This document shows, piece after piece, positions 1 through 64,000 of a stretch of 64,000 nucleotides of DNA. The notes below the pieces were generated by a model. It did no database searches. It was given only the letters and a program-made list of their open reading frames with translations, and was not told where the DNA came from. Origin of the DNA: Bigelowiella natans CCMP2755. Taxonomy: Eukaryota; Protista; Cercozoa. Each line of letters starts with the position of its first letter. The first letter of the stretch is position 1. The stretch is from NCBI GenBank assembly GCA_000320545.1, contig ADNK01000855.1:20658-84657 (forward strand). Reading direction: 5' to 3'. The position numbers were made by a program, and so were the translations under genes.

Positions 1-1323
1 GCAGCTCCTTTCGGAGTGTCTGTATGGTAATTCGAAGGGGTTTGAGACCCTAGCGGTGCTATAAAGAATCCCCTTACCCCTTCCCCTATGTGTATTATCA
101 TGACTACTGACACCCAAATCATCTCTTTTTGTCACCTTGCACTTCTGCATATAGCCGTTCCTCTGCCCTTCGAGGGTGTGCATCTTGCCCTCTGTGGAAG
201 AAATTTTTTCCCCACACTTGGACTCGATTGCCTTTATCCTTCTTTCGCTGTCTGCTGCCGCCTTGTCAATCTCTGTCTCAAGGCGCTCCTGCAAGTCTTC
301 AATGAGAGCAGCCTGCTCCGTGTGCTGTTCGCGGATGGTTGCTAATGCCTCATCCTTGGCATGGATCTCGTCCAGCTGCTCCTCAATTCGGCCGCTCAGC
401 TTCACGTTCTCCCCCTCAGTCACACCCACATTCTCCTCTAGTGCTGCGACTCGACTCTGTGCATCACCAAGCTGTTGTTCCAGCCCCTTTGCACGCTGCT
501 GCGCCTCGTGTAGGGAGGACCGTAGTTCCTTCACTTCCTCCTGAGTCTTTCGTGCTTCCTCAAACGCGAAACTTTCCGATATCTTCTTCACCTGGGCACC
601 GAGAGAGCGGACCTGCTCCTCAAGCTTCGCGTTCTTACCGCTGAGAACAGAATTTTGCTGCTCCGCCTATAAACGCAATGAATCACTGCAATGGACGAGT
701 ATGCTGCTTGCTCGTGGGGGTTGCATGGCGTGGGTGCAAAGAGCACCTCGGAAAGAGGCAGGATATCAACAGAACCACGAAGGTTCGAAATACAGAATAA
801 GCCCAAACTAGCCAATTTAATGAAACAAGTTCGATGAAAAGTTTGTCGTCGTCGTTGTCGTCGTCGGAAGAAACCCCTCCCTCTAAAAATAGATTTGACT
901 AAATAAACTGGCACAGCTTTCACCAGATACCTACCACCACTACCTCTTGCTTAGCCATTCTTGCATTCGCAAGGTCCTGAGATATCTTACTTAGTTGATC
1001 CATAAGAACCTCATTGTTCTTCTCCATCTCCTGGTAAGACGGAGCACTACATTAGTACTCGCACGAGCAGAGATGCTAAATGATGTGACGTGTCATGGGG
1101 GTGATGAACTGTGTAGTCTACGTAATATGTATTTTTGGCGTACGATATTGTTATATGGTGTCATATCATAGCGTAGAGCACGTAAATAAATTCATGAAGC
1201 ACTTCGTATTAGCGGACAGCAAACGTGGACAGTATTAACCTCCAAACTCATTCCACTCCCCCCACCCCCCTTGACGGGGCTGGCGACTCCCTTGGCCTCC
1301 CTTTTGGAGAAGAATTTCTTCAT
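1..1323 (-). CDS. Coiled-coil protein, multi-exon, 3' end runs off the left edge of the window
   Basis: ATG at 1323 (MKKFFSKREAKG...). Exons read SYQEMEKNNEVLMDQLSKISQDLANARMAKQE, then 666-136 AEQQNSVLSGKNAKLEEQVRSLGAQVKKISESFAFEEARKTQEEVKELRSSLHEAQQRAKGLEQQL..., then GLKPLRITIQTLRKEL. Heptad-rich E/K/Q/L composition; GT-AG junctions. Confidence 0.7.
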
Positions 1324-1915
1324 ATCCAAGCCGAGGGTTGTAAAAGGATCAGGGCAAGGTGTTTGGTTGAATGTTCCTAGCCCAGCCACCCGCCAGGAGG
1401 ACGGCAGCGAATGCTTTGCCCAAAGAACGTCCTCTTGATGTGTTCAGTCAGAGAGTGTTCGACGACTCAAAGATCCATCGATTCCAAAAATGGCCTACAA
1501 TTTATCTCGAGCGGCATCCCTAAATTCACCCCCTCGATGGGGATACAGTAATATCTCTCTGCGGTTTGAGCATCTGGGAATGCTACTGTTCTGACAAAAA
1601 TTCTCGGTTCCGAATTGTGGGCTTTGAGGCGACAGCGTCATGGAACGCCGTTCATATTTCCTATCGTTTCGGTTAAGGCGGCCGAGATTTTGGCCTAATA
1701 ATTTGTACGGATTGCAGCCGCAAAAATAAGTCGGAGTCTACATGCGCAAAATTATTATCTATTTTCTCGGCTGGAAAATCGGGTTTCCCTCCTCATTTTA
1801 TGATTTCAAACCATTCGAACACATTGCCGACCTACCTACCACCTCAAAAGCTTTTAGTTAGCCGGTTTCAAAAAAAGTATGGGTGGAAACGGGTCGGAGC
1901 GCAAAGCCTGAGTCC

Positions 1916-3237
1916 ATGAGGCTGCAACGCGTGTTTTTCGTGGTAGTAGCGCTGCTACTGCAAGTGCGGCAAGGCGATAGCGAATCCAGCAAAAGAGGTG
2001 AAAAGGCTCCACTATTCTCTTCTTTAATTTTACGGTAATTTCCTTTAATCTTACAATGATGCAAACTCCAGGCACTCGGAAACTGCGTCTAAGGAAGCTG
2101 AATCGCAGGTATTACTTTCTCCTTTGTCTTGTAAAATTTTTAAAGTTGGCGAGTCGATATCACTACCTAGCAACGGCGTAGAGTTTGCCTCACGCATGCA
2201 TTACTGCAGAGAACCTACTCTTCATACATCGGTGCAACTCATTGACAATGATGAAAGTGTACTTCAGGAAATGAAAAGGTATGCATAAGCAAAACCATAT
2301 TCCTCCCAATCTTATAGAGTATCTCAATCTTGATTTAATGTTCTCTGCCTCTCGCAGCGCGTCGTCCTCTGGGCGTTCCATGCTCATGATAAACCAGAAT
2401 GAGACCATCATGAGGGGGGGAAGGGGCCACACACAAGCTGGAGATCACCCGGCTGATCTTCATCAGGTAAAATGAATAATATATACGATAGTAAAGATGT
2501 TCTGTTCTCGTTGCAAGGCAAAGTTCCATAGCTATGATTTTAACTCACAACAACTTGTACTTGCCCGGCAGGTCGCCATCGCTTTGAAGAATCTTCGTAA
2601 TTCCCAATATGTGGGTCGGATTGGAATCGGAACACCATTGCAGTTTGTCGATGTGCGTACCGAATCATTAGGATTTAAAGAGCTCCTCTGATTGATCTCG
2701 AGTCTGATTGAACACTGTCGCTTTCTGCTGTGGTTCTTCACCTTCAGGTGATTTTCGACACAGGCTCCGCCAACCTGTGGATAGCATCTACCAACTGTCA
2801 CTCACGGTAATTATCAAATGGCGATGGTGATGGTGATAATGATGCTGACATTGACGACAATGATTCTTGCGAGATGGTGATATACTGCTATTGATATTGC
2901 ACAATCAAAAGTATTATCTATAAAGCAGACATCACAGCAATCATATGATAGTTGTTGAGCTCTTTGTTCTTGTTGCTCTTCTAGTTCCCCCCTGACATTA
3001 TCTTCCATCATCTGATCACCGTCATTATGACCCTACGACAGGGGCTGTCGAATGCATCCTCGATACAATCCCTCGAAGTCGAGCTCGTATGTTCCCTCCG
3101 ACACGGAGCTGGAGGTAGATTCGCAAGCTTGGCAGTAGTAGGAGGGAAGAGGAAGAGAGAGGAGGAGAGTTCTGCAAGTGACAGCAACAGCAGGAGCAAG
3201 AACAATTTGTAGAAGGGAGAATCGGAATAAGAGTAAG

Positions 3238-3270
<33 letters not shown>

Positions 3271-4711
3271 AAGAAAAGAGGGGGGTTATCATGAGTGAAG
3301 TAATCGCTTTCCTTTTCTGTAACCCATTATCATTATTACCCTCAATGCCGTCAGCATATCCGCATAATCTTGCATGACCGCCACCGTTAATCATCGTCAC
3401 CATCACAAACTCTTCCCCAGGTCCGCTTCGGGACGGGCGCTGTCCGCGGAGCAATGGCGAGGGAAACAGTGGCAATCGGTGATCTCAGGCTTCGCAAGCA
3501 GGTGGGTGGGGAGGAGCGCGTGTGGAGGGAGATACGAGGGGGAAGAGGGTAGTCTCGATGCAGCAGCGCAGTGGACAATAGAAGAGCAGAGATGGTGACG
3601 ATTCGTGTCGTTTCGAAAACAAAAAAGAAGCGCTGCATGCAGCACTCGCTCTCCCCCTTATGATCAATTCCTACTGCAAGTCTCTCTTCCCTGCAAAATG
3701 GTGTGTTCCCTCGTTGAGATGACGACGCCGCTGAAATGGCTGCTTCTCTACCGCAGGCGTTCGGGGAAATCCGGGATGAAGAAGGGGGCGTATTCGAGAA
3801 TATTGGGTTGTGGGTCTATCATTGAGACAGGGGTGGCGAGAGGAGGCGAATGAATGAATCAACGAGTCAACAAGAGGACGAGGGGGGCAATAGTCGGAAA
3901 AAATAAAGATCGTAAAGTTTTCCTCCATGGTTTCCAGCCTTCATCCCCACCCCCAAAAATGATGAAAACAACATAATAATGAAGCCACCCTTATCATTCT
4001 CCCCCTCCTCGCCATCACAATGATCAGATTCTCTGGCATTCTCGGGTTGGCTTTCCCGTCGATGTCTACGTTTGGGGTAGAAGATAGCAGCGCTGCTTTT
4101 GCGCAACCGCGGCTGGTGTATGTTGATTGTTGACTCGGCGCGGTGACGGTGATGATGCTGGTGACGCTGACGATGATGGTCATCATGATGCATTCTCAGG
4201 TCAAACCGACGTTCGATCATCTCTTGGAGAAAAAGTAGTTGTAGTAGTAGCAGTTGTAGTAAAAGTAACATGCTGTGGTCCTCCTGTATGCTGGCCCTCC
4301 GTCCTCTCCCCCTCCTCCTCCTCCTCCTCCTCCTCCTCCTCCTCCTCTTCCTCTTCCTCTTCCTACACCCGCCACTGATCCCTATACCATTACAAATGTA
4401 ATATGCAAGCTGGCTGGATCTGAGCGCTTTCTCCTTCTACTACTCGGACTTCCCTCACCAGGTTCGGTTCGGTTGGTGTTGATTGGTTGATTAGCAAGGA
4501 GAGAGAAAGAACGAGGGAGAGAGAGAAAGAGAGAAAGAGAGAGAGAGCGAGAGAGGAAACAAAGGAGGAAATCAAGTTGGCAGGTCAAGGGGGGAAGAGG
4601 AAGAAAGGTTGTTGGCGATAAATGCCATCTGGATTATCATCATCATCATCATCGTCATCATCATAGTCATCACCATCATTATCATCAATACTATATTTCA
4701 TAATTTATTTT

Positions 4712-4751
<40 letters not shown>

Positions 4752-5577
4752 AAATCGTCGCATGCTTCTATGCAGGATTCTGCGATATTCTTCGGCCCCC
4801 CCGACCCCGACTACTTCCATCCGCCTTTCAAGTGAGTTTTTGGAGATGGAGAGAAGGGTGCAGAGAGGAGAGAGAGGAGACAGAAGGGGAGAGCAGACGA
4901 CTTACAGTATTTCATGACCACCTCCAAATAGATATGTTGATGTCATGGAGGAGCGCTATTGGGCCGCTGCGCTGACGTCCGTGAGGCTCTCCTCGCATCC
5001 TGACGTGAATCTCTGCTTCGGCACTTGCAAAGTGGCCATCGATACAGGTGATGCTAACATATTAATGAAAATCATGATGATGATGATGATGATGATGACG
5101 ACGACGACGACGAGGGAGACAATAGTGACGAGAATTATAAATCTATAATAACGGTACTATTAGGTACCTCGTTGATCGCTGGTCCTTCGGGGGCGATAAG
5201 GCGTCTTTTGAGCCTTTTAGAGCTCGGAGCCTCCTCCTCCTCCGCCCATCACAGTAACAGCAGCAGTCATTGCCAGGTGGGGACGGGAGAAAACATGCCC
5301 ATCTTTAACTTTTATCGATCTCCAGGAGATAGGGAACAGAGTTTGCAGTGATTGACGGACCATGTTTCTTCTTCTTCCTGCTCACCACGTCGTGTGTGTG
5401 TGTGTGTGTACATGCCATGCTATGCGTGTATAATCTGTAGGGTGCAGATGAGATGCCGACGCTCACGTTCGAGCTGGGGGGGAGTGTGCAGCTGGAGTTA
5501 GAGCCCAAAGACTATCTGATAGGGCACGGGCCTGGAGGGCCACCTACCCTTCTTAAAACACAAGCAAAGTAATGAAG

Positions 5578-5615
<38 letters not shown>

Positions 5616-6513
5616 TAGAAATAGTAGTATTGAGTAGTGAATAGTAGTAGTAGGAGGAGTGGCCGTTGTCGTCGCTACGTGATATTATCTTTGCACAATC
5701 TCATCACCATCGTCGTCATCGGCATTATCATCAGTACCATTACTATTACAGGTGTCAACCTGGCGTCATGGCGCTGGATGTGCCCCCTCCCCGTGGGCCG
5801 CTTTGGGTAACTAGCTACTGCAACTATTGCTGTTGGTTATCACACGCTCCCAAATGCGCTGCATGTGTGCGGTTGTTGTTGCCGTGTGTAATTCAATCTC
5901 AAACCATACGATGAGATGTCCCTTATTAATAAATCTATGCTACTAATGGTGTGGCACTAGGTTCTTGGAGACGTTTTCCTACGAAAGTAGCAGTTACAGC
6001 AGTAGTAGTAGTTGTTGTTGTAGTAGTTGTGGTAGTAGTGAGATGGCGAGTTTCAAGCGCTTACTGCATCACCACGTGCATTTATAACTAATGCATAATA
6101 ACTGCGTGCTGCGTTGTTGCTGTCGTTGTTGTCGTCCTCGTTGTTGTTGTTGAAGTCTATCAGTTCGTCCTATAGCGAAATAGATGCATAGGGGGAGGGA
6201 AGAGAGAAGGGGAAAAAGGCTGTTTATACACAGTACCTATGTCCATCACAGTGACTGGAATTAATGTGTGACCAAAGGGAAGCTGAGAAACGGCCTTACC
6301 CCTTGAGTCAGCACCATGAGTCGCCATCTTATTAGAACCATGTGCCGCAATCAGACGGCGTCCAGTGCGTGAGATTATTCACCTCCTTATTTTCATGCAT
6401 CATTTGCCTTCCTTCCGTTGTAACTTCCCAGATACTACACGCTGTTCGACCGGGAGAAAAACCGCATTGGCTTCGCGTTGGCGAAGCATGATTCAGAAAG
6501 GCAATCATCGTAA
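1916..6513 (+). CDS. Secreted/lysosomal aspartic protease, peptidase family A1 (pepsin/cathepsin D-like), many short exons
   Basis: Signal peptide MRLQRVFFVVVALLLQV. Exons spell [34 protein letters not shown] (first catalytic Asp, ~2757), RYNPSKSS, VRFGTG, FSGILGLAFPSMS, KVAIDTG-TSLIAGP (second catalytic Asp, ~5041), [37 protein letters not shown]. Stop at 6511-6513. Confidence 0.95.
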
Positions 6514-7248
6514 TGTATGTAGCAGCACGGAGTAGTGTTGAGTGGATACGATTGTTGTCGAGTAACTCCCTGCGTGCGTAGGTAGGTTATAAGGTCTGCT
6601 CCGCTGTGATTTTAAACAAAAATAGTGCCCATCACCTCCACGCATTCGAAAGAAAATGATTACATGGTTTTCTGCATTTATGCGCATGTGCGCGAGCCGA
6701 GGGCGCATACGATACACACATGATTCATTATGGTTATGGACAACGTGATATGATATATGCTAGTATGTTACACATTGCACACCGTGTCATTATAGACGAC
6801 GTAATATAATATTACTATGTCTATTATTGTCTGTAGCACCAACATGCACACAGCTACGTACGTAGAGCCGTAGGTAGCTACGCATCCGGCCATGCATGTG
6901 TGCGTAATAATCTAAGCAAAGCAATGTTAGTGTCTGCGCTGCGCGCTGCTGAAGATTCGAGCGTGAACAATGAGAAGCGGAATGCCTCCATGCTAGCATG
7001 TGTGCAAATGCAAGTTGTGGCACAATGCATGGAGGTGCAGGAAATAAATGTCGCGCTTGCATGCTAGTCACAATAAATCATAAAAGTTGGTCGTAAGTTT
7101 AACATCTATGAAACCGTGCTGCACACTTGTGCACGAAACGGGGCATGTGCTGTGGCTCCCGTATATACATGTGTAGCGAGAGGCCATGATCACTCAGTAC
7201 CAATTGCGGGAGATCCTCGTACACCCACCATAACCAAACGATGGGCGA

Positions 7249-7723
7249 TTACTTGCCTGCGATGTACTTTGCACCGAAGCTGGCCATCTTGTTATTGATG
7301 GGAAGCTTGTAGAGTTCTCCCTCGAAGTATCCCTGAGAGAGAAGAGACAGCATGAGATGCAGTTGGAATAAGAGCGGAAAAAACAAGCACCACCATCACC
7401 ACAAACAACGACGAACAGGTTTGTACGATTTCCTACCTTAAGCTCTGCTCGTCCGCGCAAAGAGGTGTAGAGCTTCGCCAGCCTATTGCAAATCGATGGA
7501 CAAAAAACACGAAACGTGGATGATCATCTTAATCTTCCATTACCGCGCCAGCAGAGGCATGCATATTAATCGAATGTCAACGGCAGCACAACAACGATGT
7601 GGTCTAGACTTATTGTCTACTACCCAGGGTAATCCTTCAGCAAGCTTTCCTTGTTGTTGGCAGATGCAAGAATTTCATGCTGGTCGATCATCTCCCACCT
7701 TTTTATGTACGCACCAACGCATT

Positions 7724-7758
<35 letters not shown>

Positions 7759-7875
7759 CATCATTGCAGTTCCTTCATCATTATTACTCATCACAACAAA
7801 ACCAGCATCATCGTAGCAACATTAGCATCGCCATTTGGGTTCGGAAGGGAAGGGGAAGGGAAGGGGGAAGAAGCG

Positions 7876-7906
<31 letters not shown>

Positions 7907-8780
7907 TTACTACATGTGGAAATCTGGTACAGTAGGTTCTTCTCCAAGCAGATAGGTCGATTTCTTTAGTGTGTTATTAGTAGTAGCAACAAGAGGAAGA
8001 AGGAATGGATGCCATAGGCGCCATGGATTCACAGCTATACAACATATCATCTATACGGTGATGTCTTTATTTTAATCACCACGATGCTACAACATTGCGT
8101 GCTTGTTATGACATGAAAGTGTTCTTTGGGTGCTGAAAACGGCAATGATAGATTCATGCCCCCTGGCACGATTAGTGTTCGTTAGTAAGCCATCATTATC
8201 TTTTCGGCCCATCACCACCACCATCACCTTCGCAGAGATCCATTCCTCAAACTTCTTGAAGTGTTTAGGAACGGTGCTGCCCAAGTGGGATGCGGTAGCA
8301 TCCTGCGCGGTTAGAATGCGTTGTGAGCAGCGATACTCACGTGTTCTTCAAGGGTGTGTGGGTGCGACAGAGTAACAGTGTGTGTGAGAGGGAGATAGAG
8401 AGAGATAGAGAGGAACCTCATCTTTGGCTCCATAGAATAGTTTCACTGATGAATTGCGAAGGTCCATAATCTGGGTAAGTAAGAAGAACGTGCAGTAGTA
8501 TATCAGGTATACGAAAAGACGAAGAATTAATTAACATGCGCCAAAACATATGCAGTATGTTTTACATCTTTATGAAAGAGCATGGTATCTGTACACAAAA
8601 ATTAAAGTAGGAAGGTGTACTACTATGCAGTATGTGTAGACGCATCATATTCCATACAAGACGACCTCGCACAGAAGCTGATTGCAGCCAGTGGTATCAC
8701 CTTCCAGGAACAAGAAGAAGAAGAAGAAGAAGAGGAAGAGAATGAGGAAGGAGGAAGGAGGAAGGAGGAAGGAAGGAGGA

Positions 8781-8813
<33 letters not shown>

Positions 8814-9742
8814 GGAGGAAAATAAGACTTAAATTACTATTGTGGAAATGCATGAATGGGAGCGTGGGTGCGCGTGGGTGCGCGTTGTTGCTGCAACACA
8901 CGAGAATAATAGTGTCCTCATCATGTGTATCACCAAAAAGTAACTTTTGTGAGAAAAATAGGGATATAAATGTATAAATATTTTATATATATATATATAT
9001 GTATAATATCGTGATTTCCTACCTCCGTCAAGGCCCAGCTCTTTTGCCAAATACATGAATATGGCATTAGTCTGTCAATACGAGTGATGTGAGTGCGAAC
9101 GAATGCACAGAGTTGAAGACGGTGAGTAAGGTCAAACATACCTGTGTGACCACCTTGCCCTTATGCACAACATATCTGGTAAAGGTGGAATACGACATAA
9201 TAGCGTGAAGGTGGTAAAATTGCGGTGGTGGGTAGTAGCTAGCTTAACATACGGAAGGTTGATCAGGGGATTCTTCTTCTTCAATTCAGGTTTATCCTTT
9301 CCAAACCTAGGTACGAGATGCTACGTATCAGTGGTCTGGCCCAACTCCCTTTCTAATAATTCATGCAACATACTCACCAGCTGGAGGCATCCCACCCACC
9401 GCCTTCCTTGGCGGACAGCTCGTAAGTTTTGCTGCAGCACGCAATTAAATTTTATCAATGTGACTGGTAGTCTAAGATGTTTGAACGAGAGTATCAAGTG
9501 TTAAATTTTATCCACGCACTTCTCCCATTTGGCAGATTTGAAGCTGCACATCATGCGCAATGGCGCAGCAAGGCCGCGGATATGCCAGTAGCCCACGGTA
9601 ATCGTTTCGCCCTGTCCACATGTGCGTCATAAATTCTTCACATGTTAGCTTCATTTTCAAAATATGCGATCTCTCTCTCCCTCCCTCCCTCCCTCCCTCC
9701 CCCCCTTTCTGTACAGCTAGCACCCACCTTTGAATCTCCCAT
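7249..9742 (-). CDS. Cytosolic glutathione S-transferase (mu/sigma-like), multi-exon
   Basis: Exons read MGDSK-GETITVGYWHIRGLAAPLRMM, WFGKDKPELKKKNPLINLP, TNAIFMYLAKELGLDG, IMDLRNSSVKLFYG, KSTYLLGEEPTVPDFH, YKLPINNKMASFG-AKYIAGK*. These match the GST N-terminal (Y-W-x-x-R-G, NLP, S/TNAI) and C-terminal motifs. Confidence 0.9.
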
Positions 9743-10447
9743 GGTGTGAATAATAATGGATGATGTAGTTTCGAATTCGGTTTCTGGTTTGATGATGCGC
9801 TGTGCGAATTGTACAGAACAAAATATCTTCACACAGAGAAAAACAGCTAGCTGTGGGAAAATTACGACAACAGACAGGGGCTATTTCACAACGTACGACC
9901 AAATAATTTGCAACATAAAAGACAACATTTTGTTGTACAGATCGTGCTCATGGGAAAATAGACCTGTGTTCGCTTCACTCGTGAGACTGCATAAAATAGG
10001 TTGTCGCTATCACAAAAGTACAGGTCATGTCTGATTTCAATGGATTTCTCGAAGCGTTCCGGAAAAAAGGAGGAGAGATAGCTGGATAGCAGGAGACCAC
10101 GAAAAAGCCAAAACCCACCTGCTGGTTTTTTTGGCCGAACTCTCCGTACACCCAAAACCCCCCGAAATCGAAGAGGGGCTTTCCAGAACGAAAACTAAGG
10201 AGAAGTTGATATTGCGACATGATATTAAAGCTGTTTTTTGTCCAAAAGACTGGGCTCGGCAAAGAGAGTGCCGTGTACGCACATAGAGACCCGAACCAAG
10301 AATGTCAGAATGCGTCTTCATATATTTCCAGTCGTAGTAATAATTTCTGCTCTATTTACGAAGATCTCGGGGATTCCGAGACTACAACTCTAAACCTTGA
10401 GTTAGTCCCCGGTCAGCATTCCGTCGGATTTCCGGATGTATAAATAA

Positions 10448-13493
<3,046 letters not shown>

Positions 13494-14554
13494 CTCAAGT
13501 AGATCACCCTCCACATCCTCACTCTCTCCACCTCTAGATGTAGCCCTTTATTTCCCCCCTCCGCCCAACACTTAGTTCAATTCCTCTGATATTACTGTCT
13601 TCATTCTTCCACCAACCGATTTACGTTCCATCAATCTGTGCTTTGATGCAATTGGATTGATTACGCTGCATGGTTAAGAAGGCGTCGTGCATACATGAAT
13701 GTGCATTAAATCTGGTTGACAATAATCAAATTACACCGTTCATCACACACTTGTGAAATAACATGAGGTCGTACGATCTAGCGAGTGTGCATATGTGCAG
13801 TTGTCAGCAAGGCATATTGACCAATGAACGAAGGCACACTGTTGGACACGCTACGGAGAAGTACATGTGGTTCCAAAATTCTAGAATGTTTGCATTGCGT
13901 TCGGCAGTGCGCAGCCTGACATTGTGCGGTGACTGGCGATGAAAGCCCAGCGAGCACGCACACAGAGCACGCACAGCTGTGCTGCGACCGTAGCGCACAA
14001 AATGCAATTCAATCCATGAAATTGGCACGCCGCCATCTAGCTAGCTACAAGCTAGCTAGCTGCGTGCACCAATTCGTCTAGATCTGACAGATCGAATTGC
14101 GAACACACACGACACACACACACACTGTACACATGCACACATCTAGACATGCACACACAAAACGTCACACTTTTGATATGTGTGTTGTCTATTGTTAGTT
14201 GTGTTGACCAACCAATCCTCGATGCATGAGCAGCAATGCGGAGTTGTTTGCACCCGCCGCACACACAGCATCGCGAGTCGCCGCGAACAATTCTCGAGAA
14301 TTTCTCACCTATTAAAAGGCATAATTAAGTCTGCGGCAACAAAGAGATCTTGTCGCAGGAAGAAATTTGAGCTGGCTAATATCTATCTATGCCGGAACAA
14401 CTGGGGCCTCTATTTAGATCAAAATATGTCGAAGGAATATCGTAGAAGTCTCTTTTTTCCATAGAACAGTAAAATATCCGAAAACACAGATCAGTTGCTC
14501 GCATCCGATCCTCTCCACCCACCAGCTTGCATCAAGACTGCATAGAATTTAACA

Positions 14555-15005
14555 ATGAATAGTGAGCAGACAGTTCAATTCGACATGACGGTCGAGATCT
14601 GTTTCGCCGATGAGAAGGACATGCCCTTTGGTCCCTACGCCGAGGCAAAAAGCGATAGCTACCAAATAATGTATCTACCAAAGGATGCTACTTTCAGGAA
14701 CATCAAACTTACTGCTGAGAAAGGGGCGAAGAAGGTCATGGATAAGATGGTGGAGACTTCTAGGCGGCAAAACGTGGAGATGACGTAAACTTACCCGAAT
14801 TGACTCTGCGTGCTGATCATGACCTTAATATCTCAAATTAATTAGGTATACCTGGGTCGTGGTTAAAATCAGTTTTAAAGGTGGAGCCCTTCCGGAAGAA
14901 CACTATGATCGGAAGATAACCGACCACTTGAAGAATGGTGATACATGCATTATTACTGTTGATAGATTCACGTCCAGGCGAGTTTCATGTTGTACGATTG
15001 TATGA
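14555..15005 (+). CDS. Small (~129 aa) protein ending in a CaaX prenylation box (SCCTIV); possible ubiquitin-like fold; 2 exons
   Basis: Exon 14555-14784, GT...AG intron 14785-14845, exon 14846-15005 give an open frame ending ...DHLKNGDTCIITVDRFTSRRVSCCTIV*. The beta-grasp assignment is only a pattern impression. Confidence 0.65.
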
Positions 15006-16627
15006 GAGTCTGTGATTAAATCTCATCATCGATTGCGAAGATTTTTATGACTGAGGAACGTGCGACGTAACTAGATTCGACTCCACTCAGTGATTATGCA
15101 TGGTGGAAAGAGTAGTACTTAAAAAAAAAAAAAAAAACATGCAACACGCCCGTCTGCATGTGAGGAACAATGAGGTACCTAAAAGCAGATGTGGCTGCAA
15201 AGACAGTTGTCTTCTAGGTTGACTTGTGCTCATGTGGATGCTCATGCTAGCTAGCTATTCCCAATCATATTCCTAATCATAGGCTGCAACTCAAGCTGCG
15301 ATTTTTCTTGTCATATCGCGGCTTTTATTATGCCATGTGTGATCGACGGGTGCTAAGAATTCAATGCATATACTATTACTATCGCATGGGCACCGCTGTC
15401 TAGCTGTGCTGCATGATCCACGTGAAGCAATCTGAGCACATCTAGCTAGACATCTCAGTTCACAGCATCGATCACAGCTCTAGAGCTGCTAGGCATGCAA
15501 GAAATGAGCATCAATCTGTGCAGAGCATGCGTGCATGCATCATTCGTGTGCTACAGTGCGAGCTTCGCATTGATCGAATCTGGCTCATTTGCCATTTCAG
15601 CTGCGGCTTGCATGCACATGTAGCTTGCGCGCAGGATGATGAATCATTGAATTTTTGGCCATCCATGCATGCATTCGCATCAACATGCGCAGCTAGCATG
15701 ACTGCGTGATCGAACACTGCACACGGGTAGGTGGAACGAACGAAGGAGTTCCGCAGCCCGCCAGCCCGCTAGCCCGACACATGCGCATGCTCGTGGAGCA
15801 GAACTGATCGTGTTGTGTTTCACAGCACGCAGAAACGCCCCAGAAGACTCGCACGTTGCACGCCTCTGAACTGTGCAGTCGTTGTTGCATTGCACATTCC
15901 GGCTTCGGACAGGTTCTATGTTGGCTACCTGTCTGTGAAATCTATCGATGTGCTCAAACATCTACCACCAACCGCACGAAGAAAACTCGAGGGAAAGGAG
16001 AGGGAGAATCGAAGAAGAGGCGCGTGGCGGGACAGGGAGGGACGAGCCAAATGTGAGCCGAAACAACGACACAGAGGACGATGACAACAAATTGAGTTCA
16101 GATTTAGATCGTCTCTGCGTTCATTTCACACATCGGAATAACAGGCTCCCCTGCTAAGTGCTTTGAGGGTGACGAAATTCATACCGAGCCATTCAATGCT
16201 ATTTCTGCACTCGGGCTTATCTTAGCTAGAAGTAAAATCAATCGAGGAAATACAACTTTGAAGTACGGTTATCCGTGCTTGGATTTTCAGGTTATTTACT
16301 AAAACACACATTTCCTAGGATTTCCCCTTCTTGTACTAACTTCAGTTTTTTCCTCAGTTGTCTTACCTAATAGGGACTGCCTCGGCCCTATTTCACGCGA
16401 CCCTGAGCCCAGTCACAAAGGTGAGAAGCATGGTCCGCAGTTCTATGGAGTGAACTTATCCATCGAATTATATTCAAGGCATGGGGAAAATGGCGAGAGG
16501 GGAGTGTTCACATTCACTGGGGCGGTCAGAGATTTGGGCAACGGATCGTTGAGGCATCCACTTCTTTTCGATTTCCCTCGCGAAAAAATGAAGAAGAAGG
16601 ATTTCCCCCTAAAAATGTCTTGTGTTT

Positions 16628-17272
16628 ATGCCCGGAGACAACGGAGCAACCATGTCGTTCATCACAATTAACATTCTGAACGACAACCAACAACATTTCT
16701 CGTTGCGAAGAAGCTGGTCGGGTTTGGAGGGAGGAGGGCACCAACAGCTCTCCATGGGAAAGAAACGCAGCCAGGGGTGCACGAAGACTTTCGATTATGT
16801 CGATATAAATCTAAGAACGTTTTCCTGCGATACAATTCTTAACAGAGGCATCTGCGGATCTTTAACTTTCTCATATGGCTTGATCACTTGGATCGTGCTC
16901 GCTAACATTGCTGTCCAAGTCCTTTTCGGCATCGCTTTCTTCGGTTACTACCGCAATGGGAAAATCTCTACGTTTTCTGACCGCCAGGATAATTCTTTTG
17001 TCCAGAAGGGAGGAGGCGTCGGAGGAAACAGTATGTCACATTGCAAAGAAGAATTTTAGTTTAGTTGAGGAGAATCACGTGATCCAAACTCCCATATATT
17101 TTTTGAACAGTTTTCGCCGATGTGGGCGGGCAGGCAATCACGGTAGAGGAGAAGAAGTACCATATCAGGCAACAGATCCAGTCGCTCGTCAAACAGCTTC
17201 AAGAATTGGACAAAGCGGGAGTGGGAGAGCAGCAGCAGCAGCAGCATCAACATCATCGTCAGCAACAGCAGC

Positions 17273-17313
<41 letters not shown>

Positions 17314-17588
17314 CGAAAACACCTGTTGGATGATAAAAATGCCGTAGCTGGCAGTACACAGCAGTCATCGCGAACAATAGGAGGAGGAAGAAAAGGAGGA
17401 GGAGGAGGGGGGGAGGAGGACACTGAATTAGAAAGCGACGAGGCACTACAGAAAGAGCGTTGGAACATGTTATCCAAAGTATTTCCAGATAAGCCATATC
17501 AAGGTGCCCTACTGACCTTTTATATATAAATACAAACACATTCATAAACAACATGCACATAGATCATAATAGATGCGCGCGTGCGGAT

Positions 17589-17630
<42 letters not shown>

Positions 17631-18194
17631 CATTAACGCATCGACAGTGTAAAGCAAAATTTAAAGCTTTTGTGCATGATGACGAGTTTCCAGCACGCAT
17701 CGATCGTCCTACCTGTGTTATTGACGTAATAATGATGATGAGGAGGAAGAGGAGGAGGCGGAGAGGAGCACCACCGCCACTTTCCTCATAGCAATTACCG
17801 TCAGGTCCTTCCTTAAACGTGGAATTGCTGTCGTTCAGTAAGTGTGAACATGAGACAATGGGATGGCGAAAGTACCAGTCGTGGATGGATCAAAGGACGG
17901 AACTCGTGTGCGACGGCTATTCCAAAATATGGTTGTCAAATCATCTCTGCGACTGATGATGCTGCTGCTGCTGCTGCTGCTGCTGTTGATTGCTCATGGC
18001 ACTTGCGTGACAGCGGCAATGCTTGCTGATCACGATGGGCATAAATTGGGCGTTGATGGTGATTACAGGTGTGTGACGTTCCCTTACCATGCTCCTGGAC
18101 GTGCGTTCTTCTGCCATGCGACGAACATCCTCGAGGAAGTTGCAGGGAACGGCCACAAATTAAGATGGAACGCTTACTGTAATATGTACACACA

Positions 18195-18234
<40 letters not shown>

Positions 18235-18731
18235 CACGTACACGCACACGCACATATTCACTTACTGTAACATCTCTCCTTTATAACTTTCCAAGGCACG
18301 CAAACGAACGTGTGGAAGCGCGGACGTTTCTGGGCAGAGATGGGCAAATCGATGAAGCTTTATAAGGGAGGGGACAGCGCACTGAACATCGTCACTGGAG
18401 ATCCTCCAGGCAAGGCTCACCTCTTTAAAGAGGGGGGAGGGAGAAAGAGGAGGAAGCACATTATATGCTGCGTGAAAATCTCTCTCCCTGCCCTCTTCAT
18501 TTTATCAATGTTATCGTTATTGTTGAGTACCAGGATGTGATACGACACGCTATGCGCCTTTCGTATGTGACTGACCGTTAGCAGGGGGGGTGCGGGAATA
18601 CTCCCAAAGCAAGTTGACCTACATCCAAGTCGCCGATTGTGAGTTCTTAAATCCAGCGCATTGCCAAGGCTGTCCCATGCTCGGGTAGTAGTAGCAGTCG
18701 CAGTTAGCAGCAGTAGTACGACGTAGTAGTC

Positions 18732-18762
<31 letters not shown>

Positions 18763-19240
18763 CCGTAAGGCAATGGTAGAGAAGCAGATCAAGAGCAAGA
18801 GTCACAAGTGGAATACGCTGCTGAGCCATCATCATCGGCGATAGAAGATATTAATGCAATCGATCACTAATGAATTTAAGTCCTGACCCCACTTACCTGG
18901 TGAATATGCTAAGTAGCATTGCGTGCTCGGAAGACTGAATGGTGCTGATTATCGTCTTGCGTATTACAGCTACATGTTCCGTACTCTTCTCAAGGCGAAG
19001 AAAGAGGAGGTCGAAAGCAAAACACGACAGGGGGGGAGGGAAGAGGGTGGAAAAGACAGAAAATGATCGACGATAGATAGGATCCAGCAAAGAGAGAAGA
19101 AGAAGAAGAAGAAGAACAACAACAACAACAACAACAGGAAGAAGGAAATATTTCTATGGCATAAAATTAGTAATAGCTACTCGCCCACCAACGCACATGT
19201 ACATGCAAACATACAGCGAGCTGCTAATACCGTTGCTGTT

Positions 19241-19275
<35 letters not shown>

Positions 19276-19686
19276 CACACCTTACCGCTCATAATGCATA
19301 ATCCATCATGATCTAGACTCGTGTAGTCGCGACGTATCAGCACCACAAACATAACTACCCGCTCCCCGATCTAGAAGTCATGTTCGGTACTAGCTCACTC
19401 TGAACCACAACATACTAGCTTCCTCCAATGAATTGATGATGATGATGATGATGATGATGGTGACGACGACGACGACGACGCCGCATTCTTTTGCACACAC
19501 CGGCTACAAATCGTACTTCGGCCTCCCGGCTGACCCCTTCACTTCCAGGGCAACCTCGTGTCAACGAAAGCGTCGCCATCAAGTTGGATCACAAGGAGGA
19601 GGAGCAGGGGGGGGGGGGGGAAGAGGTGAAGGGCAAAAAACAGTCATTATGGTTGAAGCAAGCAGTCTTCAGCCCGGAGGTATAGC

Positions 19687-19722
<36 letters not shown>

Positions 19723-21494
19723 TTAATCAGCAGTAGTAGAAGAAAAATAAGAAGTAGAAGAAGATGCATGTGCTGTGTGTGCTGAATTTCCAACCATATT
19801 ACTGATACGTTTACTGCTGCTGCTGCTGCTGCAGGAAAGTTCGTCTTTTGGCAGTGAAAAATCTCCTCCCCCCCTCCCTCCTCCTCCTCCTCCTCCTCCT
19901 CCTCCTCCTCCTTCTTCCCTCTTCCTCTCCCGTCCTTCTTCGCCGTCCAAAGACATTTTTGCGGAGCCTAATAGTGATATCTATGATTGCGAAGTGACAC
20001 CTAATGTTCGTTCGTTCAGCCCTACTACGCTCCCCATTGGCAGAAGAACCGCGGGGACAAAAACTGCGAAGGCAAGTCGCACTTCTTCATGAGCTATCAG
20101 GAGGAGATGCTCCCCGAGACGGAGAAGATCCTCCGGAGGGACATGCCTGACCTCGCCAACGATTTCTGTGGGTGGCTGCGCAATAATTTCCGGCTGAGGC
20201 TTCCGAGGGACGAGGAGGGTTTCATCAACGGCGTCGTGCTTAACATAGACAGCTGCAGCACGTAAACGACTAAATCATACTATCCCTTCCCCAACCCCCC
20301 TCTCTCTCCATTCCTCTGTGACATCTGTGATTCTCCCCATCCACCTTACTTTTCCACATTACTACTCTCACCAACACTACCCCCCGGTACGATGCGGCAG
20401 GTATTCAAAGAGCTACAGCGACGGGGGCGTTATTTGGATTATGAGCCGGCAAGGTAGTACTTCACCAGAAATGCTTAGTCCTTCTCACGACGAACACCAA
20501 TATCTATGGGAATTGCCGCTGGCCCCCGCTTCTTATGCTGCTGCTGGAGATGATCATTGATGTGTTTGATGCTGCTGCTGGAAGTGATAACGAGGATTTT
20601 GAAATAATGATCAGGACGGCGGCGTTCGCTGTTGAATCTGGGTGAAATCGCGGCTGCACTAGCTGCCGCCATTCCTTCTCGGGCAATTGTGATTGCAGAC
20701 CCTGGGCACTTCCCATACCTCGTTCAGTAAGAACAGCACCAAAAGCTGCCTCACACAAACAGCAACATCACAGCCATGATACAGCGATACAGCTCATGCT
20801 TTGTTGGGTGGCGGTGGTTCTGACTCAGGTACGCATTGCCGACGCGATCGAAGATAGTGACGGGGATGCATTCTGGAGGTCCTTCTACTATTGCTGTTGC
20901 CGCCGCTTGTATCGAATGAGCGCTCAGGATCCTCCTCGCCGCATGCCATCAGCCACTCTCTCATTCGTATTACTACAATCACCCTTAAACAGGAATGTGG
21001 GGCGCTGTAAGATGGATGACCGCTGGACAGGTCAGAGAGAAGAACTCGAGGGTTTCTTTTTTTTTCCCCCTGCAGAAAGACGGCGGTGATGTTGCGAATC
21101 TCTTCTTCGGTCTCCTCTCCGCTGATTACCTTTGATCTTCTGGATCCTTGTCTATTACTGGCCAGATCATGGCTGAGATTTTGCCCATTCTTGGCCACGG
21201 GGACTCTTGTATGAACGCGAAGATGGTCGGTGTTCGATATTTTGCGGCGGTCTGTGAGACCTGCATAAGAGATAAGGTGAGCTCGGTTTCTGTTGCCATT
21301 GATTAGTTGCAAGCCTACACGAATGCATATTTCAACTATTTGTAATCGACTCTAAAATTCGTGATCAACCTACGAAGGGAGGGAACATTGGAACTGAGAA
21401 GGTGACAGAGATGATTGCCTCTGCGATAACGGGCATCGGTAAGAACAAGGAGCTCAAAACCTGCAAAGGGATCCCCGCGATGACGAAAGGATGA
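16628..21494 (+). CDS. Multi-exon membrane-anchored protein, probably glycosyltransferase family 61 (DUF563/EOGT-like)
   Basis: N-terminal TM helix (LITWIVLANIAVQVLFGIAFFGYY), Q/G-rich stem, many in-frame exons (e.g. 20040-20261). The C-terminal exons RRRSLLNLGEIAAALAAAIPSRAIVIADPGHFPYLVQ and KIVTGMHSGG resemble the GT61 R-x-I-x-N...Q and G-x-HG-A motifs. Some 3' junctions are unresolved. Confidence 0.45.
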
Positions 21495-22289
21495 CCGTCA
21501 GGAAAGCATCATATCTGTACATATTCGGAACAAGGTCTAAATATCAATGATTATCAAATAAAAGCATGTTCAAAAACACGACATTGCTAGATTGTGCTCG
21601 CGCGCGTCTAGCGCGAGTGTGGGCTAGCTGCGAATAAATGTAGCACACCATCTCTAGATCTGATCTAGCTTATGGTCTTCGGTCATGGCTGCATTTGTCG
21701 ACCTTGCTCGCTAGCTGGTGCACGCTAGCTACACGTAAGCTCACTAGCTCATCACGATGCTATTCGCTGCGCACTACACTAGTACAGACTGGCAGAGCAG
21801 ACAGACATCGATGAGTCAAGACTAGCTAACACTAGAAGATGCAGCCCACTAGCTAGCTAGCCCTTCATCCGAGCCACCGCGATCGGCAATGCACAGCATG
21901 ATGCCTTTAGCTAGCTATAGCGCTCTAGCTAATGTAGTGCTGCTTGCTAGCTTGGTGGTTAGGGTTGCTGCTGTTGTAGGGAAAGTGTGAGGCAGATCGG
22001 CGCTCTAGCGCTGCTAGGCAAAGCGATGTGAGCCATGCTATGTGTAGCCAAAGCAAGGAGGGTGATGTCGTTGTGAAGATTGAAGTTTGAAGGTTACTCA
22101 TGCGCGCACATGCACATGCCAACGTACACCAGAGTGTGGCCACAATAATAGTATATATGATATTACATGTCTATAATCACATCTAGACATATTCAACATT
22201 CATTTACGAGCATTGGAGGTATTGTCCCAATGTGCATATGCATATTCGTTATTTCACTTGTGTTTCGCTATGCTAGAATGGTCAAAATA

Positions 22290-22791
22290 TCATGGACTAC
22301 GAATGAAGTCTTCAGACTCAGGATCGTATCCCACTTGCTCTTGGGCGATACCAAGCGTTCTTAGCAGCTCTCCCATGCCACCCTGCTGACAGTGTCCCCT
22401 CTCCTGGCTCTTGGCAAGAAGATTCTCCATAATATCTTGCACAGCCTATTTTTATCGATAGTGCATTTACACCAAAAGTTTTTGAATTGTGGTGAGTGTG
22501 GAGCTGAGATGTCGGAATGGTGATTAACATGATGCAGTGACAGCGTGCATATACTAACTAGCCGGGTGTTGTGTAGTACCGATTTCCATTTTCGGGCTAA
22601 CCGTTCGATTTCCTCCGTCTATTTGTTTTGGTCGAAGCCATTGTGTGCGCACAGGGGTTAGTGGGAGGAGGTAAGATTGTCTTATCGTTGTTACAACTAC
22701 TCGATATTCTTGGAAGGAAAGTAGAGCAGGGATGGAATAATAATAGTGCAGCGCGAGTTACAGTAATAGGCACCGCCAACAAACACGCACA

Positions 22792-22873
<82 letters not shown>

Positions 22874-24785
22874 GAGAAAGGGAACATAAATGCACATTCG
22901 TAGCAGCAGATTCGCTGCAACATGCTCGACCTCTTCCAAGGGAGGCAGTTTGGCATCTCCGAGGGAATCTTTAAGACGAGCAAGTTTGAAATCGATGATG
23001 TTTGCCATTCTTGAGAAGGGCGTCAGTGGCGTGACGTCCTCCTCCCCCCCTGCCTCCATCACCCTTCTCCGTTGACTACTTCGTCGTAGGCTACGCCGTG
23101 CTCTCGCTCCCCGTAGAATCGTCTGACTCTTCTTCTTCTTCTTTTCCTTTGAACAGTAGCTGCTGCTCCTTGGTCTCCTCCTGTGGTTTTCCCGGTTCAT
23201 CCTCGCAGCCCGGATAGCGAGCGCTCTCTCTTTGTTGCGCCGGGTCCTGTCCGTTTGGGAGCACGACATCTGCGACGATTTAGAATTCTCCACTGCCAAA
23301 CTGCTACTACCCTCAGCTTCGTTGTCATCTTGAGGAGCGTTTTCAAGCTGGTTACAGCTTCCTCCTCTTCCTCCTACTTCCCTCTTCGTCGCTACCACCG
23401 TCCACAGTATGGAAATTGGCCTGCGCGTGTCGTGGTTAAACACAGTTGCATTGATCTGTCCCTCACGCTCCAGGCACTCCAACGCTTCTAGCACCTGAGG
23501 AGGAAGCAGAGGGGAGACGCGGGGAATAAGTATTCAATTTATAGATGAAAGCAATGATTGATTTTTAGTCATGCCTGCTCCTGAGAGGCTCCAACAGTAG
23601 CCTGTGAGCACGAGGAGACAGCAGACCGAGCGGTGACGATGCTGTGCACCATGGAAGCAGCATGGTCACCGTTCTGATCTGTACAAGCACTTGCACCGGC
23701 GCGCTCCTCCTTCTTCTTCACTAACAGTTTGAGATAGGTATTGAGGGACATGCGAGGGGGGGGGACTGTATGCGGATCCTCGTTGCCGTTGCTGTTGCCG
23801 CTCGACGTTGCTCCTGATTCTACGGGTTTATTCTCGTCAGATATTTCCCGCTGGTTCTTTGGTCGCCCTTTCTTCTTCTTTTCCTCACCTGCTGCGTCAT
23901 CAGTATCATCACCATCAGCATCACCAGCAGCAGTGTCGTCATTCTGTCTGAGCCACTTTCGGATTTTTCTCAGTAAAGCGGCGATCGCCTTGCCGCTGAC
24001 GACCGGAGACATGACAAAGTGTGTCCTGTCTTCGACAAAGCTGTGAGAGAAAAATCAGCAGAAGATGCATAGAGTTGGAGGATGGGGAGGAGGAGGAAGA
24101 GGAGTAGGAGCATGGAAAAAGATGTACACAAAGTCAGATCTCATTGGCACTCGCCTCCATATATCCACAACAACCTCCCTCCCCTCCCAACCCACCCTAT
24201 GCTGAGGAGCAGATCCAGAGCGCCAGCTATCCCTTCAAATTTTTTCATTACATACGGTACCCTTAACTTCCGGTACCTGTTAACAAAGGGTAGGAAAGAA
24301 ATGGGGTGATGCAATACTTCCCGAGAAGGATGACCATTGAGTTTAAAACATAGAGTACGACGGGCAGGATATCAACTTCATCACCATTGCTATTCTTATC
24401 ATCATTCATCAATCATTTCAAGTGCTTCGGCATAGTTATCTCCGAAACCGACTCCGGTCGGTTTTGCCCCCCCACTAGGTACCTTCTGGTCCGGGGATGT
24501 TTGACGATGTTAACCATGACAGTCTGGATGAACTTCATTGCTCTCCGCTTTTGCAAGATGGAACAGCCTCCATCCCCACGTTCTTCACCCTTCAAACCAT
24601 CGCTGCTCTCGCTATTCTTCCAAATTATTAGAGAGCGGACAACGTCCGGGTCGGGCGAGTCGTCTTGCGTTCCGTCGTCGCTTGAAGCCTTGGGTGCTTT
24701 CGTTGGCATCGTCGTTTTTCTCCCTTGTTTATCCTCTTCACCGGGTGCTACTCTCTTCGGCCGAGAAGATAATGATAATGATGAT

Positions 24786-24816
<31 letters not shown>

Positions 24817-26370
24817 TGGTGGTGGTTTTCTCCCCTCTCCTTCGAGAAGTTGAACCAGCAGAGGGACAGCTTGATTTAAGATTTGCTACCTTGGAAAGCA
24901 TCAGCGGGGAGGAGGAGGAGGAGGAAGCTCCCCCACCGACACCAGCAGCTACAGCTCTCTTCGACTTCTTTCCCATCTTACGGCGATTCTGATTCACAGC
25001 AGGTGACATAGTCGTGGTGGTGATGCCTTCTCCATTTGTGAATGCTGTCGCTCCCTTACACCGTTTGCCGCAACGTCTGCTCGACGCTTGTTTTTTGGTA
25101 CCATTGCGTATGCCCCTAGGTTTCTTAAAGACTTTACCTTCCGGAGGAGACATCACGATTGTTTCACTGAGAGCTTGCGTGTTCTGTTCTGAGGCAGTCG
25201 TCAGCACAGAGAGCAGAGGTGATCGTGATGTGTCAACTTTTCCATCTTGTCTTAGCAACTTTGAGGAATGCTGTGGATTTTCATCATGAGATGACGTGGG
25301 TTTCTGGGACTGGGCGACGTTCTTCAGGGCTAACCCCAAAGGATTCGTATTCTCAGCATTTTCACCGTTACCCTTCTTACTGGTTACGCCCGTAGAAAAC
25401 CAGTGTTTGCGAGCTGATGACGATGTCGTAGCTGATTTTCTAGTCTTTTTCCGCTTCGGCGTGCTCTTTTTTGCCGACCGCGATTTTACGGAAAGTTTTT
25501 GTGAGTATTCTGCGTTACAAAGTAGGACGGGAAAGAAAATAAGAACATAGAGATTCTCTAGATCGGTAGTAATGGGCCTAGTATGCACAACCTTCAGGAT
25601 TTTGTAGTCTCTTGAAGTCGCGGAGAATGATTCTAAGACACAGTTTATTAACAAATTTTAGCGCAGCACAAGCATCGTTTGAAATTTACGACGTTACGTT
25701 TTCACAGGTTGCAGTGGTCGCTCTGTTTGAGCCGGTAGCAGTGTGATATCAAATTCAGTGCTAATATAAAAATCAGAACGCAAATAGAAATACATCAGTT
25801 GGAATATAATATCATATTTCTGTTCGTCACCCATCGAGGTCTATTGTTTGTTCCTTGCCCTTGTAGCTTCCCTTATAGCTGAGAAAAAGGCGACGCAAAA
25901 GTAAGTTGATGTTCAAAAAAATGCCGTTTAAAGTTGTCAACCTAACAGTGATTATTCGGCCATCCACTACTTTGACATCAGCGTCACATCCTTTTCTCTC
26001 GTCTCGAAGATTCCATTCAACCCTGATCTGCATTCCTGGGTGGACCCCGACCCCGTTAAGAACGCTCTTTTTCAAAATTTCTTCATGTGCCTCTCGATCA
26101 CTTTCTGAAAAAAAAAAAAAATCACTCGGGAGAGTCCTAGAATTGTAAATTAGAATTCATTACCTTCAAGAATACAGCCAGCTTCGTTATCCTCTTCTTT
26201 CGCCTGAACAAACGCAAGGATCAGAAAAGTAGCAATGTAGAACCATCTGTAAAATGCTTCGTACGGTATAGTAGAGCTGAATGGCGTCGATATAATCGTT
26301 GCTCGCTTTTGCAAGGAAGTAGCGAAGGAGCGACAAGTCAGCTTTTTCTGATAGGAGATACCACTCAGCA
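22290..26370 (-). CDS. Large multi-exon, low-complexity Ser/Lys-rich protein whose last exons encode an Sfr1/Mei5-like C-terminal domain; may be more than one gene
   Basis: Long open exons 25654-24413, 24012-23569, 23494-22900. Terminal exons read TEEIERLARKWKSV...DIMENLLAKSQERGHCQQGGMGELLRTLGIAQEQVGYDPESEDFIRSP* (stop 22290-22292), resembling the SFR1/Mei5 L-x-x-KW...L-x-x-L-G...Y-D/N-x-x-x-E-x-F pattern. A 5' exon DLSLLRYFLAKASNDYIDAIQLYY looks UBA-like. Confidence 0.5.
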
Positions 26371-27166
26371 CTCGTTCAAGAAAACTTTCTAACCTTTTTC
26401 AAAATAAAATCCGGCAAATCGAAATTGCCACCTCCCACAAAGCCTTTCATTTTCTGCAACAAGCCCTCTTCCTTCCGTGAAGTTTTCCTCCGTTTGGATC
26501 GATGATGCGCCTCCATCGGAATGAAGCCGAAGTTGGAGGGAAGCTATTCCCCTCGCATTTAGAAATTGCAGATTTTGTTGGACATTTCATAGTTGCGACA
26601 TCATAATAAGCTCAGATTTAGATTCCGTACAAAACAAAGGGAATATTTCCCATTCTGGACCCACTCGGACGTCGGATGCATAAAATCAGCTCCTGCCAGT
26701 TTCACGCTTGAATTGTCTTATGCGACAATATAACATGAGTGACTCACAGGCAGATTCACGAAGGTTTTAAGCGTTTCTAAGGGTTGATGCGATTTCAACA
26801 CCTGACAATTGTATAGTTTCAAAGTACGACAGACGAGTTCCATTGTCGTAGTTCAGGAATTAAATGGTTTTCACTTCTGCGGAAACTTCCCAAAATAGAC
26901 CCTCCTCTGCGCTTCCCTGAACGAACATTCTCGGACGGTGGTAAGTGAACCAAGGGGAGAAGAAGGGAAATAGAGATAATGGGATCATGGCATCGGCAGC
27001 AATCTGATATGTGTGTTCAAACTTATGAGGCAGAAAAAAGTATTTTTTCGAGCGATTAAACTAATGGATTGATGCGATGTAGGTGATTGGGAGATATTTG
27101 AGGTCAAAGACGAAACTGCTTCTCCAACTTTATTCGGAAAAATAAGCTTTAACGTAACGAGGTAGT

Positions 27167-28767
27167 ATGGACGATCAGCTAAGACGCGCTATTGAAGCAA
27201 GTAAACAAACTGCACAGCAGGAAAAGCAGTCAAGGCAAAGAGATACTCTCTTGCAGCAGGCACTTGCTGCCTCAAAGGCTGAGGAGGAGAGGCGGAAAGC
27301 CGAAATCGCCCGGCAAGCACAAGCACGCGAAAGAAAGGTCACCGGTAACGCGCAAATGAGCGAGGAAGAGCAGATGCGGCTCGCCATTGAGGCTTCGAAG
27401 AAGGAAGAAGAACGCCGGAAGGCTTTGTCCAATAACGATGAGGCACTCAAGCTTGCAATTGAGAATTCCAAAAAGACAGCCAAGGAAGAAGAAGATCGAC
27501 GCCGACAGGAGGAACAAGAACTTAACTTCGCTCTGCAGCTCTCGGCGGCATTGTATCGAGCTAGCAACGTTAGCCGTCAGCTCCACGACCAAAAGGGGCC
27601 AGTTCAAGGACATATTCAGAAGGAATACGCTGTCCCTGTTGTTCCTGGGACGCTCGACGTCAATCTTATTGAGGCACAGGGGCTGCCCAACATGAAGACA
27701 GGAATGAACCGCATGAAACCCTACGTAGTGCTCCGTGTCATGTCCATCGCGCCAGTGGGTATTCTCAATCTTACGATCCATAAGGCCGAGGGATTGCGAA
27801 AAATACAGATGATCGGCCAGCAAGATCCCTACGCCATCGTCACGCTCGATGGGCGGCGGAAAGCCACTACTAAGGTCCACTATGATTCGGGTCGCACACC
27901 GGTATGGGAGGAGAAGAAAACTGTGACGCTCACGGGCAAGGAGAAGTCGGGCTCCATCGAGATCCAGATCTGGAACAAGAACATGATGTCAGACGAGCGC
28001 ATTGGGTATTAGTACATCATCAAATTTGAGTAGGCTATGTAGTATAAAGCTGGAGTTGTATTGAGTTACTTTGTAGCGATTCGGCTGGTTGGTCGTTCGT
28101 TGTATGAATGCCCCAGTCTCTCATCTTTCCTTCTTGATTAATGGCTATGCAGATACGCGTACCTCGACGTGGCCGATGTCTTGTCCCCCAGTAAGAAGAA
28201 GTGGCTAAGGGTAAATCGGAAGAAGGGAAAGCATCACAGCAGCAGCCTCGATGGCAAAGTTTGCGTGTCCTGGGATTTCCAGGCGCACTGTGCACCCTCC
28301 TTCAAACCCCTGAAGGTTGTAAACGAATTCACGTGCGAAGAGAGAGGAGGGAGGAACAGGCAGCACCGTGAATATTTTTAACTACTGCACTGAATGAAAA
28401 AAGGGAATGCCAGAACATTTGGTCCTACCTTCTACCACTATTGAATTATATCAACCCGTACCAAAATGCACATAATAATAATAGGTGCTCGAATCTAAGA
28501 CAGGATACGTCGGGGGCCCAGATCCCAAGTGGGAGAATACCCTGACGGTCAAGGACATGGTGTCCAATTGCTACGTGCAGGCGACCCTCCGCAACAAGAA
28601 GACGTTCGGTACCGACACGATTCTGGCCATCTCCAACGTTATCTCCGTGCAGGGCGCTATTCACCAGAACTTCTTCACAAAGGGAAAGAACACTTGGTAT
28701 TTAGCAGTAGTAGCAGCAGTAGTAGTCATGGAATATCTTACACAGTAGAAGTAGTAGTAGTAGTAGT

Positions 28768-28798
<31 letters not shown>

Positions 28799-29304
28799 GC
28801 GGTAGTAGTAGATCTTGAAAGGTGTAGTCGGGGTGGAGATAGGTAGCGGAGAGTATTAGGGCGGAAGCAGTGTCGTCTTTTCATTCAAAACGACACACCA
28901 TCTATCCGATCATCCTTTTCAATTTCCTTTCTAACCGAGCCACCTTCGAGACATGTCAAAAGCTCGTACGCATCTTCTACCTTTTTGCCCTGAGTCAAAA
29001 CCCGAAACTACGCGGCCCAATTGTCGTCCATCCACGTAGGTACCCGCTGACACCCTCCAACGCCACCCGCTCCAAGTGCACCAACAACAACGCAGGCAAG
29101 ATTAAGCTCGAAATCAAATTCCGAGACGAAGACCACCCTGATGGCATTGTGCCTGAGGAAATTGAGCCACAGATTCCAGACGTTGATGTCATCGAAGGCG
29201 CCCAGGTGGTAAGCTCTGGTCCAGTTGTGGAAGCAACGGTCGTCAATGCCCACGCTCAAGTAGGATCAGGCGATGTCTTGGCTGCAGAAGTCCAACCGTT
29301 TTAG
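27167..29304 (+). CDS. Protein with five ubiquitin-interacting motifs (UIM) followed by two C2 domains, one nested in the other; 4 exons
   Basis: UIMs: DDQLRRAIEAS, DTLLQQALAAS, EEQMRLAIEAS, DEALKLAIENS, EQELNFALQLS. C2 strands: GTLDVNLIEAQGL..KPYVVLRV; GILNLTIHKAEGL..DPYAIVTL..TPVW..IEIQIWNKNMMSDERIG; GGPDPKWENTLTV..GKIKLEIKF. Confidence 0.88.
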
Positions 29305-30243
29305 AGGAAGCAAGAAGCACAATGAATAAGGAGAGAAGCCATGTGAACAAGAACACAATACAAGAACAAAACAAAGCGGAATCTCATCATTGTTTTCCTA
29401 GGAGAGATTTTATTGCATGCCAGCACAACTTTCAACCGTGAATAGCTTATGGGACAAGTTTACGTTTAGACTGCCTCTCTCTTATTTAATAGTAAGCTAA
29501 TATCGATCATGACGGCATTTCTTGCATGTGCAATATACCAACAAGCAGGCACGATATGCCATAGACACAGGGCCATGTGGCGGTGTCGCATGTACGATGC
29601 AGCTTCATCTCCATTATCTCGTTTGCTTGCCCGTCTAACACACTACTCATCCACAAGCAAATAATGTTATGTGCTACCTATCATAGTTCATAGTAGCATT
29701 GCTTGGGACCCACATGTATGACATTAGACAGCATAGCAGCCGAAAGAATAGCCTACGCATGCACACATGTTACGCGCGGACTGCACATATACGCATTGTA
29801 CTGTCGTCTCAGACTACACGCTCCAGTTGCGTAAGTTATTTATCGCATTGCTCTGTTCCATGCGTACTTCGCTTTTATTTCTCTGTTCTGCGAAGTATCC
29901 TGCTCTGCTTGTGCAATTATCTTATGCTGATGTTTTAAATTGCATGATCGTTTTCCAGCATACACCAGTCAGGCCTCATTATTGGGAGAGAGCGAGCTGT
30001 AGCGAATTTCAGTTAGAGTCATTCAATATCAGCATGTTTGTAAGGGCTGTGCGTCTCGAATGTCCCCTCTTCGAAACAAGCACTGTATGACAGACATCAT
30101 AATGCTGATTGTAGTGGTACTACATTATAGCTACATTAGGATGACCATTGAAAAGACTTAATCACTTCATTACATCTGTCTCACATTAATGTACGCATTT
30201 ATGCATTTTTAATATATTCTGCCCAGTAATGGTAACATTATTG

Positions 30244-31953
30244 TCATCGGTTATCGGTCGAACTATCTTGAAATTTCGGTATTTGTGGTAGCGAAGAGAA
30301 GAGGTCGCTTTTGCTGCTTAGGTTGTTGCGGTCTTGCGATTTCTTCTCAACGGGCTCAATGGGCTCGCAGAAGATACTTTGGCTGTTACACTTCCTGCTC
30401 TCGATAAGTTCCCATCTAATGAAAAAGGACAAAACAGACAATGATGAAGGACAAATGAAGGACAAGAGTTATTAAGACGGTTCACGCACATTCGTATGTA
30501 GCTTTGATGAATTTTTGAAGTACTATAATTTGTATGATATTTGATTCATCTGTGTGCGTGATCTGGAAGAGAAGGGGAGAACAGAAGAAAGGATGCGCAC
30601 GAAATAATTTAGTACATAATCTGCGAAAGTGGAAGGTGGGTGCTGCAGCAGCAATAGCGAGTCAGGGAGAATGCTACACTTGCCTTTTTGGAAATTTTTT
30701 CTTATCCTTCTTCATACAGTCAACACCCTCTTTTGACAGCATGTGCTGGATGATGACCTGAAGGAAAATAACGAGCAGTAATGTGAACAAAAATCCCGAT
30801 GGATATAATGATAATGATGTTGTTTGGTCTCAGGATTAGAAGAGTATTGGTTCCATTCTATAAAATGTTGGCCTAGTATTTATCAAATACCTCGCAGAGC
30901 TTTAGTTTTGTGGATGCTGTCATATCGAGCCCACAATGTGCACAATTTCCGATGATAGCTTTCTACGTACATGAAAGAAGAGGATAGATGAGAGATGAAG
31001 CAGGAGAAGAAAATGATAAGAATGGTGCTAATCTACAATGATCATAAATGATCTTGTGTGGTTGCGTTCCAGTGTGGCAAAGCTAATGACAAACCCTGTT
31101 ACAACCCATTTTATTGATTATTACCTTCTCAGTGTTCGAGGGACAACTGCCAACCTCCTGTAGTGCGGCAAAGAGAGAATATAGGCGTTTTCTCGCTTAC
31201 GTATTGATGTGCATTACTTAATTTTTCCTTTCGTTCATTCACATGTATTCTCAATGAAAAGTAAAAGAAAGAGGTAGGAATAGCGAATATTTCACACATG
31301 TGTGGAAAATCCAGCTTTTAACACTTGTTTTGACATCCTTTCGCAGGTCATCAGGGTTTAATTTTGGCTTTTACAGGCTCACGAATATCTTCACTACTTT
31401 AAGTACCCATCCTTCACATCGATCCTCTATAGCGACGTCTTTCAGCGCACTAGTGATGTGCAGGCCGCATCCTAACTCAATGATAAGGCGGTCCACAGAT
31501 AATATAAATATAAAACATCATCTTGATGGATTGATTAAGTGGATTTTGGTCGCGTTTGATTCCCATATTATTTATTCGTGTTCAATATTCATCTCGCCAT
31601 TATCCTGAAACTAAGACAGAAATGGATATCGGACGTAGACGTCGAAAGTGGTAGGCGCAAGATACAGTTGATGGCACCTGCCCATGTTATTTTCCCACAC
31701 CTAAGTTGTTATAGATGGCCATGTCTTCAAGAACGTTAATTACTTTATTGATAATGTTATCGTTGGACAACGTCAGAGAACAGGGAAAATAATTAGGAAT
31801 TTTGAACCGACCACAAGCACTTGTCTTTCCAACACATTTCCTCCTCGCCTCCACAGAGAGCTTTCCCAGCCAAGGCAACCAAGCCTGACGCCCAACATTA
31901 CAGAATTGCGTATCAACCCTTACCTTCTTCCAATGCTTCATAACCCCCCCCAT
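30244..31953 (-). CDS. Uncharacterised multi-exon protein
   Basis: ATG at 31953 (MGGVMKHWKKVRVDTQFC...). Several short GT-AG-bounded exons (LIIELGCGLHITSALKDVAIEDRCEGW; KAIIGNCAHCGLDMTASTKLKLCE; VIIQHMLSKE). No family recognised and the exon chain is incomplete. Confidence 0.35.
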
Positions 31954-32157
31954 TGGCTCATCGTTTCATATAGCCTCTCACAGGTAGTTGCTGCTGTTAC
32001 CTTTTCAAATGAGAGTTGAGGAGGAGGGAAGTACTGTTCACCGCAACGTGGATGTGGATGTCCTGTTACCACTGCTGTTCCGGGGACTGTCTAGCCGTTT
32101 CGAAATTATTTTCTCTATTTTGCTTGTCGCAGTATGTAAAACGACCACATTTTACCC

Positions 32158-33448
32158 ATGAAACTTCGTCTCAGTGGCTGCTGTGACTCGGAGTCAGATC
32201 TACTTGTGGTGGATTTGTCCAAGCCTCAAGCCTGTCTCTCCCCAAGGGGGGTTCACTCCCACGGGTTTTGGTCCGTGTCATGCTCGGCGGTTTTGCCCCG
32301 GCGTCAGCCGGGAAAATTTTTCGATTTCACCCAAAAAAATGCAAATTTTGTTCAAATTCCTCAATGTTTTCTTCAAAAACCATCCACAAAGTGTCCAGTG
32401 AAATTGCCCAAGATGCACATTGGCGGAACTCTTGGCATCGTGTCACTGGGATGTCTCAGATGTGCCCAACCCACTTCCCTGGCGCATGCAGATTTGATCA
32501 ATGCTTTGTTCATCATTCATTGTTCATCATTCCCGCCCTTTCCATCGATCTAGCGATGTGTGCACCAGCGTGTGTGACTGATCACGTGCGCAGCGTCGAT
32601 CATCCAGTCGTGCGCGACGTCGCGACGTGTCTAGCTTCAATTTGATGATGAAGTGACAAGTGTGCATCAGAGTGGGAAGCTGTGAGTGCTTGCGTGCGCG
32701 CGCGCTGGGCACGCACAAAGTGTGCCAGTGTGCGCCATCGCGCCCACACGTCTTGCTCGTGCGTCCAATCCCAAGCAGCTCTGGAGCTGCGCGTCGCGCA
32801 TCACATCCAGCTTCATTGATTGCCGCATCGGCACCGTGCAGGCCGCTAGGAGCCACACATCGAAAACTCACCAAAGTCAAAACCACCAAAAAAAAGCACT
32901 TTTTTGGCGCAGAAACGTTCAATTTTGCGAATTTTGGAGTGGAACTTCTGGAGGTGACGGAGTTGCTCTTGACACGGCCTCTGAGCATGTTTTTTTGAGC
33001 CAACGCGCAAAGGGGACCCTTTCCGCGGCACCCAAAGTTTTTGCCCTCGATTTTTTTCCTTGAAAATCCACTTTTTTGCACCCCTTTCTGGACAATTCTG
33101 GACCTTCTCACACGTCCAGAAGTCTTCTGTGGTGCTTCGGAAGAAGTTTGGATTGGATTCCGAGCATGACACGGACCAAAACCCGTGGGAGTGAACCCCC
33201 CTTGTCTCTCCCGGGCGTTCAGGAGCAGATGTGAGATGGGGGTCACAATGTGGAAGGGGAGTTTACGAGGAGAGCGGGCGATGGATGAGGCCGATGAAGA
33301 TGTGTGCGATGATGCACTCACAAGCGCATCTCAAATTTGCTGCTGGCTTGTGAAGATGAAGCATGCCCCGGCCCCATGTCTACTAGGTCTAGCCATGTGT
33401 GCAGCACGACGCAACTTTCCCCCCACGAAAAAATTTGTGCAAACTTAG
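32158..33448 (+). pseudogene. ORF interrupted by the MITE; removing the element and one TSD copy restores a 106-codon frame
   Basis: MKLRLSGCCDSESDLLVVDLSKPQACLS|RAFRSRCEMGVTMWKGSLRGERAMDEADEDVCDDALTSASQICCWLVKMK...FVQT* joins in frame across the empty site (tcc c|gg). It has 9 Cys and 0 Tyr. Confidence 0.4.
32243..33204. mobile_element. Non-autonomous DNA transposon (MITE), 962 bp, perfect 45-bp TIRs, 8-bp target-site duplication (hAT-like)
   Basis: Left TIR 32243-32287 (CAAGGGGGGTTCACTCCCACGGGTTTTGGTCCGTGTCATGCTCGG) is the exact reverse complement of 33160-33204. TCTCTCCC flanks both ends (32235-32242 and 33205-33212). No transposase ORF. 8-bp TSDs are typical of hAT, and also occur with P and Merlin elements. 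Confidence 0.95.
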
Positions 33449-33982
33449 ATCCTGCGCCATTTCCTCGCATCGCAGAAATGACAATGCAAGCTGTTTGTGA
33501 CCTGCGATCCCCAACATGCATTGTCTTTGGAACAATGCATTGGCCCCCTCATCGCATGTCGCATGCTCGCGGAGCCACAGGCGACGGTGGTGCGGTCGCC
33601 ATGATCACTAGACGCTAGCAACAAAATGCATTGCATTGTGATTGTTACTGCAATAAATGATTCATTGCATAGCATGCGCTAGGGATGCACTTGTACGATG
33701 CCTTGCATGAGCTGTTGTGCGGCTGGCAAACATCCGCTTGGCGAACGTTACGTTAACGTGCCGCATGTTCCATGTGCTCATCGCTCTACTCTGCGCTTAT
33801 TATTTCAATCAATGCGCGACGTAGCTTGCTAACTGATACGTGTACAACATGTAATATGGCTGCCGGTAACATCATTAAAAAAGAATTGAAGATCTTGGAG
33901 AATCCGTTCCTTTCAAAAGTGGGAAACCTTCAAATTCGTTCAATACCATCTCTTCAAGAAAATTCTCTTTAGAGTTAGGAGA

Positions 33983-34499
33983 TTAGAAGTTCTCTTTGTG
34001 AAGGATGAACCTGAAGATATATACAATATATCACAGAGGAACATTCGACTCGAAACAAGATGACTAGTTTGAGGAGGAAACAAAGGGAAGGGCAAGGGAA
34101 TTGATGACGCCTACTTGGTTCCTTTTGCTTCCTGACTACTGTGCTTGGCGCACATCTTTTTCAAATCAGCAGCAATGTATGGATTCCCGCAGAACATCAC
34201 TCCGACCTGTGGCGGCGGATTATATCAGATAAGACGAGGTGAAATTCATAGTTACCCTTTCGTGTGTGTGTGTGTGTGTGTCATCTGTTCTTTCATAATT
34301 TGATACGTTCTCATTCCGATACATCTTTAACATCTCCTCGAAACGTATGTCCCAATTGGGCCGGCCATGATGAACATGTATGTCGCCCAATGTCTTCGAC
34401 TCCTTGCTGGGGAACAGCAGCGCCTGAAGTGCAACGACTGAACACTCAGCAAAAATATGAAAATACTCGTACACATTTTACACACACACACACACACGT

Positions 34500-34578
<79 letters not shown>

Positions 34579-35431
34579 TTATTATGTATATTTCAAATGC
34601 TTGTGTACATGCTTGTAATCCCCATCACGAGCGAGTCATCATTCACCTTGTAGAGGTCTGCTTTGGAGAAGTTTGCCCGTTCCATATCTACTTGCGACTC
34701 AGGTGCTGGAATTCTGCCGTAAGCAAAAAAAATAATAACGATAGAGAGTATTATGAAGGAAGAACAAAAACGACTATTGAAGGAAGGATCAATGTGAGAA
34801 GGGCTTTAAAGGGTGATACTGACTGACCCCCAAAATGTGTCATCTTTTTCTTCCTCAGTAAGCGACTTGTACGCCTTCTCCTCTGTCAGGTCCTTTGGCA
34901 CCTGTTAAGGCAATTTTAGTTTGCATTGAATATCGTCGACGTATGTTAACATCCACATACACACACACTCACACACACGCGCGCGCGCACACACACGCAC
35001 ACGCACAGAGACTTACCGACGTCACGTATATGTGGAAGTTGAAGCTTTTCCCTCTCATTGCTTCCTTCGATTTCACCTATGCGAAATGTAGCGAAGTTAT
35101 CATCAGTACGATCAGTCTTCTCCGTTCTTGGCCTCTTCGTAATACACTACCTTCATGTTGATGACACAGTCCTGCACTTCCTTGAGTCGCGATACGAACC
35201 AGCGGTACGCCTCTACGTCCCGATGTGAGACGACCCACGCAAAGTTAGCGTGCGAAGGATAGCTTTTGCCTACGGTGAACTTCCATCTGCAGAGGAAAGA
35301 AAAATCTTTATTTTAGACGTTTATCTTTTACATATTCCCAATATCTCCGATTGAGTGTACGAAGCGCATATTTTTTTTGTATCACAAAAATACTTAATGT
35401 CCCAAATACAACAAATGCAACAAATCACTAT

Positions 35432-35488
<57 letters not shown>

Positions 35489-35787
35489 GGGGTGGGGGGG
35501 GGGGGGGGGAAGGGAAAAGGGGGGAAAGCAACACAACTCTCTTCTCCATTTATTATGTTAGGCCTGGTTGTGGACCTACCTGTGGAACACAACACTCTGC
35601 ACGCATGCGGCCACTGGCGTCAGTCCAATTCCTGCACCCGCAACCTGAGGAAAAGCACAAAGCGAAAAAGAGGAGGGAAGCGGAAGGGAGGTAGAGAATG
35701 TAAGTGTGAGAATAGGCAACTGAGAAGGCAGAAAAGAAAGAAAAAGAGAAACCAACAAAGGCGAAGGTAGGGCACTCCAACAATACA

Positions 35788-35827
<40 letters not shown>

Positions 35828-38340
35828 CATGTTGAGTACCAAGACGTGTTCATATTCGGTCATGTGCTGAGTGGGTGCAGAATGAGGCCCGTCCACCAAA
35901 AATAGCTGCTTGCCATCCGGTCCTTGTGTACGTCCTTTATGTACATTTGCGAAGAAAAGGAGGAATACAAGGTCAATGAAAGTACGATGACAGAGGCGCT
36001 ACACAGATAACATAATATCCTCAGCGAGAGGGGTAGCTGTGTATTTCAGCCGATGTCAGCATTAGTACCTGGACTAATTTGACCGTCACTTCCTCTTGAT
36101 GTCAACGAAAAGGATTTCACGCCAGGGGGGGCAATGGAGAGGCAGTAATCAGCCACAGACTACAGAGAAGAGGAGGAACGGGAAGGGGGGCATGGGAAGA
36201 ATAAGATATGAATATGCACGCGCACACTGTGTCGCATACGCATTTCACCCTTGGCCCCGTGTACTCATGGAGAACACAACGGATATCTCCGCAGCCTCCA
36301 TGTACTGGTCTCTTTCACGTTTTATATAACTATTTCTTAGTCCACTTTTTCTCGCTCCCTCACGCTACAGGTGGCTGCATGCATCAGCGCAATATCGCCC
36401 AATCAAAACTATTCTTGCTTCCGTTCATACCTGAGTCCAGCTTCCCTCTCCCTGCGTTTGAATATGAACCTAGAAATTCAATCATGGAGGGGAGGGGGCC
36501 AGAGAGAAGAAAGCGAAGGAACAACACCTCAGATTTTACATGGACAAGATGCAATGCAGCTTCTGTGGTCTCGTTGCCGACGTTTCTCTCCCAAACGAAG
36601 TTCTATCTATGTGAGGATCGACTGATTGGAAATCCTGCTTCATTGCTTCTCCCACTGTTACTGCTACAACTAGTAGTAATGGTGATAGCACTACTACCCC
36701 CGACACCACGACCACTGCACTGAACCTCTCCCATTCACGTACGCACACATAAAAAAATACAGGAGCTCTTTTAGCCGAATCGATTGCTATGCTACTCGCT
36801 GACCGTCCACGTCGGCTTGTGCGGCGGCGAGGATATGGTGAAGGGGTGCCACTCGTACTTTTTCACAGAAGGACAGCAAAGGAACACGTATTGTCCTTCC
36901 CGGTAGCCTGGCAATGGACGATTTTACAACAAGGCAGCGAGGGCATTGAATAAGGAGCAGAGATGATGACAGCTCTTAGATATGCACAGAGGTGATTATG
37001 AACGCGGCGTGACATCTTCATTGGACTCCTAGAGGTGTACATTCTGCTTCCATCGATATCGCTCTTTCTTCCCTTAAACTGTTTAACCTTTTCCTCCCAC
37101 CCTCATTTCCTCTTCCGACCGCATACATCCATTCAAGTTGACGGGGGGGGAGAAGAGAAAGAGGACAAGAAAATAAGGCATTGGTGAGGAACGCACCAGC
37201 GGCTCCAAATGCGCTGTCCTTGTCGAATTCAAAGGAGATGAGCCGTGGCTTCATTGCCATCATTGACATCACACGGACTTCATTCTGAGACCTACGAAAC
37301 CACAGAGGGGTGCGTATAGCTCAGTTACTTGATATGGTACAACACGTAATCTAGTGCCCCCACGTATGTGTACGTTCATGTGTGTGTGTGTGTGTGTGTG
37401 TGTGTGGAGGTGTATCGCTGCGGTGTTAGTGCGCTCTTGCAACAAGGTTCGAAGAACCTCAGAATCCTATAAATGCGCTCCATTATGTACATAGATCCCG
37501 GTAGTAACAAGTACTTCCAAAAGTTAGGGTTCCAACCTGGGTAAACAATTATTAAATTGCTACTATCCAATCTGGATGAACAACTATTAAAATGCTACTT
37601 ACTATCCATCCACCTCCTCTCCCTCCCCCCACACACGCACATACACATACACACATATGAATAACCGAAGATAAGATAAAATATCATGTATCATGTAGAG
37701 GTTCTTTTGGAACAATTTACGAGAGTGCCGGTGTATTTGCAGGCTGCATCTAGCATCCAGAAAACGAGCCATTTTTATTTGAAAGCTCACAGTGCATTGG
37801 CGAAGAGAAATGGATACCTCCTTTTCCGTGTAGAAGACAAATGGCGAAATAGGCTATGAAGAGATGGTGGCTGTACCTAATGAGTTCAAGGGAGGGGCGG
37901 CTGAGTGAGCAACGTTAAAGGGGTTGTTGACAAGGAGGGGGGGGGGGAGAGAGGGATAGGGCAATAGTTTGGAAAGGCAGGAAGGACCAGAACACTTCGA
38001 AGTTGCTGCGTTTCACCATGTCAGAGCCCCCAGAGTAGATAAAGACCTGTCACCCCGCGCAGTAGTAACGGTAGCAGGGGAAACAACATCTTTCATAATT
38101 TCGATCCAAAATTATGGAAATGTCACAACAGAAACACACGTGTCATGCAGGACTAGTTGGCTATGCTTTTTAGTAATGCCGCAAGAGATCGAAATCATCG
38201 ATGGTGAAAAGCAACCATGATGATTAACAGCATCATTCCAGAGACGAATGGCCAGTGCCCGAACCTGCAACATACCAAAGTGATTCGCAGCACGAAAAAC
38301 TACAATAGCGCCGCTACGCCTATGAGCACACTCGATTCAA

Positions 38341-38372
<32 letters not shown>

Positions 38373-38379
38373 CCTAAAC

Positions 38380-38420
<41 letters not shown>

Positions 38421-38882
38421 TTACTATTATATGGGTGTGTGCGTGTGTATGTTTGTACTTGTCAACTGTTTGTTCTGGCTTCGCTGAGTAGTTGATAAAG
38501 TGCATAAGCGTGTGGCCGATAACAGCGAAAAACGACAGCCTGAAAATGGGGAAACGCAGACAAGAGCAAAATCAATATAGAACACACACAGAACACACAC
38601 TGCAAACAAATGAAGATAAAATACATATTCATCATGTCAGTGGAAAGATAATGCCATAGTATAGTTTTCGATACATATGACCATACTTTGCCAGTTGCTT
38701 GTGCAGCATGTGGTTCTTGTCGATAGGAATAAAACTGAAGATCGTGCCTTATCGATTCGCCAGCAAGGTCACAGGTAAAAAACAGAATGCATGCAGAACA
38801 TCAACACAATGAAAACTACATCCGCACACGCATCATATGAACAAGTTTTACATTTGGAGTATGTACGCGTCTATCATGCGTT

Positions 38883-38916
<34 letters not shown>

Positions 38917-39086
38917 CGCGCATGTGAGAACGTGAGAACACTTGCTTACGGAGGGGATTTGGCGAGACAGCTTTGGTCCAGTGTTGCAAGATTGTACAAA
39001 TAGCGGAGTAATGTGCGGCATACCTAATGTGTGTGGTAAAGCACCTCCCAATCACAAACTATTTCTCAGATACAAAAGGACGAACA

Positions 39087-39122
<36 letters not shown>

Positions 39123-40140
39123 TATTTGTGTGTACTATTGTGCATAGCACTTGTGTAACTTGTTTCAACATTTGGTAGATGGTTGGGAAGTGTCGACGAG
39201 GTTTCAACATGATGACTGCTGCCTCTCAGTGTCGGGCTGCCACAAGGTCATAGCCTTGTTGACTTCAAATCGGTCAGTGCTATTTCCTCCCTCAATTCTC
39301 AAATCTTCCTCTATGTGTGGAGAGAGTACCGGCAGCAGGATCAAGGAGCTGTTTATGTCTATCATGCACCTATGTGCATACATAACCTCAACGACGTGAA
39401 CGGGAGAAGAACAGCATGTGGAAGACAATCACTCAAAATGGCGGAACGGATCAGAGCGAAGGCGCAGTCGATTTTCTTCGTCAATAATGACAAAAGGACA
39501 TGATCGCTCGATTGTTGCTGCGTATGAGTTCAACCCGAATCCTTTGGCATAGGGTGCCCATCCGCTCAGCTTCTTGTCATCGTCCATCTCATCCACAGCC
39601 TGAAAATATCGTTTGCATCATTTTGTGCGTGCGTGCGTGCGCGTGTGTGAGTGTGTGTCTGTGTGTGTTCATATAGCACAGGCTGCAAATTCCATGCAGA
39701 CCTTGGTCCAGATGACAACAGTGACAATGAAAGCGATGAGATTTGCAAGGAGGTAAACGCAGAAAAAGACGAAGACGCGCCCTTTTGCCACTTGTTTCTT
39801 GAAGTAAATTTTCCACTGCTCAACGAATGAAGGTGGATCTGATATTTCGCGAAAAAGTATGATCAGACTACAGGCTCCGCCACACACATATACAAGGAGA
39901 GAGAGAAAGAGAGAGAGAGGAGAGGAGAACACACACACACACACACACAAATACACACACAGTAACTAAGTGAGCGGAAACACTATCCTCTTCTAACCCC
40001 CTTCCCCTTTCGCTCCTTATACTGATCGTCGTATTGATTGATTGAATGATTAATGCACCTCCTTTCCTTGCCCTGGGCTTCTTGAATTTCTCCCCGAGAT
40101 AGAAGCTGCACACATTGCATGCACATATACTTAAGATTAT

Positions 40141-40182
<42 letters not shown>

Positions 40183-40522
40183 ATGTGTGCGCGCGCGCGC
40201 GTGTGTGTGTGGGTGCGTGTAGGTGCATAGTTAAGTGTATATTAAGGAGAAGCACTTCTAAACATAATTCATCATCACCCCAGAGCGTCGAAGAATCCAG
40301 CGAAAAGGAGCGAAAATGCAACTGTGATCGTAGCGAAAGAAGGGAGGAAGAAGATCCCGCTGGCAAACTGAATAGCGAAAGCAATGCAGATGTAGCGACC
40401 AGGATTAAAGCTTAGATATTGACAAATCAGGTCAGGTCATATTCGTGTGAAGACAGAAAGGAAGCCAAATGTTCGCGGCCACGCCCTTATGTGAGTGAAT
40501 TTGCAAGGGGAATGGCCATTCA

Positions 40523-40575
<53 letters not shown>

Positions 40576-41115
40576 GGAAGTAGCTCGAACCCATATAGCG
40601 CCCCGCGCCGGGAAGGACTCCAGGAGCGGTGCACCTGACACACGCAGTATGCATCCGTAAGCCTGCTGACATCCCAAAACCTTCCTTCTTCCCAACAAAT
40701 TAAGCATGCCCACCTTTCCTCGAGGTTTCGACGTAGTATAGACCCGGGCCATAAAGGAATGCGAAAACCTAAAACGGAGAGACTTGCTGTAACAAATGTA
40801 GATATATACAACTATCATGCCCTTTTAGGCGCTACGCATTCATACATGCGACATCCGCGATTTCGTATAAATGTGCGAGGCACAGATATTAGCTCGCTTA
40901 TTATTGTATTTTGGGAAATCAATGGAGGATCGAGTGACGTCAGTTCTAAAAATAAAGCTCAAACAAGCCGCTAAAATGTTTACGTTGTTTTATAATCCTA
41001 CCCCAGCTGTGATTTCATTTTCAGGGCTGATAAGTCCTCTTCCCTCTCCCCCGTACACCATGGCTGATGTTGGTTGTTCATGAATTGGCAAGTATATATT
41101 GGAGTGAGAGTGTGC

Positions 41116-41157
<42 letters not shown>

Positions 41158-42709
41158 TGATGTGTCATTTTAGATGATGTATTTGTGAAATATTGTAAAT
41201 GTGACTACCTGACAATCCCAGAACAACGAGGAATATTGATATGTAGTATGTAATCTGCGCAAAGATGGGGGGATGTGGGGGAAAGATTGTTGCATCAGGA
41301 ATAAGGAACTTTTTGTTTAGATTTAATTAAAATTTGATAATTAAAAAATTGATATTAATGTCAAAAAAATGTTAAAATGTGTTTTTGTAATATCATAGTT
41401 TTTATCAAGTTTTTCCAAACTTGAAAAAAAATTGGACATTTCTCCTCGTTAGATAGATTAGTATATTTATGACAGAATGATGATTATCTTTTCCTTTCAT
41501 TCCCCTCTTCTCCTCCTCTCACCATAACGTGTGCCCACATGCGGAACGAGGTTTGCTCCTTCTTCTTCTTCTGAGTAGCCTCAGGCTTGAATTCTCTTCT
41601 TTCAGACTTCGGCATCGACAGCTTCACGTCCTTCAACTTCGTTTCATCGCTCGGTGCTATAGTACGACACGACGATACCAGGATGGACGTAAAAAAGTGG
41701 ATTTACATCATAGGGGTGGGGGGGGGGAGAGGGTCTTTCGAGACGACAACATAAATGATTGATTTCCATTGTGCCTATGTATATATTATACGTGCGTGCG
41801 TGTTTGCGTGGTTATATGTGTGTTGTATGACCGCCTCCCCTAGTGCTGCTCGTCAACAGGTTCGTATTTGAGGAAGCAACCAATGATGCCCTTGACTGGT
41901 CTGTGAGAGGACATGATTTTTTATTATATCCCAAATCCCCTCAACATTTTCATGAATGAAATAAACAAGATTTTTATTGCCCAAGCCATTTATTTGTGAT
42001 TACAACATCGACGGCACACGCGCGTAGAAGCAGAGGATAGCAGGCAAACAACACGTACCACCCAACGCGTCAGTATCGAAAATTGCTGCCGATTTAGGCG
42101 AGGATGCCCTCTTCGTCTCCTCTTCATTCTTGTTCTCGTTCATAAGAGGCGCTGAACTGCCGATGTCCTTGGGCTTCGAAATCTCGGAGGTTGGTGGCGA
42201 GCTCGATGATCCAGGAGTCTCGATTTCTTTCACGTAATTGTATGGGAAAAGCCTGCATTTTCGTGTTTGAGAACACGACACGAAACAGAATTAGATAGGC
42301 TTCTTTTCTAAAGAGTTAGGGAGTTCGATCGTTGCTCGTTCACAGGAAAAAGGATCGTACCCGTCTTTCGAAGGATCGTTTTGGAGCCGGCCCTGCCACC
42401 AGCCGCTGATTAATATATCACGTGATGGTTCAATCAATAAACAGAGGGGGGATAGTCGCTAAGATATAACCTGTCATCCTTTTGAATTATCTCTATGATG
42501 TCACCGACCATTAAGGATAAGTGGCCTGAAAAATACCATTCAAAACGGAATTTTTATCGGCGGGGGGGCGAACAATAAAAACATTTCCGACAGCAACGAT
42601 TGATGCCCCGATGGAAAAATAGCAAAAATCGATACCATATTGGCTGCTTACCTTCATCGACCGCCTCATATTTAAATTGGGCCTTGCAGAGGCCGACATG
42701 TTCCGACAT
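33983..42709 (-). CDS. NADPH oxidase fusion protein: SH3 - linker - p22phox-like (cytochrome b558 alpha) domain - gp91phox-type NOX core; more than 25 exons
   Basis: SH3: [59 protein letters not shown]. Phase-consistent exons lead to [23 protein letters not shown]...[22 protein letters not shown]...[48 protein letters not shown] motifs: [91 protein letters not shown]. Further 5' exons up to ~43300 are possible. Confidence 0.85.
34503..34576. repeat. (AT)37 intronic microsatellite, one of dozens of SSRs ((CA)n, (GA)n, (AGT)n, (CAT)n, (GAG)n, (CAG)n) in this window's introns
   Basis: Read directly from the sequence; similar (AT)n tracts lie near 35790-35824 and 38382-38418. Confidence 0.95.
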
Positions 42710-44376
42710 GGCGACTTCCTGTTCAGGACACAGAGCCGGTGACGGTGGAGTTCAAGTTGTTTGCTGCCCTAAAAAAACCTGGCAAACACCACCACAGCAA
42801 TCAAAATTCACCATCTCTCCCCTCCCTCACATATGTTCTCGAATGAGCCTGTGGGGGGGCTCACACACACGCGCAACGAACCCACCCAAACGCGAATCAG
42901 CTGATGAGTTGACAGTGGCGAGGCGATGCGGATACCTGGGATACGTGTGGCGTCGACTCTAAATGCAGTTTGTTTTGGGATGACGCAAAGAGGAAAAGGA
43001 CTCTGTTTTCACTGTCGCCAATAAATAAAACGTCTTAGCTTGCCGTTTCTGTTGATAATTTGTTGGTGAACACGTCGCACCCCAACTATGCTCTACTGTC
43101 TTCATGGACTTCCAGATTCGACCATGGAAGAGAGGGACCAGCGTAGTCGAAGCTCTACGTCATGGGCCATCGCACGCATCATCCTTCCCCTCGAGGCCAA
43201 GGAATGCAGTGGTGTAGTCGTTTAGGCTCTTCGCCCTTGGAGAATTTTTCTTCGGAAGGGAGGTGATTCGTCGTTGTGATTGAAACCTGGCCAAAAAGCT
43301 CATTGTTGTTGTGTTGTGGATTTGACAGACGTCCTCGACGATTCTGTTTTGAAGAGCACAGAGAGGGAGAAATCTTACGTAATGCGTTCTCGGAGAGAGA
43401 TTATTTTCACACTGGTTGGTCCTAGCACACCACACTGAGAATGGAGATGAAGTTTTGCGACTGTAAAGATCAGACAGAATCAAAGATTGGCGAAGCGTTG
43501 CTTGCATTGTGATCCTGATACAGGAACTATTCGTTCTGGATCAATTTAAATATATATTCTAGAAGGGCGAAGAAAGAGCGTTGAAAAGGCATGTCCAAGT
43601 TTTTGTGCCAGCAAAATATTTCACAGCATGCAGCACGCACCATGCTAGCATGGCCTTCATGCACACACGTGGTCCGCCATGCACGTGCATGCGCATTGCA
43701 TAGGCCATTCTGTGCAGCTAGTCCACACGCATTGTGTAGAATTTATTCATACCGTTCGACTAGTCGTGATCTCAGTCTAGCAGTGCTTGTGCTAGTGTGG
43801 TACGTTGCTGCTATGTCACATCTGTGGACATTGCACAAACATTGTTCATTGTCGTTCTTGGTACTGTGAGTTATGCGTCGGCGCGGGTCGCATCTATACG
43901 CATTTAATATGCACGCGTAACAATTTATCACCATCTCGATGATTACATAAGAACCAATCAGCAGTGGTCTATCTAGCTATCTTTTGGTACGCGGAGACTC
44001 AGCATGCGCGTACACATTCTAGCTAGCTAGCAATACACTAATATAGCATGCATATCAAAGATATGCCTAAAAAGGTTGCATGGCTATCTAGCTATGTACA
44101 TTCACCTAGCTAGCTAGGCATGCGAGGCATAATACATGCATGCTAGCTATAGCATGTCTGATGTGGGCATGCTCTTGATGCTCTACGCATAGAGGTAGCA
44201 TATATATATATATATATATATATATACTCACGTTAGTTTTTTATATTCTTACTTCGCAAAGAACGCTCACGATGATAATATAGAATATAGTTACTATGAA
44301 GATTCTCGAACGATACGTTGCAGTTATCGTCAAAACTTGCTCTCCTGCGCTTGGTCGCTCTCTTGAATATGGCAAT

Positions 44377-45462
44377 TCAAGCAATGATATGCTTGAGGCT
44401 GTTCTCAATTGATTTCTGGTCGAGATCCTTCCCAATAAAGACGAATACGCTCTCTTTTTTTTCCCCCTCGGCCCATTCACTACCTTCCTCGATCTCCATT
44501 ATTTCGTGCACAGTGTGATAAACAAATTTGCTGTCACTCCCCGATGCGTACAGTAGTCCTTTCGATCGGTAAAGGTCCGCGCTTTTCTCCTGGTGGGGGC
44601 GGTGAAGTGATTAATAATAAATTTCAGCATACTAGCAATAACGTAGCACCACAGTTGAAAAGGCTATTTAGCTAGCGAGACTATTTACTACACCTGCAGT
44701 AGGTCGCGCATCCATTCTTGGAAGAGCTCCAAGTCCATCGGCGCCTTGATTCGTACGACGAAGGAACCTATCGACTCGTCATGGCTAGTTTGACGGTCTT
44801 CTAAGAAGTCAGACTGAATCTCCAATACGCGTTCCACCTGGAACGCGTTGATCTTCAAGAGATGCTTAGGATCCACCTTGCCTTAGAGGGGGGAGGGAAG
44901 GGAAAAGAAGGGGATAAGACGTGAAGAGGCTGCACATAAGGCATTGTGCCTTCTCGGTGGTTGTCGTCGGTCGTCATTGTTTTATTTTTCTTTCACTCAT
45001 TTTGACGTTGCAATTTGCAGATTTTTTTAAAGCCTGAAAACTGATGCTGTTCCTCTGACATCTCCCCTCTCTCACCTCTACTTATTACAACAGCGACTAA
45101 TTAATACCAGCGCTTACTACTAGCACGAATACCTCTTACGGTCTCGATCATCTTTGTACTTTTATTGATTTTCCTGACCATATCCTTGACTTCCTTTATC
45201 TTGTCGGGGGTGCAGAGATCAACCTTATTCAGTAAAACCACGTCGGCAAAAGCAAGCTGCTGCCTAGACTCGTTCACAGCTCCGTCCTGCTTTTTCTCTT
45301 CGAGGTTTTGCAAGATGTGCTTGCAATCGCAAACCTGATGATATGAAACCCCACCATCTCATCGTCATTACGTTACGCATACACCAGTTGAAGAAGAACA
45401 CAGTGAACCATCGCTTGAGTCATATTTAATTCATGAAGGGTAAACCACACACACACACACAC

Positions 45463-45507
<45 letters not shown>

Positions 45508-47647
45508 TACAAAAGCGGGAAACATACTGTCCCCTTCTGTTATCCTCATAACCGATAAGAAAAGGGAAGAAGCATCGGTGTATTATTTGTGAAATCTCGA
45601 GGGATGATATATTGTTGTATTCCATCCCCTACCACTTCTAATCCTACTCTACTAGTAGTATTACTACTACCGTAACGATCCCGTCTAGTTTCGCGATTTC
45701 CGAGATTTCCTGATCCATATAGAATGTCTGCGCCACAGGTGTCGGGTCTGCCATCCCCGTCGTCTCGACCAGAATACCGTCGAGGCCTTTATATCTAGGA
45801 ACAACAAAAATAGGGGAAGCCGGGGGGGAGGGGGGGGTTAGGATTGTCAGAGGAGAATAAACAAACACGAACATACAAAACGCACACAAAAATCACACCC
45901 TTCGCCCGCTGCTGCTTCTCCTTCCAACTCATTCCCTGATTTATTGATTCACTCTACCAAACTCACTTGTCGCAGAGCTTAATGATTGCTTGAATAAGGT
46001 CCCCTCTGACTGTGCAGCAGACGCAGCCATTCGACGCCTCGACAATCACCTCTTCAGGATTCTCCTTCTGCCCCCCTGCTACCAGCTTTCCGTCGATACT
46101 TTCTGAACCGAATTCATTCTCGATGACTGCAAGCTTCAGCCCATGCTTTGAAGATAAAATGTGGTTGACTAGCGTGGTTTTTCCGCTTCCTAAAAAGCCG
46201 GTGATGATTGTCACAGGCAGCCGCTTCGCATCACGCTCGGAGATCTTCTTCGAGTGTTCCACCTGGAGAAAGGTTTGAGGATGGGGAATGGCTATGATGA
46301 TGATAATGATGATGATGATGATGATGATAAATGTTAATGAGAACATAAATTACCTGCTCCTTAATGATTTCATAAGTTTCCTGCCACATATCGTTGCCAG
46401 GGTTGATTTCCAGCGCTCGTCCTACGTGCTTCGAAGCTTCCTTGTAGGCACCGAACTCCATCAGGGAGGATCCACGAACCCACAAAGTCGACGCATAGTT
46501 ATTCATTTCCGCCTGCATGCATAAACAAGTTTGACGCAATAAGCAAGCCCAATATATAAGATTTAAATGAGGTGAATCGAAGACTTATCCCAGCTATTTG
46601 AATTTGTATTACTTTGCTCGGTTTCTTGGTCTTAAACTGACGTTCAAATAGCTTGAGCGCACGGCCTGCATCTTGACTCGCATCAGAGAAGTTATTGAGC
46701 TTAAAAAATGTGATAGCTCGGTAATAGAGGATCAGCCACGTTGCGCCGCTGTAAAGAAGAAAACATAAATCATATGTCAACTACTCTTGTCGTCTACCAG
46801 GTTAGCGGCGAAATGCGAATGAATACCACCCCACACCTGATTTGTTCCAGTGCTTGTGCCGCACAATTAGGATCCTTTCGGATGTCTTCCTGGGAGGGAA
46901 AGCCCATGTTCTCCACGGCCTTCGTAAATATTCTCTGAGCATCGGAATTGCGTCCCATGTTGAAAAACTCTTGGCCTTGCTTAAACTGCTCATTCGCCTT
47001 CGGTATGTTCGCTTTAACTTTCCAAACATGGTGTTCATGTCCATGGCCGTCACCATGGCCGTGACCGTGGTGGCTATGTCCATGTCCTTCCTCCTTGCAA
47101 TCCTTGGTTTTTCAAGAAAATCGACGACAAGTGCTTTAGATAATAATAAGCTAGATGGTGAGGAGAGAAAGGAGAAGCACATGAAAGTTTATAGAGCTCA
47201 ATTCAAAGCACCAAGCCTTTCTCTGATGCGATGTACCTTTTTGTGGCAGTCGTCTTCTCCATGCCCATGGCCATCTTTATGCTTGTCTCCATGACCGTGT
47301 CCCTCCCCGTGTCCATGACCCTCACCATCCTTATTCTTATCTCCATGACCATGTCCTTCCCCTTCCTTGTGACCATCCCCGTGGCCATGGCCATCTCCAT
47401 GCTTATCTCCATGACCATGTCCCTCCCCTTCCTTGTGGCCATCCCCGTGTCCATGGCCTTTACTGTCTTTGTGGTTATCCCCGTGACCGTGACTCTCGGC
47501 CTCAATCTTACTATCACCAATTTCGCTTTTTGTGCGCTTCTCGGTCTTTTGAGCTTGCATTCCGATTCCTGCTTCCTCTCTGTCAATAGGTTGAAAAGAA
47601 GGAGATGATGGATTGCTACAACACACGATCCCAAGAATGCCGAGCAA
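44377..47647 (-). CDS. COG0523/CobW-family (ZNG1-like) metal-chaperone GTPase with an N-terminal His/Gly-rich region and TPR-like repeats
   Basis: LPVTIITGFLGSGKTTLVNHIL, LAVIENEFG, SNGCVCCTVRGDL (CXCC), ILVETTGMADP, QLAFADVVLLNKVDL, DLYRSKGLL, ESVFVFIGKDLD. N-terminal (GHGHGD/E)n repeats and TPR-like exons (FKQGQEFFNMGRNSDAQRIFTKA; YYRAITFFKLNNFSDASQDAGRAL; RGSSLMEFGAYKEASKHVGRALEINP). Exact start codon is uncertain. Confidence 0.92.
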
Positions 47648-48785
47648 CGAAACTTTGAGTACTCGCTTTTCGATTTCGAAAATTAGAGAAAGTTAGATTA
47701 TGCACAATATACCCAGATCTTTTGCCCATCCTATGGTCTAGTTGCTCGTGTTGTGCTCGCGCCGAAGAGGTGGGAGTATGCTCCGTAGAAAGATGAGGAG
47801 GTGCTCTTCCTGTGTTCTACCGCGTCGTAAATATTTTCATCGAAATCCAGATGGCAACTGTTTTTCTCCTTACGACAATAAGTATTACCCCTCTAAGGCA
47901 GATAAATACATAAATCGTTGTTCGATTTACTATTTCTGAAACCCGCCTTATACTTGCCAAGCTTCGCATCGGAAATTTGGTCCTTTTCAGAATTTTAAGT
48001 ATCTTTTTTATTATAAAGACAACAAAAAGTACAAGACGTAGATGCACATTACTTCTTTGTTGGATCGAAGTAAGTTAATACATAAAAAGTCACGCCGTGA
48101 AAAAATGCGATGTCCAAAACGATCCAGGGTTCTCTATCTGCGACATCATTGATTTCGATTTCCTACTAGCAGGATTTCTGTCGATCGGGGAAGCTCGTGG
48201 GGAAGTAAGACAAGCGACGTTTGACTAGGGCAGTTGATATTCATTGTAACCACATTTGCTGGGGCACGCAATACCTCAACTTCATTTCGGTTGCACACTA
48301 TTCAGTTGTTCTCGGTTCATAATATGCACCAAAACTGTACGAAAATTGTGCAGAGTGTCCAACAGAACCGCCCGATCAGGACCCACGCAACGCTGGGCCT
48401 CGGACTGGCTCATGGGCGCACTGCAAGCGTCTGCGTCCATCTTTCGATCCTCTTCTCGCTCTAGCTAACTCCGTAACGGCAGGCGTCTACTGCATCAATG
48501 CTACGCCGACTCGCATGGGCCCATATCTTCATAAATGCGATCGTCTTACTGGTAGTACATACCGAGCGTGTGTGTGCAGCAGCCAGATTCCAGACATTTA
48601 CATTTTCTACGTAACTATGTGCTTATGAAACATTACCCCACAGATCCGAGCAGGGCCATTTGTTCCCTCCAACCTCCAATCGTTGGTTCGGCGACGAGGA
48701 GGTGCGCACGGGCGCCGAGACAGGTGAAGAAAAATATATCAATTATCCTGAACGCACGCATCCTACATATCCATTACCATTGCAG

Positions 48786-48866
<81 letters not shown>

Positions 48867-48996
48867 CTCTCTCTCTCTCTCTCTGCCCCCCCCCCCCTCC
48901 TCCCTTCTCCCTCCCTCCTTTTGTCCTCCCTTATACCCTCTTTTGAAAATTCACTATCGCAATGACGTCATCAGCCTAAACATCCCACCTGTACCA

Positions 48997-49892
48997 ATGG
49001 GACACGGCAAGGCTATACTATCCCGGCTCAAAGGTGGAGAAGCATCTTCGATCTGCGACTCTCCGTCCATAGATGAGCGGGGTAAGGAGAGAAGCCACCG
49101 CAGAAGCAGTCGGCATAAAAGGGAGGAAAAGAGAAGGAAAAAGAAGAAAAGGAAAAAAGATCGCCAAAAATCGAAGAGACGGAAGCGACACCACAGCAGC
49201 AGCAAATCATCGCACAAGCACAAACGGAAAAGGAATCACCGAAGTTATTCTTCCAGCTCTTCCTCCTCCTCTTCTTCATACTCATCATCATCGTCGTCAC
49301 CACCACCGGACTCAACTTCGATAGCCCAATCTAAGCCGGCACCTTCGGCTTTGCGTACAGGTAAGCTACTGCTACCCTGCTAGTCGTGCTGTTGTCTTTG
49401 TTTCCATTACTATAGTTTCTATCGCGATTGCAGTTCTTTCAGTAACAAAAAATGCCATATTACAATTATTTTCAGGAGTCGGTGCTGCCGCTACTACACC
49501 AGCACCGACCACAGGCTCTGAGTGGAAGAAGAAGATAAAGAAAATCTCGGACAAGGATTATTACGGGAAGAATAAGGAGTTTGGTCTTTGGATAAAGCAG
49601 AATACTGGTCGGTCGTTTGCCGAGCTAAACAGCTTTGAGGTGTGTAAGTGCGGTAGAATCAGATCGCGATAGAAGACTGGAGAAGGAGAGTTAGCGATGA
49701 GCTGTATGTGATGATGGTGCGATAGGAGACTCGAGATGTCGTATCATCCTCCCTGCTATAAATATCATTGCGCAACTGCACACACAAGCACGCACGGCAC
49801 TCACTCACTCACTTGGTTTCTCTTTCTCGAAGGCAAACCGCTACTTCTCACGCTTCGTAGACCAATGGAACTCAGGCGCTTTGCCAAAAGAT
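48997..49892 (+). CDS. Style cell-cycle inhibitor 1 (SCI1)-like protein: K/R/S-rich N-terminus plus conserved C-terminal domain
   Basis: Exons give ...KKISDKDYYGKNKEFGLWIKQNTGRSFAELNSFE-ANRYFSRFVDQWNSGALPK, matching the SCI1 pattern D-Y-x-x-KN-x-EF-x-x-W...F-x-x-FV-x-x-WN-x-G-x-L. The 3' end is unresolved and may splice into the next feature. Confidence 0.6.
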
Positions 49893-50018
49893 GTACATAC
49901 CAGTGAACAAAGAGTGATGGATAATAACAATTCATTATAATATTTTTGAGCATTCGCTTTTATCTTCATCCATCACCAGCTGCTTTACTCTTATCATTGT
50001 CGTCATCATGCCATCAGA

Positions 50019-51763
50019 TGTACGGCGAGGAGGTGCTGGATGAAGGCGAGGCGTATTCGAAAGAGATGGCCCGTATTTGGTCATCCCAGGCCGAGAAATA
50101 CCAATCACGACAAAGGCATCCAGATATGGGTCTTTGAGCTGTGTATGCTGCTGTTTGCTGCTGCTGCTAGCCCTTCCGAGTCACCATTATTTCATCATCA
50201 ATTTTAAAGTACAAAAATGATCTGAACAGTAGCTGGAGGACCGCGGAAGAAGGGGAAGGATGGAGGCGGGGTATTGGATCCCTCAACAGTCGACAAACTC
50301 GTTGCTATGGAGCTGCAAGGAAGAGTGAGAACGATGGTATTATAATCGCACGAAACTGAGCGAAACAAAATAACCAGGGGGGGTGGGAGGGGGGATATTT
50401 TCCAACAATCCTACATTTCATTTGCCACAACCCCCGTCGTCAATCGCCAGTAGATATGTATATATGTATCCTTGCTCTTTTCGTGTGTTCTCTCTCCATC
50501 TACCATCTCCATGATTCATCATATTGTCTAATCACCTCCTCTTTTCTTGCAGAACTTAATGTCTGAGGAAGAATGCGCCTCGGTGCTCATCGCATTAGGC
50601 CCGGAGGATGCAGCCCACACTTGCATGCGTATCGAGAGGGATCTCGCCATATCAAGCGTGATTTCCATGGTAGAAATAAAATTGAATGATGATGGTGATG
50701 ATGATGATGATGATGGATGGTGGTGGTAGTGGTGGTGGTGATGTTGGATGATCTAATGGCAAGAAAGCTTTGAATTTCAACGTCGTGTGCGCGGTTTCAT
50801 CTGCAGGCGAAGAAAAATCCACAGGCGTGCGCAGCGACTTTGCCGCACTTCACGAGGGGATTTGCCGACAGTGTTTTGGAGAAAATGGACAGAGATCTGC
50901 AGCAAAGGGTAGGTCAAAAGTGTCGGCTGGGTTGATATTTTTCTCTTCTCCTTTATCTCAATATGCACACGTGCGTGTGTGTGTGCGTGTGTGTGTCATG
51001 GCGTATTGTGTGAGATACAATGTTTGGAGTCTGTGGATATATGTCTGTGCGTGTTTGTTGGGCATACTATAAGTGCGTCAAGAGTAGAAGGTAGATACAC
51101 AGAATGCTGGACTGCACGTACTTCCTTTCGAGGGTGTGTTCGGTTTCCCAGTGTATCTAATTCTGGCGCTATTTACTCCGTAGATCGTAGTTGCGAAGAG
51201 TGGCAGCGGAATGGTACAGCGGCCCCACAATCTCACTCACAGCAGCACATGTGCATCGACACAAAGAGAGACGGGTTTTGGGGGGGTTTGGGGGGGTGGA
51301 GATGGGAAGGGAAATGTCCAAACATGGTATTGTATTGCTTAGCGACACATGACATGAATCTCTTCATCTATTATATTCAAAAGCTCATCTTAACTCCTTG
51401 CTGAAACACCACCACCACCACCACTACCACTACCACTACCAGTCGATCTCAACCGACAGCGACTTCGAGTCCTCTCACCCCGAGCTCGCCCGGCTGTCCA
51501 CCGAGCAGCTGCGCAACGAACTAATGCAAAACAAGGGGTACGACAAGCGCTCACTACCTCTCACCGAGCAGCAGGTTTGGTTTGATGTGCGGTGGGGGGG
51601 GGACAGGAAAAGAGAGGGGGGGGGGTGGGTTATACCCTGGCTACTACTCAACACTCCTCACAAATAATAGCGTGTGGACATCGAGATGGAGAGACGCGCA
51701 GAACAAAGGCGGAAGCAACTAGAGATCAATCGCGCAATCAAGGTGTGTTTGTGTGTGTGTGTT

Positions 51764-51811
<48 letters not shown>

Positions 51812-52003
51812 TCTGAACGTCCACGATACAGGGATTATGATGCGAATATAACGATTGATGCAATGAGAGAGAAAACTTGGAAGGAGCAACAGTAAGGAGA
51901 AGGGGGAAGAGAATCTTTGAGGAATTTACAGCTTTCTGCATGTTTGCATCATAGTACATACCAACATTTTTTTTCATTTTTCCCACTATGATTCAAATAT
52001 CTC

Positions 52004-52056
<53 letters not shown>

Positions 52057-53956
52057 TAATATGTCCGGTTATATATACTCATTCGGCCCTAGCTGTGCTT
52101 TACGGAAGTTTTCTTCGCTCATTGAGATTTAAAATATCTTCGCTCTTGCACTGCGCGATCACGATGCAGTAACTAGCACACTACCGTCATGTCCATTACA
52201 GATGAATGAATGAACTCTACGATAGAAGAATCTTTAAAGCTGTTTTCGTAGAACGATTCTTCTCTTTTGCATCTATCCCCTCCATCTATTTTCGCTCTCT
52301 TCTTCGCTTCATCATGTGGGTAGGAAGGGAGCGCACCCGTGTTCCCTTCCTCACCTCCCCTGAGCTTTTCCATGCGTCCACGATAACCGAGAAAACTATT
52401 CTAGAAACATCGCGCGGATGACGAGGAGGACGATGATGACGAACAGCCACCACCACCTCCGCCTACCTCCTACGAAACAAAGAGAACTATGAAGGAGAAA
52501 ACCACGAGGGAGCCTTTCGGCTTGCATCGGGCTGCTGCTAATGATGGTGGTGGTGGTGGTGGTGCCACGAATGGTGTTGATAGCTACCAGCACGATCACA
52601 AGTACAAGGCGAAGAAGAAAAGCACGATAGTGCCAGAGCCGGCTGCACGGCACCAGCACCAGCACCAGCACCAGCGGCGGGTGCAGATGGAGGAGCAGCA
52701 TCCATTGCTGAATGACCTTACATTCCATGCATTCTCAGAGAAGGCGGCGGAGGATGACGACCCGACCGCCAGAGAGAGGAAGATGGGCGAGCACCGCCGT
52801 CGACTACCAAGTGTAGCTTCTCTCCAATCTACCCTCATGCCTCTGCCCACCGCCCAAACACAAACCTACGATGGCACTGCCATCATCGATGATGGCGACA
52901 ACAGAGAACCGAACAGCGCGTCTCCCACCAACCTTCTCCCCTCTCCTCCTCCCCCTCAACGTCGGCCTAAATGGGAAACCGATCCCATCGTAAGCCAGGC
53001 TCTGGCGAGGGAATCAGACGATGTCGAGGTGCAGGATCTACCGAGCCAGGACCCTAGCATCAACCTCTTGAAGCTCATCAACAGCCGCAACAACAACAAC
53101 AGCAGCAGCAGCAGCAGCAGCAGAATAGGGATGATGGCGTTAGATCCTGACGAGCTGTGGCGCACAACGAAAGGGAACATCGAGCTCGCCCCGCAGGCCG
53201 TGCAGGTTCCCAAGAGAAAGTGCCCGGGTGGAGAACCGTACATCGCTGCTAAGGTAGTGCAGCAGAAGTCACAAATAACTTGCTGCTGTGATGATAGGTT
53301 GACGTTATGAACCTCCCCATGGCCACGATCATTATCACCATCATCCTCATCATCCCCATCACCATTATCATCTTATTGCTATCATCCTGATTACGAAAGG
53401 TGCGGAAGAAACTCTCCGCATACGAGGCGGGCGCCGAGGAAAAGCTCAGCCGCTTATGGCCGACATTAAGCGCGAAATCGGAGCGACTTTCTGTCGCGCG
53501 TGCAATGCCGCCTGTGATCCCTGGCGTTTCTGTGCCAAAGGCTGACCTTGAAGTCTGGCCACCCGAAGGTACAGTCTCCCGCTTTACCTTCTTCCATAAA
53601 AAATTATGATAATATGATGTTTCTCTTTGGAAATATCGCGTTCGTCCCCCCCCCCCTCCCTCTTCCCCGCCCCCACACGCAGATGAAGCGCTATACGACA
53701 CGCAGTACTGACGGGAGAGCTGCTGCTGAAGTCAGAAAAGGGGAGTAAAGAGCGCGCCGTTCGAGGAAGAAAGTGGTTAAAGCAGAAGCAGAGGTAGGGC
53801 AAAGCAAGGAAAATAATGTAGTCTTCCTACATAGTCGCCCTCTTCCTCTGACTGAAATCATCATCTGCCCGAAATGGAAGCTGCTGCCGCCATCTTCACC
53901 GATCGCTTGTATGATGTGCATTCACGTCATGCTCGCCATCATCATTATCATCATCC

Positions 53957-53987
<31 letters not shown>

Positions 53988-54902
53988 ATACCGCTGCTGT
54001 GTACAACGGCTTCTCCTGCTCCATTTCCATTATCGTCGTCTGCCGAAGTGATAATACCGTCATCATCGTCACCATCGACACCCCTCAACCGCTGCAATGA
54101 ATTCAACCTTAAAAACTACCGTTCCATCTCCTTTTTCTTGTTCTTACATACACAGCAGCAGCAGCAGCAGCAACAACAACAACAACATGCATGCATGTAT
54201 GTTCGATTTTTTTGGAATGTAATGTTATTATTTACTACCATCATGTGCATCATACTACTATCGAGCGAAGGGGGGGGAAATAACTTGGGGGAAAGGCTTT
54301 GGTCGGGAGTAGTGGGTGTTGCGTACATGTGGAAGTTCTATGGTGCTCCTCCCTCTTTTTTTTAATTTTTCTTTTTCTCATTTATTCTGGGCTCTAGCTC
54401 TGAAGCGCGATAGAGCGAGAGACTCTCACACATCATTTTCAACTGTGGAAGATCTCATTCCATAACCCATCTCGTCCTCATCTTTCCCCCCTGCTGCTTC
54501 TCCTCTCCCTCCTCCTCTTCCTCCTCCTCCTCCTCCTCCTCCTCCTCCTCCAACTCCCTTCTTCCTTCGGTGCTGCACACCCCTTTTAATTGCCTAGGAG
54601 GGGCGACCTGTTCCCGGGACACGCGAGGCAAGAATGAAGCAAAAACGCCAAATTTCCAACCAGCACAGGGCTATTCGAGTACTACCTCACATCCTCCTCC
54701 TCCTCCTCCTCCTCCTCCTCCTCTTCCTTTCCCTCTTCCCACTGAATCAACGGTTGCAACTCACCGCCAGACGTACGTCTGGTTATATGCATGAGAATGA
54801 TGCTGCCCAACGTAGTAGGAGATAGATCTCCTCTAAGATACAGTACCTACTCTCAGAAATAGGAGAAGAAGAAGAAGAAGAAGAAGAAGAAGAAGACAAA
54901 AA

Positions 54903-54947
<45 letters not shown>

Positions 54948-55859
54948 ATACTGGATAGTGCACGCGCCCGCATGGACGCGTGCACACGCGCAAACGCAAG
55001 CACAGCATTCCATTTACCTCGTTGAGAGAGGCCATTCGTTCATTCAGCACCGCACCCCTAACTATTGAACGTGATATGATATCATCATCGCCGCCTCCGT
55101 GGTTGTGCGTGTCTCAGAATGAGCGCGAGGATCTTGTTCCTGATGTGGTACCTGGCATGGAGGACTTAGAGGGAGTTGGTGACGGTAGTAATATTATCAC
55201 TCGATCAACCTATATACAGCAAGAGCACGCACAAATTAAATGTTATATTATACATGCATATAAGCACGTCTACATCATAGAGAGGAGAGAGAGAGAGAGA
55301 AAGAGAAAAAGAGAGAGAGAGAAAGAGAGAAATTTCTCTTTTTCTTTCTCATCAATCTGTGCTGATCACAATCATAACAACAACAACAACAACAATGATA
55401 TACTAGATGCGCTCTTGCACGAACTCAAGATGCGCGAGCAACGCCGTCGGGATAGAGAGGAACGGCAGCAGCAGCAGCAGCGGCAGGGGGGACAGCAGGA
55501 AGTAAGAGGAAAGAGAAGAAGTGCGAAAATGATGACAAAGCGAGAGGAGATGCGCATGCAAGATGAGCAGGAGGAGCACGAGAAGAAGAAGCGCAATCGT
55601 CAAATGGCCGCCGAGAAGGCACGTGACGACGCATTCTACGACGGATATGAGAAGCAGCGCGAGGAGTACCTTGAGAAGCACCCTGCACTTCAGGAGGAGA
55701 GAAAGGAATACCAATACAGCAGTGAGGAGTGGAGAGAGGAGGAGGAGGGGGAGGAAAGTTGGGAGAACAGACGACCGCCACCACCACCGCCTCTAGCGGT
55801 AAGTTTCTACTTTTAGAGAAGTGATAGCAGCACGGGTCTTTCCGATCTTGTTATCATCG

Positions 55860-55893
<34 letters not shown>

Positions 55894-56416
55894 AATACCT
55901 TTCGCTTTGCTCTCCTCTTTTCCAGCCGGGGCATACCAACAGGCGTGGAATGGAGCCCCCCCCCCCCCCACCTCCACCTGCACCACCTCCTGGAGGTGAT
56001 GGGCGTGAAGGCGGGCATCACCACGACCTCCTCGCGTCTCTACGCGACGGTATCGTGGAGTCCCTTTCGGGAGACCACCCGCCTCGGCGAGCTGGAGAAA
56101 CAACAGGCAGAGAGGAGGAGGAGGGGGGGGAGGAAGAAGGGAAGAAGGGGGAAGCTGAAAATAATGATAATAATAATGAGGGGGAGGAGGAGAACGCGGC
56201 TGCAGCTGCCGCTGCTGTTGTTGCTGCAGTGGGGCAAGAGGAATTTGACATTGAGGAGAGGGAAGAAAGGCTTCGGGAGGAAGATGACGAAGGGATGGCG
56301 AGACGGCAGCGCCTCGCGGCATACTTGGATAAATCTGGCAATTCGCAGAACCCTTATGCAGAGGAACCACCGGTTTGCTCCTCCTCATCCCCAACCTCTA
56401 CCCCCACCCACCCTCC

Positions 56417-56460
<44 letters not shown>

Positions 56461-57387
56461 ATTCCCAGTTGTTGCCGTTGCATGCTAATAAACCATCCTT
56501 CCTGATTCTTCACGTTAACCCTGCTGCTCCTCCTCCTCCTCCTCCTTCTCCCCCTCCTCTCTCTCCCCATAGGAAGGGATGCAGGCTTTCATGATGGAGA
56601 GGAACGGGGACATGAAGAAGATGAACTTCGACGATCATCCTGAGCTGCTCAAGACGCCCTCGGAAGACGAAGACCCCCTTCCGGATAGAGTCTTTATCCC
56701 CACAAAGACAAAATGGCCGGAACCCCCCCCCCCCCATGCTCCAAAGTCGGAGGCGTACAAGGTACCCACATTCACTGTTTTCCCACCCTGCCCTCTCCCT
56801 CGTTGGCCCAATGGATCACCACACGCACTGATGATGACGCTTCGAAAAGTTCAAAGTACGTGGGGACTCAATCGAAGTTATCGATATTTATTTATCTCTC
56901 CTTCTACCGATTGGTTAGCGCTGGGAACAGCTGGAGGGCGATTTTGATCTGGATGAAGATATGATGAGGAATACCGACATCCTTTACAACCGCTACGGCG
57001 ACGAGAACTATATCCATCGAAGGGGCCGTCGGGACGAGGAGGCTTCGCTCCCTCCAAAGTCGTTCCGCCCTTATATCTGCATGTGAATGCACGTTGTAAC
57101 ATTCATATCCGTGTAGGAGCTTCACCCACCGATTCTCTGACAGATAATGACATGTACTGCACCCACGCCTTATGGTTTTTTCTAGATTTCGTGATGGCGG
57201 TTCGAGTCCCGAAGGGCAGTCTGAAAATAGAACCAGGACGCAAGACAGGCAGAAAAGAAAGAAATGGTGGTTAGACGACGATGACTATGATGACCTGAAC
57301 AAGCCTGTCTCTACGGGAATTGATCTTCAGCAGGCCGAAATTAGCGACGACCAGTTTGAGTATGGAGTCGATCTCGACAAAGATTGA
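50019..57387 (+). CDS. Large uncharacterised acidic/coiled-coil multi-exon gene (possibly two genes, or a continuation of the SCI1-like gene)
   Basis: Numerous GT-AG-bounded open exons (e.g. 51441-51574, 52489-53265, 55405-55798, 55950-56370, 56573-56762, 57186-57387 ending ...EYGVDLDKD*). No family recognised. Confidence 0.5.
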
Positions 57388-57918
57388 TGATGATGTTATA
57401 TCTGACGAGTCGTAGCACTTCCGTTTCTTTCATTTGGTTACGCCTTGCACATTATTTTGCTAAAAATCTAATAGCTTCATCAGAGCGATGATGGGGAATC
57501 TTTGAAAAAGTAGCATGCTCGTCTTACATGTGTCATGTTTGTGAGAGGCGGAAGGAGAATACGTGCACAAAGATGATGCACTTGTCGCGAAATGCATTGA
57601 AATCATGCATGCATTGCTGCTCACGGTCTTGCTGTTTGAGAGCAGAGCGCTTGTGGCATGACGACATCTGCTCATGTTGCATTTTCCAACGGGATGACTT
57701 TCTGATTGCCAATTGTCAAGACACAAGTGTCGCATGCCATGCAATTCGTTGTTCCCCATGCTGGCAGCATGGAATTCATTGAGCAAGCATGCACCACGTC
57801 AAAACAATGCAATCAGACAACGTGTGGATGCGTTGCATGCACGGCATTGTTTCGGGATCTGTGACAGACGATGGACATGCAATGTCACGTGTGCACTGCA
57901 CGTGCTGTCACTGTGTCC

Positions 57919-58105
57919 ATGGACACGCAACATCACGTGCATGCTGTGCATGCCATTGCTGTGTCTGCAATGCAGCTCATCAGTGTTGCCGGGATCGTGC
58001 TCAGCGACAACTCACCAGTGTCACTGGTGACAAGTGTGTGCGTGTGATCCGCATTGCAGACACAGCAACAGCGTGCACAATGTGCATGTGATGTCACCTG
58101 TCCAT
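57919..58105. repeat. Degenerate 55-bp inverted repeat (arms 57919-57973 and 58051-58105) with a central TCACCAGTG-T-CACTGGTGA hairpin
   Basis: 45 of 55 positions match. Nine of the 10 mismatches are transitions, including three reciprocal TG/CA pairs. Confidence 0.9.
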
Positions 58106-58345
58106 TGCCTGTCCATTGTCCGTTGCAAACTTGAAGGAGCAAATGGATGCATGCAATGTGCATGGGATCGTGAAAGAGACGAATCACACCCTTCAGTGAA
58201 AAGTGTGCGTGCACCCACAGCTCAGACTGCAGGCCCAATTGCGTGCCATCGTGAATCGAAACGAAGGGACGAAGCCACTGACTGAAGCTGCAAACGAACC
58301 ACGCACCGCTGCGCCAGGACACAAACGTTGTTCACACCGGCCACT

Positions 58346-58493
58346 GACATTGACACCAGTGCAGTTGTCAGTGCTCCTTTTCACCACTGACGTTTTTGAC
58401 ACCAGTCAGGTTGTCACTGATCACCAGTGAGGTTGTCACCAATCCCGGGCCCGGGATCAGTCACATTGACACCAGTGAGGTTGTCACCAATCC
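58346..58493. repeat. Four short degenerate direct repeats (core CACCAGTGAGGTTGTCA) around a perfect 16-bp palindrome ATCCCGGGCCCGGGAT
   Basis: Copies near 58353, 58400, 58422 and 58470; palindrome at 58442-58457. Confidence 0.8.
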
Positions 58494-59149
58494 AGGCGAG
58501 TGCTGCCCATGGCACTGACTTGAACTTCACGAAGAGGCGCCGGATTTTCGGATGATGGACTGGCTCAATGCCCTTCGAGTGCTTCTTGGAGCTTTCCAGT
58601 GTTGCACACACTGCAAAGAGCTGCTTTGAAAATTGTCAGCAAGCGAATGATGGCGTGTTTCACTTTGTTTGGTTGTTTGGATTGTCACAGGATGTCAGTC
58701 GACTCCAACTTGGTTCTTTCTCTGCTTCCACTTCAGGTTCCGGTGGTGGGCACCTTGATGATGTTGTTGTTGATGTTGTCTCGGTTGTCCACGTTCAGTG
58801 AAATTTTTGAGGGGACGTTCAGCAGACGTCAGGTTGCCAGATTTCATCATCGCAACGTGAATTGCAGAGGGGTGGTGGTCAAGGATGCAACTGTCAACCA
58901 GACTGCAGTCTGGATCTGGTCATCGATTTTGGCACATGGAAGCGTGCAACACTGCATGAGAAGCACAGGCGTCAGTCAGGCGAATCAACAATGCACAATG
59001 ATGAGTGAACAATGCAACAGAGAGAATTCTTGCATGTTTGATGCTCACACAATGCAGACTGCGATGAGCGAGCTAGCGAGGGCTCAGCGAGCAACACGCT
59101 CAATGAATGCAACGTGTGGATTTTGTCGGCACGTTCACACAAAGCATTG

Positions 59150-62100
59150 CAAACGGTGAAATCCAAGCAGCCAGCCCTGGAGCCACTGTTGGACTGTGTG
59201 CATGCGTGCATGGACAGACTTCTGAATTGCAATTGTGAACTCACATGAAAAATCATTTGAAAAATCCAGACACAAAAACATTGCTCACAATGCTCTTTGC
59301 AATGTTGCAGGAAAAAAAGAAAAAAAAAGGACAATGCCATTGCATTAGCAGAGATTAAATTTTTTTTTGAAAAATGCAAATTAGGGCTAACCGTTTACGA
59401 TGACATGCACAATTTAGTTGATAAGTTTGCACCTGAGAAATACAATGAGCACATCTCACCACGAAACTTCAGAGTTATGGTTCATAATAATCATGCTCAT
59501 TTGCTCAATCACCAAATCAAAGAATTAGAGCAGAAAAAAAAAAGAAGTAGAATGTGATAAATATTTGTTACAAGTCCATAACAAATACAAATTTAGAACA
59601 ATAGATGAAGATAAAAGTAATTGTTTCAAATTTATTAAAAATCTTAATGACATCGTATCTCATATTAAAACAGTTAATGATGAATGGATTAAATATTTTT
59701 ATTGTGGCGATATGAGGGAATTATTAATTGAAATGATAAATGTTCACAAATATGAACCTAAAATTTTCTTTCAACATAACAGAATACTTTCATTGTCATT
59801 TAGAATTAGCAATAAACACTGTGTTATTTCTCATCCTGATTATAACAATATGAATGACATTATTACTTATGATGTAAATGAAAATAACTATGAAAAATTT
59901 ACAAAAGCAGATGATGAATTCTATCAAAAAGTTATTAAAAAAGAACACATAAGCATCTTTAACGATGAAGCATTACGAATGAATGAAGCATATCCTAAAG
60001 GACCTGCTGTAGGTAGACTAAGTGATGACACTATTGGAAATGGTATTGATGTTAATAAATGCTATACTTGGGCTTTAAAATCAATCTCTCAAATTCCTAT
60101 TTTTCATTATTTTGACAACTGTGTTAAATATGATAATCATTCTATAGAAGACCTTACAATGTATGTTGTAATGAGTTTAGATGGAGGTGAAGCTCATAAT
60201 ATCTTATTATCTAAAAGATACAACAGAGTGTATGGATTTAAATTAAAACAAATGAATGAAAATAGTTATGATACTATACTACATTAGACCTTCTAATATT
60301 GCTACTGTTAAATTTAGTAAAGCAGTTAATGAGTTGTATAAAACAGAACTTGGAACAATTCATGCTAATAAATTTATTTGTAATACAATTACAGGACAAC
60401 TTGAGAAGAAATACAATCATAAATCAGTATGTAAAATTTACAAAAATTTGAATGAAGCAAACCATTATAAAAAATTATATGGTGGTGAAATTAATCCAAT
60501 AGATGATGATTTATTTTTACTTGTAAGAACTACTAAAAAACTTGTAAGAGAAACCTTCAAACCTATTAAAGATATGATATACGACCTTGTATCCATCAAG
60601 ATGTTTAATTTATATAACAAATGTCTATCTGTAGGATTACATCCTATAGCTATTAAAACTGATTGTATTATTGTATCTGATAAGGTAGAAAAGATTAAAC
60701 CTCACTTTGATTTTAATAAAAATATTGGTGGTGTAAAATTAGAGGAAAAAACTAAAGTTATGGGTAATTATTTTATTCCTTTAGAAAATGAACTGGTAGA
60801 ACCTAAAACAATCAATATTAATAAGATTGATATTATGAATGAATGGAACACAGAAGAAATTACAAATGTATTTGATAAATACGATAGAATACTTGTGAAT
60901 GCTTTATTACCAGGTAGTGGTAAAAGTTATTCAGTTAAGAAATACAAAGGTAAAAAAATCTTGTTCGTAGCACCGTTTAATAAATTATGCCAAAACATAA
61001 GAGAGAGCGGTCATAATGCTATTACATATCATAGGCTATTTAGTCTTAATATTCACAACAACGAATGTAAATACATAAGAAAATTTGATATTTCATCACA
61101 TGATGTTATCTGTTTTGATGAAATTTATATGTATTCACTACACCAACTATCAAAAATTAAGTTGTTTATGGATAAGCATACTAATAAAAAATTTATTGCT
61201 ACTGGTGATTTAGCTCAATTAGATCCTATTGAAAACGAATATCTGTTTAACAATGTTAAAAATATTGATGTTAGAACAACTGAAGCTATGAATGCTATGT
61301 TTCCTAACATTATAACTCTTAAAATCTGTAAGAGAGTAAAAACAGATGAGGAAAGAAATACTCTCGCACAATTAAAAGAAGAAATATTTGATGTAAAAAC
61401 TAAACCATTTGATGTATTAAAAAAATATTTTAAAGTTGTTAAAAGTATGGATAAAGTAAAGACACTTAACAACATTACCTTTTACAACTTTAGATCCCGT
61501 TCAGTAGGAAAGCATATCCATAGCCTACAAAAGAAACCCAGAAAAAAAAATTATGTAGATGGTATTTGCTACTATGCTGGTATGGAGATTGTATGTAAAA
61601 AGTACAATAAGAAACCAAAACTATATGTGAACTACACTTATGAAATTATTAAAGTAAATAAAAAGAATTTGTAATACAAGATGTATGTGATATGGAAGAA
61701 ATAAGAATTCCTATAGAATTAATTAGTAAGCATTTTAGATTGTCATATGCCTCTACCTGTCATAGTTTCCAAGGATTATCAGTTGATGGTCCTATCACCG
61801 TGTTTGATGCAAATACCTGTAGAATTAATCGCAAGTGGCTCTGGACTGCTATGACTCGCTCTACTGACCTATCACAGATACAAATATATCAGCACAGCGA
61901 TAAAGAATGCTACAGATTAAAGGAAAGTATGATTACTCAAAAACTACGAATGAAAGTATCTTCGTATAGATAGATCTCAGGACAAAAGAGCTGGTAGAAC
62001 ATGGGAAGAGAAGGAACATATTGATGAGAAATGGATAAAAAGAACTGTTAATAATCACCCTCACTGCCCTGTGTGTAGATGTGGATTTACTGCTGATAAT

Positions 62101-62310
62101 GTTTCTGTGGATAGAATTGATAATGCTCAACCTCATCTGTGGAATAATTGTAGATTGACTTGTGTGGAATGTAATCTTAGTAGAAATAATCAACAGACTT
62201 ACCCAGCATTTGGTGAGTACACCCCTCAGGATGTTGAGTTTGAAGATGGCTTTGAGGATCAATGGGTGAAACCTGGGTACGAAAACACCATCACTGGGCT
62301 GGAGCTTTGA
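59150..62310 (+). pseudogene. Frameshifted fusion gene: family-B DNA polymerase + superfamily-1 (RecD/Pif1-like) helicase + HNH/EndoVII-like nuclease; Polinton-like-virus/virophage-type replication module, intronless and AT-rich
   Basis: PolB motifs: A GIDVNKCYT (~60042), B KFICNTITG (~60370), C IKTDC (~60652). SF1 motifs: PGSGKS (~60910), ILFVAPFNKL, AITYHRLF, FDE (~61114), TGDLAQLDP, TCHSFQG, TAMTRS. C-terminal YRSQDKRAGR...CPVC...DRIDN...H..NNC.LTCVECN. Frameshifts near 59320, 59540, 60272, 61662 and 61970. Confidence 0.88.
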
Positions 62311-62372
62311 GGCATCGTGTGCCCGAAAATTTGACATTTAATGTCTTTGCCATGTCAGCCACACGTGTCAGT

Positions 62373-62534
62373 TCTTCACCGGAGACTCTCCCCGCTGCTG
62401 GGCATTCCGGGATGAAAATGGGAGTCCCTAATCTTCGGACACTAACGGACACTAACGGGCAATACCGGTAATACTCCCGGTAATGCTCTTTCCGGGGATT
62501 CGCCGCAACGAGAGTCTCCCGTGAAGATCTTCAC
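62373..62534. repeat. Nested inverted/direct repeat cluster immediately downstream of the polymerase-helicase gene
   Basis: 18-bp IR (62373-62390 / 62510-62527, 1 mismatch), inner IR (62402-62412 / 62475-62486, 1 indel), tandem GGACACTAAC x2, CCGGTAAT x2, and the 14-bp palindrome GTGAAGATCTTCAC (62521-62534). Confidence 0.8.
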
Positions 62535-62989
62535 ACCAGACATCATTTCCAACCCAATGAGAATAAGGTCACCCTAAATCATTTTTATGTCGTATGATAG
62601 GAGAGACATTTTCGTTATTAGACATTTTCGTTAGATCTAGTGGGGAAGATGCTGAAATTGTCTACCAGATGATTTATTGGGAAAAATTCCCAAAGTCCTC
62701 CAAAAATATCTTCATCCCAAATTTAAAATACTTGCTATTTTTGATCCTGCGACAGCAATTTCTGGCAGAGAATTCTAGAATTCAAAAGGTGACGTGGCGA
62801 AGATGATCATGGCGGCAAGATCATGAATGGGGCATGGAGATACAGATTGGGGGGCAGGGCTATGTCCTCAGTAGAGAAAAAGGGGGCGCGGAGGGGATAA
62901 GATGTCCGATATTTGATGTTCCGAGTGCTGTCTGCCTGCGTGCCTACCACCACCCATTTCAGTATCAAATGCTTATCTTTTTCCAGACA

Positions 62990-63958
62990 ATGTGGAGGGT
63001 TCGCATTGGTCAACGGCTTCGCGAATTACGAAGCAATAAAATGCTTGTGCGCGGTACGTGTTCCACGTAGTTTACCATCATTTCGCCGTAGCCGCAAAGC
63101 ACAAGACTCACACCCAATGTTCACTTCTCATCTTCATTCTCTACAGGCTTTGCAGCTGCAGGCGGAGCGGCAGCTGGGACAGGAATCCTCTCCCTTCCAG
63201 CGAAACACCCCGTGACGTTTGGTGCATCATTCACCAGCATGAAGACTACTGTTGCAGACATGTAACTGGACTTGATCGTTGATAATAGTGATGATGACGC
63301 TAGTGCAAGGAAACAACAACATTCGCAAGAACACTGATAACTGGATGCACGCATGCACTGCTGAGAACGGGAACGATAAGAAAAGCTTAATTTTAGTGCA
63401 CCGATTGACCACAGCTAAAAATTTATGTTTTGCTTGGCTTTGGTTTGCTGGCCTCTTGTCGTTGTACACCTAGCTTTGTTCAGAAGGTGATCGAGGGACG
63501 CAGCGAGATGGACTTCAAGCGCACGGCGGTATTTGCTAGCTTTGGATTTGCATACATGGGTGTTGCACAGTATTTCCTCTATGTGAAGCTCATGGCTGAG
63601 AGGTAGTTGATGGCCACACACGATATACTCAATAGACACGCATACAGGTAGGCACAGATAGCTAATCATACACTTTGCATATAGATGGTTCCCGAACGCC
63701 GGAGAATATGCGGCGAAGACGATCGCTGAGAAGACACGGGATGTCGTCGGGACAAGAAATCTCTTCGCGCAGGTACAGCGACTCTTTTGAAAATTGAAGA
63801 AATAATACTATCAGTCATAAGATCATTTCTTTCCTATTTTTGCCTAATGGATATTGTTGTTGTTGAAATCCTGCTTCCTGGTTCAGGTTGCAATCGATCA
63901 ATTCTGGCATATTCCTTTCGTGTTTTTTCCATGCTATTACACAACGAAAGAGCTCATC
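62990..63958 (+). CDS. Mpv17/PMP22-family membrane protein, multi-exon, 3' end runs off the right edge
   Basis: Exons read MWRVRIGQRLRELRSNKMLVR-GFAAAGG...KHPVTFGASFTSMKTTVAD, MDFKRTAVFASFGFAYMGVAQYFLYVKL, WFPNAGEYAAKTIAEK...NLFAQ, VAIDQFWHIPFVFFPCYYTTKE. Confidence 0.85.
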
Positions 63959-64000
63959 ATGGGTGGGTGATAACGACGTTTATTTGTATGTGTGGTGTGT

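Follow-up and report, generated by a model that had tools for sequence, protein, structure and literature searches.

The window analysed, a stretch of 64,000 nucleotides (nt) from Bigelowiella natans, carries on its minus strand, from 42709 to 33983, a gene that was reconstructed as 35 exons and 887 codons in a single frame, with GT-AG at every border. The start codon is an ATG at 42709 and the stop codon a TAA at 33983-33985. A listing of the frame gave an in-frame stop 5' of the ATG, at 42752-42754, and zero stops between the modules of the product. In the protein, an SH3 domain (aa ~5-62) is followed by a Ser/Lys-rich linker, a four-helix membrane block (aa ~178-288), a short basic linker and a complete NOX core. 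There was no second copy of the fused NOX gene within the window. The gene is neighboured by a C2/UIM gene, for which a transcript contig of 1808 nt is on record; the protein of this neighbour is 100% identical to one clustered with the EukProt/JGI model of B. natans, which agrees with the source. The parts of the fused gene, with the evidence for each, are as follows:

42780-42886, minus strand: intron within the 5' UTR (jump in the RNA contigs)
42710-42779, minus strand: 5' UTR portion of exon 1 (RNA contigs end at 42779 and resume at 42887)
42225-42709, minus strand: predicted SH3 domain, aa 1-62, in exons 1-4 (42652-42709, 42471-42525, 42361-42405 and the start of 42059-42252; RNA joints, translation, SH3_1 on exon 2)
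41547-42224, minus strand: low-complexity Ser/Lys/Glu/Thr-rich linker, aa 63-177, in the remainder of exon 4, exon 5 (41832-41900) and most of exon 6 (41523-41656; RNA joints, translation)
40059-41546, minus strand: four-helix membrane block, aa ~178-299, candidate p22phox-like module, in the end of exon 6 (FRMWAHVM) and exons 7-12 (41209-41254, 41002-41063, 40714-40768, 40591-40634, 40279-40367 and 40059-40105; exon lengths, depth, hydropathy)
37458-39838, minus strand: NOX ferric-reductase transmembrane domain, aa ~300-534, exons 13-22 (RNA joints, translation)
38950-38953, minus strand: C-run at the end of exon 16 (CCCC in the genome, CCC in RNA contigs)
36069-37291, minus strand: FAD-binding subdomain, exons 23-26 (37197-37291, 36804-36907 with HPFT, 36431-36469 and 36069-36159; FAD_binding_8, PDB matches to NOX enzymes)
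33983-35934, minus strand: predicted NADPH-binding subdomain, exons 27-35, terminated by the TAA (GT-AG borders and frame, 31-mer share)

The initial annotation had described the gene as a phase-consistent chain of GT-AG exons. Its borders, start and stop stand as claimed, but the literal genome sequence is out of phase at exon 16, where the C-run at 38950-38953 introduces a +1 frameshift with respect to the contigs of RNA runs X1, X2 and X3. Between 38747 and 38954 these contigs have three letters, GGA. The frame with the first haem histidine is kept solely by the RNA version. Because of this frameshift, which leaves the literal genome out of frame past exon 16, the locus could be taken for a decaying pseudogene. 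We consider this very improbable, given that the in-frame version is present in all RNA contigs, that the remaining 34 exons are intact and that the site is a homopolymer, a typical place for assembly errors.

At the transcript level the fusion is real. A single open frame runs through one spliced mRNA whose exons supply the SH3 domain, the middle block and the NOX core. The architecture is that of a single polypeptide and not of three adjacent genes. Exons 1-24 are backed by joints of spliced RNA contigs. One contig of 1870 nt in run X1 and another of 1814 nt in run X2 each extend unbroken from 42779 to 36802, that is, from the first SH3 exon as far as the FAD exon, and run X3 contained identical joints in shorter contigs. 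The gaps in the contig record need exactly 207 and 47 nt; the first is filled to the nucleotide by exons 7-10 (46, 62, 55 and 44 nt) and the second by exon 12 (47 nt). The exon 7/8 junction is also backed by the loose end of an X3 contig. The depth observed per 200-base bin was close to the prediction of the exon model in almost every bin. For exons 25-35, the basis is GT-AG borders, frame and the share of 31-mers, since among those sampled a fraction of 0.199 was expected inside the 35 exons and 0.20 was held by six runs.

It must be noted that the RNA evidence consists of Logan contigs, which cannot prove single molecules, and that the sole raw-read RNA run yielded 5 reads. In addition, when exon 13 (45 aa, covering linker and NOX helix 1) was run with HMMER against the whole library, it gave 0 matches in 1.84 billion representatives, the organism's own model included, and thus no annotated protein with this exon in that library. 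These data would also be expected if the long contigs were read-through products or assembly chimeras of neighbouring genes and the cell made an SH3/4TM protein and a separate NOX. However, the same exon-exon joints recur across three runs belonging to two studies, every junction is crossed in open frame, with neither a stop of an upstream gene nor an intergenic stretch, and the depth is uniform along the contig, so that we give such an artefact very little credence. The single chain of SH3, middle block and NOX proposed in the initial annotation is borne out by the X1 and X2 contigs for exons 1-24: they cross the blocks unbroken with the frame open.

Judged by its motifs, the enzyme is a predicted EF-hand-free NADPH oxidase core with six predicted helices, two haems, and FAD and NADPH sites. 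The spliced product contains the haem histidine pairs H420/H434 and H491/H504, with spacings of 14 and 13, which are the same as those of the NOX2 pairs H101/H115 and H209/H222 in helices 3 and 5. It also contains HPFT at aa 586, GAGIGLTP at aa 678, GRPNW at aa 829 and, at the C-terminus, HKENF at aa 883 (as part of FILHKENF). All the motifs initially claimed were thus recovered by translation at their places, and a regex search over the 887-aa product found no EF-hand-like loop, in agreement with the earlier claim. Searched as a single exon, the FAD exon matched Pfam FAD_binding_8 with an E-value of 1.4e-7 (32 bits, cut-off 22) and, in the PDB, csNOX5 (1e-8), NOX5 (1.5e-7), NOX2 (1.7e-7) and DUOX1 (7e-5). 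In the NADPH subdomain, exon 34 alone matched Pfam NAD_binding_6 with an E-value of 0.11, while the PDB searches gave zero matches for exon 29 and one non-significant, unrelated match for exon 33 (RanBP2, E 6.1).

At the other end of the protein, the SH3 motifs AQFKYEA, GWWQG and FPYNYV are found in the proper order between aa 10 and 60, and GDIIEII is also present. In a single-exon HMM run, exon 2 matched Pfam SH3_1 with an E-value of 0.0056 (16.7 bits, cut-off 22.9); its best PDB matches were SH3 domains as well, at non-significant E-values of 0.45-1.6. The SH3 domains of the p47phox/NOXO1 tandem normally bind the C-terminal proline-rich tail of p22phox. A proline-rich region of this type is absent from the spliced product, in which the membrane block runs directly via the basic linker into NOX helix 1. 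The sole PxxP of the protein lies at aa 594, within the FAD domain, and no SH3 ligand was identified.

Hydropathy located the hydrophobic segments of the middle block at aa ~184-204, 218-234, 251-265 and 266-284, with an almost loop-less hairpin between helices 3 and 4. Four helices with such a hairpin are the sole topology that puts the SH3 domain and the N-terminus of the NOX together on the cytosolic side, for which an even number of helices is needed. The block ends in a C-terminal basic stretch, and about 30 residues of basic linker precede the oxidase. It contains, in this order, MWAH (aa 180), AGVF (220), VETSRK (234), ARG (249), ATI (266) and LGEKF (287). The block was compared by eye with human p22phox, whose sequence was checked at 19 positions against Liu et al. 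(2022; PMC9711523). The collinear pairs (p22phox to B. natans) were M8-W9-A10 to M180-W181-A182, I20 to I192, AGVF 45-48 to 220-223, E53 approximately to E235, R90 to R250, A106-T107-I108 to 266-268 and G128-E129 to 288-289. The cryo-EM work of Liu et al. (2022; PMC9711523) describes in p22phox a buried polar network (N11/E53/R90/H94/Y121) and an interface formed by M8/W9/I108. By the same comparison, the network corresponds to H183/E235/R250/W254/D281, in which E53 and R90 are kept, N11 and Y121 are exchanged for other polar residues and H94 is lost, so that four of the five positions stay polar; the interface corresponds to M180/W181/I268.

From these features, p22phox homology of the middle block is plausible, and we tentatively put at nearly even the case that the block is genuinely homologous to p22phox and joined in cis to the oxidase of a rhizarian alga. 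The p22phox-like block of the initial annotation is supported by motif order and polar residues, which are collinear by eye, and found no counterpart in the exon-wise searches. Pfam Cytochrom_B558a (PF05038) gave no match at E-values up to 10, either exon by exon or with stop-free pieces, and a PDB search of the block pieces gave no p22phox match; these tests have almost no power because the pieces are just 14-29 aa long. Ungapped stretches showed about 13-21% identity to the human sequence, the best with 9 of 42 positions identical. In addition, H94 of p22phox is not conserved (W254), and the amphipathic ICL1 helix between M2 and M3 of p22phox is absent, the loop having about 14 aa vs. about 33. 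All this, together with the restriction of p22phox, p47phox and p67phox to opisthokonts reported by Massari et al. (2022; PMC9421330), is what would be found if the fusion were real and the four-helix block an N-terminal membrane extension peculiar to this lineage and of no kinship with p22phox, e.g., for targeting or oligomerisation, with motif agreement arising by chance among hydrophobic helices. This is a possible reading that we regard as less probable than not. The matches are collinear and consistent in spacing, and they fall on the M8/W9 interface, E53, R90 and the Y121 position, that is, on residues singled out in the cryo-EM paper (PMC9711523). Moreover, the topology and the tight hairpin of helices 3 and 4 fit p22phox and no other known NOX partner, and a fusion to a NOX is where a p22-type partner is expected.

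Other candidates were also considered for the block. An internal duplication of NOX helices was rejected by comparing the block with these helices, and the tetraspanin (Pls1) and DUOXA partner types were rejected on loop sizes. In the ESM Atlas, the exon of helices 3-4 gave no usable match. In a metagenome scan with the stop-free piece around exon 11, the one locus among the matches listed was spurious, since it hits the intron-derived part of the query and lies on a prokaryote-like contig with 55% GC, and the Pfam matches to HD-ZIP_N, mucin and Atrophin fell on translations of intron-derived microsatellites.

Returning to the block as a p22phox homologue, our account of the whole protein, which on balance we consider somewhat probable, is that of an 887-aa membrane flavocytochrome, encoded by one nuclear gene and made up of a cytosolic SH3 domain, a flexible linker of about 115 aa, a compact four-helix bundle as an attached counterpart of p22phox/NoxD, and the NOX. 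In the covalently attached bundle, helices 1 and 4 would contact helices 3-5 of the NOX, the bundle would stabilise the haem domain, and the fusion would take the place of the C-terminal proline-rich tail of p22phox. As this tail is absent, the docking logic would be inverted, the SH3 domain being carried by the membrane enzyme. This domain would bring in an activator from the cytosol, proline-rich or polybasic in nature, or, alternatively, could fold back onto the enzyme's own polybasic linker as an autoinhibitory latch. The product would be superoxide/H2O2 at the outer face, formed from cytosolic NADPH. In this regard, we infer that the protein may be a self-contained, self-regulated oxidase, as first suggested.

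The architecture of SH3, four helices and NOX seems not to be present in the protein library searched; no relative sharing it was found, and the literature search retrieved no paper on NOX in Bigelowiella or on p22 fused to a NOX. The origin of p22phox has been stated as unknown (Zhang et al., 2013; PMC3591440), and its Dictyostelium candidate has been disputed (Kawahara et al., 2007; PMC2121648). If the block were a true homologue, the gene would be a natural Rosetta-stone fusion, the NOX-p22 partnership and SH3 docking would predate the Amorphea/Diaphoretickes split, and the view of p22phox as confined to opisthokonts would be contradicted. A fusion in a chlorarachniophyte would either push the partner subunit toward the eukaryotic root or show that a four-helix stabiliser was recruited convergently, and would give independent genetic evidence on which modules belong together. 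A p22-dependent oxidase would also become available to structural and mechanistic work as a model in one chain that needs no partner, and such a one-gene oxidase could be expressed on its own, with no need to co-express p22, EROS or cytosolic factors. If the block were unrelated, an N-terminal SH3 domain with four extra helices would still be absent from the 17 NOX domain layouts compiled in 2013 (Zhang et al., 2013; PMC3591440).

In the phagocyte oxidase of animals, gp91phox, p22phox and the SH3-containing p47/p67phox are separate subunits. With cytochrome b558, the complex of human NOX2 (gp91phox) and p22phox (PDB 8GZ3 and 7U8G), the B. natans protein shares the six-helix, two-haem NOX core, the FAD/NADPH domain, a four-helix partner with cytosolic ends and an SH3 domain in the assembly logic. 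In B. natans, however, partner and enzyme form one chain, the proline-rich tail and ICL1 helix of p22phox are absent, the SH3 domain is carried by the membrane protein and not by p47phox, and the host is a rhizarian alga. The near-loop-less hairpin of helices 3 and 4 is shared by p22phox and the B. natans block, unlike tetraspanin Pls1 and DUOXA. The NOX loops are short, and the C-terminal HKENF resembles the NOX5/Rboh type. The PDB entries matched best by the FAD exon (E 1e-8) were NOX5 and cyanobacterial csNOX5 (5O0X and 8U7Y), which are likewise partner-independent single chains, but NOX5 carries N-terminal EF-hands where the B. natans protein has SH3 and four helices instead.

Among protists, NOX homologues of Naegleria gruberi (architecture M17; Zhang et al., 2013; PMC3591440) also contain an SH3 domain of their own, which implies that they have a proline-rich partner. 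Their SH3 lies inside the C-terminal NADPH-binding domain, whereas that of B. natans is N-terminal and followed by the four-helix block; the Naegleria report contains no p22-like module. Finally, the fungal NoxA-NoxD and Dictyostelium NoxA-CybA pairs also involve very divergent four-helix partners of p22 type, which are missed or disputed by plain sequence search (PMC2121648; Lacaze, 2015, as cited in PMC9421330). NoxD and CybA are separate polypeptides of Amorphea, whereas the B. natans module is fused to its oxidase and belongs to Rhizaria.

The minus strand, translated in three frames, contained many short open stretches in which SH3-like, hydrophobic and NOX-like pieces were dispersed, as in an intron-rich eukaryotic gene. 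Three RNA-like Logan assemblies (X1, X2 and X3, from two studies) and one raw RNA run were compared with positions 36801-42800. X1 and X2 each provided a single spliced contig (record 1, 1870 nt, and record 7, 1814 nt, respectively), while X3 provided shorter contigs with identical joints. The contigs ran from 42779 to 36802 and all of their listed joints (15/15) were GT-AG on the minus strand. Their record coordinates left two gaps without listed joints, of exactly 207 and 47 nt, into which the following exons fit in length and with the frame staying open:

41209-41254, 41002-41063, 40714-40768 and 40591-40634, minus strand: exons of 46, 62, 55 and 44 nt filling the 207-nt gap
40059-40105, minus strand: exon filling the 47-nt gap

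One junction among the former was confirmed by a loose end of X3 (41067 to 41213). At a contig depth of 68.6, the depths expected from the exon model agreed with those observed in almost all 200-base bins (for example, predicted 16.1, 30.5 and 15.8 and observed 16.1, 30.5 and 15.8). Exons 25-35, below 36804, were placed by GT-AG borders, frame and NOX motifs, the read comparison ending at 36801. As a check on them, 0.20 of sampled words from 33900-42800 were present in six runs, and the share of 31-mers of this interval lying inside exons was 0.199 for all 35 exons vs. 0.13 for exons 1-24 alone.

The complete model consisted of 35 exons and 887 codons, with the start ATG at 42709 and the stop TAA at 33983-33985, identical to the ends proposed in the initial annotation. 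An in-frame stop (42752-42754) lay upstream of the ATG within the transcribed exon. Exon sizes ranged from 39 to 137 nt, apart from a single exon of 194 nt that encodes just the last part of the SH3 domain together with low-complexity linker. The single-chain architecture, which had been claimed from SH3 to NOX, is confirmed at the RNA level by spliced contigs that are continuous from 42779 to 36802 with an open frame. Three introns deserve mention. In the 5' UTR, the RNA contig departed from the window at 42779 and rejoined it at 42887 (intron 42780-42886). Intron 27 (35645-35839), 195 nt long and containing a (TA)n run, was in frame and stop-free, so that a gene predictor could easily keep it. 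The (ACG)n microsatellite of intron 10 (40523-40580) had an X3 depth of 1884 vs. about 10 elsewhere, and is evidently a repeat common to abundant transcripts from elsewhere.

At the end of exon 16 (38950-38953) the window reads CCCC, whereas the X1, X2 and X3 contigs read CCC, and only the RNA version keeps the frame of the first haem histidine. Therefore, the genome as given is +1 frameshifted in the NOX gene, and the phase-consistent GT-AG chain described initially stands in the RNA version but breaks at exon 16 in the literal genome. The simplest reading is that CCCC is probably a homopolymer assembly error; a strain allele is possible. The spliced product was organized as follows:

aa 1-62, minus strand, four exons: SH3 domain, with AQFKYEA, GDIIEII, GWWQG and FPYNYV in order
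aa 63-177, minus strand: Ser/Lys/Glu/Thr-rich linker
aa ~178-288, minus strand: membrane block, four hydrophobic segments by hydropathy, then a basic stretch
aa ~300-887, minus strand: complete NOX, with haem His pairs, motifs and C-terminal FILHKENF

The protein belongs securely to the NOX family. The haem pairs H420/H434 and H491/H504 had the spacing of NOX2, the FAD exon alone matched FAD_binding_8 in Pfam (E 1.4e-7), and its PDB matches were csNOX5, human NOX5, NOX2 and DUOX1. A motif search of the spliced product revealed no EF-hand-like loop. The four haem histidines, the NOX motifs and the lack of EF-hands were all borne out. For the SH3 domain expected at the gene start, Pfam gave SH3_1 at E 0.0056 from one exon alone, since the domain is divided over four. 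The best PDB matches of the SH3 exon 42437-42553 (minus strand) were SH3 domains, p47phox first, at a non-significant E of 0.45.

The middle block was aligned by eye with human p22phox, using a human sequence that agreed with 19/19 residues named in PMC9711523. The correspondences were collinear:

Correspondences between human p22phox and the block (by-eye alignment)
W6-A7-M8-W9-A10-N11: F178-R-M180-W181-A182-H183
I20: I192
A45-G-V-F48: A220-G-V-F223
E53: E235, basic residues next
R90: R250
A106-T-I108: A266-T-I268
G128-E129: G288-E289

In this alignment, the ungapped stretch 90-131 of p22phox vs. 250-291 had 9/42 identities. N11, E53, R90, H94 and Y121 form the buried polar network of p22phox, and its interface residues include M8, W9, I20 and I108 (Liu et al., 2022, PMC9711523). 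By eye, the former align with H183, E235, R250, W254 and D281 (four of five polar, two identical) and the latter with M180, W181, I192 and I268. D281, an aspartate halfway along helix 4, is hard to account for other than by such a network. Pfam, PF05038 included, gave no match up to E 10 to any block exon or stop-free piece (14-29 real residues each), nor did the ESM Atlas give a usable one for the helix 3-4 exon. The p22phox landmarks initially noted are thus collinear by eye and unmatched by PF05038 on single exons; these formal negatives are nearly powerless. The joined exons served solely to check the frame, compute hydropathy, locate motifs and run BLAST against the window. Judged from sequence, homology of the block to p22phox is somewhat favoured, and its p22phox identity is a well-motivated but unproven hypothesis.

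Other origins were considered. The block did not originate as a copy of the NOX helices, and the loop-less hairpin of helices 3 and 4 rules out a partner of the tetraspanin (Pls1) or DUOXA type. A metagenome locus retrieved with exon 11 (L001, 10001-10078), on a prokaryote-like contig of 55% GC, matched by chance the portion of the query that stems from an intron; the locus is unrelated.

Given that the SH3 domain and the NOX N-terminus are both cytosolic, an even number of helices is needed between them, and four fits. In the NOX2 complex, helices 1 and 4 of p22 pack on NOX helices 3-5 (PMC9711523). With a linker of ~30 residues between helix 4 and NOX helix 1, such packing could plausibly also occur in cis. 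The p22 tail normally recruits the SH3 domains of p47phox. Here the fusion may take the place of that tail, with the SH3 now on the membrane enzyme, where it may bring in an activator that is proline-rich or polybasic or, alternatively, bind the polybasic linker of the enzyme itself. The cis packing is inferred, and the regulatory scheme is speculative.

Exon 13 had no match among 1.84 billion representative proteins; public models therefore appear to lack at least this exon, which is unsurprising because the gene is built of exons of 39-137 nt. Beside the NOX gene, the long exon (27158-28009) of a plus-strand C2/UIM gene (27158-29300) was 100% identical to an MMETSP/IMG transcript protein (P0001, 492 aa), whose 90% cluster includes EukProt EP00466_Bigelowiella_natans_P005090 (JGI Bigna1 87039), which establishes Bigelowiella natans as the source of the DNA. 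CobW/COG0523-like GTPase exons with GFLGSGKTTL and CVCC lay at 44380-47692 (minus strand), preceded upstream on the same strand by TPR-like and long His/Gly-rich (GHGHGD)n open stretches; all these possibly form one metal-chaperone gene.

A literature search found no paper treating Bigelowiella and NADPH oxidase together. The p22, p47 and p67 subunits are confined to opisthokonts according to Massari et al. (2022, PMC9421330), and a Dictyostelium p22phox candidate was doubted by Kawahara et al. (2007, PMC2121648). The origin of p22phox was termed unknown by Zhang et al. (2013, PMC3591440), whose list contains neither an N-terminal SH3 nor a p22 fusion. Should a homology test be positive, the fusion would be of clear interest for NOX evolution. 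With respect to human p22phox, H94 is lost here (W254), the M2-M3 loop has 14 residues instead of ~33 with an amphipathic helix, and the fused protein is devoid of the proline-rich tail. With respect to the Naegleria NOX, whose SH3 lies within the NADPH domain (Zhang et al., 2013, PMC3591440), the SH3 of the B. natans protein is N-terminal.

Follow-up and report, generated by a model that had tools for sequence, protein, structure and literature searches.

A TpA-free tract in Bigelowiella natans as a very probable footprint of locus-restricted TpA-to-TpG/CpA hypermutation

Just downstream of an expressed host gene of Bigelowiella natans lies a stretch of 1,784 bp (57562-59345 of the window, by which is meant the whole 64-kb stretch of DNA that was analysed) from which the dinucleotide TpA is almost entirely missing, and the question that it raises is what removed TA there and what confined the removal to that place. 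A first-pass annotation, made from the sequence, had proposed a repeat-targeted process and knew of no description of such a pathway. One does in fact exist: Mettrop et al. 2026 (bioRxiv 10.64898/2026.01.13.699255) describe TpA-to-TpG/CpA hypermutation of integrated viral or foreign DNA (NCLDV, virophage) in this same organism, with 124 TpA-depleted clusters genome-wide, and in their mutation-accumulation lines two viral regions gained 231 de novo mutations, 230 of which were A>G or T>C, all of them at TpA. Since the process has been public since 2026, the tract is to be seen as corroboration, that is as a further real example, and not as a discovery or a new defence system.

The tract agrees with the process described by Mettrop et al. 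in its substitution, its compositional signature (TA down, CA and TG up) and, at least in part, its target class (virophage- or transposon-like DNA), although at 1.8 kb it falls below their cluster size of three consecutive 1-kb windows. By its composition and its TpA-only A>G/T>C changes it is a footprint of Bigelowiella natans TpA hypermutation, and we consider it very probable that 57562-59345 as a whole is the saturated footprint of a locus-restricted TpA-to-TpG/CpA transition hypermutation.

The tract, its bases and its component pieces

The tract was delimited using dinucleotide counts, a Poisson test and independent contigs (no strand is assigned to it, or to the repeats, insert and scar that it contains). 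Its single TA, at 59074 within GCTAGC, compares with 112 predicted by base composition and with 81 once the TA ratio of the window as a whole (0.72) is allowed for, and the Poisson probability of finding one or none is about 6e-34. Observed/expected ratios are 0.01 for TA, 1.92 for both CA and TG and 0.66 for CG; CA and TG are equally numerous (211 and 217), together making 428 where 223 would be expected, and the GC content is 49.8%. This recount bears out the original description, which spoke of one TA in 1,784 bp, an excess of CA and TG, retained CG and a GC content of about 50%. The nearest TA on either side are at 57560 and 59346. Inside, two TA-free gaps of 1,514 and 272 bp rank first and fourth by length in the window, with a MITE (32201-33264) accounting for ranks two and three. 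Only two TA-poor domains occur in the window, 32202-33381 and 57526-59346; host sequence elsewhere retains its TA, as had been claimed.

That the loss of TA is real is confirmed by contigs from two independent 2025 DNA runs, both matching at single-copy depth: over 57000-57948 they differ from the reference at a single base (57586, C>T at a CpG), and over 57924-59104 at none. This supplies the confirmation of the bases that the first-pass annotation had called for, and since both runs reproduce the tract apart from that unrelated CpG change, the pattern is not a base-calling artefact. RNA raw-read depth is zero across 57552-59023, and in searches for coding potential (Pfam, PHROGs) the matches were confined to the helicase fragment.

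As to its make-up, the tract is a patchwork spanning at least four unrelated sequence units and comprising unrelated repeat debris, a two-copy sequence, a mini-insert and the 5' margin of a helicase-HNH gene fragment that is virophage-like and truncated; of these pieces, 59006-59345 is virophage-like and 58132-58314 a dispersed repeat. An inverted repeat at 57919-58105 (arms 57919-57979 and 58045-58105) has 12 mismatches between its arms, six of which make up three reciprocal TG/CA pairs. Rfam gave only a sub-threshold hairpin match for this repeat (MIR4228; 36 bits, where the gathering score is 180), and MIR4228 was disregarded as its identity. No unmutated homologue of 57562-58130 was found, so that for this third of the tract the case for conversion comes from composition and the inverted-repeat control only. 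The dispersed repeat piece at 58132-58314 belongs to a family with at least 20 loci (68-81% identity), other copies of which keep some TA where the tract reads CA or TG. The two-copy sequence at 58498-58861 has its paralogue at G000:C1447:133124-133475 (79% identity), a region containing short ORFs only; the paralogue has 24 TA as against none in the tract, which reads TG at 11 of these, CA at six, CG at four and some other state at three, while at non-TpA A/T sites there are transitions at 8 of 153.

The right-hand part of the tract holds a TA-free mini-insert of about 182-186 bp (59046-59227), which is absent from all other copies of the virophage-like family; the joint 59045-59233 is present in contigs from copies without it. 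Scar aside, the insert is about 99% identical to G000:C3042:15914-16091, which implies that it was already TA-poor when it inserted. The scar in question, an 8-bp insertion at 59070-59077 with a CGAG-CTAG-CGAG pattern, is missing in the C3042 paralogue and holds the one surviving TA of the tract, which arrived later, with the scar. When 57562-59005 was compared with four long virophage-like copies, including the least-mutated one (blastn, word size 9), no homology was found; of the tract, then, 59006-59345 shares an element with the AT-rich DNA beside it, as had been supposed, but 57562-59005 does not.

The MITE in the other TA-poor domain (32243-33205, also without assigned strand; 962 bp, with 45-bp TIRs) had been said to carry the same signature despite being unrelated, and its TA ratio of 0.05 agrees with this. 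Its three TA are all in CTAG, one of them being an 8-bp scar. There are at least 14 full copies, 96-98% identical, and since the one copy examined, in C3042, is also TA-poor, the TA-poor state would seem to have been inherited by the family.

Direction, specificity and context of the changes

The direction of change emerges most clearly from comparing copies with one another. TA sites of the less-mutated copy C2494 read TG at 319 positions in copy C3010, CA at 289 and TA at 257, giving 608 changes against 24 in the reverse direction; in copy C777 the same exercise gives CA at 349, TG at 346 and TA at 147, with five changes in reverse, and double CG products number 0-2 in these comparisons. Expressed per half-site, A>G affects 42% of T[A], 2.4-4.0% of A[A] and about 3% of G[A], so that ApA and GpA are changed more than ten times more rarely than TpA, and transversions at TpA stay at a background level of 1-2%. 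An alignment of copies had been asked for at the outset, and its outcome, like the loss in the tract of all 24 TA of the C1447 paralogue, is a dominant change of TA to TG or CA; both the direction and the strict TpA specificity are therefore plain. Together with the mutation-accumulation data of Mettrop et al., these comparisons uphold the original idea of a process in mobile or viral DNA running opposite to RIP.

It must be remembered that TpA is palindromic, so that A>G is indistinguishable from T>C: TA would be removed either by A to G, or by T to C through the change on the other strand. As the product is not TpA on either strand, there is a single hit per site. Between copies the TG/CA outcome is concordant at 307 sites and discordant at 233, and conversion was largely independent in each copy. 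Strand coordination among the outcomes is absent, runs tests giving z = +1.4 and +1.6 and same-strand concordance of neighbours being 0.38-0.51 at every spacing. The between-copy concordance of 57%, rather than 50%, leaves room for slight shared ancestry or a local context bias.

Flanking bases matter. Retention of TA is 0-2% for ATAN, TTAA and GTAC, 6% for GTAA/TTAC, 26% for CTAA/TTAG and 31% for CTAC/GTAG, and TA-poor DNA totalling 48.9 kb has 93 TA left, 78 of which are in CTA or TAG, 29 of them in CTAG. The expectation that CTAG would be spared survives in so far as CTAG-type sites are among the slowest residual TA, but it can draw nothing from the tract's only TA, which is the later scar; the copy alignment has only two CTAG sites, both converted, so that sparing was not measurable there. 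A simple rule based on the 3' neighbour (TAH) is not supported, T[A]G half-sites being converted as often as others.

It is instructive to set this pattern beside other mutator systems. RIP in fungi (Neurospora and others) changes C to T mainly at CpA, thereby creating TpA and lowering GC, and needs duplicated sequence and a sexual cycle. Like the process seen here it is genome-resident, is limited to one transition class in one dinucleotide context, saturates tracts and leaks into their neighbours; here, however, TpA disappears, GC goes up and CpG stays at 0.66, conversion has reached a two-copy sequence but passed over a multi-copy fragment, and the mutations reported in the preprint arose in clonal lines. 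With its direction opposite (TA lost, GC up), fungal RIP was rejected as the cause. APOBEC/AID enzymes, familiar from kataegis and retroviral hypermutation, convert C to U on single-stranded DNA in strand-coordinated runs. They resemble the present case as context-specific enzymatic editing of foreign nucleic acid with local hypermutation, but here the change is at A:T pairs, and single-strand deamination of their type was rejected on the lack of strand coordination just described. ADAR hyperediting of dsRNA and DNA adenine deaminases derived from TadA or ADAT2 share with the tract the change A>I(G) and a 5' U/T preference that amounts to the TpA context. ADARs are metazoan and have RNA substrates, whereas the changes seen here are fixed in DNA, affect the two strands alike and form gradients in situ. 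An expansion of ADAT/TadA-like deaminases had been suggested as something to look for, but a census of the genome gave six CDA-fold loci and one A_deamin locus, which is no expansion.

The two edges of the tract

On its left the tract is preceded by the last exon and 3' UTR of the expressed host gene (57172-57503, forward strand; ORF 57172-57387), for which there is an RNA contig over 57186-57503, showing a GT..AG intron (57058-57186), as well as raw RNA reads over 57184-57551. TA density is normal up to 57560, and the edge is as sharp as had been claimed for an onset after 57561, about 60 bp beyond the end of the host transcript.

The right edge is of a different kind. The truncated, virophage-like helicase gene fragment opens with 40 bp (59006-59045, forward strand) that lie before the mini-insert, and as family homology starts abruptly at 59006 this copy is 5'-truncated. 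After the insert comes an internal 3.3-kb fragment (59228-62541, forward strand) of an element that is virophage/polinton-like and some 20.7 kb long; the fragment encodes an SF1 helicase (AAA_30, UvrD_C_2) and an endonuclease-VII/HNH-like tail, is split into four ORFs and has neither TIR. Helicase paralogues in jgi/Bigna1 show 74-88% identity, and the RNA over the spared part of the helicase comes at least partly from paralogues. The element family, as distinct from the local fragment, has TIRs of about 350 bp in C3010, a Pox_A32 match (1.9e-11), an SF1 helicase and a 565-aa protein that is capsid-like by language-model similarity only (unnamed viral clusters 0.97, NCLDV-capsid clusters 0.96), this ORF having no sequence match in PDB or phage records. 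The family would thus class as a virophage/polinton-like endogenous element, its capsid assignment coming from the language model alone. Comparable elements are the provirophages of Bigelowiella natans (Blanc et al. 2015, as summarised in PMC6723459), 38 virophage-like elements of which many are truncated. The family seen here is TIR-bounded, low in GC and about 20.7 kb long, has a Pox_A32-type packaging ATPase, a 565-aa capsid-like protein and an SF1 helicase, and resembles those elements in that many of its copies are truncated; the local copy differs in being an internal 3.3-kb helicase-HNH fragment without TIRs.

Across 59228-59600 (forward strand) conversion falls away gradually, the converted share of TA-type sites dropping from 22 of 31 in the initial 250 bp to 6 of 30 and 4 of 26, and so to baseline (Fisher P = 1e-10). 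The TA-free state reaches 340 bp into the helicase fragment, and beyond 59600 the GC content is 26-29% and the TA ratio 0.74-1.06. Relative to the closest copy (C2085), 34 of 40 differences are of the TA type, and 12 of the 14 conversions in the tract's own lineage since the split fall within 59279-59567. Such edge gradients are present in four copies, the local one and three others, with the front at different positions. The claimed return of TA from 59346 is therefore correct as regards the next TA, but what is found is a gradient over some 250-350 bp and no step. Some 3.2 kb of multi-copy viral DNA adjoining the saturated tract is spared.

These features go beyond the published description in several respects: when the main text of the preprint was searched by terms, CTAG, trinucleotide context and domain boundaries did not come up, nor, as far as that search shows, does it describe graded edges, copy-specific fronts, a spared 3.2-kb fragment beside a saturated tract, a lack of coordination between strands or a flank hierarchy in which CTAG-type sites are slowest.

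Mechanism, alternatives and meaning

It could be argued that no local editing took place at all, the tract having been converted earlier or elsewhere and 59346 being an insertion or recombination junction with younger, unexposed viral DNA. The TA-poor state of the mini-insert and the MITE before insertion would suit this, as would the abrupt start of family homology at 59006 and the sharp left edge at 57561; but the TA-free state continues into the helicase fragment and decays there gradually, the lineage-specific conversions cluster at that very edge and three other copies are graded with their fronts elsewhere, all of which makes the proposal unlikely. That a modified base at TpA was misread, giving CA or TG, is a caveat of the first-pass annotation itself to which, so far as contigs of short reads can tell, almost no weight can be given: no direct evidence for such an artefact was found, independent contigs reproduce the tract with a single CpG difference, and paralogues within the same assembly retain TA. 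Selection against TA without any mutator (through nuclease avoidance, or removal of stop or TATA signals) might appeal to the mild under-representation of TA genome-wide (ratio 0.72), yet the tract is non-coding debris without RNA reads, independent copies took TG or CA nearly at random at the same sites, edges are graded, and TpA mutations arose de novo without selection in the lines of Mettrop et al.; it is extremely improbable.

Two further alternatives concern the chemistry. Because of the palindrome, the lesion may be on thymine, T in duplex TpA being modified (to hydroxymethyl-U, for instance, or a base-J type, or a repair intermediate) and mispairing with G to give T>C. The equality of CA and TG is compatible with this, uncoordinated strands and the influence of the flanking base pair would suit an enzyme reading the duplex, and deaminase genes are not expanded; on the other side, Illumina-based contigs read plain bases, and we regard this alternative as doubtful, if less so than conversion elsewhere. 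Polymerase eta is known to favour TA over AA in somatic hypermutation, and error-prone repair synthesis of this type, with A>G at WA motifs, had been offered as an option. As a class, WA-motif mutagenesis would be expected to give A>G at AA as well as at TA, together with some transversions; since ApA stays at background, with the same A>G frequency as GpA, the option is unsupported, and with TpA transversions also at background and outcomes showing neither strand bias nor clustering it is very improbable. The preprint itself proposes an ADAT2-type adenine deaminase, and the ADAT2 candidate that it puts forward is plausible and carries the residues associated with DNA editing, which counts against a thymine lesion; an adenine deaminase such as this ADAT2/3 candidate would suit the pattern as a putative agent.

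Returning to hypermutation in place, the editing would have acted on a transcriptionally silent stretch directly downstream of the host gene and would have decayed, over a few hundred bases from this silent domain, into the AT-rich helicase fragment, leaving most of it untouched. Targeting by repeats, as first proposed, does not agree with what is seen, which looks regional: the tract crosses all its unrelated units and the two-copy sequence, and the multi-copy viral DNA next to it is spared. We would infer that a silent-chromatin-like domain able to spread sets the target regionally, in a manner coupled to chromatin, that repeat homology, viral origin and AT-richness do not define it, and that the enzyme works on single TpA steps with the strand picked at random. 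In its full form, a TpA editor coupled to such a spreading domain, acting on duplex TpA steps with random choice of strand and reading the flanks, so that it is slowed by a C next to the T on its 5' side, whichever the strand, and CTAG is nearly immune, is offered as a tentative possibility that we think somewhat improbable. Against the coupling to chromatin stands the observation that the hypermutable virophage region of the preprint is expressed.

What the locus offers is a compact natural experiment, in which saturated, graded and spared DNA (the last a multi-copy viral fragment) lie together within 5 kb, while sister copies elsewhere have their fronts at other positions. It yields constraints that a term search did not find in the preprint (targeting apparently by position and not by homology, a random strand at each site, one hit per site and rates set by the flanks), and these narrow both the type of enzyme and the recruitment signal and suggest substrates for assay, for example ATAT versus CTAG duplexes. 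If the chromatin-coupled model were true, one would look, not for a single-strand deaminase, but for an enzyme that a silencing mark brings to its target, either a base-flipping adenine deaminase of duplex DNA or a modifier of T, and it would amount to a natural TA-specific A:T-to-G:C editor of double-stranded DNA. Elements that are already TA-free, such as the 962-bp MITE family, would then be immune while still able to amplify. The process itself is notable as a TpA-specific A:T-to-G:C hypermutation directed against integrated viruses and transposons in a protist.

The TpA-depleted tract, its makeup and the MITE

In the tract at 57562-59345 (1,784 bp) only one TA occurs, at 59074 inside GCTAGC, where 112 would be expected from base composition, or 81 if the TA ratio of the window (0.72) is applied (Poisson P(≤1) ~6e-34); CA and TG each stand at 1.92 times expectation and CG at 0.66, with a GC content of 49.8%. 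The bases are genuine: two independent DNA runs of this organism, both from 2025, yielded contigs of single-copy depth that match 57000-57948 except at one position and 57924-59104 throughout. At 57586 the reference has C and both runs have T at full depth, a CpG transition between the sequenced lines and the reference. A full scan of the 64-kb window found just one further TA-poor domain, a MITE (32202-33381 in the scan), and the remainder, host genes included, has retained its TA. The TA-erased tract and the TA-retaining host DNA described in a first-pass annotation are thus both upheld.

The stretch 57562-59005 is a patchwork, comprising an inverted repeat (57919-58105), part of a repeat dispersed over at least 20 loci (58132-58314), short direct repeats (58354-58496) and a two-copy sequence (58498-58861) with a paralog in contig C1447 of the same assembly. 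Comparison of this stretch with the virophage-like family discussed below, even with its least-mutated copy, gave no relation, so that the earlier view of the tract and the adjoining AT-rich DNA as one element fails here and holds only from 59006 onwards, outside a mini-insert (59046-59227). Full conversion of helicase-like DNA, where TA makes up 11.4% of dinucleotides, would raise GC only to ~40%, matching the mutated copies on contigs C3010 and C777; the 50% of the tract therefore argues for a distinct, less AT-rich ancestor. Adjoining the C1447 paralog is a ~110-bp unit (L002:1850-1995 in the stretch around that paralog, equal to G000:C1447:133473-133618), found at more than 40 loci with 80-89% identity and probably a small non-autonomous element.

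The lone TA lies within an 8-bp insertion, CGAG-CTAG-CGAG (59070-59077), that is missing from an otherwise ~99% identical paralog of the mini-insert on contig C3042; this TA belongs to a scar of later date rather than to a site that escaped conversion. A second such scar (CGAT-CTAG-CGAT, 32546-32553) is likewise missing from a near-identical paralog. Of the 702 CTAG in the DNA examined, 128 have the form XXXX-CTAG-XXXX (8 of 29 within TA-poor domains, 120 of 673 outside them), where chance would give 1 in 256. The suggested sparing of CTAG holds only in part, the tract's own example being a scar. Of the 93 TA left in 48.9 kb of TA-poor DNA, 78 are CTA or TAG, including 29 CTAG.

The same signature in the unrelated MITE (32243-33205; 962 bp, 45-bp TIRs) was correctly recognised at first pass, the TA ratio being 0.05. 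Its family has at least 14 full copies with 96-98% identity; the one other copy examined, on C3042, is equally TA-poor and shares two of the window copy's three CTAG, the third being again an 8-bp scar. Both copies being TA-poor, amplification of the family apparently followed the loss of TA; an element without TA offers no substrate to a TpA mutator.

The virophage-like neighbour

The AT-rich DNA at 59228-62541 (GC 26-29%) encodes an SF1 helicase (AAA_30, UvrD_C_2) with an endonuclease-VII/HNH-like tail, now broken into four ORFs. It is an internal fragment of an element family ~20.7 kb long, cut off at both ends (homology runs from 59006 to 62541) and broken at 59046-59227 by the small insert, which is absent from all other family copies. 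Contig C3010 carries a full copy with TIRs of ~350 bp; C2494, C777 and C3143 carry further long copies, and C2085, C132 and C1921 deletion derivatives. The family also encodes a Pox_A32-type packaging ATPase and a protein of 565 aa that looks capsid-like by language-model similarity only, with no match in PDB or phage records; its helicase paralogs bear jgi/Bigna1 names in public data. These features fit the Bigelowiella natans provirophages of Blanc et al. 2015, as far as these are summarised in PMC6723459.

At full length the helicase relatives (P0001-P0008) have 1,205-1,387 aa, implying a large N-terminal domain ahead of the helicase core; the ~500 residues N-terminal to the core, noted at 59565-60287 and in these relatives, gave no Pfam match. 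The C3010 and C3143 copies have different flanks, and outside the TIRs both adjoin DNA that is GC-rich (52-60%) and contains no TA at all (C3010:7869-11735, C3010:31567-34545, C3143:13348-15351). Each also contains, within an otherwise hypermutated element, a little-mutated ~4.5-kb island made up of the TIR-proximal part and the 3' half of the helicase.

Direction, context and mechanism of conversion

When three family copies are aligned over 12 kb, TA sites of C2494 appear in C3010 as TG (319), CA (289) or TA (257), with 24 changes in the opposite direction, and in C777 as CA (349), TG (346) or TA (147), with 5 opposite; the proposed 'reverse RIP', TpA to TpG/CpA, is thereby borne out. Within the tract, the window has no TA at any of the 24 sites where the C1447 paralog has one (TG 11, CA 6, CG 4, other 3), transitions affect 8 of 153 non-TpA A/T sites, and the arms of the inverted repeat have 12 mismatches, including three reciprocal TG/CA pairs. 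Of 40 differences from C2085, the closest helicase copy, 34 are TA-type or reciprocal TG/CA. Transversion-only identity among family copies is mostly 95-100% (the final two 100-bp bins, with a misaligned C2494 row, excepted), so nearly all their divergence is due to TpA conversion alone.

A WA signature of polymerase eta, the enzyme named at first pass, is excluded: in the mutated domain the rate of A>G for each half-site reaches 42% at T[A] as against 2.4-4.0% at A[A], which is like G[A] (~3%), and transversions are at background level. Processive single-strand deamination differs from what is seen in this family, where TG/CA outcomes are not strand-coordinated (runs test z = +1.4 and +1.6; adjacent converted sites on the same strand in 0.38-0.51 of cases at every spacing). 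CG double products number 0-2 in the 12-kb alignment, implying one conversion per TA, and the near-independent choice of TG or CA at sites shared by C3010 and C777 (307 concordant, 233 discordant) implies that conversion took place mostly after the copies separated. The rate varies with the flanking base pairs: TA retention in mutated domains is 0-2% for ATAT, ATAC/GTAT, GTAC, ATAA/TTAT, TTAA and ATAG/CTAT, 6% for GTAA/TTAC, 26% for CTAA/TTAG and 31% for CTAC/GTAG. A simple rule based on the 3' neighbour does not account for these data.

Edges, targeting and the published process

The left edge, after 57561, is sharp as first described and lies ~60 bp beyond the point where the transcript of an expressed host gene ends (exon plus 3' UTR, 57172-57503). 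On the right TA returns as a gradient: of the TA-type sites in the window's helicase fragment, 22/31 are converted over the initial 250 bp, followed by 6/30 and 4/26, to a baseline of ~10% (Fisher P = 1e-10). Of the 14 conversions gained by the window lineage after the split from C2085, 12 fall in 59279-59567 and 2 in the remaining 1.4 kb of the comparison. Decay is found also in three sister copies with fronts elsewhere: that of C3143 resembles the window's, that of C3010 spans ~2 kb, and C777 is saturated to ~60728 and then decays.

The process itself, of which no description was known at first pass, is already public. In B. natans mutation-accumulation lines, Mettrop et al. (bioRxiv 10.64898/2026.01.13.699255) placed 231 of 302 nuclear mutations in integrated NCLDV and virophage regions, 230 of the 231 being A>G or T>C, all at TpA, with a rate of ~6e-7 per site per generation; they also reported coding sequences with TpA depletion and CpA+TpG enrichment, and 124 TpA-depleted clusters genome-wide, enriched in transposon and viral domains, and proposed an ADAT2-type adenine deaminase. 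Beyond this preprint, a literature search gave nothing further of relevance. The expanded deaminase set envisaged earlier is not seen, our census of the genome giving six CDA-fold loci and one A_deamin locus.

With ~6 non-TA differences from C2085 in 1,750 bp, and at the preprint's baseline rate, there would have been time enough to saturate hypermutable sequence many times over; we infer that most of the helicase fragment is not a target, though viral, AT-rich and multi-copy. This, and the crossing of at least four unrelated sequence units by the tract, speak against the repeat-targeting first proposed; from the units crossed, targeting looks positional instead of element- or homology-based. 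The stretch 57552-59023 is free of RNA reads, while the spared helicase part is covered by antisense spliced RNA with CT..AC joints between 60558 and 62203. Contigs from RNA run X15 (60558-62203, minus strand) have five or six such joints, i.e. GT..AG introns opposite the helicase ORF strand, and stranded raw reads of run X21 agree in direction. Many antisense reads carry paralog differences, at least part thus coming from paralogous copies, so the correlation of a silent tract with a transcribed, spared helicase part is only suggestive.

The original observation is therefore confirmed and its interpretation supported, the idea of a 'reverse RIP' being correct and no longer new. What the locus offers is a clean, small example, which adds constraints on the targeting and mode of action of the TpA process.
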